Below, in pieces: positions 1 to 26,836 of a DNA stretch of 26,836 nucleotides (positions within the stretch are counted from its first letter, which is position 1; the number at the start of each line of letters is the position of its first letter). Location of the stretch: the UHGV virus genome UHGV-0045954. The stretch is one strand, 5' to 3'. The stretch comes from a virus. A program made the translations under genes and the position numbers. A model generated the notes under the pieces. It did no database searches, was not told where the DNA came from, and saw only the letters and a list, made by a program, of their open reading frames with translations.

Positions 1-35
1 GTTGCCAGTGCCAGATTACGGATATTTTTAGTCAT
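1..35 (-). CDS. 5' end of a downstream tail gene (tail assembly chaperone position), truncated by window edge
   Basis: ATG at 35..33 on minus strand preceded by GAGGATGG Shine-Dalgarno; begins MTKNIRNLALA; lies immediately downstream of the major tail gene as in lambda/HK97 order. Confidence 0.3.
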   Translation of the reverse strand, partial: MTKNIRNLALA

Positions 36-49
36 CACATCCATCCTCA

Positions 50-754
50 TTAACTGACGGTTACAGTGCAGGAAGTGGAGGTCACTTTGTTAACCGGGCT
101 CGCTGAATCAGAAATCTCGCAGGTATACGCACCGGCATCACCGGATGCTGCTGATGCCTTACTGAACGTTGCCGCCGTCTGTCCGGAAACAGGAGAACCA
201 CCTTTTTTCCAGGCATAAGAATAAGGCGGCACACCACCCACAGCCTCAACCGCCATTTCAAGTTTCGCTCCGGAAGCAACCCGCAGCGTGCTTTTTAAAT
301 CGACCTTCACTTTCAGCTGCTCTGTCGTCAGCACAGGCTTACCTTTCAGGCGCAGAGAAAACGTTGCAGCCACAACACCATTGGTTCCTGCAGACCAGGT
401 ATGCTGACGCACCTCTGCCATAAAGGTAAATCCGTTGCCTGACGGAAAAATAACTTTAAAGCCATACGTGGTGTCATTGTCATAGGCACTGCGCAACGCG
501 TTCTGGGCAGCATTCAGATAAAAGTTGCCTGACATGGAAATCTCTGAAGCAGCCCCAAGACCGTTAATATTTTCCTGCTCAACAGAATACAGCGTGGTGA
601 CATCAATATCCTGCTTTTGTCCTGCGGTAAACTGCACCTCTTTGATTGTACAGCTCAGGCCAAGATAGCTGGCAGAATCCAGGGTTTCTGCTGTTACCGG
701 TGCAGACGAAATCATAATTTTCGTCAGTTGCGAACGCTCAAAATTAGAGGACAT
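50..754 (-). CDS. major tail protein with C-terminal Ig-like domain (lambda gpV-like)
   Basis: 234-aa ORF, AGGAG RBS 6 nt upstream of ATG at 754; C-terminal region has Ig-like (Big_2-type) character; position after neck genes. Confidence 0.7.
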   Translation of the reverse strand: MSSNFERSQLTKIMISSAPVTAETLDSASYLGLSCTIKEVQFTAGQKQDIDVTTLYSVEQENINGLGAASEISMSGNFYLNAAQNALRSAYDNDTTYGFKVIFPSGNGFTFMAEVRQHTWSAGTNGVVAATFSLRLKGKPVLTTEQLKVKVDLKSTLRVASGAKLEMAVEAVGGVPPYSYAWKKGGSPVSGQTAATFSKASAASGDAGAYTCEISDSASPVNKVTSTSCTVTVS

Positions 755-780
755 ACTCGTCTCCTGAAAATAAAAAAAAC

Positions 781-910
781 CCCCCCCCGCGGGGGGGGGG
801 GGGGGNNNNNNNNNNNNNNNNNNNNNNNNNNNNNNNNNNNNNNNNNNNNNNNNNNNNNNNNNNNNNNNNNNNNNNNNNNNNNNNNNNNNNNNNNNNNGGG
901 GGGGGGGTGG
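781..910. other. assembly gap: 92 N (806..897) flanked by poly-C and poly-G homopolymers
   Basis: C9-GC-G15 then N run then G10; intergenic between tail-terminator-like gene and major tail gene; on minus strand the C/G runs followed by T8 would mimic a hairpin terminator but homopolymer length looks artifactual. Confidence 0.9.
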
Positions 911-928
911 GTAAAATCATTAATGACC

Positions 929-1273
929 TCAGGCTATTACCTGGAATTCAAGCGTGGCTCTGCTCAGACGGGAGTCAGGATCATAACCCTGCGTTTTAGA
1001 AATAACGGAGGGTGCCAGTTTTCTTACCGCATCAAGCGCCTGCTCACGAATATTATCTGCGTCATCAGGTACTGTCGCCCAGACATCGATCTGCACGGTA
1101 ATTCTGGATTCAGCCTGCCCATCAAGCACATCAGATACCGTGTCAGACACCACAGAAAACACCAGCCACGGCGGAGATACTGCAGGCTTTCCCTCCGTCA
1201 GCGGGACCACATAAGGATAAACCTGTCCTCCGGCCAGCTGAGACAACAGGGAATACAGTGTGCCCTCCCTCAT
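929..1273 (-). CDS. tail completion / tail terminator-like protein
   Basis: 114-aa ORF overlapping the upstream gene by 4 nt; located between HK97 gp10-like gene and major tail gene. Confidence 0.45.
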   Translation of the reverse strand: MREGTLYSLLSQLAGGQVYPYVVPLTEGKPAVSPPWLVFSVVSDTVSDVLDGQAESRITVQIDVWATVPDDADNIREQALDAVRKLAPSVISKTQGYDPDSRLSRATLEFQVIA

Positions 1274-1719
1274 TTACTTAAGACCTCATCAATAGCCTGA
1301 TTCATTCGCTGTATGGCAACCTGCGCCGCCAGCTCCTCTGTCGTATCGAAAGCCGGGCGAATGAATGGATGCGCGGGCATGTTTATCGTTCCCAGCTCCA
1401 CAAAGCGCCAGTAAAATGCATTTCGGGGATCGCTGGCTTTCATGCTGTTATCACTGTTTCCGGTTCGCAGGTTCCGTCCGCGAATGTGGACACCCGAGAT
1501 AATTTCCCCCCGACGCTTTGAACGCTGAGTGAGAACAACCACATTTTTCTTCAGTTTCCCGGTTCGCTCCGGCGCACGTTCAACAACTGCATCCCGCATA
1601 ACTTCAGCACCGGCACGGGTGGCATCGCGCAGAACCTTATTGTTTTCTGCCCTGCTGAGCGTCTCCAAATCCCGTGCAATATCCGCCAGGCCGGAAAAAT
1701 CAAGACTGAAATCCATCAC
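1270..1719 (-). CDS. HK97 gp10-family neck/tail-joining protein
   Basis: 149-aa ORF, ATGA start/stop overlap with upstream gene; family recalled from sequence (MMDFSLDFSGLADIARDLE..., IRPAFD motif). Confidence 0.55.
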   Translation of the reverse strand: MMDFSLDFSGLADIARDLETLSRAENNKVLRDATRAGAEVMRDAVVERAPERTGKLKKNVVVLTQRSKRRGEIISGVHIRGRNLRTGNSDNSMKASDPRNAFYWRFVELGTINMPAHPFIRPAFDTTEELAAQVAIQRMNQAIDEVLSK

Positions 1720-2054
1720 ACATTCCCCTTCAGGCTGCAGAGTATTTCAAGCCGGGTAGCGCGTGCATCCGGTATTGGTGGACCTTCTATACCCAGAATG
1801 GCCCCTTTAAATGCACCGGTCAGCACTTTCAGACGTGAAGTCGCTGTCACATCGCGCCGGAATCTCATCCAGACTCTGACCGTAGCCTGAGCGGTTTCTG
1901 CTCCGCCTGAGATTATCTCCCTCCCGCTGATACCCTTAACTTCTGCCCATACGGTAGCTCCCTCCGTCACCGTCTCCACCGGATGCCCTGACGGAGAGCG
2001 GGCGGTGGTGACATTCAGAATAATTACGCGATCACGTAATCTGCCCGCCTGCAT
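1716..2054 (-). CDS. head-tail adaptor / head closure protein
   Basis: 112-aa ORF, GAGGAG RBS; standard position after gp6-like connector in HK97-type head modules. Confidence 0.55.
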   Translation of the reverse strand: MQAGRLRDRVIILNVTTARSPSGHPVETVTEGATVWAEVKGISGREIISGGAETAQATVRVWMRFRRDVTATSRLKVLTGAFKGAILGIEGPPIPDARATRLEILCSLKGNV

Positions 2055-2062
2055 GTCTCCTC

Positions 2063-2380
2063 CTACAAAGGAATAAAACGATAAGGCTCCAGCAGAGAAG
2101 AAAAACCAAACGGGACTGGTGCCTTACTGACATCTGAGGAATTTTCCCGGTTTTCGCACCAGTGCCCGACCAGCAACATGAGCGCCAGCAAAACATCATC
2201 AGCTATAAGCACCCCTTCAGGATCACCTTCCGGCACCGTCTCCTCATAAAGCTTACGGTTGATAAAATTTTCTGCCTTGCGGCAGGCAGCCCGGAAATAC
2301 AGCATCAGTAACTCATCATCAGTTGCATCATCTGTATCAATACGGCACTGCGCCCTGAGTTTTTCCACTATTGCTGCCAT
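2063..2380 (-). CDS. gp6-like head-tail connector (DNA packaging) protein
   Basis: Start chosen at internal ATG 2380 (MAAIVEKLRAQ...) preceded by AGGAG; longer ORF-track start at 2560 would overlap the terminator hairpins and capsid gene. Confidence 0.55.
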   Translation of the reverse strand: MAAIVEKLRAQCRIDTDDATDDELLMLYFRAACRKAENFINRKLYEETVPEGDPEGVLIADDVLLALMLLVGHWCENRENSSDVSKAPVPFGFSSLLEPYRFIPL

Positions 2381-2411
2381 CAGAAACTCCTGCCCGCAAC
2401 ACTGTGCGGGC

Positions 2412-2436
2412 ATAAAAAAACCGCGTCGGCGCGGTC
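2412..2436 (-). terminator. intrinsic terminator downstream of major capsid gene
   Basis: On minus strand CCGCGCCGACGCGG hairpin followed by T7; a second hairpin GCCCGCACAGTGTTGCGGGC lies just before the gp6 RBS. Confidence 0.55.
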
Positions 2437-2456
2437 TGTAACTGAACAACGAGTGG

Positions 2457-3674
2457 TTATTTGCCAGTGAGCGCCTTGATGGCTGCCACATCTTCCAGCA
2501 CACAGTCAAAACGATGGAAAGCCAGAAATGCCACCTGATCAAACTCAGCATAACGCTCAACCAGACGTTTCAGTTCCATATAAGTAACGCGGCGAATGAT
2601 AAAGCGGTTGAAATCCCCCAGGAAAATGAATTTTTTTCCAGTACCAATCCCGTCAATAGCCTGATCAATAACATAAGGGATCCCCAGCACAGTAGCCGGC
2701 GTACCGCCTGCAATATCCGGCAGCCATAACGGGCGTTTCTGTCCATCCTCCATCTCTTCAATAGTCTGCAATGTGGCATCATTGAATGCCCAGCGGTATT
2801 TCGGCCCACCACGATATGCCGGATCAATGGCATGTTTCAGGGCATTCATTTCTTTCCAGGTGAAAGCGGCAGAGGCTGCAGTCTGGATGGTTCCCGTCAC
2901 CGACGCTGCCAGCCCTTTTGGCTGTAACGGTGATCCCGTTCCGGTCCCCTGAACCAGATATTTTGCCTCTCCACGACCAATACGCTGGGCAATACGGTTT
3001 GCCAGATAAGATTCAATATCCACCCCACTGTCCTGGAGCAGCTCATTGGACACACGAATTATTTTTGATGACAGCTTTTTAGCCCCCAGAATAGCGGTCC
3101 CGAACGTCACATCCTGTTCCGTTGCGGCTGTATTTTCCGCCAGCAGTTCGCCCTCTTCAGTCGTGCCATCAGACGTTGACCAGGTGATATCCTGCCCGGT
3201 TGATGTGGTCAGAAGTTGCGCCACACTGGCAATCCCGCCATAAGCCTTCATGGTGTCAATGATTTTGTTACGCATCTGCGTGGGCACCGTATATCCGCCC
3301 TGAGAATCCGTTGTTACACTCTGAGCCCGCAGTTCACGCATCAGATTACGCTCTTCAGCATTCAGTTCTGCAAATCCGGCACGCAGAAAACGGTTAAATG
3401 CCGCAGCACGCTTCTCTTCCACCGCCTTTTTCCCGTTCTCCGCCTCATTATTCTGGCGCTCTTCCGGCCCGGACTCATCCACATATGCCTGATCCTGACG
3501 GCGCAACTCTTCTTCACGGGCGATTTGCTCATCCAGCGCATCCAGCTCAGCTTTCGCCCTGTTCCACTCTGCCCGTTGCTCATCAGTCCATGCGTTATCA
3601 CCAATTTTTTCATGCAGTGCACGCATATCCTTTGCAATGGTGTTTCGTTTTTGCTTCATCTCATGAAGTTTCAT
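2457..3674 (-). CDS. HK97-family major capsid protein
   Basis: 405-aa ORF with N-terminal coiled-coil delta-domain-like region and conserved capsid core; AAGGA RBS. Confidence 0.85.
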   Translation of the reverse strand: MKLHEMKQKRNTIAKDMRALHEKIGDNAWTDEQRAEWNRAKAELDALDEQIAREEELRRQDQAYVDESGPEERQNNEAENGKKAVEEKRAAAFNRFLRAGFAELNAEERNLMRELRAQSVTTDSQGGYTVPTQMRNKIIDTMKAYGGIASVAQLLTTSTGQDITWSTSDGTTEEGELLAENTAATEQDVTFGTAILGAKKLSSKIIRVSNELLQDSGVDIESYLANRIAQRIGRGEAKYLVQGTGTGSPLQPKGLAASVTGTIQTAASAAFTWKEMNALKHAIDPAYRGGPKYRWAFNDATLQTIEEMEDGQKRPLWLPDIAGGTPATVLGIPYVIDQAIDGIGTGKKFIFLGDFNRFIIRRVTYMELKRLVERYAEFDQVAFLAFHRFDCVLEDVAAIKALTGK

Positions 3675-3688
3675 CGTCAGTAGTATCC

Positions 3689-4288
3689 TTATGCATTAAG
3701 AAGGGTCAAAAGGCGCTCACGCGCCATTCGTTCATTAACAGCTTTCTTCAGCGCACCACTCGCCCGCGCTTCCTGCCAGGCTTTCATTGAGCGGACACCG
3801 GAGTCTGCGTCCTGATAGGCCGGATATGTCACCGGGCTGACGTCATACAGACGAGAAATGCGCGTGATTTCCCGGATAACAATCCCCTCGTCGTCTTCAT
3901 ACCAGCTCTCTCCGTCACGGGCGACACGAAACGCGAACGAGGACTGGTTAATGTCACCACGCAACATTGGAGACAGCACCAGGTCACAAATAGTCGGAGT
4001 ATCCGGTGCAACAATGTCATAACGTAAACCGCGTTCATCCACCGACAATGACAATGTGCCGGCAGAACTTCGTCCGAGAATGAAATTAGGATCATGATTA
4101 AACAAGCCACGTACATCATCATTCAGTACATCATCAAAAGCCCCCGGCTTGATGATTTCACGAAATCCCCACAGAGGTTCTGAACGACTGTTAAATACCG
4201 AGCCATACCCCAGAATGTGGGTCGGGGCATTATCATATTGTTCCGCCCGCACCTCCCCGCTGTAACAGCGCGTTTCACGGTCATTCAT
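3689..4288 (-). CDS. HK97-family prohead protease
   Basis: 199-aa ORF between portal and capsid genes; family recalled from sequence. Confidence 0.8.
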   Translation of the reverse strand: MNDRETRCYSGEVRAEQYDNAPTHILGYGSVFNSRSEPLWGFREIIKPGAFDDVLNDDVRGLFNHDPNFILGRSSAGTLSLSVDERGLRYDIVAPDTPTICDLVLSPMLRGDINQSSFAFRVARDGESWYEDDEGIVIREITRISRLYDVSPVTYPAYQDADSGVRSMKAWQEARASGALKKAVNERMARERLLTLLNA

Positions 4289-5507
4289 CGTTCTTTTCCT
4301 CTTTGCCTTTCGTATCTTTAAAGTTATTCAACGGATTTGCTGCATTTACGCTGACCAGCATTTCATCCAGACCGTCAACCGGGTTCATATCCTCAAATGC
4401 CCTGGCTTCATTCCGACTCATCCAGCCATCTGTAATGGCAAAGTGATAGAACTGCGCACGCTCCTGTGGGGTCCCACGGAGCAACCCCGTGAGGTTAAAA
4501 CGAACGTAATACCCGGCAGCCCGTTCTGTACGGGTAAACAGGCGACGGTTAAGCTCCTGCTCCCAGTTCGCAACCCAGGGCATCATCGTGTAGCGAACAA
4601 ACTGAATCGCCTGCTGCGTAATATTCGAAAATGTGGCTTTTTCCAGGTCATTAATCATGTGCGCCGGGACATTAAAAATCCCTGCAATCATCGACCTGTT
4701 CAGCTTGGTCATATCAATGATCTGAGCATCCACCGGAGAAACTGTCAGAGCGCGGTAATCCAGTTGCGCAGGCAACAGCATGGTTTTATTTTCCTGGCTG
4801 CGAAGCGCTGTCACCGCCCGCTGCCACATATTTTTAAGCCTGCCCCAGCTCTGTTCGTTCAGTTCATTTTTCACAGAAATAATACCGGCAGGACGGGCAT
4901 TACCGTTAAAAAAGGCGCTGGTATACTGCTGGCCACTCATTCCCATACCAATGGTTTCAGCATGCTGCATGATCGGGCTCAGTCCCATTTTCTGATTGTT
5001 TCCCAGCGCCCTGATATGGATCATGTCGTCCGGACTTACCGCAAATGCACCCTCTTCGTTATACACCCCGTAAGTATGACGCCCACCGGTGTTAAGTAAC
5101 GTGGTTTCCCATGGCATACAGCATTCAAGGCTGGTAACCTCTCCACGACGATTACGTTTTACCCACGTATAACCATTGCCCCACCCCAGCACATGACGCT
5201 GCTTCAGTTCCCGCCACTTATAGCTGGTCTGCCAGGCATTAGGTTCATCATGAACGAGCCAGAACAACGGATGATCGCGTGCAGGCTGAACATGCTCATT
5301 CGTTTTTCGCATCACATGCAGGGGCATCTGAGCCACACTGGATGAAATAACATAAATACAGGCATAGACAGCAGCCAGCTTCATGGATGTTTCCGGACTG
5401 ACATACACATCCCGGGCAAAAATATTATCCGTCTCAGCGGCCTCTCCGGTTACCGGAACCGAGGGATTTTCCAGAGACTCACTGCGAAACAGAGCATCAA
5501 GAAGCAT
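4281..5507 (-). CDS. HK97-family portal protein
   Basis: 408-aa ORF, AGGAG RBS, follows terminase large subunit. Confidence 0.85.
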   Translation of the reverse strand: MLLDALFRSESLENPSVPVTGEAAETDNIFARDVYVSPETSMKLAAVYACIYVISSSVAQMPLHVMRKTNEHVQPARDHPLFWLVHDEPNAWQTSYKWRELKQRHVLGWGNGYTWVKRNRRGEVTSLECCMPWETTLLNTGGRHTYGVYNEEGAFAVSPDDMIHIRALGNNQKMGLSPIMQHAETIGMGMSGQQYTSAFFNGNARPAGIISVKNELNEQSWGRLKNMWQRAVTALRSQENKTMLLPAQLDYRALTVSPVDAQIIDMTKLNRSMIAGIFNVPAHMINDLEKATFSNITQQAIQFVRYTMMPWVANWEQELNRRLFTRTERAAGYYVRFNLTGLLRGTPQERAQFYHFAITDGWMSRNEARAFEDMNPVDGLDEMLVSVNAANPLNNFKDTKGKEEKNDE

Positions 5508-5637
5508 GTTTTCTCCTCATGGACACTACCAGTGCATAAAGCAGCAACAAACAGCCCGACAGCATCAGAGACGCTGGCAGACCTGCATACAGATAAACGC
5601 CAGCAGTGAGCAAACCGAAACCGATCAGCCCGGTCAT
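5497..5637 (-). CDS. possible small hydrophobic protein (46 aa) between terminase and portal
   Basis: ATG at 5637; translation MTGLIGFGLLTAGVYLYAGLPASLMLSGCLLLLYALVVSMRRKHAS; stop overlaps portal start; below ORF-track size cutoff. Confidence 0.3.
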   Translation of the reverse strand: MTGLIGFGLLTAGVYLYAGLPASLMLSGCLLLLYALVVSMRRKHAS

Positions 5638-5654
5638 ATCAGTAATAAGCTGTT

Positions 5655-7412
5655 TCACAGAATTAACAGGTCCTCATCAGGATCAAGCGTGGACAGAAAG
5701 TCATTCACGCCCCCGCCATTTACCAGAAAGCGGCTCATGGCCGTAAAAAGCGCAACAGGGCCGTCGATTTTGGCTTCAGGCGTGGATTTATTCGGGAAGA
5801 TGTTGTCGTTTTTGTCCGGTTTTACCGTAACGTTAGACATCATCCAGTTCATGACCGGATGATTGCTGTGATGGAAACGCCCGGCATAAACCAGTGATTC
5901 CGTTTCCTTCATGGCCTCTGACAGATTGCGGACCGTCTGCGGAACCTCCACCAGCGGTATCCCTTCTTCAGCCAGTGCCAGGCTGAACTGCATTGCGCTC
6001 CACGGGTCAAATCCCAGTTCCCTGAGGTTTTCACCGCCAATCCATTCCAGTAAGTCACTTTTTATCTGAGCATGATCGATAACATCACCATCCGTCAGGA
6101 TGAGCTTATCCATCTCCGCCCACTTCCGGTAAAGTTCTGCCTGCTGCCGCGAGCATCGCTCCAGCCGTCCTTCCGGAAGCCAGAATTTAAAATCAGCATG
6201 AACATGTCCGTTATCGGTTCGCCAGAGTTTTGCCGCCGCACAGATATCAATCTTATGAGCAAGGTCGACGCCGACCCACATGGGATATGTTTTCAGCTCA
6301 TGTTGTGGAGCAATGTATTCGCACTTCTCCCACTTAATCATATCCATCCAGGCAGATTCGGCAGTGACCCACACATTCATGTGTTTGGTAAAAAAATTCA
6401 CCCGCGCAGAGACCTGCTCCTTCGCTTTTTTCGCCAGACGACGCAGATCATCCCAGCGTTTACAGATGCCCAGGCCAGGATTCGCTTTCTGCCAGACCGT
6501 TTCATCAAACGGATCATCTCCCTCATCGAGCGTGTAAATGATCGCAAAGTAGGAGTCGTCTTTTACCGCGCCCTCCACGTCGCTGTTATAGCCTCGCAAT
6601 ACCTTAATGGCGTAATCGCGCTGCTCGTAGCAAATCCCTTCCTTGTTAAAGCCAGCCGTGGTGATGCCAAATAACAGAGACTGCAGACGGGCACCGGTTG
6701 CCGTTTCCAGAACGTCCCACACGTCACGGGTTTTATGAGCATGCAGCTCATCAATAATGGCGCAGTGGATGTTCAGACCGTCCAGGTTGTTTGCATCCGA
6801 GGAAAGCGGTTCAAATTTTGATGCGCTCTGCTCCTGGTAAATCGCCAGCTTGTTGAAATCAAACAACCGCCCGAGTGTCGACCGGGCTTTTCTGACCATA
6901 TTTTTGGCGTCTTCAAACACAATTCTGGCCTGGTCACGCGTGGTTGCGGCTGAATACACCTCAGCCCCGCATTCACCATCTGCCCCCGTCATATACAGAC
7001 CGATACCCGATGACAGGGTTGATTTTGCGTTTTTACGGGCAACTTCGTTGTATGCTGTCCGGAACCGGCGCACCATCACCGGGCGTCCACTGCCATCGCT
7101 GCGCATGACAACTTCCCCGGTTTCTTCATTCACCAGCGGAATGACAAAACCAAAAATATTAATGAGGATAAACACATGCCAGTCCATCAACTCAATGGGC
7201 TGACCTGCCAGCGCCCCTTTCACATGGGGTACAAATTTGTAGAAATTAAGGATGTGCTGTGCACGGGGTTCACTGAAATAAATCCCCCGCTCTTCGCCGT
7301 ACTTCAGATCATCAAGAAAACGCTGGCAGGCCAGACGGACAAATTCGCCAGCAACAATTTCTCCTGCAACAACACGTTCGGCGTAGCGGATCCCGTCAGC
7401 CACTTTTGCCAT
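5655..7412 (-). CDS. terminase large subunit
   Basis: 585-aa ORF; start overlaps terminase small subunit stop (TGATG); ATPase and nuclease regions typical of terminase. Confidence 0.85.
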   Translation of the reverse strand: MAKVADGIRYAERVVAGEIVAGEFVRLACQRFLDDLKYGEERGIYFSEPRAQHILNFYKFVPHVKGALAGQPIELMDWHVFILINIFGFVIPLVNEETGEVVMRSDGSGRPVMVRRFRTAYNEVARKNAKSTLSSGIGLYMTGADGECGAEVYSAATTRDQARIVFEDAKNMVRKARSTLGRLFDFNKLAIYQEQSASKFEPLSSDANNLDGLNIHCAIIDELHAHKTRDVWDVLETATGARLQSLLFGITTAGFNKEGICYEQRDYAIKVLRGYNSDVEGAVKDDSYFAIIYTLDEGDDPFDETVWQKANPGLGICKRWDDLRRLAKKAKEQVSARVNFFTKHMNVWVTAESAWMDMIKWEKCEYIAPQHELKTYPMWVGVDLAHKIDICAAAKLWRTDNGHVHADFKFWLPEGRLERCSRQQAELYRKWAEMDKLILTDGDVIDHAQIKSDLLEWIGGENLRELGFDPWSAMQFSLALAEEGIPLVEVPQTVRNLSEAMKETESLVYAGRFHHSNHPVMNWMMSNVTVKPDKNDNIFPNKSTPEAKIDGPVALFTAMSRFLVNGGGVNDFLSTLDPDEDLLIL

Positions 7413-7894
7413 CAGTCTCTCGCTTTTAAAAGCTCTGCCAGCGGATCAACATCATCCGGTCCGGCGGTATTTACTTTCGCCCGGCTTGCCGGTGACATAC
7501 CAAACTCTGCAAGCATCGCCCGAATCCGCTTCCAGGCATCAGCCTTCATCGCAGCAGCCGGGTGTGCCTTGATCAGCACATCGCCATTCTGCGTTTCCGT
7601 GCGGTAGGTATAACCCTCAACATCGAGTATTTCGCAGTGATGCCGGTATTCGGTGTAGGCTTCCACCAGTAACTCGAGCGCACGTGCATCGAGCTGAGAA
7701 ATGATCCCTTCCGCATTCAGCTCTTCCGCCATTCGCCTGAACCAGTACTTCCCCTGCGCCCCTAAATGTTGCGGAATTTTAGGGAGACCTTTTTCATCCT
7801 TTTTAGCGGTTTTTTTGGAGTCTTTAACTGGCCGCTTTGAGGGGTTACCTCGTATCAAATGCAGGCGTGGCGGGGTTTTCGGGGGTCCAGACAT
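7412..7894 (-). CDS. terminase small subunit (P27 family)
   Basis: 160-aa ORF immediately upstream of and overlapping the large subunit gene; basic N-terminus. Confidence 0.75.
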   Translation of the reverse strand: MSGPPKTPPRLHLIRGNPSKRPVKDSKKTAKKDEKGLPKIPQHLGAQGKYWFRRMAEELNAEGIISQLDARALELLVEAYTEYRHHCEILDVEGYTYRTETQNGDVLIKAHPAAAMKADAWKRIRAMLAEFGMSPASRAKVNTAGPDDVDPLAELLKARD

Positions 7895-8041
7895 AATCGA
7901 TTTTACCTATCAATCATTTAATCACATTCCAAAAAAAAGTTTTCGAACCTGCGGCGATGCGAGGAAAGGTCAGGCGGCGGTACTGAGCAGCCAGGGTTGC
8001 AGAGATTTGACCTGCCCCTCCCCTACAGATGGGAACTGTTA
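7895..8041. promoter_or_regulatory. candidate cos / packaging-initiation region
   Basis: Noncoding 147 bp between HNH endonuclease and terminase small subunit, GC-rich core (CGGCGATGCGAGG...GGCGGCGG); inferred from HK97-type HNH-cos-terS arrangement. Confidence 0.3.
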
Positions 8042-8392
8042 TCAATTGAGGCGTTCGCGCGCTGTTTTTGCTTTATGACAGGGCCAGCACAGACTCTGCA
8101 GGTTACTGTCTGCATCCGTGCCACCATGAGCTTTCGGAATGATGTGGTCCACAGTTCTGGCTTCAACGGCTCTCCCATTGCGCAGGCAGTTCTGACACAG
8201 ATGATTATCACGCTTCAGTATGCGCGCACGTATGGCATCCCATTTCGAGCCATAGCCACGCTGGTGGCGGCTCAGTCCGCGTTGATGCTGTACCCATCCT
8301 TCGCCACGATGTTTATCGCAGTAACCAGAACTGTCTGTGGTTGTACCTGCACATCCACGCTTACGGCAGGCGCGTGGGATTCGTGGGGGCAT
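8042..8392 (-). CDS. HNH endonuclease (terminase-associated)
   Basis: Start at ATG 8392 (MPPRIPRACRKRGC...) with GGAG RBS; HNH core DHIIPKAHGG, Cys/His zinc ligands; longer start at 8491 possible. Confidence 0.75.
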   Translation of the reverse strand: MPPRIPRACRKRGCAGTTTDSSGYCDKHRGEGWVQHQRGLSRHQRGYGSKWDAIRARILKRDNHLCQNCLRNGRAVEARTVDHIIPKAHGGTDADSNLQSLCWPCHKAKTARERLN

Positions 8393-8614
8393 ATGTACTC
8401 CAATGAAGAAGCCACCGACATAGCCTCCTCCATTCATAGTGAAACTATTTTCATCTACCCAGTAATGAATTCTTTGTAGAGTTGTGATCAATACAACTCA
8501 CTAATGGAGAGGCTTGTCCAACACGTTGGACAAGTTTCCTGTTTGATTTACTGGACACTATAGAAGGACAGAATGCCTTCATCACTCGAATAACATCAAT
8601 TAAGGAGGTTCAAC

Positions 8615-8737
8615 ATGTTTCATTCCACAAATCATCAGGCTGTAATTATGGCTGCATCAGCTTGTGCCACAGACCTTTTCCGCTTCACTTTGAGCCTGAT
8701 TCATTTCTACCTGACCGGCTCGCCTCTATCTTTTTAA
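8615..8737 (+). CDS. possible small protein (40 aa) upstream of bor
   Basis: ATG at 8615 preceded by near-perfect SD TAAGGAGGT at 5-nt spacing; translation MFHSTNHQAVIMAASACATDLFRFTLSLIHFYLTGSPLSF. Confidence 0.3.
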   Translation: MFHSTNHQAVIMAASACATDLFRFTLSLIHFYLTGSPLSF

Positions 8738-8917
8738 TCCCCGCTTTATCCAAATTGCATTGCCAGAATGCCGACAACAGACTGACATTCAAATCCTGAC
8801 TACCTCCAATAGGCTGAGCATCCACCTATATAGTTTTAATTTTCATCAATCCATTTAACTATCGTTTAATTGTTGTCACATAGGATTCTGCCGTTTTTAA
8901 CAATGCAGGATAATAAG

Positions 8918-9211
8918 ATGAAAAAAATGTTGTTTTCTGCCGCTCTGGCAATGCTTATTACAGGATGTGCTCAACAGACGTTTACTGTTGGAAACAAACC
9001 GACAGCAGTAACACCAAAGGAAACCATCACCCATCATTTCTTCGTTTCGGGAATTGGACAGGAGAAAACTGTTGATGCAGCCAAAATTTGTGGCGGCGCA
9101 GAAAATGTTGTTAAAACAGAAACCCAGCAAACATTCGTAAATGGATTTCTCGGTTTTATTACTTTAGGCATTTATACTCCACTGGAAGCGCGTGTGTATT
9201 GCTCACAATAA
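8918..9211 (+). CDS. bor: Bor lipoprotein (serum-resistance moron)
   Basis: 97-aa product MKKMLFSAALAMLITGCAQQ... with lipobox LITGC; strongly resembles lambda Bor; opposite strand to lysis genes as in lambda. Confidence 0.85.
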   Translation: MKKMLFSAALAMLITGCAQQTFTVGNKPTAVTPKETITHHFFVSGIGQEKTVDAAKICGGAENVVKTETQQTFVNGFLGFITLGIYTPLEARVYCSQ

Positions 9212-9242
9212 TTGCATGAGTTGCCCATCGATATGGGCAGCT

Positions 9243-17172: not shown

Positions 17173-17347
17173 TTTGTTCTTCCTCTTCGTCTTTTATTTC
17201 GTGATATGAGTAATTGCAGTAGTTAAAGAAAATATCTTTTGCTTCGTCATGTATTTCATCAGGCGTCGCATCATCATCCACTTCGAATTCATCCTCGAAA
17301 TCTCCACCGGCTATTCCCGTTTCAATAATTATTTTAAACTTTCGCAT
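17165..17347 (-). CDS. small highly acidic protein (60 aa)
   Basis: ATG 17347; product rich in D/E (FEDEFEVDDDATPDEIHDEAKD...KDEEEEQ); upstream region is lost in the poly-C/N gap so the RBS cannot be assessed. Confidence 0.4.
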   Translation of the reverse strand: MRKFKIIIETGIAGGDFEDEFEVDDDATPDEIHDEAKDIFFNYCNYSYHEIKDEEEEQNG

Positions 17348-17354
17348 TTAACTA

Positions 17355-17455
17355 CCCCCCCCCCCCCCCCCCCCCCCCCCCNNNNNNNNNNNNNNNNNNN
17401 NNNNNNNNNNNNNNNNNNNNNNNNNNNNNNNNNNNNNNNNNNNNNNNNNNNNNNN
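17355..17455. other. assembly gap: poly-C (27 nt) followed by 74 N
   Basis: Homopolymer then N run in an intergenic position; same style as the gap at 781..910. Confidence 0.9.
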
Positions 17456-17544
17456 CTCCCGCCCTTCCGGGCGGCCTCCTGATGTTCTGAGGGTGCAGAA
17501 ATCCCTCCGGTTAAGGATTAAATTTTTAACAGAGCTAAATTTAA

Positions 17545-17901
17545 TTATTCAGTTCTGGATTTTGTCGCCCTGCGTATCCGCGCTTTCGCGTTACGCTCAA
17601 TCTGAATTAGCTTTTCTATATTTTTTCGCCTTTCCCGCTCCTCCTGACGCAAGAGCCTTACATCATCTGCCAGTCTGGTTTCTCTTTTCGCCACAGAGAG
17701 CATCCAGTCAAATGGCTCCACAACTGCACCGCAGATTTTACAGCGGACCTGACGCTCTTTTTCGTCAACCCGGACAGAGGCGTGATGACAATATGGTCTT
17801 TCCGATGGCTCATAAAGAAAATTAACCTGATTACGAGGGTCATCCTCTTTTACCGGAAATAAAACGATATTGCTTAACTCATCCTCTGGTTTTATTTCCA
17901 T
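17545..17901 (-). CDS. hypothetical protein with CHH...CxxC zinc-binding motif
   Basis: Start at ATG 17901 (MEIKPEDEL...) with AAGGAGAGGAG RBS; YCHHASVRVDEKERQVRCKICG motif; basic coiled C-terminus. Confidence 0.5.
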   Translation of the reverse strand: MEIKPEDELSNIVLFPVKEDDPRNQVNFLYEPSERPYCHHASVRVDEKERQVRCKICGAVVEPFDWMLSVAKRETRLADDVRLLRQEERERRKNIEKLIQIERNAKARIRRATKSRTE

Positions 17902-17958
17902 GCTCCTCTCCTTTGATGCGAATGCCAGCGGTAATTGAAGCCTGATAGCTAATTTCAC

Positions 17959-18381
17959 TCACAGTACCGCCTCCTGAAAATTACCCTGATAGAAAGCCAG
18001 TACACGCTGCATAGCTTCACTCTTCCGGCACTCGCGACAGATTATGTTTAGGCGACTGTCGTAGCGACGTATTTCTCCGTCAGGTAACGACCAGATAAGG
18101 TCCGGATCAACCACAACCGGTTTCTTCAGCTTTGCCCTCGATAATTTTTTGCGGGCATTTTGCCAGTCTTTACGAGCCTGTTCAGACGGGAATAACCCGT
18201 AGCCAGAATTGTATACATCGCCACTGGCAACCAGCTCTCTGGCCAGAACGCTCATCAGATATCTTGTTGCCCCAGTTTTAGCTTCCAGTTGTCGTAACGT
18301 CTCGCGCCCACTCTGGCGTACGAGTTCAAGAACCTGTCCTTTAATTTTTTCCCGCTCTTCTTGTGTAAAAACTTTTGCCAC
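17959..18381 (-). CDS. hypothetical early-region protein (140 aa)
   Basis: GTG start at 18381 preceded by AGGAGG at 5 nt; no family recognised. Confidence 0.5.
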   Translation of the reverse strand: MAKVFTQEEREKIKGQVLELVRQSGRETLRQLEAKTGATRYLMSVLARELVASGDVYNSGYGLFPSEQARKDWQNARKKLSRAKLKKPVVVDPDLIWSLPDGEIRRYDSRLNIICRECRKSEAMQRVLAFYQGNFQEAVL

Positions 18382-18421
18382 AAGCCCTCCTGAAAATTAC
18401 CTCATGACCAGAAATTAACAC

Positions 18422-19492
18422 TTACCCCCTGAAGCCCGGCGGAATTTCGTTATCCGGTTCAGAAATATGATTCACACAACGCTGGTTGTTCGTGCCGCTT
18501 ACCGGGAGCAGCCAGGGGTTTTCAAAATTCCGGTCCGGTCCAAAAAACGTCGTCGCTCGCTGAACAAATTCCGTTCCCGTTTTCCCGGTAGCCGCAAGGT
18601 ATCTTGCGTAACGCCTCACGCCATCCAGCATGGCCTCTGGTGGCACCCCCTCGCGTAATCTGGCTTTCCAGGCACTGAAAGCGGATTTCTTCGGGTTTGC
18701 CCCGGCACGCAACGGGTATTCCCGCCAGACCTGTTCGAACACATCAGGATAATCCACTCGTCCCACAGGCTGCCCGGTGTTTTCCGGGACTACCCGATCG
18801 GCTTCCCGCTGAATGGCGGAATCGGCTTCAGGCTGCTGAAGTTGGTGTGATTGCTCCTGCCTTGCGGTCATCACCTGCTGCACAGCGCCCGAATCGGCTT
18901 TCAGCGCATACGCTGAATCGGCTTCCGGTGTCGTGCCTGCGGGCTGGCCAGGAGTGACGGTCTGAACATCCCCTGCCTGGTTCGTGGCGTTTTTTACGCC
19001 ATGGACCATAGTGTTTTGATCTTCTTGATCTGTATCTTTATCTGTATCTTTATCTGTCGTGACTCGTCGTGACATGTGCGTGACATTTCGTGACTCGCCG
19101 TGACAATCGCCATTTTGTTCCCGCTTTCTTTCCCTCTCTCGCTGCGCCCTCTTGCGCTCTGCCGGAGATTTTGCGGTTTGCGAAATATTGCCGTTGTCCT
19201 CTTTCAGCACCTGGCGTTTTTCCCATCCAGTGATTAAATCACCATCAAGTACCCGCCCCTGCATCGTCTGCAAAATTGAATCAATTACCTCTTCTGTCAC
19301 GTCGAGCGCACTTGCCAAATCTTCTGTCGTGACATCAATGTGACCTCGCGTGACATTTCGTGACGCGCTCACCAGGAGGTGGATATACACTGCCATCACT
19401 GTTGCAATTGGCTGCCCTGACACCCTGGCAATTGTTCGCCACTTAGGGTCATTTGGCATGTCATGCCATAATCTGAGCCAGGCGTTAGCCAT
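18422..19492 (-). CDS. replication initiator with phage replisome-organizer N-terminal domain
   Basis: Start at ATG 19492 (MANAWLRLWHDMPNDPKWRTIARVSG...) with GAGGTG RBS; gene contains the iteron arrays internally, as lambda O contains ori. Confidence 0.7.
   Translation of the reverse strand: MANAWLRLWHDMPNDPKWRTIARVSGQPIATVMAVYIHLLVSASRNVTRGHIDVTTEDLASALDVTEEVIDSILQTMQGRVLDGDLITGWEKRQVLKEDNGNISQTAKSPAERKRAQRERERKREQNGDCHGESRNVTHMSRRVTTDKDTDKDTDQEDQNTMVHGVKNATNQAGDVQTVTPGQPAGTTPEADSAYALKADSGAVQQVMTARQEQSHQLQQPEADSAIQREADRVVPENTGQPVGRVDYPDVFEQVWREYPLRAGANPKKSAFSAWKARLREGVPPEAMLDGVRRYARYLAATGKTGTEFVQRATTFFGPDRNFENPWLLPVSGTNNQRCVNHISEPDNEIPPGFRG
19058..19104. repeat. iteron array 1: five CGTGAC repeats at 10-11 bp spacing, preceded by an AT-rich ATCTGTATCTTT repeat
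   Basis: CGTGAC at 19058, 19068, 19079, 19089, 19099; the adjacent 19028..19057 carries tandem ATCTGTATCTTT. Confidence 0.65.
19327..19363. repeat. iteron array 2: four (C/T)GTGAC repeats at 10-11 bp spacing
   Basis: CGTGAC at 19327, TGTGAC at 19338, CGTGAC at 19348 and 19358, plus one inverted GTCACG at 19295. Confidence 0.6.
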
Positions 19493-19563
19493 ACTCACCT
19501 CTTCTGATACCGAATCTTTTTACTCACGAGTTGCCGGAAGCGATTCGATATGACTATTGTCAG

Positions 19564-19989
19564 TCAATGTACTGCCACAGCATTTCCTGCCGGGCCACCA
19601 CGGTTCATCTGATTGAAACCGGCGATTGCCACTGCGACAAAATCATCAGCGTCTCTCACCAGTCGCTCCCGCGTCTCCACCAACTCCCGAAAATAAGCTG
19701 AACTGTGGCTGCGCATTCTGGCCACCAGCAAAGGTGGCATTGCCTTTTCGATCGCTGGTAACAACGCCTGAATTTTTTCAACTGCATCAGGGGTGTCTTT
19801 CTCCACCCAGCGGAAAATTTTCTGGGTATTGCGAGCCAGGGCTTCCGGATGGCTGTCGTCATACAGTTCCGGGAACGTCATTCCCAGCTCGAAATACGCT
19901 TTGGTAATTTTCGCAGCCGGTACTTTTTCGCCGTCCGGATGCGCCCAGGCATTCATCGCCATGCGGATGTGTTCATGCTTGATTTTCAT
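19564..19989 (-). CDS. YdaT-like protein (Rac-type early regulator / putative toxin, CII position)
   Basis: Start at ATG 19989 (MKIKHEHIRMAMNAW...) with GGGGGG RBS; N-terminus matches Rac YdaT as recalled. Confidence 0.6.
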   Translation of the reverse strand: MKIKHEHIRMAMNAWAHPDGEKVPAAKITKAYFELGMTFPELYDDSHPEALARNTQKIFRWVEKDTPDAVEKIQALLPAIEKAMPPLLVARMRSHSSAYFRELVETRERLVRDADDFVAVAIAGFNQMNRGGPAGNAVAVH

Positions 19990-20215
19990 GAATCCCCCCT
20001 TGGTTAGAAGGCGGATTATGATCAGAACCGGGAATGACAACCGTCGGTATGTGTAACTCATATTTGAGCGCCCCGGCAGTGACTGCCTGAATTAGCAACG
20101 CCCATTTCCACGGAACCTCTTCCCCCCACATGCTGACTGTGGTTTTTGACGTTCCTAGAGCTGCGGCTGTTTTAACAACTCCGCCAAAATAGCCTAATAC
20201 TTCTGATTTTTTCAT
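19973..20215 (-). CDS. YdaS-like Cro/HTH regulator
   Basis: Start at ATG 20215 (MKKSEVLGYFGGVVKTAAALGTSKTTVSMW...) with GGAG RBS; helix-turn-helix; divergent from the repressor gene. Confidence 0.65.
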   Translation of the reverse strand: MKKSEVLGYFGGVVKTAAALGTSKTTVSMWGEEVPWKWALLIQAVTAGALKYELHIPTVVIPGSDHNPPSNQGGIHENQA

Positions 20216-20306
20216 GAGTCGCTCCATAAAACTGAACGTCAAAAGTTTAATAATCAAAACCAAAGAAAGTCAAGAAACAAAACCATCTGTGTTTTAAAAT
20301 CAAAAC
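20216..20306. promoter_or_regulatory. immunity-region divergent promoters and operators
   Basis: Minus strand: -35 TTGACT (20273..20268), about 18-nt spacer, -10 TAAACT, driving ydaS. Plus strand: -10 TAAAAT (20295..20300) ending 7 nt before the repressor ATG (leaderless). Repeated TCAAAAC motifs at 20255 and 20299. Confidence 0.5.
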
Positions 20307-20945
20307 ATGAGCAAGCAAACTATATCTGAACGCATAACCCAACGTATGCATGCGCTAAACCTGAAAGGCAAAGACCTTGTCAATGGCACTGGCGCATCAA
20401 AAGGCTCCGTAAGTCAATGGATGAACGGTGGAGGAGCGCCGTCCTCGCGTTACATAAGTTCACTGGCAAAAATATTGAAAGTAAACGAAAATTGGCTTCT
20501 TAATGGAGGAGAGTTAAATACAGGTGATTCGCTTGATCTATCTTTACCGCCGATAAAAACGGTTCCGCTACTATCACTTCAGCAGGCAGCAAGCTGGAGT
20601 GATTATATGAAAAATTCCTCAATAACCTCTTGTGTGCAGCTTGTCGGAGAAATCCCGGTCAATACCTTTGCAGTTGTTCTAGAGAGTGACAGTATGTCAA
20701 CATCTGGTGGGGGAGTTTCCATCCCAAATGGTTCAACAGTTTTTGTTGATCCCGATCGAACCGTACAACCAGGAAATATTGTCCTTGCCTTACCCAAAGG
20801 GACCACAACACCTGTCATTCGTAAACTGGAGATAGAAGGGCCGGATATTCTTTTAGTCCCCACGAATCCTCGCTACCCTTCAATTATGCTGGATGATCTA
20901 TCTTGCATATTGGGCGTATGCTTTAAAATTCAACAAGATATTTAA
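20307..20945 (+). CDS. CI-like repressor (HTH plus S24 LexA-like autopeptidase domain)
   Basis: 212 aa; N-terminal HTH (GTGASKGSVSQWMNG), C-terminal SDSM Ser motif and downstream Lys (VIRKLE); no SD, consistent with a leaderless pRM-type transcript. Confidence 0.8.
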   Translation: MSKQTISERITQRMHALNLKGKDLVNGTGASKGSVSQWMNGGGAPSSRYISSLAKILKVNENWLLNGGELNTGDSLDLSLPPIKTVPLLSLQQAASWSDYMKNSSITSCVQLVGEIPVNTFAVVLESDSMSTSGGGVSIPNGSTVFVDPDRTVQPGNIVLALPKGTTTPVIRKLEIEGPDILLVPTNPRYPSIMLDDLSCILGVCFKIQQDI

Positions 20946-21012
20946 CCAACCTCATCTATTTGATTAACTGTATGCCATCGTGGTGATGGCTTAACAGCTG
21001 CCTGCTTAAAAT

Positions 21013-21058
21013 GTTTTGATAAAAAAACATTGACCTGAAAAGTTCGTTTTTCTAAACT
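21013..21058 (+). promoter_or_regulatory. pL-like promoter with operator-like motif
   Basis: -35 TTGACC (21030..21035), 17-nt spacer, -10 TAAACT (21053..21058); GTTTTGAT at 21013 is the reverse complement of the ATCAAAAC motif seen in the divergent-promoter region. Confidence 0.4.
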
Positions 21059-21376
21059 TCATTCATTCCCTCACCCCATCCTACAGAATGCAGGGCAATA
21101 CTTCGAGTTACCAGGCAGTGGTCAGGGGTTAAGTAGCCAGCCCGAGGCGTAAGAACATGACGGCAGGGTTCAACTTTAATAACTATGCAGCAGGTTTTTG
21201 TTCCGCTACCCCGGCGTTAAGGGGAAACAGAGGATTTCTCAGTGGGCGAAGTCAAACATCAGAATGGAAGGCGTCCAGGGATCAGCAAAGAAACAGCGAT
21301 GGCGCTTTATATTGATATCAGCGCCATTGCCGGACAGGTAAGAATTATCAGAGCGGTAACTAAGCGGTATGCGCCT

Positions 21377-21577
21377 TTACTTCAGAAAGTCTCTGGTGAG
21401 TGCACCGAAGATATTGTCAACGATTTCGTCATCAAACTGCGAGGACTCATCTTCAGTTACAAGGTGACCACAATTTTTGCAGATGGCTCCCGCGAAACTG
21501 TCAGAGCCCTGCGGTTTAAAGGATGTGTCAAAGACTTCGCCACCACATTCTGGGCAAGAAAACTTGATTGTATTCAT
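21377..21577 (-). CDS. small zinc-ribbon protein (66 aa)
   Basis: ATG 21577 with GAGAGGAAA RBS; two CxxC pairs at ribbon spacing (CPECGG ... CKNCGH); overlaps antisense to a 118-aa plus-strand ORF, see findings. Confidence 0.45.
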   Translation of the reverse strand: MNTIKFSCPECGGEVFDTSFKPQGSDSFAGAICKNCGHLVTEDESSQFDDEIVDNIFGALTRDFLK

Positions 21578-21669
21578 AACCAATTTCCTCTCGAGTAACA
21601 GACCCCTCAGAGGATACCACCTCGCCTGACGTGGTTAAAAGCAGGCAACGCTAACCACAAGGAGCCGAC

Positions 21670-21888
21670 ATGCAGAAACGAGAACCCGTCATCATCGCGC
21701 CAGACTATACCGATGATGAACTTTATGAGTGGATGCGCCAGAAAATTAATGCAGCGCAGGATTTGAAATGGGCCAATGAAGCCAGGGCTAAGCAGGCTGA
21801 AAATCTGTCCGCTCTGGAGCAGGATATCACCAGGCTGGAAAAAGCAGCGGCATTAAGCATTGCCAGAATGATTACATACCCGCGTTAA
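21670..21888 (+). CDS. hypothetical coiled-coil protein (72 aa)
   Basis: ATG 21670 with AAGGAG SD at 6 nt; product MQKREPVIIAPDYTDDELYEWMRQKINAAQDLKWANEARAKQAENLSALEQDITRLEKAAALSIARMITYPR. Confidence 0.6.
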   Translation: MQKREPVIIAPDYTDDELYEWMRQKINAAQDLKWANEARAKQAENLSALEQDITRLEKAAALSIARMITYPR

Positions 21889-22456
21889 TAGATAACCAAC
21901 GAAGCTAAGGTTGGTAATTAAGGAGTTCTCCACGGGTGAGGTGGAGTGCGTGCGCCGGACACGGGTGAGCATCCGGCACTGACAGTTTACTGAAAGGATA
22001 TTTCCCTGAAAAGTCAGACCATAACGCGAAAGCGCACGGCGAGGTAGCTGGTTCATAGATAGCCTGTCGTTAAATTTTCGTCGACCGTGCGCTTCCGGTT
22101 GTGGCAATCCGCGAAATGGCGCGGCGGTAAGTATGGCGGGGTTATTCCTTCCCCCGTTGAGGACACCGGGTTGTCAGGTTGACCATACGCTTAAGTGACA
22201 ACCCCACTGCAACGCCCTCTGTTATCAATTTTCTGGTGACGTTTGGCGGTATCAGTTTTACTCCGTGACTGCTCTGCCGCCCTTTTTAAAGTGAATTTTG
22301 TGATGCGGTGAATGCGGCTAAGCGCACGCGGAACAGTTAAAACCAAAAACAGTGTTATGGGTGGATTCTCTGTATCCGGCGTTAATTGTTAACTGGTTAA
22401 CGTCACCTGGAGGCACCAGGCACCGCATCACAAAACTCATTGTTGAGGGCGCGATA

Positions 22457-22645
22457 ATGAAAACGTTATTACCAAACGTTAATACGTCTGAAGGTTGTTT
22501 TGAAATTGGTGTCACTATCAGTAATCCTGTATTTACTGAAGATGCCATTAACAAAAGAAAACACGAACGGGAGTTATTAAATAAAGTATGCATTGTTTCA
22601 ATGCTGGCCCGTTTACGTCTGATGCCAAAAGGATGTGCACAATGA
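22457..22645 (+). CDS. hypothetical small protein (62 aa)
   Basis: ATG 22457 with GAGGG RBS; stop overlaps next start (ATGA), indicating translational coupling. Confidence 0.45.
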   Translation: MKTLLPNVNTSEGCFEIGVTISNPVFTEDAINKRKHERELLNKVCIVSMLARLRLMPKGCAQ

Positions 22646-22833
22646 ATCCAGTATTTGCACTTATTCTGACGGTTTTTCTTGTTTCCGGAGAGCCAGTTGA
22701 TATTGCAGTCAGTGTTCACAGAACAATGCAGGAATGTATGGCAGCAGCAACCGAACAGAAAATTCCAGGCAACTGTTATCCGGTCGATAAAGTTATTCAC
22801 CAGGATAATAACGAAATCCCGGCAGGATTTTAA
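22642..22833 (+). CDS. hypothetical small protein with N-terminal signal-peptide-like segment (63 aa)
   Basis: ATG 22642 coupled to upstream ORF; MNPVFALILTVFLVSGEP... hydrophobic N-terminus; two Cys in the mature region. Confidence 0.45.
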   Translation: MNPVFALILTVFLVSGEPVDIAVSVHRTMQECMAAATEQKIPGNCYPVDKVIHQDNNEIPAGF

Positions 22834-22926
22834 AACAGCACCGTAATAAATATCCAGTTTCATTCTTATATGTCAGCAATGGCAGAGATTTGTTCACCCT
22901 TAAATCTGTGATGAGGTTTACCAATA

Positions 22927-25368
22927 ATGAGCACTGATAAAGAAGAATTTGCACTATATTGCGAAGCAAAAAATGACAAAGTAAGAAAACGCCTAGGAAT
23001 TAAAGGTGGTTTTTACTGGACTACAGCAAAAAAATTATCTGTTGCAATCTCCCGCTGCATTACCGCAATGGATGACAACGATTATGATGAAGACGACTTT
23101 AAAAAACCCGTCCGCGTCAATTTGCCCGTTGTTGACGACCTTCCGCCAGAAGGCGTGTTTGATACTGAATTCTGCAACCGCTATGAAAAAGGCGGGAAAG
23201 ATGGCATCACAATGACATTTATCGGCCCTTCCCCCTCTGTTCAGGACAAACCAGCCAGCACTGACAATACCAACATCAACGGCGAAGCCATGACTGAGAT
23301 TGAGGAGAGCATGCTTCTGCCTGTCTCCGGTCAGGAACTGCCCATTCGTTGGCTTGCTCAACACGGCAGCGAAAAACCAGTAACGCACGTTTCACGCGAC
23401 GAACTCCAGGCATTACACATTGCACGGGCTGAAGAACTACCGGCTGTTACTGCCCTGGCTATTTCGCATAAAACCAGTCTGCTCGACTCGCTGGAGATTC
23501 GCGACCTCCACAAACTGGTTCGTGACACTGACAAAGTTTTCCCTAATCCTGGTAATTCAGACCTGGGACTAATAACTGCTTTTTTCGAAGCATACCTAGA
23601 CGCTGACTACACTGATCGGGGTCTGCTGACAAAAGAGTGGATGAAAGGAAATCGTGTTTCACGCATCACCCGCACGGCTTCCGGTGCTAATGCTGGCGGT
23701 GGGAACAAAACCGATCGCAATCCGAATTTAGTACACACCCTCGACACACTGGATGTGGAGATTGCAGCAGCCACACTTCCGATGGATTTTAATATTTATG
23801 AAATTCCGGGCAGCGTTTATCGTCGCGCAAAAGAAGTAGTCCTGAACAAAGAAAGTCCGTTCAAAGAATGGTCCGCAGCACTTCGTGCAACCCCGGGTAT
23901 TCTGGACTATTCCCGCGCCGCTATTTTTGCACTTATCCGAAGCGCACACCCTGAATTTTATCACTACCCGGGACGCCTTCAGGGGTATATCAACGCCTAT
24001 TTGACGGAAACTGATCACGAGAACCCCAGCAAGGAAACTCTCACAGCTGCCCGGCATACGCCGGAAAAAGATATCCTGGAAGAAATTAACCGCGAGGTGG
24101 TTACTGAGCGTGAAACAGAAGAAGAAAAACCACAACCATCTGACGCAATGGCAGGTGAACAGGCAACAACTGAAACAATGGAACCGGATACAACTGAACA
24201 TGGCCAGAACGCGCAGTCGCTGGATGCTCAGTCGCAGGTGAGTTCCGCTAACCAAGTAAAAGTCACCGCTGACGAAGTAAACAAAATTATGCAGGCAGCC
24301 AATATCAGCCAGCCTGACGCCGATAAGTTACTTGCTGTATCGCGTGGTGAATTTGTTGAGGGGATTAGCGACCCTAATGATCCGAAATGGGTCAAAGGGA
24401 TCCAGACTCGCGATTCTGTGAACCAGAACCAGCATGAATCGGAACGGAACGACCAAAAAGCGGAACAAAACAGCCCAAATGCGTTACAAAACGAGCCAGA
24501 AACGAAACAATCCGAACCAGTGGCGCAACAGGAAGTGGAAAAAGTCTGCACCGCCTGCGGTCAGACCGGCGGCGGCAACTGCCCTGATTGTGGCGCGGTG
24601 ATGGGCGACGCAACATACCAGGAAACATTCGATGAAGAGTATCAGGTTGAAGTTCAGGAAGATGATCCGGAGGAAATGGAAGGCGCTGAACATCCACACA
24701 AGGAGAACACTGGCGGCAATCAGCATCACGATAGCGATAATGAAACTGGCGAGACGGCAGATCACTCAATTAAGGTGAACGGTCATCAAGAAATCACATC
24801 CACCAGCAGGACGTGTGACCATCTAATGATCGACCTTGAAACCATGGGAAAAAATCCTGATGCCCCGATCATCTCAATAGGTGCAATATTTTTCGATCCG
24901 CAAACCGGAGATATGGGACCGGAATTTAGTAAGACTATCGATCTGGAAACTGCTGGCGGAGTCATTGATCGGGACACCATTAAATGGTGGCTTAAGCAAT
25001 CACGCGAAGCGCAATCTGCCATTATGACCGATGAAATCCCGTTAGATGATGCACTGTTACAATTGCGGGAATTTATCGACGAAAAATCCGGTGAATTTTT
25101 TGTTCAGGTCTGGGGAAATGGAGCCAACTTCGACAACACGATTTTGCGCCGTTCATACGAACGGCAGGGGATCCCCTGCCCGTGGCGTTACTACAACGAT
25201 CGCGATGTACGCACAATCGTTGAGCTGGGGAAAGCCATAGACTTCGATGCCAGAACGGCTATTCCATTCGAAGGTGAGCGCCATAATGCACTTGATGACG
25301 CCCGTTACCAGGCAAAATACGTTTCAGTTATCTGGCAAAAACTGATCCCGAGTCAGGCTGATTTTTAA
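22927..25368 (+). CDS. RecE-like N-terminal region fused to a C-terminal DEDDh (DnaQ-like) 3'-5' exonuclease domain
   Basis: 813 aa. N-terminal two thirds resemble E. coli Rac RecE as recalled ([21 protein letters not shown]..., zinc ribbon [21 protein letters not shown]). C-terminus has Exo I DLET, Exo [10 protein letters not shown], Exo [12 protein letters not shown] motifs. Confidence 0.7.
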
Positions 25369-25429
25369 TGTTCAACCGTCGCCAGTTGTCGTTGATATTC
25401 TGCAACTGGCGCGTTCCGGAGTGATAGCC

Positions 25430-26836: not shown

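Follow-up and report, generated by a model that had tools for sequence, protein, structure and literature searches.

In phage T7, the phi10 unit has a 23-bp promoter, an RNA that begins with a hairpin, and, 5 to 8 nt before the ATG, an AAGGAG(G) Shine-Dalgarno (SD) sequence, and the late units of SP6 and K1-5 are built in the same way. The T7 phi10-type unit, with its s10-type ribosome-binding site, is the basis of the pET vectors. A region of like construction was found in the virus genome UHGV-0045954, analyzed here as one stretch of 26,836 nucleotides (the window). At 8489-8737 on the plus strand, the window carries two podophage-type promoters, hairpins, a strong SD sequence and an open reading frame (ORF) of 40 codons, and this cassette is antisense to the prophage late operon. 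Unlike the T7 phi10 and SP6/K1-5 units, the cassette sits in a temperate HK97/lambda-like siphophage in which the sampled late region, that is, the 26.8-kb window, encodes no single-subunit phage-type RNA polymerase (RNAP). It also places promoters of two or more incompatible RNAP specificities in tandem, and its payload is a 40-aa hydrophobic ORF without a podophage homologue.

The cassette lies between the HNH endonuclease gene of the HK97-type packaging module (8042-8392, minus strand) and the bor/iss lipoprotein gene (8919-9211, plus strand; "increased serum survival lipoprotein Iss" in the PGAP annotation). The first-pass annotation of this DNA described an AT-rich intergenic region upstream of bor at 8492-8917. 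The AT richness was borne out, with a GC content of 0.40 in the intergenic region against 0.486 across the window. The region itself also stood, but its left border did not, since the PGAP annotation places the true start of the HNH gene at ATG 8392 and not at 8491, so that the intergenic stretch is 8393-8918. This stretch is mosaic. Positions 8400-8804 are 85% identical to Shigella phage SfIV, and positions 8803-9000 are 100% identical to lambda-type phages. Comparison with the bor flank of lambda, as the first-pass annotation had proposed, showed that the 100% identity to lambda, 434 and related phages begins at 8803 and continues into bor. The bor upstream region (8803-8918, plus strand, GC 0.34) is a separate mosaic module outside the cassette, and the mini-ORF lies in the SfIV-like part. 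By these alignments, bor is part of a separate lambda-derived module.

Alignment to SfIVp53 shows that 8685-8804 on the minus strand is what remains of an o-spanin gene of the SfIV/LysC type, namely its 3' end (ending in DLNVSLLSAFWQCNLDKAGIKKIEASRSGRNESGSK and the stop codon). The final 17 codons of the mini-ORF are covered by this relic in antisense. Since Rz/Rz1 are present separately in the window at 9243-9719, the o-spanin fragment is a pseudogene that travelled with the cassette. The moron arrangement of a sigma-70 promoter upstream and a terminator downstream was not seen in 8300-9300: no terminator was found 3' of the mini-ORF, and no sigma-70-like promoter was found in a conservative scan that weak promoters could escape and that is insensitive, since it flagged no promoter for bor either. 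The earlier suggestion that the lysogen expresses the mini-ORF together with bor, as a second moron product, was not supported: the two genes belong to different modules joined at about 8803, many relatives have the ORF and lack bor, and the scan gave no sigma-70-like promoter. Rfam searches for known small RNAs, run on the whole window at gathering thresholds and on 8380-8930 at E values up to 1, returned nothing relevant in the region. A hok/sok-like locus is present elsewhere in the same window.

The upstream promoter, P1, is a predicted Berlinvirus/T7-type single-subunit-RNAP promoter at 8489-8511 on the plus strand, with CAATACAACTCACTAAT from -17 to -1, GGAGAG from +1 to +6 and a predicted start at G8506. 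P1 scored 30.1 bits on a position weight matrix (PWM) built from 16 promoters of phage P694, for which the natural range is 23.6-37.3 bits (19.2-36.6 in leave-one-out scoring), and 22.4 bits on the T7 PWM. Its -17..-1 part is identical (17/17) to a natural P694 promoter (L077, 17963-17979), and its +1..+6 part is identical to the P694 promoter at 22886. In blastn, a P1 30-mer matched 270 phage records, mostly of T7-like phages, with several matches at annotated promoters. By the score range of natural promoters, P1 is predicted to be a promoter of the T7 group (Studiervirinae).

The downstream promoter, P2, occupies 8546-8568 on the plus strand and consists of ATTTACTGGACACTATA followed by GAAGGA from the predicted start at G8563. 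P2 scored 36.8 bits on the K1-5 PWM (natural range, 26.4-37.6), equals the consensus of K1-5's own promoters and matches the K1-5/K1E motif ATTTACTGGACACTATAGAAG. In blastn, P2 gave Vectrevirus matches of 28-31 nt with 93-97% identity, which mostly lie in intergenic DNA without annotation, and SfIV-type relatives carry the SP6-type variant ATTTAGGTGACACTTTAGAAGGA in place of P2. The natural score range likewise predicts P2 to be a K1-5/K1E-type promoter (Vectrevirus, SP6 supergroup) of the SP6 group (Molineuxvirinae). P1 and P2 both point toward the mini-ORF. In the PWM scan, the best other site in the window reached no more than 7 bits, and 5 Mb of random sequence gave zero matches of 20 bits or more. 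Both promoters may be expected to be active in vivo.

Following P1 is the palindrome CTTGTCCAAC-AC-GTTGGACAAG at 8513-8534, and then TTTCCTGTTTGATTT. The palindrome and its T-rich tract, like the SD and the ORF of 40 codons, are present as first described and are not due to chance. Perfect inverted repeats with arms of at least 10 nt occur only twice in the window (shuffle mean, 0.03). The palindrome is the core of a hairpin (8509-8538, plus strand) with a 13-bp stem, which begins at +4 of the predicted P1 RNA and would form its 5'-terminal stem-loop. The terminator scan picked up this hairpin with the tail CTGTTTGATT, in which the U-tract is interrupted, and the U-run is absent from the homologous podophage copies and from other cassettes. 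Both sides are changed in 5 of the 9 pairs of the hairpin, and the covariation score was 0.282, compared with 0.160 for shuffles (0/500 reach 0.282) and 0.094 at most for slid controls. The U.G pairs in the hairpin are standard pairs solely when the plus strand is read. The aligned sequences thus support a conserved hairpin at the palindrome, kept up by compensatory changes, and a symmetric protein-binding site would covary alike.

SP6-like podophages carry the palindrome as a multi-copy motif, with 3-6 copies per contig. Homologous hairpins precede K1-5 gene 18, SP6 gene 20 and the matching gene of Klebsiella phage KpnP_VR702, and at the K1-5 and SP6 genes the upstream unit is homologous to the palindrome and P2 together. 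The palindrome is probably neither a generic operator nor an ordinary terminator, and its description as a podophage motif is preferred to the earlier one as a protein-binding site or a plus-strand terminator. In some cassettes, the hairpin is lost or decayed. We rejected a class II T7 terminator (ATCTGTT) 3' of the hairpin, where there is a partial match, CCTGTTT, that the variants do not keep. We also set aside a mimic of the anti-SD sequence on the late minus-strand RNA that would pair with the SD of the HNH gene, since the conserved features are all read on the plus strand.

RNA folding predicts that the leader of the P2 transcript (8563-8614, plus strand) starts with a 5' hairpin, GAAGG..CCUUC (8563-8580), and continues as an unstructured stretch with the SD. 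The SD, TAAGGAGGT at 8601-8609, ends 5 nt before the ATG at 8615, and it is the sole copy of AAGGAGG on both strands of the window. The predicted RNAs have a hairpin at the 5' start and leave the SD and the AUG unpaired. The same layout is found at K1-5 gene 18 and SP6 gene 20, where a leader of about 50 nt is followed by AAGGAG and then ATGTT.

The mini-ORF (8615-8737, plus strand) encodes the 40-aa peptide MFHSTNHQAVIMAASACATDLFRFTLSLIHFYLTGSPLSF, the proposed payload of the cassette; the first-pass annotation was right about both the ORF and its near-ideal SD. That annotation had also named loss of the frame in related prophages as grounds for refutation, and we found the SD, the ATG and an intact ORF (32-54 codons, mostly 36-41) in 131/131 related loci, where the SD/ATG invariance is partly due to the first locus set having been chosen with the SD/ATG sequence itself; an anchor-selected set gave the same result. 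In codons 25-40 of the window-type ORF, pN/pS is about 0.05 in the ORF's own frame, and it is 0.03 for the C-terminal half. In the antisense o-spanin frame of these codons, pS is 0, and 5 of the 6 variable sites are third positions of the ORF. The N-terminal 22 codons of the window-type peptide are unconstrained (pN/pS, 1.84), and peptide families A and B have pN/pS values of 0.05-0.45 outside the o-spanin overlap. With its intact frame and a C-terminal half under purifying selection, the mini-ORF looks like a real protein-coding gene at the sequence level.

The window peptide is hydrophobic (GRAVY, 0.67), as are the peptides of all the relatives. Its transmembrane character is borderline, with a best 19-residue hydrophobicity window of 1.40 (0.90 in the SfIV variant), and the corresponding windows of the sister peptides are 1.5-2.4. 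Searches of Pfam, PHROG, NCBIfam and PADLOC gave no family match, and none to toxin or defense families. A tblastn search with two peptide types against 50,697 phage records matched temperate phages only, and a podophage origin of the payload was rejected on this basis. The mini-ORF is also not a truncated K1-5 gp18 or SP6 gp20, since the SD and ATGTT align and the body does not. The constant antisense overlap with the 3' end of the o-spanin gene could point to an RNA-level or lysis-related role.

Related temperate phages from E. coli, Shigella and Klebsiella have cassettes of this layout in the same position, antisense to the 3' end of a LysC-type o-spanin gene. Each of them has tandem podophage promoters, a strong SD and a hydrophobic ORF of 32-41 aa under purifying selection. 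In 88 distinct cassettes, we counted 132 promoter matches of at least 18 bits, all on the cassette strand, compared with 3 in the other 2.46 Mb of the loci, an enrichment of roughly 3000-fold. The promoters are T7-, T3-, K11-, Berlinvirus-, SP6- and K1-5-like and, in addition, Klebsiella SP6-like, a type for which cognate 45-kb podophages were found. The types differ among cassettes that share flanks and payload, and independent types are stacked in the same order at the same site. Within the promoters, variation is concentrated in the upstream part (-17..-8 in P1 and -12..-10 in P2), and the cores vary less than the DNA on either side. Orphan promoter types include TTTAATGTTACCGGAGTAGGAAC and GATAAGTTACACAATAGAACG. 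No cognate phage was found for the orphan element AAGTTACACAATAGAA, whose exact 16-mer had only scattered single matches in IMG/VR.

The window type was found in 632 of 5426 complete E. coli genomes (about 12%), including the ST131 strain EC958. Promoter types of E. coli podophages were found in E. coli and Shigella prophages, and those of Klebsiella podophages in Klebsiella temperate phages; the latter cassette type occurs in 5 of the 5426 E. coli genomes. The o-spanin anchor matched only 3 species-representative genomes, too few for host association. The DNA downstream of the ORF varies among relatives while the ORF is constant, and plus-strand morons of 270-390 aa often lie beyond the holin gene.

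We lean slightly toward the explanation that the cassette serves as a defense by polymerase-triggered expression of a membrane-active peptide upon podophage infection. Since the window has no such RNAP and no evident sigma-70 promoter, the cassette should be silent in the lysogen, and with two podophage RNAP promoters upstream it should be expressed only on infection by such phages. Only the foreign single-subunit RNAP of virulent Autographiviridae would read 8489-8737. An infecting T7-like or SP6-like phage would make its RNAP, which would result in very high transcription and translation of the ORF. Such phages shut off host transcription, and this would be the moment at which the cassette is triggered. 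The small membrane-active peptide would abort or block the infection, and the cassette would be a suicide or exclusion device protecting the lysogen population. We infer that the cassette is silent in the lysogen, that its peptide is toxic or antiviral and that the prophage benefits; the layout, the diversity of promoter types and the matching to hosts suggest an abortive-infection or defense role.

Several observations count against a defense role. T7-like phages degrade host DNA, so the time for a response would be limited. We also counted against it the unconstrained N-terminal 22 codons, the borderline transmembrane character and the missing match to a toxin or defense family in the databases searched, and likewise the loss of the hairpin in some cassettes and the antisense overlap with the o-spanin gene. 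A broader proposal, which we hold to be evenly poised between right and wrong, is that a very small membrane toxin is driven by modular arrays of decoy promoters, each promoter being tuned to the RNAP of a different podophage group (T7, T3, K11, Berlinvirus, SP6, K1-5, Klebsiella SP6-like and two or more orphan types). Sensing would consist in transcription of the suicide gene by the RNAP of the invader and would work after host shut-off, the specificity modules would be swapped in an arms race with podophage RNAPs, and the arrays would represent an unrecognized class of immune sensors in enterobacterial temperate phages. A full-text literature search, whose coverage did not include the T7-like promoter survey of Chen & Schneider 2005, turned up neither phage-RNAP promoters described in prophages nor polymerase-triggered toxins.

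Foremost among the alternatives, though itself unlikely, is that the promoters are functional and the payload is the transcript or transcription as such: antisense RNA over the lysis genes, read-through into plus-strand genes (bor here and the 270-390-aa morons elsewhere), or a T7-type replication origin through which the invader would replicate prophage DNA. The invariable antisense position relative to the lysis cassette, the overlap with the 3' end of the o-spanin gene, the lack of a terminator after the ORF and the plus-strand morons often found beyond the holin gene would all fit. The T7 primary origin consists of two tandem phage promoters (phi1.1A/1.1B) and then an AT-rich stretch, the T3 origin is annotated next to phi1.05, and the region here is AT-rich as well. 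However, what lies downstream differs among relatives and the ORF does not, and a maximal SD, a well-spaced ATG and a selected, intact hydrophobic ORF after the promoters indicate that translation of the ORF matters. Since the lysis genes are silent in the lysogen, an antisense RNA would also be without an obvious target. It is improbable, too, that the cassette is a neutral recombination scar, in which podophage regulatory DNA captured in mixed infections by illegitimate or short-homology recombination persists and the ORF merely happens to read on into o-spanin DNA in antisense. A scar would account for the homology of the hairpin, P2, leader layout and ATGTT, and not of the ORF body, to the K1-5 gene 18/SP6 gene 20 unit, for the unconstrained N-terminal half of the window-type ORF and for the decayed hairpins in some cassettes. 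It would not account for promoter-like matches that are enriched about 3000-fold and always on one strand, for independent promoter types stacked in the same order at the same site, for promoter cores better conserved than their flanks, for ORFs that are always intact, always hydrophobic and under purifying selection, or for promoter types that match the host's own podophages.

On the other hand, the ORF could be a moron expressed in the lysogen, co-transcribed with bor from a host-type promoter, with the palindrome as an operator or a plus-strand intrinsic terminator. We consider this very unlikely, even though lambda bor is expressed in lysogens, the ORF and bor share a strand, the hairpin and its T-rich tail fit the terminator scan and the sigma-70 scan is too insensitive for weak promoters. 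Against it stand the separate lambda-derived module formed by bor and its upstream 115 bp (joined at about 8803), the ORF in many relatives without bor, the sigma-70-like site that was not found and the podophage motifs represented by the palindrome and both promoters; as a terminator, moreover, a hairpin upstream of the ORF would insulate the ORF and not serve it. Least probable of all, in our judgment, is that the peptide is the temperate phage's own modulator of lysis timing or of the spanin or holin and that its podophage-like promoters play no part. Holins and antiholins are likewise small and hydrophobic, and the gene of the peptide is constantly linked to and overlaps the o-spanin gene; yet the window o-spanin is a pseudogene fragment and the ORF is still under selection, and the phage's own late transcription could not express an ORF that runs antisense to it and lacks an evident host-type promoter.

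If polymerase-triggered defense is the true function, the cassette would represent a new principle of antiviral sensing, in which a stretch of DNA that mimics the promoter of the invader, and not a protein, acts as the sensor and is triggered by the viral polymerase itself. A host response after T7-like phages have silenced the host RNA polymerase would then be explained, and a defense element of about 250 bp would be invisible to the present gene-based defense finders. It would also predict that many clinical E. coli and Klebsiella lysogens resist therapeutic T7-, SP6- and K1-type phages. The cassettes provide a natural catalogue of orthogonal phage promoters, and the orphan types point to uncharacterized polymerases. 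Even without a defense role, stacked exact promoters of several virulent groups in temperate phages would be an unreported cross-talk between lifestyles.

Among other known systems, the type I toxins (Hok/Gef, TisB, Ldr and Ibs) resemble the mini-ORF product in being hydrophobic peptides of 30-50 aa whose expression must stay off. Unlike them, the mini-ORF has no toxin-family match, no sigma-70 promoter and no antisense small RNA detected with Rfam in 8380-8930, and the control would be promoter specificity and not an antitoxin RNA. In the 1990s, work on the Lactococcus phage phi31 reportedly produced an engineered suicide cassette, with a phage-inducible promoter and a lethal gene. The logic proposed here is the same, in that a lethal gene would be transcribed only when the invader supplies the transcription factor, but the prophage cassette is natural and widespread, mimics single-subunit RNAP promoters directly and stacks specificities. 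Satellites also have resident genes switched on by an incoming phage (P4 by P2 Ogr/Cox, the PICIs, and PLE by ICP1), whereas the cassette has no excision, replication or capsid redirection and consists of about 250 bp with one tiny ORF in an ordinary prophage. Like lambda bor-type morons, it lies between the lysis genes and cos/terminase and is encoded opposite to the late operon; it differs from them in having no evident host-type promoter, and bor is here an adjacent, independently acquired gene. Phage T3 (NC_003298) carries an annotated but unused T7 promoter, a precedent for a heterologous single-subunit-RNAP promoter. While the T3 promoter is an isolated site in a related podophage, the array described here would drive a dedicated ORF in a temperate phage.

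Two promoters of foreign, podophage type lie on the plus strand upstream of the mini-ORF: the T7-promoter-like P1 (CAATACAACTCACTAATGGAGAG, 8489-8511) and the SP6-promoter-like P2 (ATTTACTGGACACTATAGAAGGA, 8546-8568). Using reference promoter sets taken from the genomes of T7, SP6, K1-5, P694 (Berlinvirus), K11 and T3, we found that P2 is the consensus of K1-5's own promoters and scores 36.8 bits on the K1-5 position weight matrix (PWM), where natural promoters range from 26.4 to 37.6. P1 reaches 30.1 bits (natural range, 23.6-37.3). Its positions -17 to -1 are identical (17/17) to a natural P694 promoter (L077, 17963-17979), and its GGAGAG at +1 to +6 occurs at the same six positions of another P694 promoter. 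The best promoter score elsewhere in the window was at most 7 bits, and 5 Mb of random sequence held no site of 20 bits or more. In blastn searches, the P1 30-mer matched 270 phage records, mostly T7-like, several of them at annotated promoters. The matches of the P2 stretch, at 93-97%, were to genomes of Vectrevirus (K1-5, K1E) and fell for the most part in intergenic DNA that carries no annotation. No single-subunit RNA polymerase gene is encoded in the window.

The window, an E. coli prophage of lambdoid/HK97-like type, has its late operon on the minus strand, with the genes for holin, lysozyme (9701-10234), Rz/Rz1 (9243-9719), HNH (8042-8392), terS (7412-7894) and terL (5655-7412), and has bor/iss (8919-9211) on the plus strand. 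The first-pass annotation had described an AT-rich region between HNH and bor. The AT-rich stretch exists (GC 0.40 versus 0.486 for the window), but the HNH boundary was wrong: PGAP places the start at ATG 8392, so that the intergenic stretch is 8393-8918. This stretch is a mosaic: over 8400-8804 it matches the interval from o-spanin to HNH in Shigella phage SfIV at 85% identity, and over 8803-9000 the sequence matches the bor region of lambda-type phages at 100%. A minus-strand pseudogene fragment at 8685-8804 represents the 3' end (last ~36 codons) of an SfIV/LysC-type o-spanin gene. The fragment, present although this prophage also encodes an Rz/Rz1 of lambda type, shows that the cassette travelled together with the o-spanin 3' end. 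The cos region probably lies at 7895-8041, in the gap that separates the HNH stop from the start of terS; the linear SfIV genome stops ~58 bp past its HNH gene, and its authors reportedly placed cos at that end, beyond HNH. The window also holds two STnc100 sRNA copies on the minus strand (11986-12174 and 12450-12643; 132 and 138 bits) with a tRNA gene just upstream (12997-13069, minus strand), and a DicF sRNA (22231-22282, plus strand, 76.7 bits) ~13.7 kb downstream of the cassette, in the direction of its promoters. N runs, masked or unresolved, occupy 806-897 and 17382-17455, the first adjoined at 780 by a C-rich perfect inverted repeat, CCCCCCCCCG.

The palindrome CTTGTCCAAC-AC-GTTGGACAAG (8513-8534), followed by a T-rich tract, and the near-ideal Shine-Dalgarno sequence (SD) TAAGGAGGT (8601-8609, 5 nt before ATG 8615) were both present as first described. 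Perfect inverted repeats with arms of at least 10 occur twice in 26.8 kb, the palindrome being one (shuffles, mean 0.03), and AAGGAGG occurs once, both strands counted; the palindrome and the SD are therefore not due to chance. Across 18 cassette and podophage versions, compensatory changes identify the palindrome as a real hairpin: 5/9 stem pairs differed at both partners (such as CCAAC/GTTGG and CTCAC/GTGAG), none of 500 shuffles and no slid control reached the observed covariation score, and U.G pairs are standard only when the plus strand is read. Homologous hairpins, placed between a stop codon and a promoter, precede K1-5 gene 18, SP6 gene 20 and their counterpart in Klebsiella phage KpnP_VR702. 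In these units the homology runs on through P2, after which the leader layout is shared (~50 nt, AAGGAG, ATGTT). The motif, as the 18-bp palindrome TGTCCAACRYGTTGGACA, is present in 3-6 copies per ~44-kb SP6-like podophage contig (L261, L270, L263, L283). The copies follow stop codons and precede promoters or SDs, once within a coding region, and are conserved in sequence beyond structure alone. The P1 transcript is predicted to fold the palindrome of the window into a 13-bp stem from +4, like the 5' stem-loops of T7 phi10 and phi3.8 RNAs. The predicted P2 transcript has its own 5-bp hairpin at the 5' end, and SD and AUG are unpaired in both. The palindrome may stabilise the RNA, be a site for RNase III, insulate against read-through or bind a protein.

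An exact search with the leader and SD gave 67 IMG/VR loci, a number well exceeded with an anchor in the o-spanin gene (antisense of QCNLDKAGI). Most of the 41 sequence clusters upstream of the anchor share one architecture: one to four tandem promoter-shaped elements, usually a hairpin, a strong SD (AAGGAGGT or similar), and a 32-41-codon ORF whose last ~16 codons run antisense over the o-spanin 3' end. The promoters are T7-like (TAATGCGACTCACTATAGAGAGA, 31.7 bits on the T7 PWM), T3-like (GATTAACCCTCACTATAGG), K11-like (AATTAGGGCCCACTATAGAGAC), phi2.5-like (TATTAAGACTCACTATTAGGAAG), Berlinvirus-, SP6- or K1-5-like, or of a Klebsiella SP6-like type (TAATAGTGGCGAGTATAGAAG). Cognate phages of this last type were found as contigs of 45 kb that have 3-5 co-oriented copies and encode a K1-5 RNA polymerase homologue (62-67% identity); the type also matches Klebsiella podophages. 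In a census with seven PWMs (threshold, at least 18 bits), 88 distinct 420-nt cassette regions held 132 promoter matches, all on the cassette strand, against 3 in the other 2.46 Mb of these temperate-phage loci, searched on both strands; two of the 3 are a duplicated pair in locus L146. There, at -535 and -477 nt from the anchor, the T7-like plus K1-5-like pair stands twice in tandem, giving four promoters for one ORF.

Among cassettes with common flanks and payload, variation was highest in the upstream part of the first promoter (-17 to -8). In window-type cassettes it fell at -12 to -10 of P2, and promoter cores varied less than flanking DNA. The promoter types match the podophages of the host: the window type, with E. 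coli podophage promoters, was present in 632/5426 complete E. coli genomes, while the Klebsiella type (K11-like plus Klebsiella SP6-like promoters) belongs to Klebsiella temperate phages and was present in only 5/5426. The arrays form a diverse, host-matched and strongly enriched family, with no cognate polymerase in the window. Klebsiella-type cassettes (L096, L120, L078, L094 and others) carry two more conserved promoter-shaped elements, TTTAATGTTACCGGAGTAGGAAC and GATAAGTTACACAATAGAACG, at ~-215 and -170 nt from the anchor, after the recognised promoters and ahead of the SD. When IMG/VR was scanned for GATAAGTTACACAATAGAACG as an exact 16-mer, no cognate podophage came up. Both elements may be orphan promoters, read by polymerases yet to be characterised. 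In many relatives the cassette strand also has a gene for 270-390 aa just past the holin gene, ~2 kb downstream of the promoters (SfIV gp49, L002 2405-3320; likewise in L013, L022, L029, L057 and L071).

The 40-aa mini-ORF (8615-8737) proved to be a real gene, with SD and intact ORF in 131/131 anchor loci. Its products, all hydrophobic, fall into families A (..APAINxIIxLICLLIAKxYGVLQYF), B (MSHIEIIQLIDSYVLLATDII..) and C, the window type (..FTLSLIHFYLTGSPLSF). Outside the o-spanin overlap, pN/pS was 0.05-0.45 in families A and B. The first 22 codons of the window-type ORF are free of constraint (1.84), and the C-terminal 17 codons gave 0.03 in the ORF's own frame; in this C-terminal part 5/6 variable sites are ORF third positions and o-spanin-frame second positions, and pS in the o-spanin frame was 0. 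Since the o-spanin is a mere relic in most window-type loci, the window included, the constraint belongs to the mini-ORF. The peptides matched no Pfam, PHROG, NCBIfam or PADLOC family, occurred in temperate phages only (tblastn of two peptide types against phage records), and are annotated, where at all, as hypothetical.

The sequence features of the cassette are solid: two exact foreign-polymerase promoters, podophage-type leaders, a maximal ribosome-binding site and a selected hydrophobic ORF. The function is a strong but provisional inference: we lean, at somewhat better than even chance, towards a polymerase-triggered membrane or antiviral peptide. The cassette would be silent in the lysogen. 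Upon infection by a T7-like or SP6-like phage, the invader's polymerase would transcribe the ORF at a high rate, coinciding with phage inhibition of the host RNA polymerase; T7 Gp0.7 and Gp2 are inhibitors of this kind. The peptide would then harm the membrane or otherwise stop the infection, protecting sister lysogens.

Functional promoters whose point is the RNA, read-through or replication priming are unlikely. A neutral recombination scar seems about as unlikely. Expression in the lysogen as a moron, together with bor on the same strand, had been the first-pass proposal. The bor region is a lambda-type module and the ORF stretch is SfIV-like, joined at ~8803, and a conservative sigma-70 scan of 8300-9300 found no host-type promoter, two podophage promoters being there instead; we now hold this very improbable. 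Least credible is that the peptide modulates lysis for its own temperate phage, given an ORF that overlaps an o-spanin remnant and runs opposite to the late operon.

A full-text literature search, with one 2005 survey outside its coverage, found neither podophage promoters in prophages nor polymerase-triggered toxins, and the cassette is, as far as can be told, an undescribed element. The polymerase-triggered peptide could represent a new mode of immune sensing and matter in practice where T7-, SP6- and K1-type phages are used for therapy. A loose precedent is the T3 record (L247, 32757-32779), in which a T7 promoter sequence unused by T3 RNA polymerase is annotated. Activation by an invader is also known from the satellites P4, PICIs and PLE, whose functions are all absent from the cassette. 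In size and composition the peptide is like type I toxins, from which it differs in having no family match and no antitoxin RNA. A sok/hok-type RNA match (16068-16243, minus strand, 112 bits) indicates that the same prophage also holds a classical small-toxin locus. The prophage cassette would work in the manner of a T7 phi10 or pET expression cassette and of engineered phage-triggered suicide constructs.

Follow-up and report, generated by a model that had tools for sequence, protein, structure and literature searches.

A putative two-part replication origin embedded in the initiator gene of a Qin/Rac-like lambdoid prophage

The replication initiator gene of the virus UHGV-0045954 contains two separated arrays of the same short repeat, one in its middle and the other within the codons of its N-terminal domain, which raises the question of whether the second array is a functional DNA site or a by-product of protein coding or of duplication. 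The gene was analyzed within a stretch of 26,836 nt (referred to here as the window) and compared with its homologs. It occupies positions 18422..19498 of the minus strand and, according to the list of open reading frames, encodes a protein of 358 aa from GTG at 19498, while the start in the public annotation is ATG at 19492. Upstream of it lies an immunity region (19564..20945), recognized by Pfam and PHROG matches and by the annotation of ON470612, with genes encoding a YdaT/CII-like protein (19564-19992, minus strand), a P22-Cro-like protein (19973-20215, minus strand), and a CI-like S24 repressor (20307-20945, plus strand). Transcription from this region reads into the initiator gene.

The initiator matches PHROG 3729 'replication initiation protein' over its full length (E 6.9e-257, residues 3-358 vs. 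profile positions 1-356 of 356), is 100% identical to 'DNA replication protein O' of phage vB_EcoS-640R1, and gives weak matches to PHROGs described as 'replisome organizer'. With Pfam, no family reached E 0.01, and relaxing the limit to E 10 added only matches below cut-off, to HTH_Crp_2, PhyR_sigma2, and Phage_rep_org_N (PF09681). The last of these (12.8 bits, gathering cut-off 23.3, E 0.12) aligns residues 6-123 of the initiator to positions 1-118 of the 121-position profile. In AF2 models, the protein begins with a winged-helix domain (aa 1-95) and a basic helix (~aa 112-129); these are followed by a disordered acidic linker (~aa 130-249), a C-terminal helical domain (aa 250-319), and a DnaT-like tail (aa 335-358). 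The fold of the N-terminal domain is of the DnaD-like winged-helix type, and the N-terminal domain of DnaD is its closest structural relative.

The array in the middle of the gene (linker array or L-array; 19058..19104, minus strand) consists of five GTCACG iterons, as read on the gene strand. In agreement with the initial annotation, all five are exact copies at helical-turn spacing: on the plus strand CGTGAC starts at 19058, 19068, 19079, 19089, and 19099, with steps of 10, 11, 10, and 10 bp, and Tandem Repeats Finder reports a 10-bp array at 19056-19105. The L-array encodes CHGESRNVTHMSRRVT (aa 132-147) of the disordered linker. Homologs contain 3-7 iteron copies in the same place, and as compared to most of them the L-array described here has a 21-bp insertion of two iterons, or seven codons, seen as HMSRRVT in the protein alignment.

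Directly 3' of the L-array is an A/T-rich tract (19020..19057, minus strand), A-rich on the gene strand, which contains three copies of GATAAAGATACA, encodes TDKDTDKDTDQED, and is a putative DNA unwinding element. The tandem repeat noticed there initially was recovered by Tandem Repeats Finder (12-bp unit TCTTTATCTGTA, 2.9 copies, 95% matches, 19023-19057), and the lowest GC content of the gene (0.33-0.35) is at 19000-19059. In 36 homologs, the 36 nt past the last iteron are mostly of 14-39% GC in genes of 42-69% GC. In the tracts of these homologs, the ratio of Asp codons GAT:GAC is 105:3 vs. 335:374 elsewhere (p 3e-27), and that of Lys codons AAA:AAG is 87:13 vs. 287:258 elsewhere (p 2e-11). 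By this measure of codon choice, the tract is under selection as DNA, GC-rich hosts included. Together, the L-array and the tract correspond to aa 132-160 of the 358, and the layout in which iterons adjoin an A/T-rich tract in mid-gene is kept in homologs. The lambda-type origin layout that had been proposed for this gene holds for this array and tract.

An inverted repeat with a 13-bp stem and a loop of 5 (18978..19008) is located about 12 bp beyond the A/T-rich tract. A search for oriC-type 13-mers in the tract (GATCTNTTNTTTT, up to two mismatches) gave 5 matches in the window vs. 10.4 expected. There are no DnaA boxes at 18400-19600, the nearest being at 18362, inside the next gene. Promoter-like and terminator-like sites, considered as candidates for an internal promoter or terminator, are no commoner than in shuffled sequences; the sole promoter-like match of the plus strand consists of the iterons themselves.

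The second array (N-array; 19328..19364, minus strand) comprises four iterons at 10/10/11-bp spacing. The initial count of four sites stands, but only three of them are exact CGTGAC on the plus strand (19328, 19349, and 19359), while the one at 19338 is TGTGAC; on the gene strand, these are three GTCACG and one GTCACA, and GTGAC is common to all four. The array lies about 130 nt into the transcribed initiator gene and encodes ASRNVTRGHIDVT (aa 45-57), which in AF2 models covers the last part of helix 31-47 together with the loop that leads into the helix-turn-helix. No A/T tract adjoins it. Thus, both arrays are parts of the initiator reading frame, as originally described, whereas the distance of ~270 bp given for them is correct as the start-to-start offset of the aligned arrays (260-270 bp) and not as the gap between their edges (223 bp). 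A single inverted copy lies between them (19296..19301, plus strand; GTCACG on the plus strand, CGTGAC on the gene strand) in codons D66-V67-T68, and the Val67 codon is GTG in 19/19 homologs with Val at this position.

Over the whole window and both strands, CGTGAC is found 16 times vs. 10.4 by chance. Eight of the exact copies share a strand and a 307-bp segment, for which the expectation is 0.06 (Poisson P ~4e-15). The two arrays are also the sole clusters of GTCACG in the phage Evi genome (complete, 40 kb), which lacks a third, distant iteron cluster resembling oriR of SPP1.

One account of the second array would be that it has no function, being either a peptide repeat or a remnant of duplication or gene conversion of the origin array. 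Both arrays encode the peptides SRNVT and VT, and they share the 17-nt stretch GTCACGAAATGTCACGC. However, the hexamer occurs in each of the three reading frames, and the SRNVT/VTT repeat described initially, although it does recur in both arrays, is a by-product of the repeat in DNA. The suggested duplication of the whole origin-containing segment does not agree with the arrangement observed, in which only the iterons are common to both places and the second array is devoid of an A/T-rich tract.

A scan of viral contigs with the N-terminal domain gave only 99%-identical copies from E. coli, and the diversity needed for evolutionary comparisons was taken from a collection with one genome per species. 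The test of synonymous sites was based on 21 diverged homologs from different species. In eight conserved codons whose third base falls in the N-array core, normalized entropy is 0-0.27 and in six of them exactly 0, as compared to mostly 0.45-1 in 45 other conserved codons (Mann-Whitney p 7e-6); the background identity at fourfold sites is low (median of only 0.35). Judged from this comparison, the N-array is selected as DNA and not as a protein code. With its cores frozen at synonymous sites, the flanks saturated, and the hexamer in three frames, the array is hardly the coincidental codon repeat that homologs might have revealed.

The pattern of motif changes among homologs indicates that the two arrays have evolved jointly. 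Among 49 loci encoding the N-terminal domain, 27 have GTCAC in both arrays, 9 have GAACG in both, 4 have GTAAC in both, 9 have neither array, and none is discordant. At 40/40 array-bearing loci, the motif, in the form of GTCACG, GTAACG, or CGAACG, is the same in both arrays. Two of four further phage records also contain concordant arrays, namely, Ralstonia phage Firinga with a fourth motif, GCAACG, and a Manatee Spring phage with CGAACGC. The N-array is not universal, since 9 of the 49 loci have no recognizable array of the tested motifs and a cyanophage relative seemingly has the linker array alone. A tree constructed after masking of the loop shows at least three gains of GTAAC, and the motif has switched at least four times, each time in both arrays together. 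In loci L105 and L107 vs. L109, the switch is a synonymous change of a Val codon (GTA vs. GTC) and therefore was not driven by protein. Synonymous-site freezing and the matching motif changes are the grounds for regarding both arrays as DNA sites under selection, with a single specificity. In some lineages, sequence seems to have been copied between the arrays, as in L120, where about 30 nt are nearly identical in both. While such near-identity and the shared 17 nt are what a functionless remnant would leave, the Val switch follows the motif of the L-array without a change of peptide, and at least four motif classes possess the array. Hence, we regard a functionless second array as largely refuted and very improbable.

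The same two-array layout, at the same gene positions, is found in phages or prophages of Escherichia, Pseudomonas, Aeromonas, Bordetella, Ralstonia, and others, so it must be old, which does not favor the recombination-derived hybrid considered initially. A search with the N-terminal domain gave 912 protein-cluster matches at E up to 0.001 in Gamma- and Betaproteobacteria, and the origin segment itself occurs in 2,036 of the 5,426 complete genomes of E. coli.

Could the arrays be read by a protein other than the initiator? The N-terminal domain of DnaD, the closest structural relative of the initiator N-terminal domain, is mainly an oligomerization module rather than a sequence-specific DNA binder, and the recognition helix of the initiator contains no class-specific residue. 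Possibly, another phage or host protein could bind GTCACG arrays in transcription control, packaging, or partition. However, the arrays travel across hosts with the N-terminal domain and have no other constant partner, as C-terminal domains and neighboring genes vary between loci. Additionally, at least four joint motif switches require a reader that is co-inherited and co-evolving, and an array always adjoins the selected A/T tract. Such a foreign reader is in our view improbable.

The account that we favor, and hold to be somewhat the better bet as a whole, is that this Qin/Rac-like lambdoid prophage has a two-part origin within the gene of its own initiator. According to this model, the L-array and the A/T tract form the core origin. 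Copies of the DnaD-like winged-helix domain would line up head to tail on one face of the DNA helix, bound to the 10/11-bp direct repeats, and melting would take place at the A/T tract. The N-array, taken together with the inverted copy, would be a second binding site for the same initiator, preferably an auxiliary loading or bridging site that raises the local occupancy by initiator, and the ~225 bp between the arrays may be looped or wrapped, which would help to open the A/T tract. As it is located in the transcribed 5' part of the gene, the N-array could also feed back on transcription into the origin. A search of the literature revealed neither binding, footprint, or replication data for any member of the family nor any account of this initiator family or of an origin with two arrays inside a gene.

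Between the arrays there is no fixed helical phase, as the last-to-last distances are 249, 258, 267, 270, and 339 bp, with differences that are multiples of 3 bp and not of 10.5 bp. A loop model that requires strict face-of-helix alignment is therefore not supported. Such variability of distance and phase suits pairing or a roadblock better than a rigid wrapped complex, and may suggest that the N-array serves negative control. In that case, the initiator bound there would handcuff with the L-array on its own DNA molecule or on a sister, be titrated, or block transcription of its own gene, limiting initiation or initiator synthesis like the second iteron sets incA of P1 and incC of F. The location of the N-array early in a transcribed gene, downstream of the Cro/CII-like genes, and its possession of the origin motif yet of no adjoining unwinding element are consistent with such a role. 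In SPP1, the second site bound by gp38 has been proposed to stall forks and not to fire (PMC6316719). On the other hand, limitation of copy number would be of little gain to the origin of a lytic phage, and cores frozen over very wide divergence fit an essential cis function at least as well. We consider negative control possible but clearly less probable than the auxiliary role in the favored model.

The position of the N-array within the codons of the winged-helix domain raises a further question, concerning how the iteron is read. The loop of aa 48-57, which the N-array encodes, is the only segment of the folded winged-helix domain with systematic differences between iteron-specificity classes (T50E and H53R/Q between GTCACG and CGAACG clades), and in L086, L110, and L120 it contains insertions of 7-20 aa. 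Helices a2/a3 and the wing contain no residue by which the GTCACG and CGAACG clades could be told apart. Conceivably, though we think it a long shot, this loop helps to read the iteron, and the origin and initiator are interlocked, the site and the peptide that recognizes it being one stretch of DNA. If so, a change of origin specificity could arise and be inherited as a single unit, and array expansion would directly remodel the protein.

The initial annotation found no DnaC- or P-type helicase loader downstream, and this is borne out by profile searches. The next gene (17959..18381, minus strand) is DUF977/Ren-like (LygF; Pfam DUF977, E 2.9e-29; PHROG 142 'Ren-like exclusion protein'), and the second one (17545..17958, minus strand) encodes a zinc-ribbon protein with a weak Zn_Ribbon_TF match (PHROG 1621, unknown function). 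The window contains no helicase-loader gene, nor does the complete genome of phage Evi, which is nearly identical, and the scanned reading frames of the window gave no match to Phage_lambda_P, IstB, or DnaB. Most relatives checked do have a helicase or loader gene, some of them P-like; Pfam was used for this instead of a Walker-A pattern, which misses P-loops of the DnaC type (GTGKN) and gives an unreliable count. As the phage has no loader of its own, it may plausibly rely on that of the host, in which case the C-terminal domain and the DnaT-like tail would recruit host helicase (DnaB-DnaC).

The tail (…VNHISEPDNEIPPGFRG; 18425..18499, minus strand) resembles the C-terminal tail of the restart protein DnaT and is a candidate contact with host machinery. 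Only the last 24 residues of the initiator (335-358) align with the NCBIfam DnaT profile, and in the PDB the tail matches 6aep (E 0.0032) and 9zbt_D (DnaT, E 0.072). It hints at the use of host loading. In four relatives with a DnaT-like tail, the adjoining loader is of the DnaC type (L003, L107, and L120 by Pfam, L004 by annotation). The preprimosome paper is silent on contacts of the extreme C-terminus of DnaT. Public labels of the gene are inconsistent ('hypothetical', 'replication protein O', 'primosomal protein I', 'DnaT-like', and 'replisome organizer'). Among them 'primosomal protein I' is, by these alignments, misleading, because the rest of the protein is unrelated to DnaT (19.3 bits vs. 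the 201-bit cut-off).

In the proposed two-part origin, an array of initiator sites overlies codons of the initiator's own DNA-binding domain, a case of dual coding with frozen synonymous sites. Synonymous recoding could destroy the N-array without protein change, which makes the role of the second iteron set directly testable. The segment is a candidate cis-acting replication module of a very common type of E. coli prophage, O157 prophages included, and it yields a rule by which origins, and incompatibility or specificity classes, could be predicted across this initiator family. A loader-less phage of this type may plug into host DnaB-DnaC via the DnaT-like tail.

The organization described here resembles that of ori-lambda and the O gene in that the origin lies inside the initiator gene, between the parts for the DNA-binding N-terminal and loader-contacting C-terminal regions, that iterons flank an A/T-rich tract, and that the gene is immediately downstream of cro/cII-like genes. 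No sequence relationship to O was detected, and the initiator does not match the lambda O family of Pfam. In lambda, O dimers bind iterons that are inverted repeats of ~19 bp, while the iterons described here have a 6-bp core and are directly repeated with a period of 10-11 bp; a single cluster and the P gene are present in lambda, whereas here a second cluster lies within codons of the DNA-binding domain and there is no loader gene. As in Stx phages P27 and 933W, the number of iterons varies and extra iterons lengthen the protein, by 7 aa in our case and by 13 aa of O in Stx phages (PMC7466680).

In SPP1, gp38 (G38P) binds direct repeats that adjoin an A/T-rich unwinding element in its own gene, and additionally a second repeat region (PMC6316719). 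The direct repeats and A/T-rich element inside the initiator gene, together with the DnaD-like winged-helix N-terminal domain of our initiator, make this system similar. However, the second site of SPP1 lies in an intergenic region ~13 kb away, with an A/T tract of its own, while the N-array is 223 bp away, in the same gene, and has none; SPP1 also encodes a loader and a helicase (gp39 and gp40), and the Phage_rep_org_N match of our initiator is below threshold. Two separated clusters of the same initiator-binding repeat are also a feature of satellite phage P4 (ori and crr) and of plasmids P1 (incA) and F (incC), where the second cluster is a cis-required partner (P4 crr) or a brake (P1, F). 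Their clusters are intergenic or kilobases apart and their initiators are unrelated, and to our knowledge none of these second clusters is embedded in codons of the initiator's own DNA-binding domain. In the case of E. coli DnaT (primosomal protein I), to which the rest of the initiator is unrelated, the likeness concerns the last 24 residues, which match the DnaT tail (…SEPD..IPPGFRG).

Both repeat arrays lie inside the initiator ORF of the window (18422-19498, minus strand, 358 aa), one in the codons of the N-terminal winged-helix domain (N-array) and one in the codons of a linker (linker array). A Pfam search with this ORF yielded no family above threshold; its match to PHROG 3729, 'replication initiation protein', is end-to-end (E 6.9e-257). 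The product shows 100% identity to the 'DNA replication protein O' described for Escherichia phage vB_EcoS-640R1. For counterparts in other phages, identity is 97.5-98.5% (Evi and Tritos, 98.5% each), and their public labels vary between 'primosomal protein I' and 'replisome organiser'. The origin segment (18990-19400) is very common in E. coli, being present in 2,036 of 5,426 complete genomes, in at most five copies per genome and mostly annotated as 'hypothetical protein'; about 360 E. coli records are only 80-90% identical and carry the label 'DnaT-like ssDNA-binding domain-containing protein'.

Pfam and PHROG profile matches indicate a Qin/Rac-like lambdoid immunity region, with a CI-like S24 repressor gene (20307-20945, plus strand) and, on the minus strand, a P22-Cro-like gene upstream of the initiator gene (19973-20215) and a YdaT/CII-like gene directly ahead of it (19564-19992). 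By the DicF antisense sRNA (22231-22282, plus strand, Rfam 76.7 bits; dicB-type operon leftward of the repressor) and its DicC/Cro-like and DicA/CI-like genes, the element can be recognised as a relative of the K-12 prophage Qin, intact where Qin itself is defective. An 813 aa RecE-like protein (22927-25368, plus strand) comprises an Exonuc_VIII N-terminal part and a fused C-terminal Rv2179c-like 3'-5' exoribonuclease domain. On the minus strand, the sok RNA (16068-16243, 112 bits) of a hok/sok-type toxin-antitoxin (15918-16243) overlaps a 70 aa Hok-like ORF (15918-16130), and two STnc100 sRNA copies and a tRNA-Met (CAT) (11986-12174, 12450-12643, 12994-13069) sit downstream of the Q antiterminator gene (13213-14034), where tRNAs and stx genes occur in Stx phages. 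Runs of masked bases (N) occupy 806-897 and 17382-17455; the second falls between the genes ending at 17347 and 17545, where the window exceeds phage ON470612, to which it is otherwise identical, by ~104 nt, indicating a small insertion.

On the plus strand, CGTGAC starts at 19058, 19068, 19079, 19089, and 19099 in the linker array (19058-19104) and at 19328, 19349, and 19359 in the N-array (19328-19364). The five-copy array of the initial annotation is thus exact, while only three of the four repeats reported for the second are CGTGAC, the copy at 19338 being TGTGAC. Eight exact same-strand copies within 307 bp compare with 0.06 expected (P about 4e-15). A single inverted copy lies at 19296-19301, and the complete 40-kb genome of phage Evi has no hexamer cluster other than these two arrays. 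In gene orientation, the repeat unit is GTCACG; the N-array encodes ASRNVTRGHIDVT (aa 45-57) and the linker array CHGESRNVTHMSRRVT (aa 132-147), followed by TDKDTDKDTDQED. As the hexamer is present in all three reading frames, the similarity of the peptides is a by-product of the DNA repeat. The AT-rich tandem repeat next to the linker array (A/T tract) is a 12-bp unit in 2.9 copies (19023-19057), as initially annotated, and its GC content of 0.33 is the minimum of the initiator gene. Iterons alone are common to both arrays, which speaks against the proposed duplication of an ori-containing segment.

At 12 bp from the A/T tract lies a hairpin with a 13-bp stem (18978-19008), after which the plus strand, antisense to the initiator gene, has a T-run; the hairpin resembles the inverted repeat that flanks the A/T tract of ori-lambda. 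Many homologues (L002, L091, L095, L096, L099, L105, and L107), but not the window, have just 3' of this tract a C-run/G-run element (CCCCCC-TTA-CCCCCC...GGGGG; e.g., L002 gene nt about 450-480) encoding PPLPP-like peptides.

Synonymous sites were compared across 21 genes of the GTCACG class, taken from different species. While the median identity of fourfold-type third positions outside the cores is only 35%, all eight conserved codons with the third base in an N-array core are fixed or nearly so: Ala45 GCG (19/21), Ser46 TCA (20/21), and, in 21/21 each, Val49 GTC, Thr50 ACG, Gly52 GGT, His53 CAC, Val56 GTC, and Thr57 ACG (Mann-Whitney p 7e-6 against 45 other conserved codons). Val67 is GTG in 19/19, which keeps the inverted copy intact. 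According to these data, the N-array is neither a peptide repeat nor a duplication without function. In the A/T tract, counted as the 12 codons following the last linker iteron, the GAT:GAC ratio for Asp is 105:3 (335:374 elsewhere, p 3e-27) and the AAA:AAG ratio for Lys is 87:13 (287:258 elsewhere, p 2e-11), a bias that persists where the GC content of the gene reaches 69% and indicates that this tract, too, is selected as DNA.

Conservation is very high over the N-terminal 100 residues (912 protein clusters at E <= 0.001, the best 120 listed still at least 58% identical), while C-terminal domains are swapped among relatives, so the gene is modular. Stx phage 75/02, with only the C-terminal 479 nt in common, has no GTCAC array. 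At all collected loci that have arrays, one lies where aa about 45-57 are encoded and the other in the linker, directly preceding (5') a GATAAA-type A/T tract. Their core takes four forms (GTCACG, GTAACG, CGAACG, and GCAACG), and at every array-bearing locus the form is identical in both arrays. Among 49 loci compared (the sample comprised 47 from one-genome-per-species contigs and several phage records), 27 GTCACG, 4 GTAACG, and 9 CGAACG loci were concordant, 9 had no array, and none was discordant; Ralstonia phage Firinga has GCAACG and a Manatee Spring phage CGAACGC in both arrays. GTAAC-type loci fall in three separate places of a neighbour-joining domain tree built with the array-coded loop masked. 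The Pantoea and Enterobacter loci (L105, L107) differ from Erwinia L109 by a synonymous Val switch (GTA vs. GTC) that affects both arrays. Copying between arrays seems to happen in L120. Judged from these comparisons, the N-array is a second site, equally constrained and of the same specificity as the linker array, which indirectly supports the earlier suggestion of two initiator-binding sites. The arrays might instead be read by a protein other than the initiator; however, they are inherited together with the N-terminal domain and their motif has repeatedly switched in step, which makes a different binding protein unlikely. The two-array layout is ancient, contrary to the idea of a recombination-derived hybrid. 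Two genes, L122 and L130 (both from 2501), join the N-terminal domain without a linker to another type of domain (...YYVY.V......GIS.NPW.R...), where they carry TACGTAGTA-type repeats, and lack an N-array; these may represent a different origin type on the same winged helix.

AlphaFold2 predicted the N-terminal domain confidently (pLDDT mostly >90 over about aa 11-90), with, in ORF numbering, helices 3-16, 18-27, and 31-47, a loop 48-57, helices 58-65 and 69-79, and a beta hairpin 80-89, followed by a basic helix (about 112-129), a disordered region (about 130-249), and a helical C-terminal domain. By this layout, the N-array codes for the last part of helix 31-47 together with the loop that precedes the helix-turn-helix, and the linker array and A/T tract for the disordered linker. 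The loop tolerates insertions of 6-20 residues in some relatives. Residues distinguishing the GTCACG from the CGAACG clade are confined to the loop (T50E, H53R/Q) and the basic segment 103-112; neither helices a2/a3 nor the wing has any. Array size changes proceed in frame-preserving steps: the window's linker array has a 21-bp insertion (two iterons, 7 codons) relative to most relatives, and the E. albertii N-array has six copies.

In line with the reported lack of an evident helicase loader, the scanned window ORFs gave no match to DnaC/IstB, DnaB, or lambda P; the two genes following the initiator gene are DUF977/Ren-like (17959-18381) and zinc-ribbon (17545-17958), both on the minus strand. 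None of the three loader or helicase types is annotated in the complete 40-kb genome of Evi (initiator 98.5% identical). Relatives with the same N-terminal domain and origin differ in the downstream gene, which is lambda-P-like (L087, L108, L114), DnaC/IstB-like (L102, L107, L120, L003), or a primase-helicase (L002), making the window arrangement an exception. Over its last 24 residues (18425-18499, minus strand; ending ...VNHISEPDNEIPPGFRG), the initiator matches the tail at the C-terminus of DnaT, a replication-restart protein (6aep, E 0.003). Some relatives (L096, L104, L107, P0029, P0043) bear the same tail although their C-terminal domains are otherwise different. The gene directly downstream is DnaC-type in four tail-bearing relatives (L003, L107, and L120 by Pfam, Stx phage 75/02 by annotation), ParB-like in L096, and an unscanned 547-aa ORF in L104; phage loader genes adjoining tail-bearing genes are DnaC-type. 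It is reasonable to infer that host DnaB-DnaC would be used via the DnaT-like tail; a recent preprimosome structure paper states no contact partner of the tail in DnaT.

The N-array lies 223 bp from the linker array, without an unwinding element and without fixed helical phase between them. We favour an auxiliary role, in which it would load the initiator or bridge the arrays inside one two-part origin. The main rival is a control element acting by handcuffing, titration, or as a transcriptional roadblock. In the literature, we found no description of a second iteron set that lies within the sequence coding for the DNA-binding domain of the initiator itself and that is conserved and switches in step over four motif classes. 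Intragenic iteron origins are already known, as are second iteron sets, and the linker array with its A/T tract, a putative unwinding element, has every sequence hallmark of an intragenic origin of the lambda type (PMC7466680) or the SPP1 type (PMC6316719).

Follow-up and report, generated by a model that had tools for sequence, protein, structure and literature searches.

A probable antisense gene pair in the first-gene slot of a dicBF operon variant of lambdoid prophages

Genes and RNAs running antisense to lambdoid early operons are known, among them lambda sieB, the oop RNA directed against cII, and the sar RNA of P22. Bacteria and phages have few long antisense overlaps in which both strands code for functional proteins; such cases are often disputed and hard to demonstrate, and annotation pipelines drop one partner of such overlaps by rule. 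The antisense overlapping genes described in EHEC comprise ano/ECs2385 and three EDL933 pairs (PMC5960689, PMC9927249). Regulation has also been described for the dicBF operon of the Qin cryptic prophage of K-12, which consists of dicBp and ydfA-ydfB-ydfC-dicF-dicB-ydfD (PMC10448788).

The DNA analysed here (the window, a stretch of 26,836 nucleotides, virus genome UHGV-0045954) belongs to a lambdoid E. coli prophage of the Qin/dicB type, and 1,051 bases around the locus occur with 100% identity in many E. coli chromosomes and also in two induced phages of E. coli. Read along the plus strand, a cro-like gene and a gene in the ydaT/cII position, both on the minus strand, are followed by the repressor gene (20307-20945, plus strand), which encodes 212 amino acids with HTH_3 and Peptidase_S24 domains. 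Downstream of the two overlapping ORFs that are the subject of this work lie ydfC (21670-21888), the DicF RNA (22231-22282; 76.7 bits in Rfam against a cutoff of 48) and, as annotated in the identical RefSeq locus, dicB, ydfD and then a gene for an 813-aa exonuclease. With a DicF RNA and then dicB, downstream of ydfC and of a repressor-controlled promoter, the locus is a variant of the dicBF operon. It shares with the K-12 operon the downstream genes and a repressor-controlled promoter next to a cI/cro-like switch, but the first gene slot is occupied by an antisense cassette and not by ydfA-ydfB, and the operator sequence is not the same. The repressors differ as well: K-12 has DicA, whereas the repressor of the window is an HTH+S24 protein (LexA/CI-type, autocleavable), which scored 37.7 bits with the DicA model, below its cutoff of 101.

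The putative early-left promoter, the analogue of pL and dicBp, is located on the plus strand downstream of the repressor gene (21030-21058), with TTGACC at 21030-21035 and TAAACT at 21053-21058, 17 nt between the hexamers and 9 of 12 matches to the consensus. An earlier reading of the DNA, made from the sequence alone, had placed a promoter and an operator-like sequence here, and both were found as described. Promoter-like matches in this region are not above chance (five found, 3.4 expected), and for this reason the credibility of the promoter rests on the operator, an 18-nt inverted repeat, TGTTTT-GATAAA-AAAACA (21012-21029, no strand assigned), which touches the -35 hexamer; GTTTTGAT is one half of it. 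The pattern TGTTTT-N6-AAAACA has exactly two perfect copies in the 26.8 kb. The second copy (20290-20307) sits in the control region from which the cro-like gene and the repressor gene diverge, and a third, degenerate copy was found at 20244-20262. This arrangement is as expected for OL and OR sites under one repressor, the binding of which is predicted, and since the operator is common to the OR region, the promoter would behave like a repressor-controlled early-left promoter. The shared operator, and the first position of the plus-strand ORF in the operon, thus lend support to the pL-like interpretation proposed earlier. As in the pL-OL-nutL-N region of lambda, an operator-overlapped promoter that drives the leftward early operon comes after the repressor gene, and the plus-strand ORF is likewise the first gene of an early operon; a single operator copy was seen at the promoter here, whereas lambda has three.

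The plus-strand ORF had also been called N-like. This description holds for its position as first gene of the operon, but not for function. The ORF has no N-protein match in Pfam, NCBIfam or PHROG and lacks a clear arginine-rich motif, its N-terminal extension being variable among clades and only mildly basic. No boxA with up to three mismatches is present in 20687-24097, an interval which includes the promoter, the cassette, ydfC, DicF and dicB, and Rfam gave no match. Because the locus, unlike lambda, has neither N homology nor boxA/boxB nor an Rfam element, the N/nut interpretation was rejected except for the position. In another clade (L090) a consensus boxA follows the cassette.

The promoter is followed by the 5' leader shared by dicB-type operons (21094-21229, plus strand). 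As in the ydfA-type dicB operon, this leader is 100% identical to the one preceding ydfA in phage vB_EcoS-689R5 (L227), it matches other phages at 86-98%, and its predicted folding shows no significant structure (z=+1.25 relative to shuffled sequences). The identity to the ydfA-type operon ends exactly at the Shine-Dalgarno sequence (SD) of the first gene, GAGG (21230-21233) within AGAGGA, 7 nt before GTG 21242, and the start is at the same place as that of ydfA in K-12-type dicB operons. The position of this junction indicates that the plus-strand ORF replaces ydfA as the translated first gene.

The plus-strand ORF (21242-21598) encodes 118 amino acids; its length, GTG start and ribosome binding site agree with the earlier description. 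An alternative start, ATG 21299, would give 99 amino acids, but as this codon sits within a hairpin (see below), GTG 21242 is the favoured start in the allele of the window. The product matches phrog_21318 (E=8.8e-67, residues 20-118 on profile positions 1-99 of 99), whose members are close relatives called on the plus strand by phage annotators. Lengths in the family range from 93 to 118 amino acids, and a search of 1.8 billion representatives with a profile of the plus-strand protein alignment yielded only 10 clusters, hence the family does not extend more widely. Start signals were found throughout the family: AGAGGA-7-GTG in the E. coli clade, with ATG at the same start in L095; AGGAG then ATG in L086 and L087; and, each followed by ATG, GGAGG in L090, AGAGGTG in L093, AAGGAG in L223 and AGGAGG in L225. 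The Enterobacter clade has a different in-frame N-terminal extension of 32 amino acids, and in L223 and L225 the start lies 8 codons further upstream, within non-homologous sequence.

Wholly inside this ORF, and in codon register with it, the minus strand carries an ORF of 66 codons (21377-21577) starting with ATG 21577 (the ORF finder had reported 68 aa from TTG 21583). Its SD, GAGG (21587-21590, minus strand), is located 9 nt before the ATG and is purine-rich in all clades. As both ORFs use the same nucleotide triplets, position 1 of the plus codons is position 3 of the minus codons. The protein, which has an acidic C-terminal half, is a member of the ECs_2282 family (NCBIfam NF047912; 57.2 bits against a cutoff of 37, E=1.1e-15, residues 6-61 on profile positions 1-56 of 60), a family whose description gives no function. 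The two CxxC pairs characteristic of the family are present as CPEC and CKNC, and zinc binding is predicted; thus the embedded ORF with its own ribosome binding site and zinc-ribbon motif was confirmed. Pfam gave sub-threshold, generic zinc-ribbon matches only, and the homologues reach 60% identity. A literature search found no mention of the locus tag ECs2282. A PDB sequence search and PADLOC returned nothing significant for the proteins of the locus, neither a homologue with a solved structure nor a defence-system annotation.

The zinc-ribbon gene appears to have transcription signals of its own. The DNA best conserved in the cassette, which is ~410 bp long (roughly 21230-21650), is the SD together with ~60 nt upstream of the zinc-ribbon ATG. 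We read this block as a candidate promoter on the minus strand (21611-21638) composed of TTAACC (21638-21633), 16 nt, and TGg-TATCCT (21619-21611), with a predicted start near 21604. It was missing from the output of the promoter scan because it reaches only 8 of 12 by consensus. The block is kept in every clade, with variants TTCACC / TATCTT and TTAATC / TATCTT and with the TAT of the -10 element invariant in 11 representative sequences, and the homology of the cassette stops ~12 nt beyond the -35 element. A structured RNA in the same block was also considered and rejected: RNAalifold predicted 3 pairs only, with no covariation, and two hairpins seen by eye were unsupported. Downstream of the zinc-ribbon stop codon, a terminator-like hairpin on the minus strand (21287-21332; 12 pairs with one 1x1 internal loop and a 13-nt loop, followed by UUUCUUU, in the centroid structure) could form the end of the zinc-ribbon transcript; its plus-strand version contains ATG 21299. 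The simple terminator scan missed it because of the 13-nt loop. The hairpin is partly retained in other clades, with one two-sided change noticed by eye, and is not a canonical terminator in all of them; the overall fold of the zinc-ribbon 3' region is not better than that of shuffled sequences (z=-0.66).

The cassette boundaries coincide with the minus-strand promoter and the terminator-like hairpin, as would be the case if the zinc-ribbon gene alone were functional, a self-contained moron antisense in early operons, and the plus-strand ORF were a shadow ORF. An in-register antisense frame is the one most easily open by chance, and it turns synonymous changes into conservative ones. The same interpretation agrees with the RefSeq/PGAP annotation of the locus, which has the minus gene alone ('ECs_2282 family putative zinc-binding protein') and lists no gene on the opposite strand, and with the tiny size of the plus-strand family, invariably accompanied by the zinc-ribbon ORF. 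We think it unlikely, nevertheless. A shadow ORF would not be expected to have a strong SD and start codon in every clade, even outside the hairpin region, or to be joined to the ydfA-type leader at the SD, and the clades differ in their in-frame N-terminal extensions. Further evidence against it comes from the comparison of alleles.

Homologues of both ORFs were identified by protein searches, and the corresponding DNA was obtained from Citrobacter, Klebsiella and Enterobacter genomes, viral contigs and read assemblies; a scan of genome contigs added two spurious or very distant matches only. After removal of duplicates the comparison set contained 52 distinct core alleles (positions 21299-21577 of the window) from about eight clades of E. 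coli, Citrobacter, Klebsiella and Enterobacter prophages. Both ORFs are in the same place in all 52, including L221, L223 and L225, whose plus-strand proteins are 35-45% identical to that of the window. The plus frame is uninterrupted in 52/52 alleles, the plus-strand ORF was never found without the zinc-ribbon ORF, and the pair was never seen split in this set; both frames remain intact down to 35-45% amino-acid identity. Both ORFs are intact and have start signals of their own, as expected of a dual-coding pair.

The neighbours of the cassette vary: an S24 CI-type repressor in the window, DicA in PPompW prophages, and PaaR2-PaaA2-ParE2. It follows cI in most prophages and is found after cro, in the rightward operon, in three Citrobacter/Klebsiella-type prophages. 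In all contexts the plus-strand ORF has the direction of the early operon, and the zinc-ribbon gene the opposite one. As these observations show, the two ORFs move as a unit among lambdoid prophages of several enterobacterial genera.

Approximately one sixth of the E. coli-clade loci have a nonsense mutation in codon 14 of the minus frame, and in another allele minus codon 44 is a stop. About half of the codon-14 copies also carry a 1-nt deletion, i.e. a frameshift, in the N-terminal extension of the plus-strand ORF, hence the broken E. coli copies look like decaying genes in defective prophages. For the same reason we rejected the notion that the minus nonsense alleles prove that the plus-strand gene alone matters. 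According to the sequence-only reading, homologues in which just one frame is maintained would speak against a true pair; this objection mostly fails, as the minus nonsense copies in some E. coli prophages were the only broken ones.

A distant relative of the zinc ribbon occurs in a different context, where it forms the N-terminus of a putative helicase (its DEAD-box-like motifs were recognized by eye). It carries the sequence CGHVVTEDE, which was part of the search pattern that found it. The antisense frame of this relative is closed, full of stops, an indication that of the two coding sequences the zinc ribbon is the older.

To assess selection on the two frames, substitutions were counted by parsimony (416 changes) on a neighbour-joining tree that comprised 49 alleles and was made from the same region. 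Inside the overlap (21380-21574) the changes at plus codon positions 1/2/3 were 140/37/84 (p=5e-14), peaking at the third positions of the minus frame, whereas in the 75 nt of the plus-strand ORF outside the overlap (21302-21376) they were 43/31/74 (p=4.6e-5), with a peak at plus third positions and an omega of ~0.4 for the plus frame. The reversal of the pattern at the overlap boundary is significant (Fisher p=7e-6). Both patterns recur in each of five phylogenetically independent pairs, for which the changes outside the overlap add up to 23/19/50; a sixth pair was left out because L221 has a one-codon indel in the non-overlap region. ydfC, analysed by the same method as a control, gave 6/17/28. 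Over the family as a whole, the substitution pattern in each frame is typical of a protein under purifying selection. There is no reason for a 3' untranslated region to show a 3-base period, and the plus-strand ORF is thus translated, or was over most of the history of the family; a functional zinc-ribbon gene with a shadow ORF opposite does not account for this periodicity.

Purifying selection on the minus frame is evident from the overlap pattern, the invariant cysteines and the pattern within E. coli. The four Cys codons are retained in 49/49 alleles of the neighbour-joining tree and, as judged by eye, in L221, L223 and L225 too. The converse possibility, that the plus-strand ORF alone is a gene and the zinc-ribbon ORF a chance antisense product, could appeal to the phage GenBank records, which annotate at this locus the plus-strand ORF only (as a hypothetical protein), and to the occurrence of minus nonsense alleles. 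We regard it as very improbable. The overlap counts are the reverse of those expected for selection on the plus frame, the curated NCBIfam model recognizes the minus-strand protein, its SD and upstream promoter block are conserved, and it has the relative in the helicase context. In simulations with selection on the plus frame only, the observed ratio of position-1 to position-3 changes was reached in 0/300 runs, and the mean number of leaves keeping the four Cys codons was ~9 of 49, whereas all 49 alleles keep them. The earlier opinion that such a zinc ribbon is unlikely to arise by chance in antisense is borne out by these failed simulations, the NF047912 match and the invariant cysteines.

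In the simulations the root sequence evolved on the tree used for the counts, one frame alone being under selection, with a crude acceptance rule. It must be noted that these are simple models, and their results should be taken as order-of-magnitude arguments. When selection acted on the minus frame only, the plus frame was never open in all leaves (0/300 runs, and 0/400 with E. coli codon-usage weighting), a mean of 33-35 of 49 leaves acquiring a stop in it; the openness of the plus frame in 52/52 alleles is thus to be compared with 0/700 simulations, which is difficult to reconcile with a shadow ORF. The same is true for the minus-synonymous sites, which are over-dispersed and contain invariant patches. 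Unchanged minus third positions numbered 15, compared with ~6 +/- 2 in the minus-only simulations, and the dispersion of third-position changes was 1.40, compared with 0.8; neither value was ever matched. The unchanged positions cluster at 21452-21472 and 21548-21565, which correspond to the most conserved motifs of both proteins. The first of these patches (no strand assigned), which encodes CGH(L/V)VTED in the minus frame and LIFSYKVTT in the plus frame, shows almost no substitution in any clade, and its codons 53, 54, 56, 57 and 58 are unchanged at every position.

The constraint on the plus frame is not uniform over the tree. On deep branches the counts outside the overlap are 25/21/53 with an omega of ~0.3, again with a periodicity unexpected for a 3' UTR, whereas in the E. 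coli clade of the window they are 12/5/13 with an omega of ~0.8, i.e. near neutral, from only 30 changes. The counts inside the overlap in E. coli (43/7/13) follow a purely minus-like pattern, which, with the near-neutral plus frame, agrees with the view that the zinc-ribbon gene alone is functional. The evidence for constraint on the plus-strand protein thus comes mainly from deep branches, and in the clade of the window the constraint looks relaxed. Inside the overlap, an OLGenie-style dNN/dSN for selection on the plus frame was ~0.7, a weak signal not significant relative to simulation (P=0.17). The conservation analysis of each frame that had been suggested earlier thus gave a clear answer for the minus frame and, for the plus frame, a family-wide constraint that is weak inside the overlap and in the clade of the window.

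These values bring in a further alternative, in which the zinc-ribbon gene is a normal gene and the plus-strand ORF, whose protein would have no function, is translated for the effect of translation itself. Translation could, for example, protect the early transcript from Rho and so allow ydfC-DicF-dicB to be expressed. This alternative would be consistent with the weak amino-acid constraint in E. coli and the weak ratio inside the overlap, and with the fact that ORF openness and start signals are the strongest signals of the plus frame. The structure prediction also agrees with it: AlphaFold2, working from shallow alignments, modelled the two proteins with low confidence (pLDDT 57 and 55, too low for fold searches). 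The omega of ~0.3 outside the overlap on deep branches argues against an irrelevant amino-acid sequence, as do LRGLIFSYKVTT, FWAR(K/E)L and ADGSR(E/K)TVR, which are kept at 35-45% overall identity; these motifs lie inside the overlap, thus their conservation is confounded with the constraint on the minus frame. In our judgement translation for its own sake is distinctly improbable as the full explanation.

The sequence-only reading had left it undecided whether both genes are real or one is spurious. The comparative data favour a true antisense pair, with the reservation that the plus frame is near neutral in the clade of the window. We think it probable that the locus contains a genuine antisense gene pair forming one mobile cassette, in which the repressor-controlled early promoter serves the plus-strand gene and a conserved promoter of its own serves the zinc-ribbon gene. 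Repressor bound to the operator at 21012-21029 in a lysogen would shut off the early promoter, and the zinc-ribbon gene would be transcribed leftward on the window, from its promoter at ~21638-21611 to the hairpin at ~21332-21287, its product being a lysogen-state protein. Upon induction, transcription from the early promoter would run head-on through the zinc-ribbon unit and the plus-strand protein would be the first early product, while the zinc-ribbon gene would be silenced in two ways, by promoter collision and through base pairing between the two RNAs, which are fully complementary. Convergent promoters would in this way let the state of the prophage decide which of the two proteins is made from the shared DNA, with interference and RNA pairing making the switch sharper; we infer such mutually exclusive expression from the anatomy of the locus. 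A stronger version, which we offer tentatively and hold to be rather doubtful, is a state-dependent switch in which the same 200 bp give a zinc-ribbon protein in the lysogen or an unrelated first early product upon induction, the two transcripts silencing each other, and in which the zinc-ribbon transcript also helps to keep the toxic DicF/DicB operon quiet. It is more speculative still that the two in-register antisense proteins, with their complementary hydropathy, bind each other, and that one of them arose by overprinting the older zinc-ribbon gene.

The locus offers an experimental handle, as single-base changes creating a stop in either frame can be silent in the other: 21440 C>T, 21503 A>T and 21557 A>T stop the plus frame only, 21448 C>A, 21511 G>A and 21565 T>A the minus frame only. 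The prophage, moreover, can be induced in E. coli. If the proposed pair is real, it would be a documented example of a gene born by overprinting within a mobile phage module and would suggest that convergent promoters let the prophage state choose between two products; the first-gene slots of early operons would then merit annotation on both strands. The locus also bears on the control of the toxic dicBF operon.

It is instructive to compare the cassette with the antisense elements of other lambdoid phages. As with sieB, oop and sar, a separate promoter would fire against an early operon, allowing expression in the lysogenic state or antisense control of the first early genes, and in Citrobacter and Klebsiella prophages the cassette is in the cII position after cro. 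Unlike the cassette, however, sieB, oop and sar are not known to overlap a second protein gene codon by codon along their entire length. The EHEC overlapping genes resemble the present case in that an ORF with its own promoter (here a candidate) and SD is embedded antisense in another E. coli gene, but ano is in frame -3, whereas the pair described here is in codon register. The main support for the EHEC cases is RNA-seq, Ribo-seq and phenotypes of a single strain (PMC5960689, PMC9927249); here the evidence is comparative, namely selection on both frames across genera, and both partners would be small prophage genes. The comparative signature is unusually clean, with a codon periodicity that flips exactly at the overlap boundary and with both ORFs surviving to 35-45% identity, and we consider the pair a probable new and comparatively well-supported addition to the small class of antisense overlapping gene pairs.

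Some E. coli-clade copies of the cassette (L205 and L208 groups, among others) carry lesions at positions that correspond to 21242-21298 and 21536-21538 of the window. A stop at codon 14 of the antisense zinc-ribbon ORF (GAA>TAA), which reads as F>L in the plus-strand frame, is a common E. coli allele, and about half of the copies carrying it also have a 1-nt deletion (GCGAAGTC>GCGAGTC), which shifts the frame in the N-terminal extension of the plus-strand ORF. Within the overlap, a 21-nt patch (window 21452-21472) is almost free of substitutions at any codon position in all clades, a degree of conservation that exceeds what either protein alone would require.

The N-terminal part of the plus-strand ORF takes other forms elsewhere. 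In Enterobacter prophages (L091, L092 and the L123 group) the ORF has a different in-frame extension of 32 amino acids with a CxxC of its own (MSTSAKRK...CKSCGYVE), and in loci L088-L090 its reading frame continues back into an upstream ORF, so that the annotated product is 174 amino acids long. L121 (IMGVR_UViG_3300011422_000092) contains a distant zinc-ribbon relative (CPHCG...CGHVVTEDE) as the N-terminus of a putative helicase, an assignment made from DEAD-box-like motifs read by eye; there the frame antisense to the zinc ribbon is closed.

In the clade of L090 and L135 the conserved cassette end (...GACAGGCA) is closely followed on the operon strand by CGCTCTTTAACAA, a boxA that matches the consensus perfectly. 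Its position 3' of the cassette end suggests that in this clade a candidate nut-like site is placed after the first gene of the operon, not before it. The window has no site of this kind between 20687 and 24097.

Upstream of the cassette, the window encodes an intact HTH+S24 repressor of 212 amino acids (20307-20945, plus strand), which is 199 amino acids long in the phage record. In the RefSeq record of locus L001 the only gene annotated for it (2708-3046) is a 112-aa 'LexA family protein' corresponding to the S24 half of the repressor, the start of which was probably mis-set there. In some E. coli prophages (L096-L099) a PaaR2-PaaA2-ParE2 toxin-antitoxin/repressor module immediately precedes the cassette (compare PMC8630535).

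Downstream, some phage records contain short minus-strand ORFs over the end of ydfC and over the DicF region (21853-22107 and 22191-22346), which may be further shadow ORFs. Rfam matches elsewhere in the window, all on the minus strand, comprise two copies of the STnc100 sRNA, one tRNA and the sok antitoxin RNA of a hok/sok-type locus (11986-12174, 12450-12643, 12997-13069 and 16068-16243).

The early-left operon begins with a 5' leader (21094-21229) in which there is an ATG at 21157 that serves as an extended ydfA start in some phage records. Over its whole length this leader is 100% identical to that upstream of ydfA in phage vB_EcoS-689R5, which has a ydfA/ydfB-type dicB operon. Since the promoter/operator and the first gene of that phage differ from those of the window, the conserved leader is common to operons with different repressors.

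Follow-up and report, generated by a model that had tools for sequence, protein, structure and literature searches.

DicF, a probable RNase III processing stem and an STnc100-like RNA core in the ydfC–dicB spacer of a Qin-like prophage

Introduction

Intercistronic RNase III processing sites are familiar from phage early mRNAs, e.g. those of the lambda N leader and of the T7 early region. The dicF locus of the dicBF operon has been studied since 1989-1990 and, as later papers summarize the early work, the cleavage sites published for it number two for RNase III and one for RNase E. DicF is an RNA excised from a polycistronic mRNA (PMC10448788, PMC5069750 and PMC9438474, citing Faubladier et al. 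1990). According to the same three papers, the 5′ end of its 53-nt form is made by RNase E and the 3′ end by a Rho-independent terminator, and a 190-nt, rnc-dependent form arises from an RNase III cut about 137 nt upstream (PMC10448788, PMC5069750, PMC9438474). Two of them attribute a 72-nt form, extended at its 3′ end, to RNase III processing of read-through mRNA (PMC5069750, PMC9438474). Of the two RNase III sites, Ragunathan et al. 2023 (PMC10448788) describe the upstream one and leave the downstream one unmentioned. DicF blocks cell division, remodels metabolism and, in EHEC, acts on virulence gene expression.

A second set of described RNAs is also pertinent. The STnc100 and PasD RNAs are encoded by prophages (Salmonella Fels-1, Stx phages, EPEC) and are abundant. 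Canonical STnc100 copies are abundant in EHEC, with one verified by Northern blot, and PasD is Hfq-bound and has RIL-seq targets. No paper linking STnc100/PasD to the spacer between dicF and dicB was found.

The DNA considered here, referred to as the window, is the whole stretch of 26,836 nucleotides of the virus genome UHGV-0045954. A preliminary description, made from its letters only, had drawn attention to about 570 bp (21889-22456) as a noncoding stretch in which nothing known was recognized, and to a perfect inverted repeat within it for which it offered an RNA-level, a protein-binding and a retron-like explanation. The stretch proves to hold the gene for the DicF sRNA, and the repeat is best considered together with it.

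Identity of the locus

Positions 21889-22456 are the ydfC–dicB intergenic region of the dicBF operon of a Qin-like lambdoid prophage, one that still has exonuclease, excisionase and integrase genes. The genes flanking it in the matching E. coli genomes are annotated ydfC, dicB and ydfD in RefSeq, and these flanks together with the DicF match identify the supposedly noncoding stretch as the dicBF operon spacer holding a classic sRNA gene. The segment is widespread: by megablast it is present in 4,756 of 5,426 complete E. coli genomes, with one strain 100% identical and K-12 MG1655 96.8% identical over ydfC to ydfD. RefSeq annotates no CDS within 21889-22456 in the identical genome or in K-12, and no RNA feature in the spacer in either of them, which is why the spacer looks empty. 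The earlier judgement that it contains no credible ORF is sound, the sole plus-strand ORF of the conserved part (22087-22182, 31 aa) being frameshifted in K-12 by a 1-nt indel. A Pfam search with YdfC gave no family.

The order ydfC, dicF, dicB, ydfD is the same in the dicBF operon of K-12 Qin, and some 15 differences are spread over 572 aligned intergenic columns, with none in the DicF columns. Both putative RNase III hairpins dealt with below are common to K-12 Qin and the window. Upstream the two diverge, with a LexA-like repressor and an ECs_2282-family gene here in place of the dicA, ydfA and ydfB of K-12. The former is a 212-aa CI/LexA-like ORF at 20307-20945 (+), 5′ of ydfC, of which RefSeq calls the C-terminal 113 aa only; the latter, a zinc-binding gene, is on the opposite strand at 21377-21583 (-), also 5′ of ydfC. 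Near-identical E. coli-type dicF loci also occur in metagenome-assembled genomes (MAGs) assigned to Veillonella parvula (L006) and Collinsella sp. (L008), for which binning contamination seems the likeliest explanation, and a near-identical dicF locus is present in a soil MAG labelled ‘Proteobacteria bacterium’ (L007).

Table 1. Features of the dicBF operon in the window (positions are those of the window)
Feature	Position	Strand	Basis or remark
ydfC, 72 aa, upstream gene of the dicBF operon	21670-21888	+	RefSeq, 100%-identical genome and K-12
Variable region 3′ of ydfC, three small hairpins	21889-22018	+	repeats, MFE fold
Long irregular hairpin, core arms 22027-22039 / 22085-22097	22019-22104	+	inverted repeat, folds
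Structured leader of the 190-nt DicF precursor	22098-22229	+	hairpins 22109-22124, 22137-22156, 22169-22203
dicF, 53-nt sRNA form	22230-22287	+	single-stranded 5′ part, GGCGG...CCGCC terminator hairpin, U5 tail
Closing stem, 5′ arm (stem of 19-20 bp)	22292-22310	+	inverted repeat, consensus fold
STnc100-like four-helix core	22311-22420	+	Rfam, consensus fold of 48 copies, superfamily alignment
Core: AAU linker		+	
Core: P1	22314-22329	+	
Core: P2	22330-22377	+	
Core: P3	22378-22404	+	
Core: P4 (CCUGG-AGGCA-CCAGG)	22406-22420	+	
Closing stem, 3′ arm	22421-22439	+	inverted repeat, consensus fold
dicB Shine-Dalgarno GAGGG	22445-22449	+	7 nt 5′ of the ATG at 22457; read from sequence
dicB, 62 aa, cell-division inhibitor	22457-22645	+	Pfam DicB E = 5e-40; RefSeq
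ydfD	22642-22833	+	next after dicB; RefSeq

DicF and the sequence upstream of it

An Rfam scan, one of the checks suggested in the preliminary description, returned in the stretch a sub-threshold match to STnc100 (considered below) and a full-length one to DicF. The latter (RF00039) covers 22231-22282 (+) and model positions 1-52 of 52, with 76.7 bits (gathering threshold 48). A Rho-independent terminator follows the usual plan, the GGCGG...CCGCC hairpin being succeeded by TTTTT at 22283-22287. The sequence is that of the characterized K-12 DicF and thus has the same target-pairing regions. To the extent that the stretch seemed mysterious because of its emptiness, the mystery is resolved by the presence of the dicF locus, and that locus, with its probable RNase III processing stem, is an already known object.

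For comparative purposes the exact DicF core pattern gave 8 loci in genome contigs, and diversity was drawn instead from viral contigs, from which DicF loci were gathered with two independent anchors, the DicF core and a small inner hairpin, UCACCnGGAGGCACCnGGCAC. Among 98 unique DicF loci, conservation is 93-98% between about 22084 and DicF, whereas everything leftward is mosaic, with just 55-85% in 21889-22018. The break sits at the long irregular hairpin, 22019-22104. Its lower stem is kept in 49 of 49 sequence variants, with one U.G to C-G interchange, and its apex is swapped. This hairpin is probably the RNase III substrate that gives the 190-nt DicF its 5′ end, which, going by the published lengths as later papers relay them, would lie at about 22093-22098 on the 3′ strand of the hairpin.

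The leader, 22098-22221, turns up elsewhere unaccompanied by the STnc100-like core, namely in Stx2c phages, cdtI phages and the ‘dicF-like region’ of phage P1, and comparison with the last of these reveals compensatory changes in the leader hairpins 22137-22156 and 22169-22203. In the Stx2c phage case (L227:901-1023) what comes after the leader is another terminator hairpin, which has in common with DicF only the UUUGGCGGUAcCAG arm. The P1 region (L228:953-1054) is located 3′ of the C1-controlled ban promoter and 5′ of tRNA genes.

The three small stem-loops that had been noticed at the left end are indeed present in the MFE fold, at 21895-21915, 21929-21947 and 21954-21978, and no clear compensatory change was found in them among the 98 unique DicF loci. 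Just 3′ of the ydfC stop codon, the two adjacent hairpins 21929-21947 and 21954-21978 both display the 10-nt sequence CACGGGTGAG, and this hairpin pair is present in roughly half of the DicF loci.

The inverted repeat as a closing stem

The perfect 15-nt inverted repeat, TTTTGTGATGCGGTG (22296-22310) and CACCGCATCACAAAA (22421-22435) with 110 nt between its arms, is exactly as first described, and its length is far beyond chance: 1000 dinucleotide-preserving shuffles of 21889-22456 gave perfect inverted repeats of at most 13 nt (mode 8). At 95% complementarity the arms of the repeat lengthen to 19 nt (22292-22310 with 22421-22439). When 22288-22470 is folded as RNA (-64.6 kcal/mol, z = -4.5, with 0 of 200 shuffles as good), the repeat closes a multi-branch domain. 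Folding with covariation among relatives, also suggested at the outset, bears out the helix and its conservation: the consensus fold of 48 unique DicF-linked copies has a 20-pair closing stem in which 959 of 960 cells are paired. The 15-nt core and 20 pairs amount to about two turns of mostly unbroken double-stranded RNA, as expected of a stem that RNase III recognizes. Similarity of the right-hand part to other contexts stops just past the 3′ arm.

The manner in which the stem varies is informative about the level at which selection acts. G.U or U.G pairs occupy 87 of the 960 stem cells in the 48 unique copies, the variation being mostly between G-C and G.U but also between A-U and G.U; one position is C-G in 37 copies, U.G in 8, U-A in 2 and mismatched in 1. 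Even between K-12 and the window, two pairs that are G-C in the latter are G.U in the former, through one C to T difference per arm. As a G.U pair corresponds to an A.C mismatch on the opposite strand or in duplex DNA, the constraint acts on plus-strand RNA, i.e. on the operon transcript. The invariant GGUGA with which the 5′ arm ends (22307-22311) is complementary both to CACC in the 3′ arm (22421-22424) and to UCACC where the last hairpin begins (22403-22407), making alternative pairing possible.

Most probably, RNase III acts on the helix formed by the repeat when transcription has run past the DicF terminator, and so parts DicF from the dicB-ydfD message. With the stem cleaved in read-through RNA, the repeat would act as an intercistronic RNA processing site. 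It matches the processing site described in 1990, insofar as that description is transmitted by later citations. The 3′ end of 72-nt DicF, being 19 nt past the 53-nt end, would fall within the closing stem, at 22301-22306 inside the 5′ arm, a placement that is arithmetic on published lengths taken via secondary citations and is uncertain by about 5 nt.

The model joins two kinds of information. DicF identity, the stem, its conservation at the RNA level and on one strand, and the relationship of the core to STnc100 come from the comparisons made here; the dependence on RNase III and on RNase E, and the species of 53, 72 and 190 nt, are taken from the K-12 literature as reported in the papers cited above. 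Transcription from a putative early-left promoter would read through ydfC, and an RNase III cut in the upstream hairpin would yield the 190-nt structured precursor, within which RNase E, cutting at about 22230, would create the DicF 5′ end. Most transcripts would end at the DicF terminator, giving the 53-nt form, a repressor of ftsZ and other mRNAs. Those that read through would fold the two arms into the 19-20-bp stem, and its cleavage by RNase III would release 72-nt DicF, an excised structured core and a dicB-ydfD mRNA with a short leader. From the 2-nt 3′-overhang geometry of RNase III products, the cuts are expected near 22302/22303 and 22430/22431, which would make the core some 128 nt long and leave dicB a leader of some 26 nt. 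Stem cleavage may have an effect on dicB expression.

The STnc100-like core and a possible third product

Between the arms is a domain with relatives of its own. Positions 22294-22434 match the Rfam model STnc100 (RF02076), over model positions 21-154, at 38.8 bits, which is below the gathering threshold of 47 (E = 2.3e-6), and the outer helix of that model coincides with the 15-bp inverted repeat. In common with STnc100/PasD are the multi-helix core with its internal hairpins, a covarying closing stem, GGUGAAU after the 5′ arm, the UCACCnGGAGGCACCnGGCACC hairpin before the 3′ arm, and carriage by lambdoid prophages. Two other candidates for the identity of the core, the put-like antiterminator RNA of HK022 and a tRNA-like cloverleaf, gave no such Rfam match. 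The GTTAAC-TG-GTTAAC noticed earlier inside the repeat is present at 22388-22401, where it is the loop and 3′ arm of P3, a helix that itself shows compensatory changes in the 48 DicF-linked copies. P2 is a hypervariable cassette, with at least 8 unrelated versions differing in sequence and length between near-identical flanks.

An alignment of the wider superfamily comprised 59 elements, 13 of them DicF-linked or closely related and the rest STnc100-type, and GGUGAAU and UCACCnGGAGGCACCnGGCACC are invariant in all. The sequence of the closing stem varies freely with pairing kept, as in GAUGCGGUG/CACCGCAUC, GCAUGGUG/CACCAUGC and GCGUGGUG/CACCACGC, and 6 of 10 closing-stem pairs have double-sided changes. 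Its covariation score is 0.339, with slid controls at 0.10-0.12 and 0 of 500 shuffles reaching the observed value, figures that overstate independence, given the relatedness of the sequences and the two anchors that the search pattern held fixed; even so, the compensatory changes are plain to see. The stem differs in length within the superfamily, from 6-9 bp in most STnc100-type relatives to 19-20 bp in the DicF-linked elements. From the shortness in the former it follows that selection did not shape the core itself as a substrate of RNase III, and the lengthening in the latter brings the stem to what such a substrate needs.

There are also clear differences from canonical STnc100, which is the same core plus its own Rho-independent terminator. 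That 3′ terminator (model about 175-198) is absent here, with the match ending at 154 and the dicB Shine-Dalgarno sequence directly after it. The 5′ leader of STnc100 is missing too, and P1 differs in sequence and register. The position in the prophage is likewise different, canonical STnc100 following Q and tRNA in the late region, and the spacer element following DicF in the early-left operon. Both kinds occur in this one prophage, as the window has two canonical STnc100 copies, at 11986-12174 (-) and 12450-12643 (-), scoring 132.5 and 138 bits. They are between a Q-like antiterminator with tRNA-Ile and the holin gene, about 10 kb from DicF, and EHEC EDL933 has the same layout. The tRNA (tRNA-Ile in RefSeq) is at 12997-13069 (-), and a sok/hokD locus is at 16068-16243 (-).

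These relationships raise the possibility, less likely than not, that the spacer is a diverged, terminator-less sRNA of the STnc100/PasD superfamily, which cleavage by RNase III would free as a stable molecule of about 128 nt and which would have targets of its own. In that case the main purpose of the stem would be to define and protect this RNA, a third product of the dicBF operon, and this is compatible with the processing model. The statistical significance and extent of the STnc100 match, the invariant motifs and covarying stem held in common with that family, and the known abundance of canonical STnc100 copies and Hfq association of PasD all speak for it. Against it are the bit score being short of the Rfam threshold, the hypervariability of the central hairpin P2, the failure to find a paper reporting an RNA from the dicF-dicB spacer, and the missing family terminator. 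In Hfq-dependent sRNAs the terminator is normally part of the Hfq-binding module. On this reading, DicF plus core would form a portable cassette, set by phages immediately before unrelated septation-inhibitor genes (dicB or kil).

Proximity to the start of dicB and of kil

Where dicB is absent, the next gene encodes the Kil septation inhibitor (PHROG 294, E = 1e-30 to 1e-34); Pfam gave no family for these kil-type proteins, and they were identified as Kil by PHROGs. Such loci are in the viral contigs L033, L007 and L159, and at L230:1173-1394 in the Shigella phage 75/02 Stx, where the gene is annotated Kil. As kil follows the cassette in the loci that lack dicB, the RNA module precedes either of two unrelated division inhibitors, which suggests joint selection of the RNA module and a division-blocking protein. 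The long stem persists in the kil variants as 10 bp, a bulged A and then 9 bp.

The distance from the stem to the dicB Shine-Dalgarno sequence is 9 nt from the perfect core (22435), close to the 10 nt given before, and 6 nt from the extended arm (22439). With RNase III cuts being able to activate downstream translation, as with the lambda N leader, T7 early mRNAs and adhE, a role for the stem in translational control of dicB merits consideration. The fold would hinder 30S binding at the ribosome binding site or a standby site, with the cut, or unfolding, switching on synthesis of toxic DicB. We consider this unlikely. The extended stem does end at the edge of a ribosome footprint, and the module is always directly before the gene for a toxic septation inhibitor, dicB or kil. 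However, the Shine-Dalgarno sequence and the AUG are both outside the stem, and the predicted unpaired state of each, and of -20 to +15, swings with the choice of fragment, with no consistent difference between cut and uncut forms. In addition, the kil variants differ in sequence 3′ of a stem that is unchanged. [quoted passage not shown]

The DNA- and protein-level alternatives are rejected. The idea that the arms are a palindrome pair in DNA binding a protein, as an operator or recombination site, or a degenerate retron-like a1/a2 pair, draws on nothing but the perfect 15-bp repeat and the GTTAAC palindromes, and is highly improbable given that the numerous G.U cells would fail to pair in DNA or on the other strand, that the compensatory changes keep pairing and not sequence, that the GTTAAC copies are part of P3, and, for the retron, that no reverse transcriptase is annotated over about 8,200-28,700 in window coordinates (RefSeq, identical genome), where the genes are ordinary lambdoid ones, and that the element is in a family of processed prophage RNAs. 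More improbable still is a decayed protein-coding gene, to which just the length of the stretch points, as no intact ORF turned up in the homologues (98 unique upstream segments, 48 unique core copies), indels are tolerated, and conservation tracks RNA helices rather than codons. Neither of the two outcomes that the preliminary description had named as refuting it, an intact protein gene in homologous prophages or a repeat not conserved in relatives, was observed.

Comparison with known systems

With dicF and its RNase III processing described decades ago, what is added here is modest. All that is new is that the dicF-dicB spacer is structurally akin to STnc100/PasD, together with the association of the cassette with division inhibitors. 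The kinship has practical value in that the family thereby gains a member in K-12, where genetic work is easy, and one already associated with a ribonuclease. From a broader perspective, the probable processing site has parallels in the RNase III sites of the lambda N leader and the T7 early region, where likewise a long helix separates units of a polycistronic early transcript. It is unlike them in that the helix here closes a four-helix domain, and in that one of the units separated is an sRNA.

Follow-up and report, generated by a model that had tools for sequence, protein, structure and literature searches.

RecE of the Rac prophage, the exodeoxyribonuclease VIII of E. coli K-12, is made up of a long N-terminal region, which includes an acidic linker and a zinc ribbon, and a C-terminal PD-(D/E)XK 5'-3' nuclease domain (PF12684, aa 615-850). 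Its gene lies late in the early-left operon, a short distance upstream of xis-int, and is followed by recT, ralR, and rcbA, which fill the space up to xis-int. The DEDDh family of 3'-5' exonucleases includes Mycobacterium tuberculosis Rv2179c, the founding member of Pfam family PF16473; this stand-alone protein of cellular origin has been described as a 3' exoribonuclease. Exonuclease A of phage T4 (DexA; 8KEL/8KEN) is a stand-alone DEDDh enzyme of 227 aa from a virulent phage with modified DNA, where it contributes to double-strand-break repair during intron homing and to the scavenging of host DNA for mononucleotides (PMC12153337). An E. coli homologue of DexA, EcD, cuts T4 DNA but not unmodified double-stranded DNA and is protective even at leaky expression (Kang et al. 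2025, PMC12153337).

The recombination genes of lambdoid phages have been surveyed by Zheng et al. 2025 (PMC12315714), who describe Chi-rich phages that have no Rec module and are aided by RecBCD, 68 lambdoid phages being without any Rec-module gene. A nuclease-only, annealase-less, Chi-rich class is already tabulated there with Tritos as its prototype; a nuclease is present, annealase, SSB, and anti-RecBCD functions are absent, and Chi counts run from 21/6 to 7/2. The same survey finds that the Rec modules of some lambdoid phages, for example epsilon34, combine DnaQ-type nucleases with further canonical recombination genes, and a 3'-5' nuclease alone is therefore not evidence of a role outside recombination.

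The gene discussed here lies in a 26,836-nucleotide window of a viral genome (UHGV-0045954), which is the whole stretch of DNA that was analysed. It is a complete open reading frame on the + strand (22927 to 25368) with an ATG start and a product of 813 aa, exactly as the first-pass annotation had placed it. The protein is 100% identical to RefSeq WP_000102135.1, an "exonuclease" of E. coli EC11, and "exonuclease" is also the label given to the gene by PGAP (NCBI). Structurally, the gene is a mosaic of a RecE-type N-terminal module of ~400 aa, a zinc-ribbon linker, and a DEDDh exonuclease, all read from the + strand. A small α/β domain (aa 1-100; 22927 to 23226), whose fold is predicted with confidence, is followed in the AF2 model by the helical domains of the N-terminal module (aa 120-398; 23284 to 24120), and a match to PF06630 "Exonuc_VIII", the non-catalytic N-terminal part of RecE, covers aa 57-189 (23095 to 23493; E 1.5e-35). 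An acidic stretch that is predicted to be disordered (aa 399-443; 24121 to 24255; pLDDT 40-47) leads into the linker module (aa 444-615; 24256 to 24771), which contains a conserved motif, a zinc ribbon, and an acidic tail and is common to RecE, Tritos-type, and window-type proteins. The Cys4 zinc ribbon itself (aa 541-561; 24547 to 24609) was recognised by sequence, with the motif CTACGQ at aa 541, and is conserved in Rac RecE. The DEDDh 3'-5' exonuclease domain of the Rv2179c-like/T4 DexA family (aa 632-803; 24820 to 25335) closes the protein and was identified by Pfam, PDB, hhalign, AF2, and Foldseek searches alike.

The N-terminal ~600 aa had been proposed to resemble Rac RecE, and most of that span does. 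In BLASTP against the K-12 protein, residues 50-591 of Rac RecE align to aa 58-615 with 59% identity, zinc ribbon and acidic linker included, but the first ~57 aa show no alignment and there is none past aa 615. PF06630 also matches K-12 RecE (aa 2-178). The NCBIfam RecE equivalog NF007259 covers only aa 1-615 of the window protein, corresponding to profile positions 1-602 of 877, and its score of 944 bits falls under the curated cutoff of 1269, compared with 1830 for K-12 RecE itself. At the DNA level, identity to Rac recE is itself uneven along the gene, at 81-94% over nt 361-810, ~45% over nt 811-1170, and 60-80% over nt 1171-1530, and it drops to ~40% past nt ~1840. The mosaic junction, taken as the end of the megablast piece at about gene nt 1837, lies between 24755 and 24775. 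When the AF2 model of the N-terminal module was searched against the PDB no fold match was found, and, going by that model, the module is folded but without a known structural relative. Homologues of this module were searched with 50%-cluster representatives, since a query with aa 1-450 otherwise gave only fragments of at least 99% identity. The PF06630-type N-terminal family is found fused to PD-(D/E)XK, DEDDh, or RecT domains, all of which are parts of DNA recombination systems.

The C-terminal domain is of another type than that of RecE. PF16473 (Rv2179c-like 3'-5' exoribonuclease) matches aa 632-803 with an E-value of 2.6e-67 and a score of 226.4 bits (cutoff 27), over positions 2-177 of the 177 in the profile. 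E-values such as those of the two Pfam families lie well outside the range of chance matches. The catalytic residues D636, E638, D736, H786, and D791 are all present and vary little or not at all among 54 homologues; they fall within the motifs DLET (aa 636), WGNGANFD (aa 729), and HNALDD (aa 786), which, like the zinc ribbon, were found on inspection of the sequence where they had been reported. The AF2 model of the domain (pLDDT 83.8) has a DnaQ fold, and a Foldseek search with it returned DexA as the best match (5e-12), followed by RNase T, Orn, and REXO2, all with a probability of 1.00. DexA was also recovered from the PDB by phmmer (8KEL, E 2e-7) and by hhalign (probability 98.7%). Judged by the predicted model, the C-terminal domain is a DEDDh exonuclease of the RNase H-like DnaQ fold with an intact active site. 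It shares family, fold, and catalytic residues with DexA, although identity is only ~21-31%, and DexA has extra loops and is without a RecE-like N-terminus. A RecE-type PD-(D/E)XK nuclease is absent, as there is no Pfam match to one and the C-terminal fold is DEDDh. The first-pass annotation had read the C-terminal ~200 aa as DEDDh and the N-terminal ~600 aa as RecE-like; PF16473, PF06630, and the model bear this out. Phage records that name the protein "exodeoxyribonuclease VIII" are mis-annotated.

A close relative is the 823-aa exonuclease of phages Tritos and mEp460. From gene nt 1331 (~aa 444) to the end, the DNA of the two forms is 93-100% identical, and both sit in the same operon in Chi-rich phages without an annealase. 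The first ~245 aa of the Tritos protein are unrelated, however, being of a YdfE type with no Pfam match in place of PF06630, and identity in the middle part falls to only 36-40%. In K-12, the Qin prophage retains an IS2-truncated remnant of this Tritos-head form as the pseudogene ydfE (99% identity over 256 aa). The idea that the window gene might be the intact form of Qin ydfE was rejected, as BLASTP shows no similarity between them; it is an intact exonuclease gene from the early-left operon of a lambdoid prophage of the Qin/Tritos type. Across 84 related loci examined by tblastn, the linker, zinc ribbon, and DEDDh domain are constant (84/84), while the RecE-type head is a minority form found in 18 and most copies carry the YdfE-type head. 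The earlier description holds as an account of the architecture, but "RecE with a swapped nuclease" is only one possible reading of the mosaic.

The exonuclease domain is also far from rare. It occurs in 4,048 of 5,426 complete E. coli genomes (75%), in up to 7 copies, and the window-type gene itself is present in about 1,100 complete E. coli genomes. The unusualness implied by the first-pass annotation does not survive these counts, the existing annotations as a (3'-5') exonuclease, and the tabulation of the class (PMC12315714). Neither the sequence nor the domain architecture is new, given an identical protein in RefSeq and a domain widespread in E. coli. A literature search on PF16473, or on exodeoxyribonuclease VIII together with dicB, found nothing.

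The gene is embedded in a well-conserved neighborhood. Upstream and in the same direction are the small RNA DicF (22231 to 22282; Rfam RF00039, 76.7 bits), the cell-division inhibitor gene dicB (22457 to 22645; PF05358, E 2e-39; PGAP), and, directly before the exonuclease, ydfD (22642 to 22833; DUF1482, PF07358; PGAP). The excisionase gene xis (25430 to 25699; PF07825; PGAP) and a lambda-type integrase gene (25668 to 26786; PF09003 and PF00589) follow directly downstream, as had been described. This dicF-dicB-ydfD-exo-xis-int order, which lies on the + strand in the window, is shared with phages Tritos and mEp460 and an O157 prophage; dicB and ydfD lie upstream in 75 of the 84 loci, with xis-int downstream where detectable. 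The leftward early region is headed by a cI-like repressor gene (helix-turn-helix and S24 peptidase by Pfam; 20307 to 20945, + strand). Immediately 5' of the exonuclease gene, a simple scan for promoters found no promoter-like site on the + strand. From dicF through int, the genes appear to form one leftward transcription unit, in which case the exonuclease would be expected to appear upon induction or infection, a timing that would follow from gene order and the promoter scan. An antisense open reading frame at 22318 to 22863 was dismissed on account of its overlap with dicB and ydfD and the lack of any family match. In close relatives, the prophage is inserted between potB and potC.

A tblastn panel of RecT, Bet, Exo, Gam, Erf, Abc1, Abc2, and the RecE C-terminus gave no match anywhere in the window, and the same panel was positive in none of the 84 related loci. 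The panel is equally negative in the gap between the exonuclease and xis (25369 to 25429), which is only ~60 nt long. PGAP annotation of the whole EC11 prophage lists no annealase, SSB, or anti-RecBCD gene, the absence of SSB being judged by annotation only. The sole recombination-related genes recognised in the window are the DEDDh exonuclease and a RusA Holliday-junction resolvase (14031 to 14411, - strand; PF05866). The suggestion that the protein does something other than RecET-style recombination would fit the lack of an annealase in all 84 loci.

Chi sites are plentiful. The window holds 7 on the late-gene strand versus 4 on the other, where fewer than one is expected; the late-gene sites lie at 5948, 9809, 15365, 15422, 19722, 24800, and 26616 on the - strand (~0.5 expected), and the one at 24800 to 24807 (GCTGGTGG) falls within the exonuclease gene. 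The complete EC11 prophage (42.5 kb) has counts of 8 and 4, and over 56 distinct loci they are 138 and 24, which gives densities of 2.33 and 0.40 per 10 kb. No Chi site was found in lambda and P22 fragments. In the scheme of Zheng et al. 2025, class B is defined in part by at least 4 Chi sites on the top strand, which is that of the late genes, and with an early-left nuclease, no annealase, SSB, or anti-RecBCD gene, and at least 4 such sites, the prophage fits their "Tritos" type in that class, as far as gene content and site counts can place it.

The reading we tentatively put ahead of the others, while granting that it may well be wrong, is that the exonuclease trims DNA 3' ends in the lytic growth of a phage that depends on host RecBCD and RecA. 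As the only Rec-module nuclease encoded by a phage without an annealase, an SSB, or a RecBCD inhibitor, the enzyme would remove nucleotides from free 3' ends of DNA. Given what the phage lacks, together with its many correctly oriented Chi sites and RusA, replication would be recombination dependent and run on host RecBCD/RecA; there the exonuclease may shorten or blunt 3' ends, or flaps, similar to T4 DexA in double-strand-break repair during intron homing, with the N-terminal module guiding the enzyme to a substrate or partner. There are arguments against this trimming role. The Pfam family bears the name of an exoribonuclease, and the substrate may yet be RNA. RecA needs a 3' tail, which exonucleases of 3'-5' polarity generally destroy. 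Enzymes of this polarity "usually inhibit homologous recombination" (Zheng et al. 2025, PMC12315714), and the 68 lambdoid phages without a Rec-module gene imply that the Chi/RecBCD strategy can do without a nuclease.

The main rival is a defence role like that of HREX/EcD, in which a prophage defence or superinfection-exclusion nuclease would degrade incoming T-even DNA containing 5-hydroxymethylcytosine (5hmC) and spare unmodified host and prophage DNA. We consider this unlikely. In support of it, DexA is both the closest solved structure and the closest characterised relative, EcD (GenBank HAK9828821.1) is likewise an exonuclease of the DexA family that E. coli genomes encode and is reported to act against T4 (PMC12153337), and the domain is widespread in E. 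coli (75% of genomes, with as many as 7 copies). Escherichia is also the most frequent source of DexA homologues (Kang et al. 2025, PMC12153337), and K-12 strains, in which Qin retains only the truncated ydfE, are reported to have none (PMC12153337). On the other hand, an early-left position downstream of the repressor gene and with no promoter-like site of its own means that a lysogen would be expected not to express the gene. EcD is a domain that stands alone, starting with MIDTET and ending with TIPETY, and such termini occur in none of the 120 closest homologues of the window protein, which reach down to 56% identity; EcD falls below that floor, and defence has been ascribed to it and not to the fused prophage form. 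A blastn search with the primer-derived EcD sequence found no match in complete E. coli genomes; a single match of an EcD 20-mer in viral contigs was rejected as a chance hit with no exonuclease open reading frame. A protein of the HREX/EcD type would be expected to show DexA homology with an intact active site, loss of the tetramer residue D90, and retention of W152 and D169, which are said to give 5hmC recognition (Kang et al. 2025, PMC12153337). The window protein has the DexA homology and the intact active site, but the recognition residues are not clearly kept, with W152 aligned to Tyr756 in a variable column and D169 outside both the phmmer and hhalign alignments; D90 aligns to A709 (phmmer) or D708 (hhalign). 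PADLOC models gave no match for the protein, and virulent phages carry a domain of the same kind inside their replication modules, which also argues against defence.

The remaining readings are less probable still. Degradation of host DNA for nucleotides during lytic growth, alongside DicB and YdfD, would mirror the supply of mononucleotides from host DNA by T4 DexA (PMC12153337), and both operon mates, a division inhibitor and a protein annotated in K-12 as a lysis protein, act on the host. We regard it as improbable, as the phage's own unmodified DNA would be equally exposed and an exonuclease needs ends, with no endonuclease partner seen. Lambdoid phages are also not known, to our knowledge, to degrade the host chromosome. 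A little less probable again is an Rv2179c-like exoribonuclease acting on host RNAs or on the phage's own dicF-dicB transcript, for which the name of the best Pfam family ("3'-5' exoribonuclease Rv2179c-like"), the structural neighbors behind DexA (RNase T, oligoribonuclease, and REXO2), and the processed small RNA DicF upstream in the same orientation can be cited; yet the nearest relative by both sequence and structure is a DNA exonuclease, RNase T cuts DNA too, and the N-terminal and linker modules are elsewhere joined to the DNA-recombination domains of RecE and RecT. An anti-defence nuclease directed at host immune nucleic acids whose 3' end is free, for instance retron msDNA or the cDNA of reverse-transcriptase defence systems, strikes us as very unlikely. 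RecE of Rac and Gifsy has been linked to retron msDNA, and the presence of a 3'-5' nuclease among the early genes of a phage is circumstantially suggestive, but no computed result supports this reading and a literature search found nothing. Finally, a canonical RecE-like recombination exonuclease with its annealase elsewhere in the prophage has next to no chance of being correct. The RecE-like N-terminal 615 aa and several phage records that say exodeoxyribonuclease VIII speak for it; the missing PD-(D/E)XK domain, the score under the RecE equivalog cutoff, and the lack of an annealase in the window, the 84 loci, and the PGAP-annotated whole prophage mean that it is refuted at the level of sequence and predicted fold.

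Returning to 3'-end trimming alongside host RecBCD/RecA, the modular construction of the protein allows a broader, speculative proposal that we consider unlikely to be right. Three heads are seen, a 5'-3' PD-(D/E)XK nuclease, a 3'-5' DEDDh nuclease, and RecT. The RecE/YdfE-type module of ~400 aa with its zinc-ribbon linker might be a portable targeting device that delivers such DNA-processing heads interchangeably to one site or host partner, and the DEDDh version would then be the form adapted to annealase-less, Chi-rich phages, preparing or editing DNA 3' ends for host RecBCD-RecA. If so, the "dispensable" N-terminus of RecE would gain a function that is independent of the polarity of resection. 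One of the commonest prophage genes of E. coli encodes a nuclease whose predicted polarity is opposite to what recombination needs, and its function would bear on how lambdoid phages without a Rec module replicate, on whether prophage DexA-like domains defend against T-even phages, and on what full-length RecE contributes in recombineering.

The exonuclease gene (22927-25368, + strand) begins with ATG and encodes a protein of 813 aa, in which the zinc ribbon at aa 541 and the motifs DLET, WGNGANFD, and HNALDD at aa 636, 729, and 786 lie where the first-pass annotation had placed them. The RecE-like character claimed for the N-terminal region, acidic linker and zinc ribbon included, is confirmed by BLASTP, which aligned aa 58-615 with residues 50-591 of K-12 Rac RecE at 59% identity over zinc ribbon and acidic tail and gave no alignment beyond aa 615. 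In Pfam, aa 57-189 match PF06630 "Exonuc_VIII" (E 1.5e-35). Similarity to the NCBIfam RecE equivalog extends over aa 1-615 only, equivalent to profile positions 1-602 of 877, and the score of 944 bits falls below the 1269-bit cutoff (K-12 RecE scores 1830). As the PD-(D/E)XK domain of RecE (PF12684) occupies its aa 615-850, the break in similarity coincides with a domain boundary.

At the C-terminus lies a DEDDh exonuclease domain that belongs to the DexA family. PF16473, "Rv2179c-like 3'-5' exoribonuclease", is matched over its entire profile at aa 632-803 (E 2.6e-67), and the only sequence matches among solved structures are to T4 DexA (8KEL and 8KEN, E 2e-7), with which a 54-sequence family profile aligns at 98.7% probability. 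AlphaFold2 modelled aa 616-813 with a mean pLDDT of 83.8, and a Foldseek search of the PDB with this model ranked DexA first (E 5e-12) and RNase T, oligoribonuclease, and REXO2 next. Five catalytic residues, D636, E638, D736, H786, and D791, vary little or not at all across the 54 sequences. The earlier assignment of this region to the DEDDh exonucleases stands, and by profile searches and structure prediction alike it lacks the RecE/lambda-Exo fold.

A sliding DNA identity profile along the gene, taken against Rac recE and the exonuclease gene of phage Tritos, reveals a mosaic. Identity to recE is 81-94% at gene nt 361-810, about 45% at 811-1170, 60-80% at 1171-1530, and 87-90% at 1621-1800, and is random beyond nt ~1840. 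Against the Tritos gene there is no identity over nt 1-1330, followed by 93-100% from nt 1331 to the end. Most copies lack the RecE-type head. Our comparison covered 84 loci: the window itself, three relatives with annotation, and 80 loci from IMG/VR in which the domain is 96-99% identical; linker and DEDDh domain are present in all 84, and the RecE-type first 265 aa in only 18. The majority form is the 823-aa protein of Tritos and mEp460, whose head has no Pfam match. In K-12 MG1655, the Qin pseudogene ydfE (L004:5079-5999 in our locus set) matches the first 256 aa of the 823-aa protein of phage Tritos (L005:3641-6112) at 99% identity before being cut by IS2E, so that K-12 holds a remnant of the sister gene. 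The acidic-linker segment alone (gene nt 1673-1837) recurs at 88.6% identity in E. coli VTB96816v (NZ_CP178650.1; match H70), where it precedes a gene for a "PD-(D/E)XK nuclease-like domain-containing protein" adjoining a YdaU gene. This arrangement suggests that crossovers recur in the linker DNA and exchange nuclease heads.

The N-terminal family itself is small, contributing 217 of the 50%-identity clusters in a set of 1.84 billion representatives. Of its members of at least 450 aa, roughly 26 end in a RecE nuclease and roughly 14 in a DEDDh domain, two are fused directly to a RecT domain, and the remainder have no recognisable C-terminal domain. The RecT fusions, two of 56 scanned members, combine PF06630 with PF03837 (RecT) and lack a nuclease domain, as in a 703-aa protein (P0244).

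The surroundings of the gene can be read from a closely related 42.5-kb prophage between potB and potC of E. coli EC11, in which the exonuclease gene is 100% identical and indels distinguish the remainder of the window. PGAP annotation shows a cI-like repressor followed by ydfC, dicB, ydfD, the exonuclease, xis, and int, with potC beyond; elsewhere the prophage has genes for head, tail, lysis, Q, RusA, and replication, and no annealase, SSB, or RecBCD inhibitor was found in the 42.5 kb. In the window the DicF sRNA (22231-22282, +; Rfam RF00039, 76.7 bits) is encoded between ydfC and dicB, so that the exonuclease appears to be the large, distal gene in an operon with dicF, dicB, and ydfD that resembles the one in K-12 Qin. 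DicB and YdfD are just upstream of the exonuclease in 75 of the 84 loci. Tritos and mEp460, both functional phages, share the layout of the window, as does an O157 prophage. The reported lack of recT or bet holds well beyond the window, as tblastn with RecT, RalR, Bet, Exo, Gam, Erf, Abc1, Abc2, and the nuclease part of RecE as queries had no match in any of the 84 loci. A 181-aa antisense ORF overlapping dicB and ydfD (22318-22863, -) matches no family and is unlikely to be a real gene.

Besides the exonuclease, the only nuclease- or recombination-type genes of the window are those for the RusA resolvase (14031-14411, -) and an adjoining DUF968 protein with an HNHc-like nuclease motif (14412-15470, -). 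The late and nin regions also contain, all on the - strand, two copies of the STnc100 sRNA (11986-12174 and 12450-12643), a tRNA gene (12997-13069), and a sok antitoxin RNA adjoining hokD (16068-16243). Two moron-like genes run in the opposite direction to the late genes. One (8870-9211, +; PF06291) encodes a serum-resistance lipoprotein of the Bor/Iss type, and the other (11625-11960, +) an IraM-like anti-adaptor, recognised by correspondence with the EC11 annotation.

Chi (GCTGGTGG) is over-represented more than tenfold in the window and skewed to the late-gene strand, with seven sites on the - strand (5948, 9809, 15365, 15422, 19722, 24800, and 26616; expected ~0.5) and four on the + strand (8260, 14780, 14832, and 16723; expected 0.24); one lies inside the exonuclease gene. 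The whole EC11 prophage has 8 on the late-gene strand and 4 on the other. Across 56 distinct related loci (593 kb) there are 138 sites opposite the exonuclease strand and 24 on it, or 2.33 vs 0.40 per 10 kb; no site occurs in the fragments of lambda and P22 examined. Host DNA flanking the EC11 prophage has a similar strand bias (7 vs 1 in 31.8 kb), so this prophage is oriented in line with the Chi skew of the surrounding chromosome. The enrichment fits a Chi-rich class dependent on host recombination. Analysing 325 lambdoid genomes, Zheng, Casjens, Davidson, Amundsen, and Smith (Genome Res 2025, PMC12315714) described 68 enterobacterial phages with no Rec module that are Chi-rich and helped by RecBCD, as well as DnaQ-like 3'-5' nucleases in or near lambdoid Rec modules. 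Tritos is the prototype of a four-phage type with a nuclease and no annealase, SSB, or anti-RecBCD function (their Table 1), with 21/6 to 7/2 Chi on the top/bottom strands; a RecE-like or YdfE-like fusion is absent from their main-text discussion.

The first-pass description was accurate and the occurrence is ordinary: databases and the 2025 literature already contain the gene, its architecture, and the phage class. Of 5,426 complete E. coli genomes, 4,048 have a match covering at least 80% of the DEDDh-coding segment (8,107 places, up to 7 per genome), and 1,091 have the window-type head plus linker. RefSeq names are "exonuclease", "3'-5' exonuclease", and "3'-5' exoribonuclease domain-containing protein"; several phage records use "exodeoxyribonuclease VIII", which RecE equivalog membership does not support. 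As a stand-alone domain it appears in 724 phage records from many hosts, adjoining the integrase in a temperate Yersinia phage and between helicase and primase genes in a virulent Salmonella phage.

Alongside the established architecture, intact active site, fold, operon position, annealase absence, and Chi enrichment, we tentatively propose a mechanism that we rate above its rivals. The exonuclease would be produced on induction and would take nucleotides off DNA 3' ends, with recombination-dependent replication of the phage running on host RecBCD/RecA and its own RusA. The role of T4 DexA in double-strand-break repair offers a precedent for such trimming. Against it, 3'-5' exonucleases normally oppose RecA-dependent recombination, and many Chi-rich phages manage without any nuclease (PMC12315714).

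A defensive role is suggested by the work of Kang et al. (NAR 2025, PMC12153337), who solved the DexA structure and reported that an E. coli homologue, EcD, cuts only 5hmC DNA and protects against T4, a strategy they named HREX. We consider a similar defence here unlikely, as the gene sits in an early operon, 5hmC-recognition residues are not clearly kept, and PADLOC models gave no match to the protein. Scavenging of host DNA is improbable, no host-chromosome degradation being known for lambdoid phages, and activity as an RNA exonuclease is slightly more doubtful still, given that the closest relative acts on DNA. Very little weight can be given to anti-defence, for which neither our analyses nor the literature provided support, and practically none to canonical RecE function, which sequence and fold refute. 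Judged from its sequence, then, this would be a ubiquitous prophage nuclease of the "wrong" polarity, and the interest lies in what it does and in the role of the N-terminal module that it has in common with RecE.
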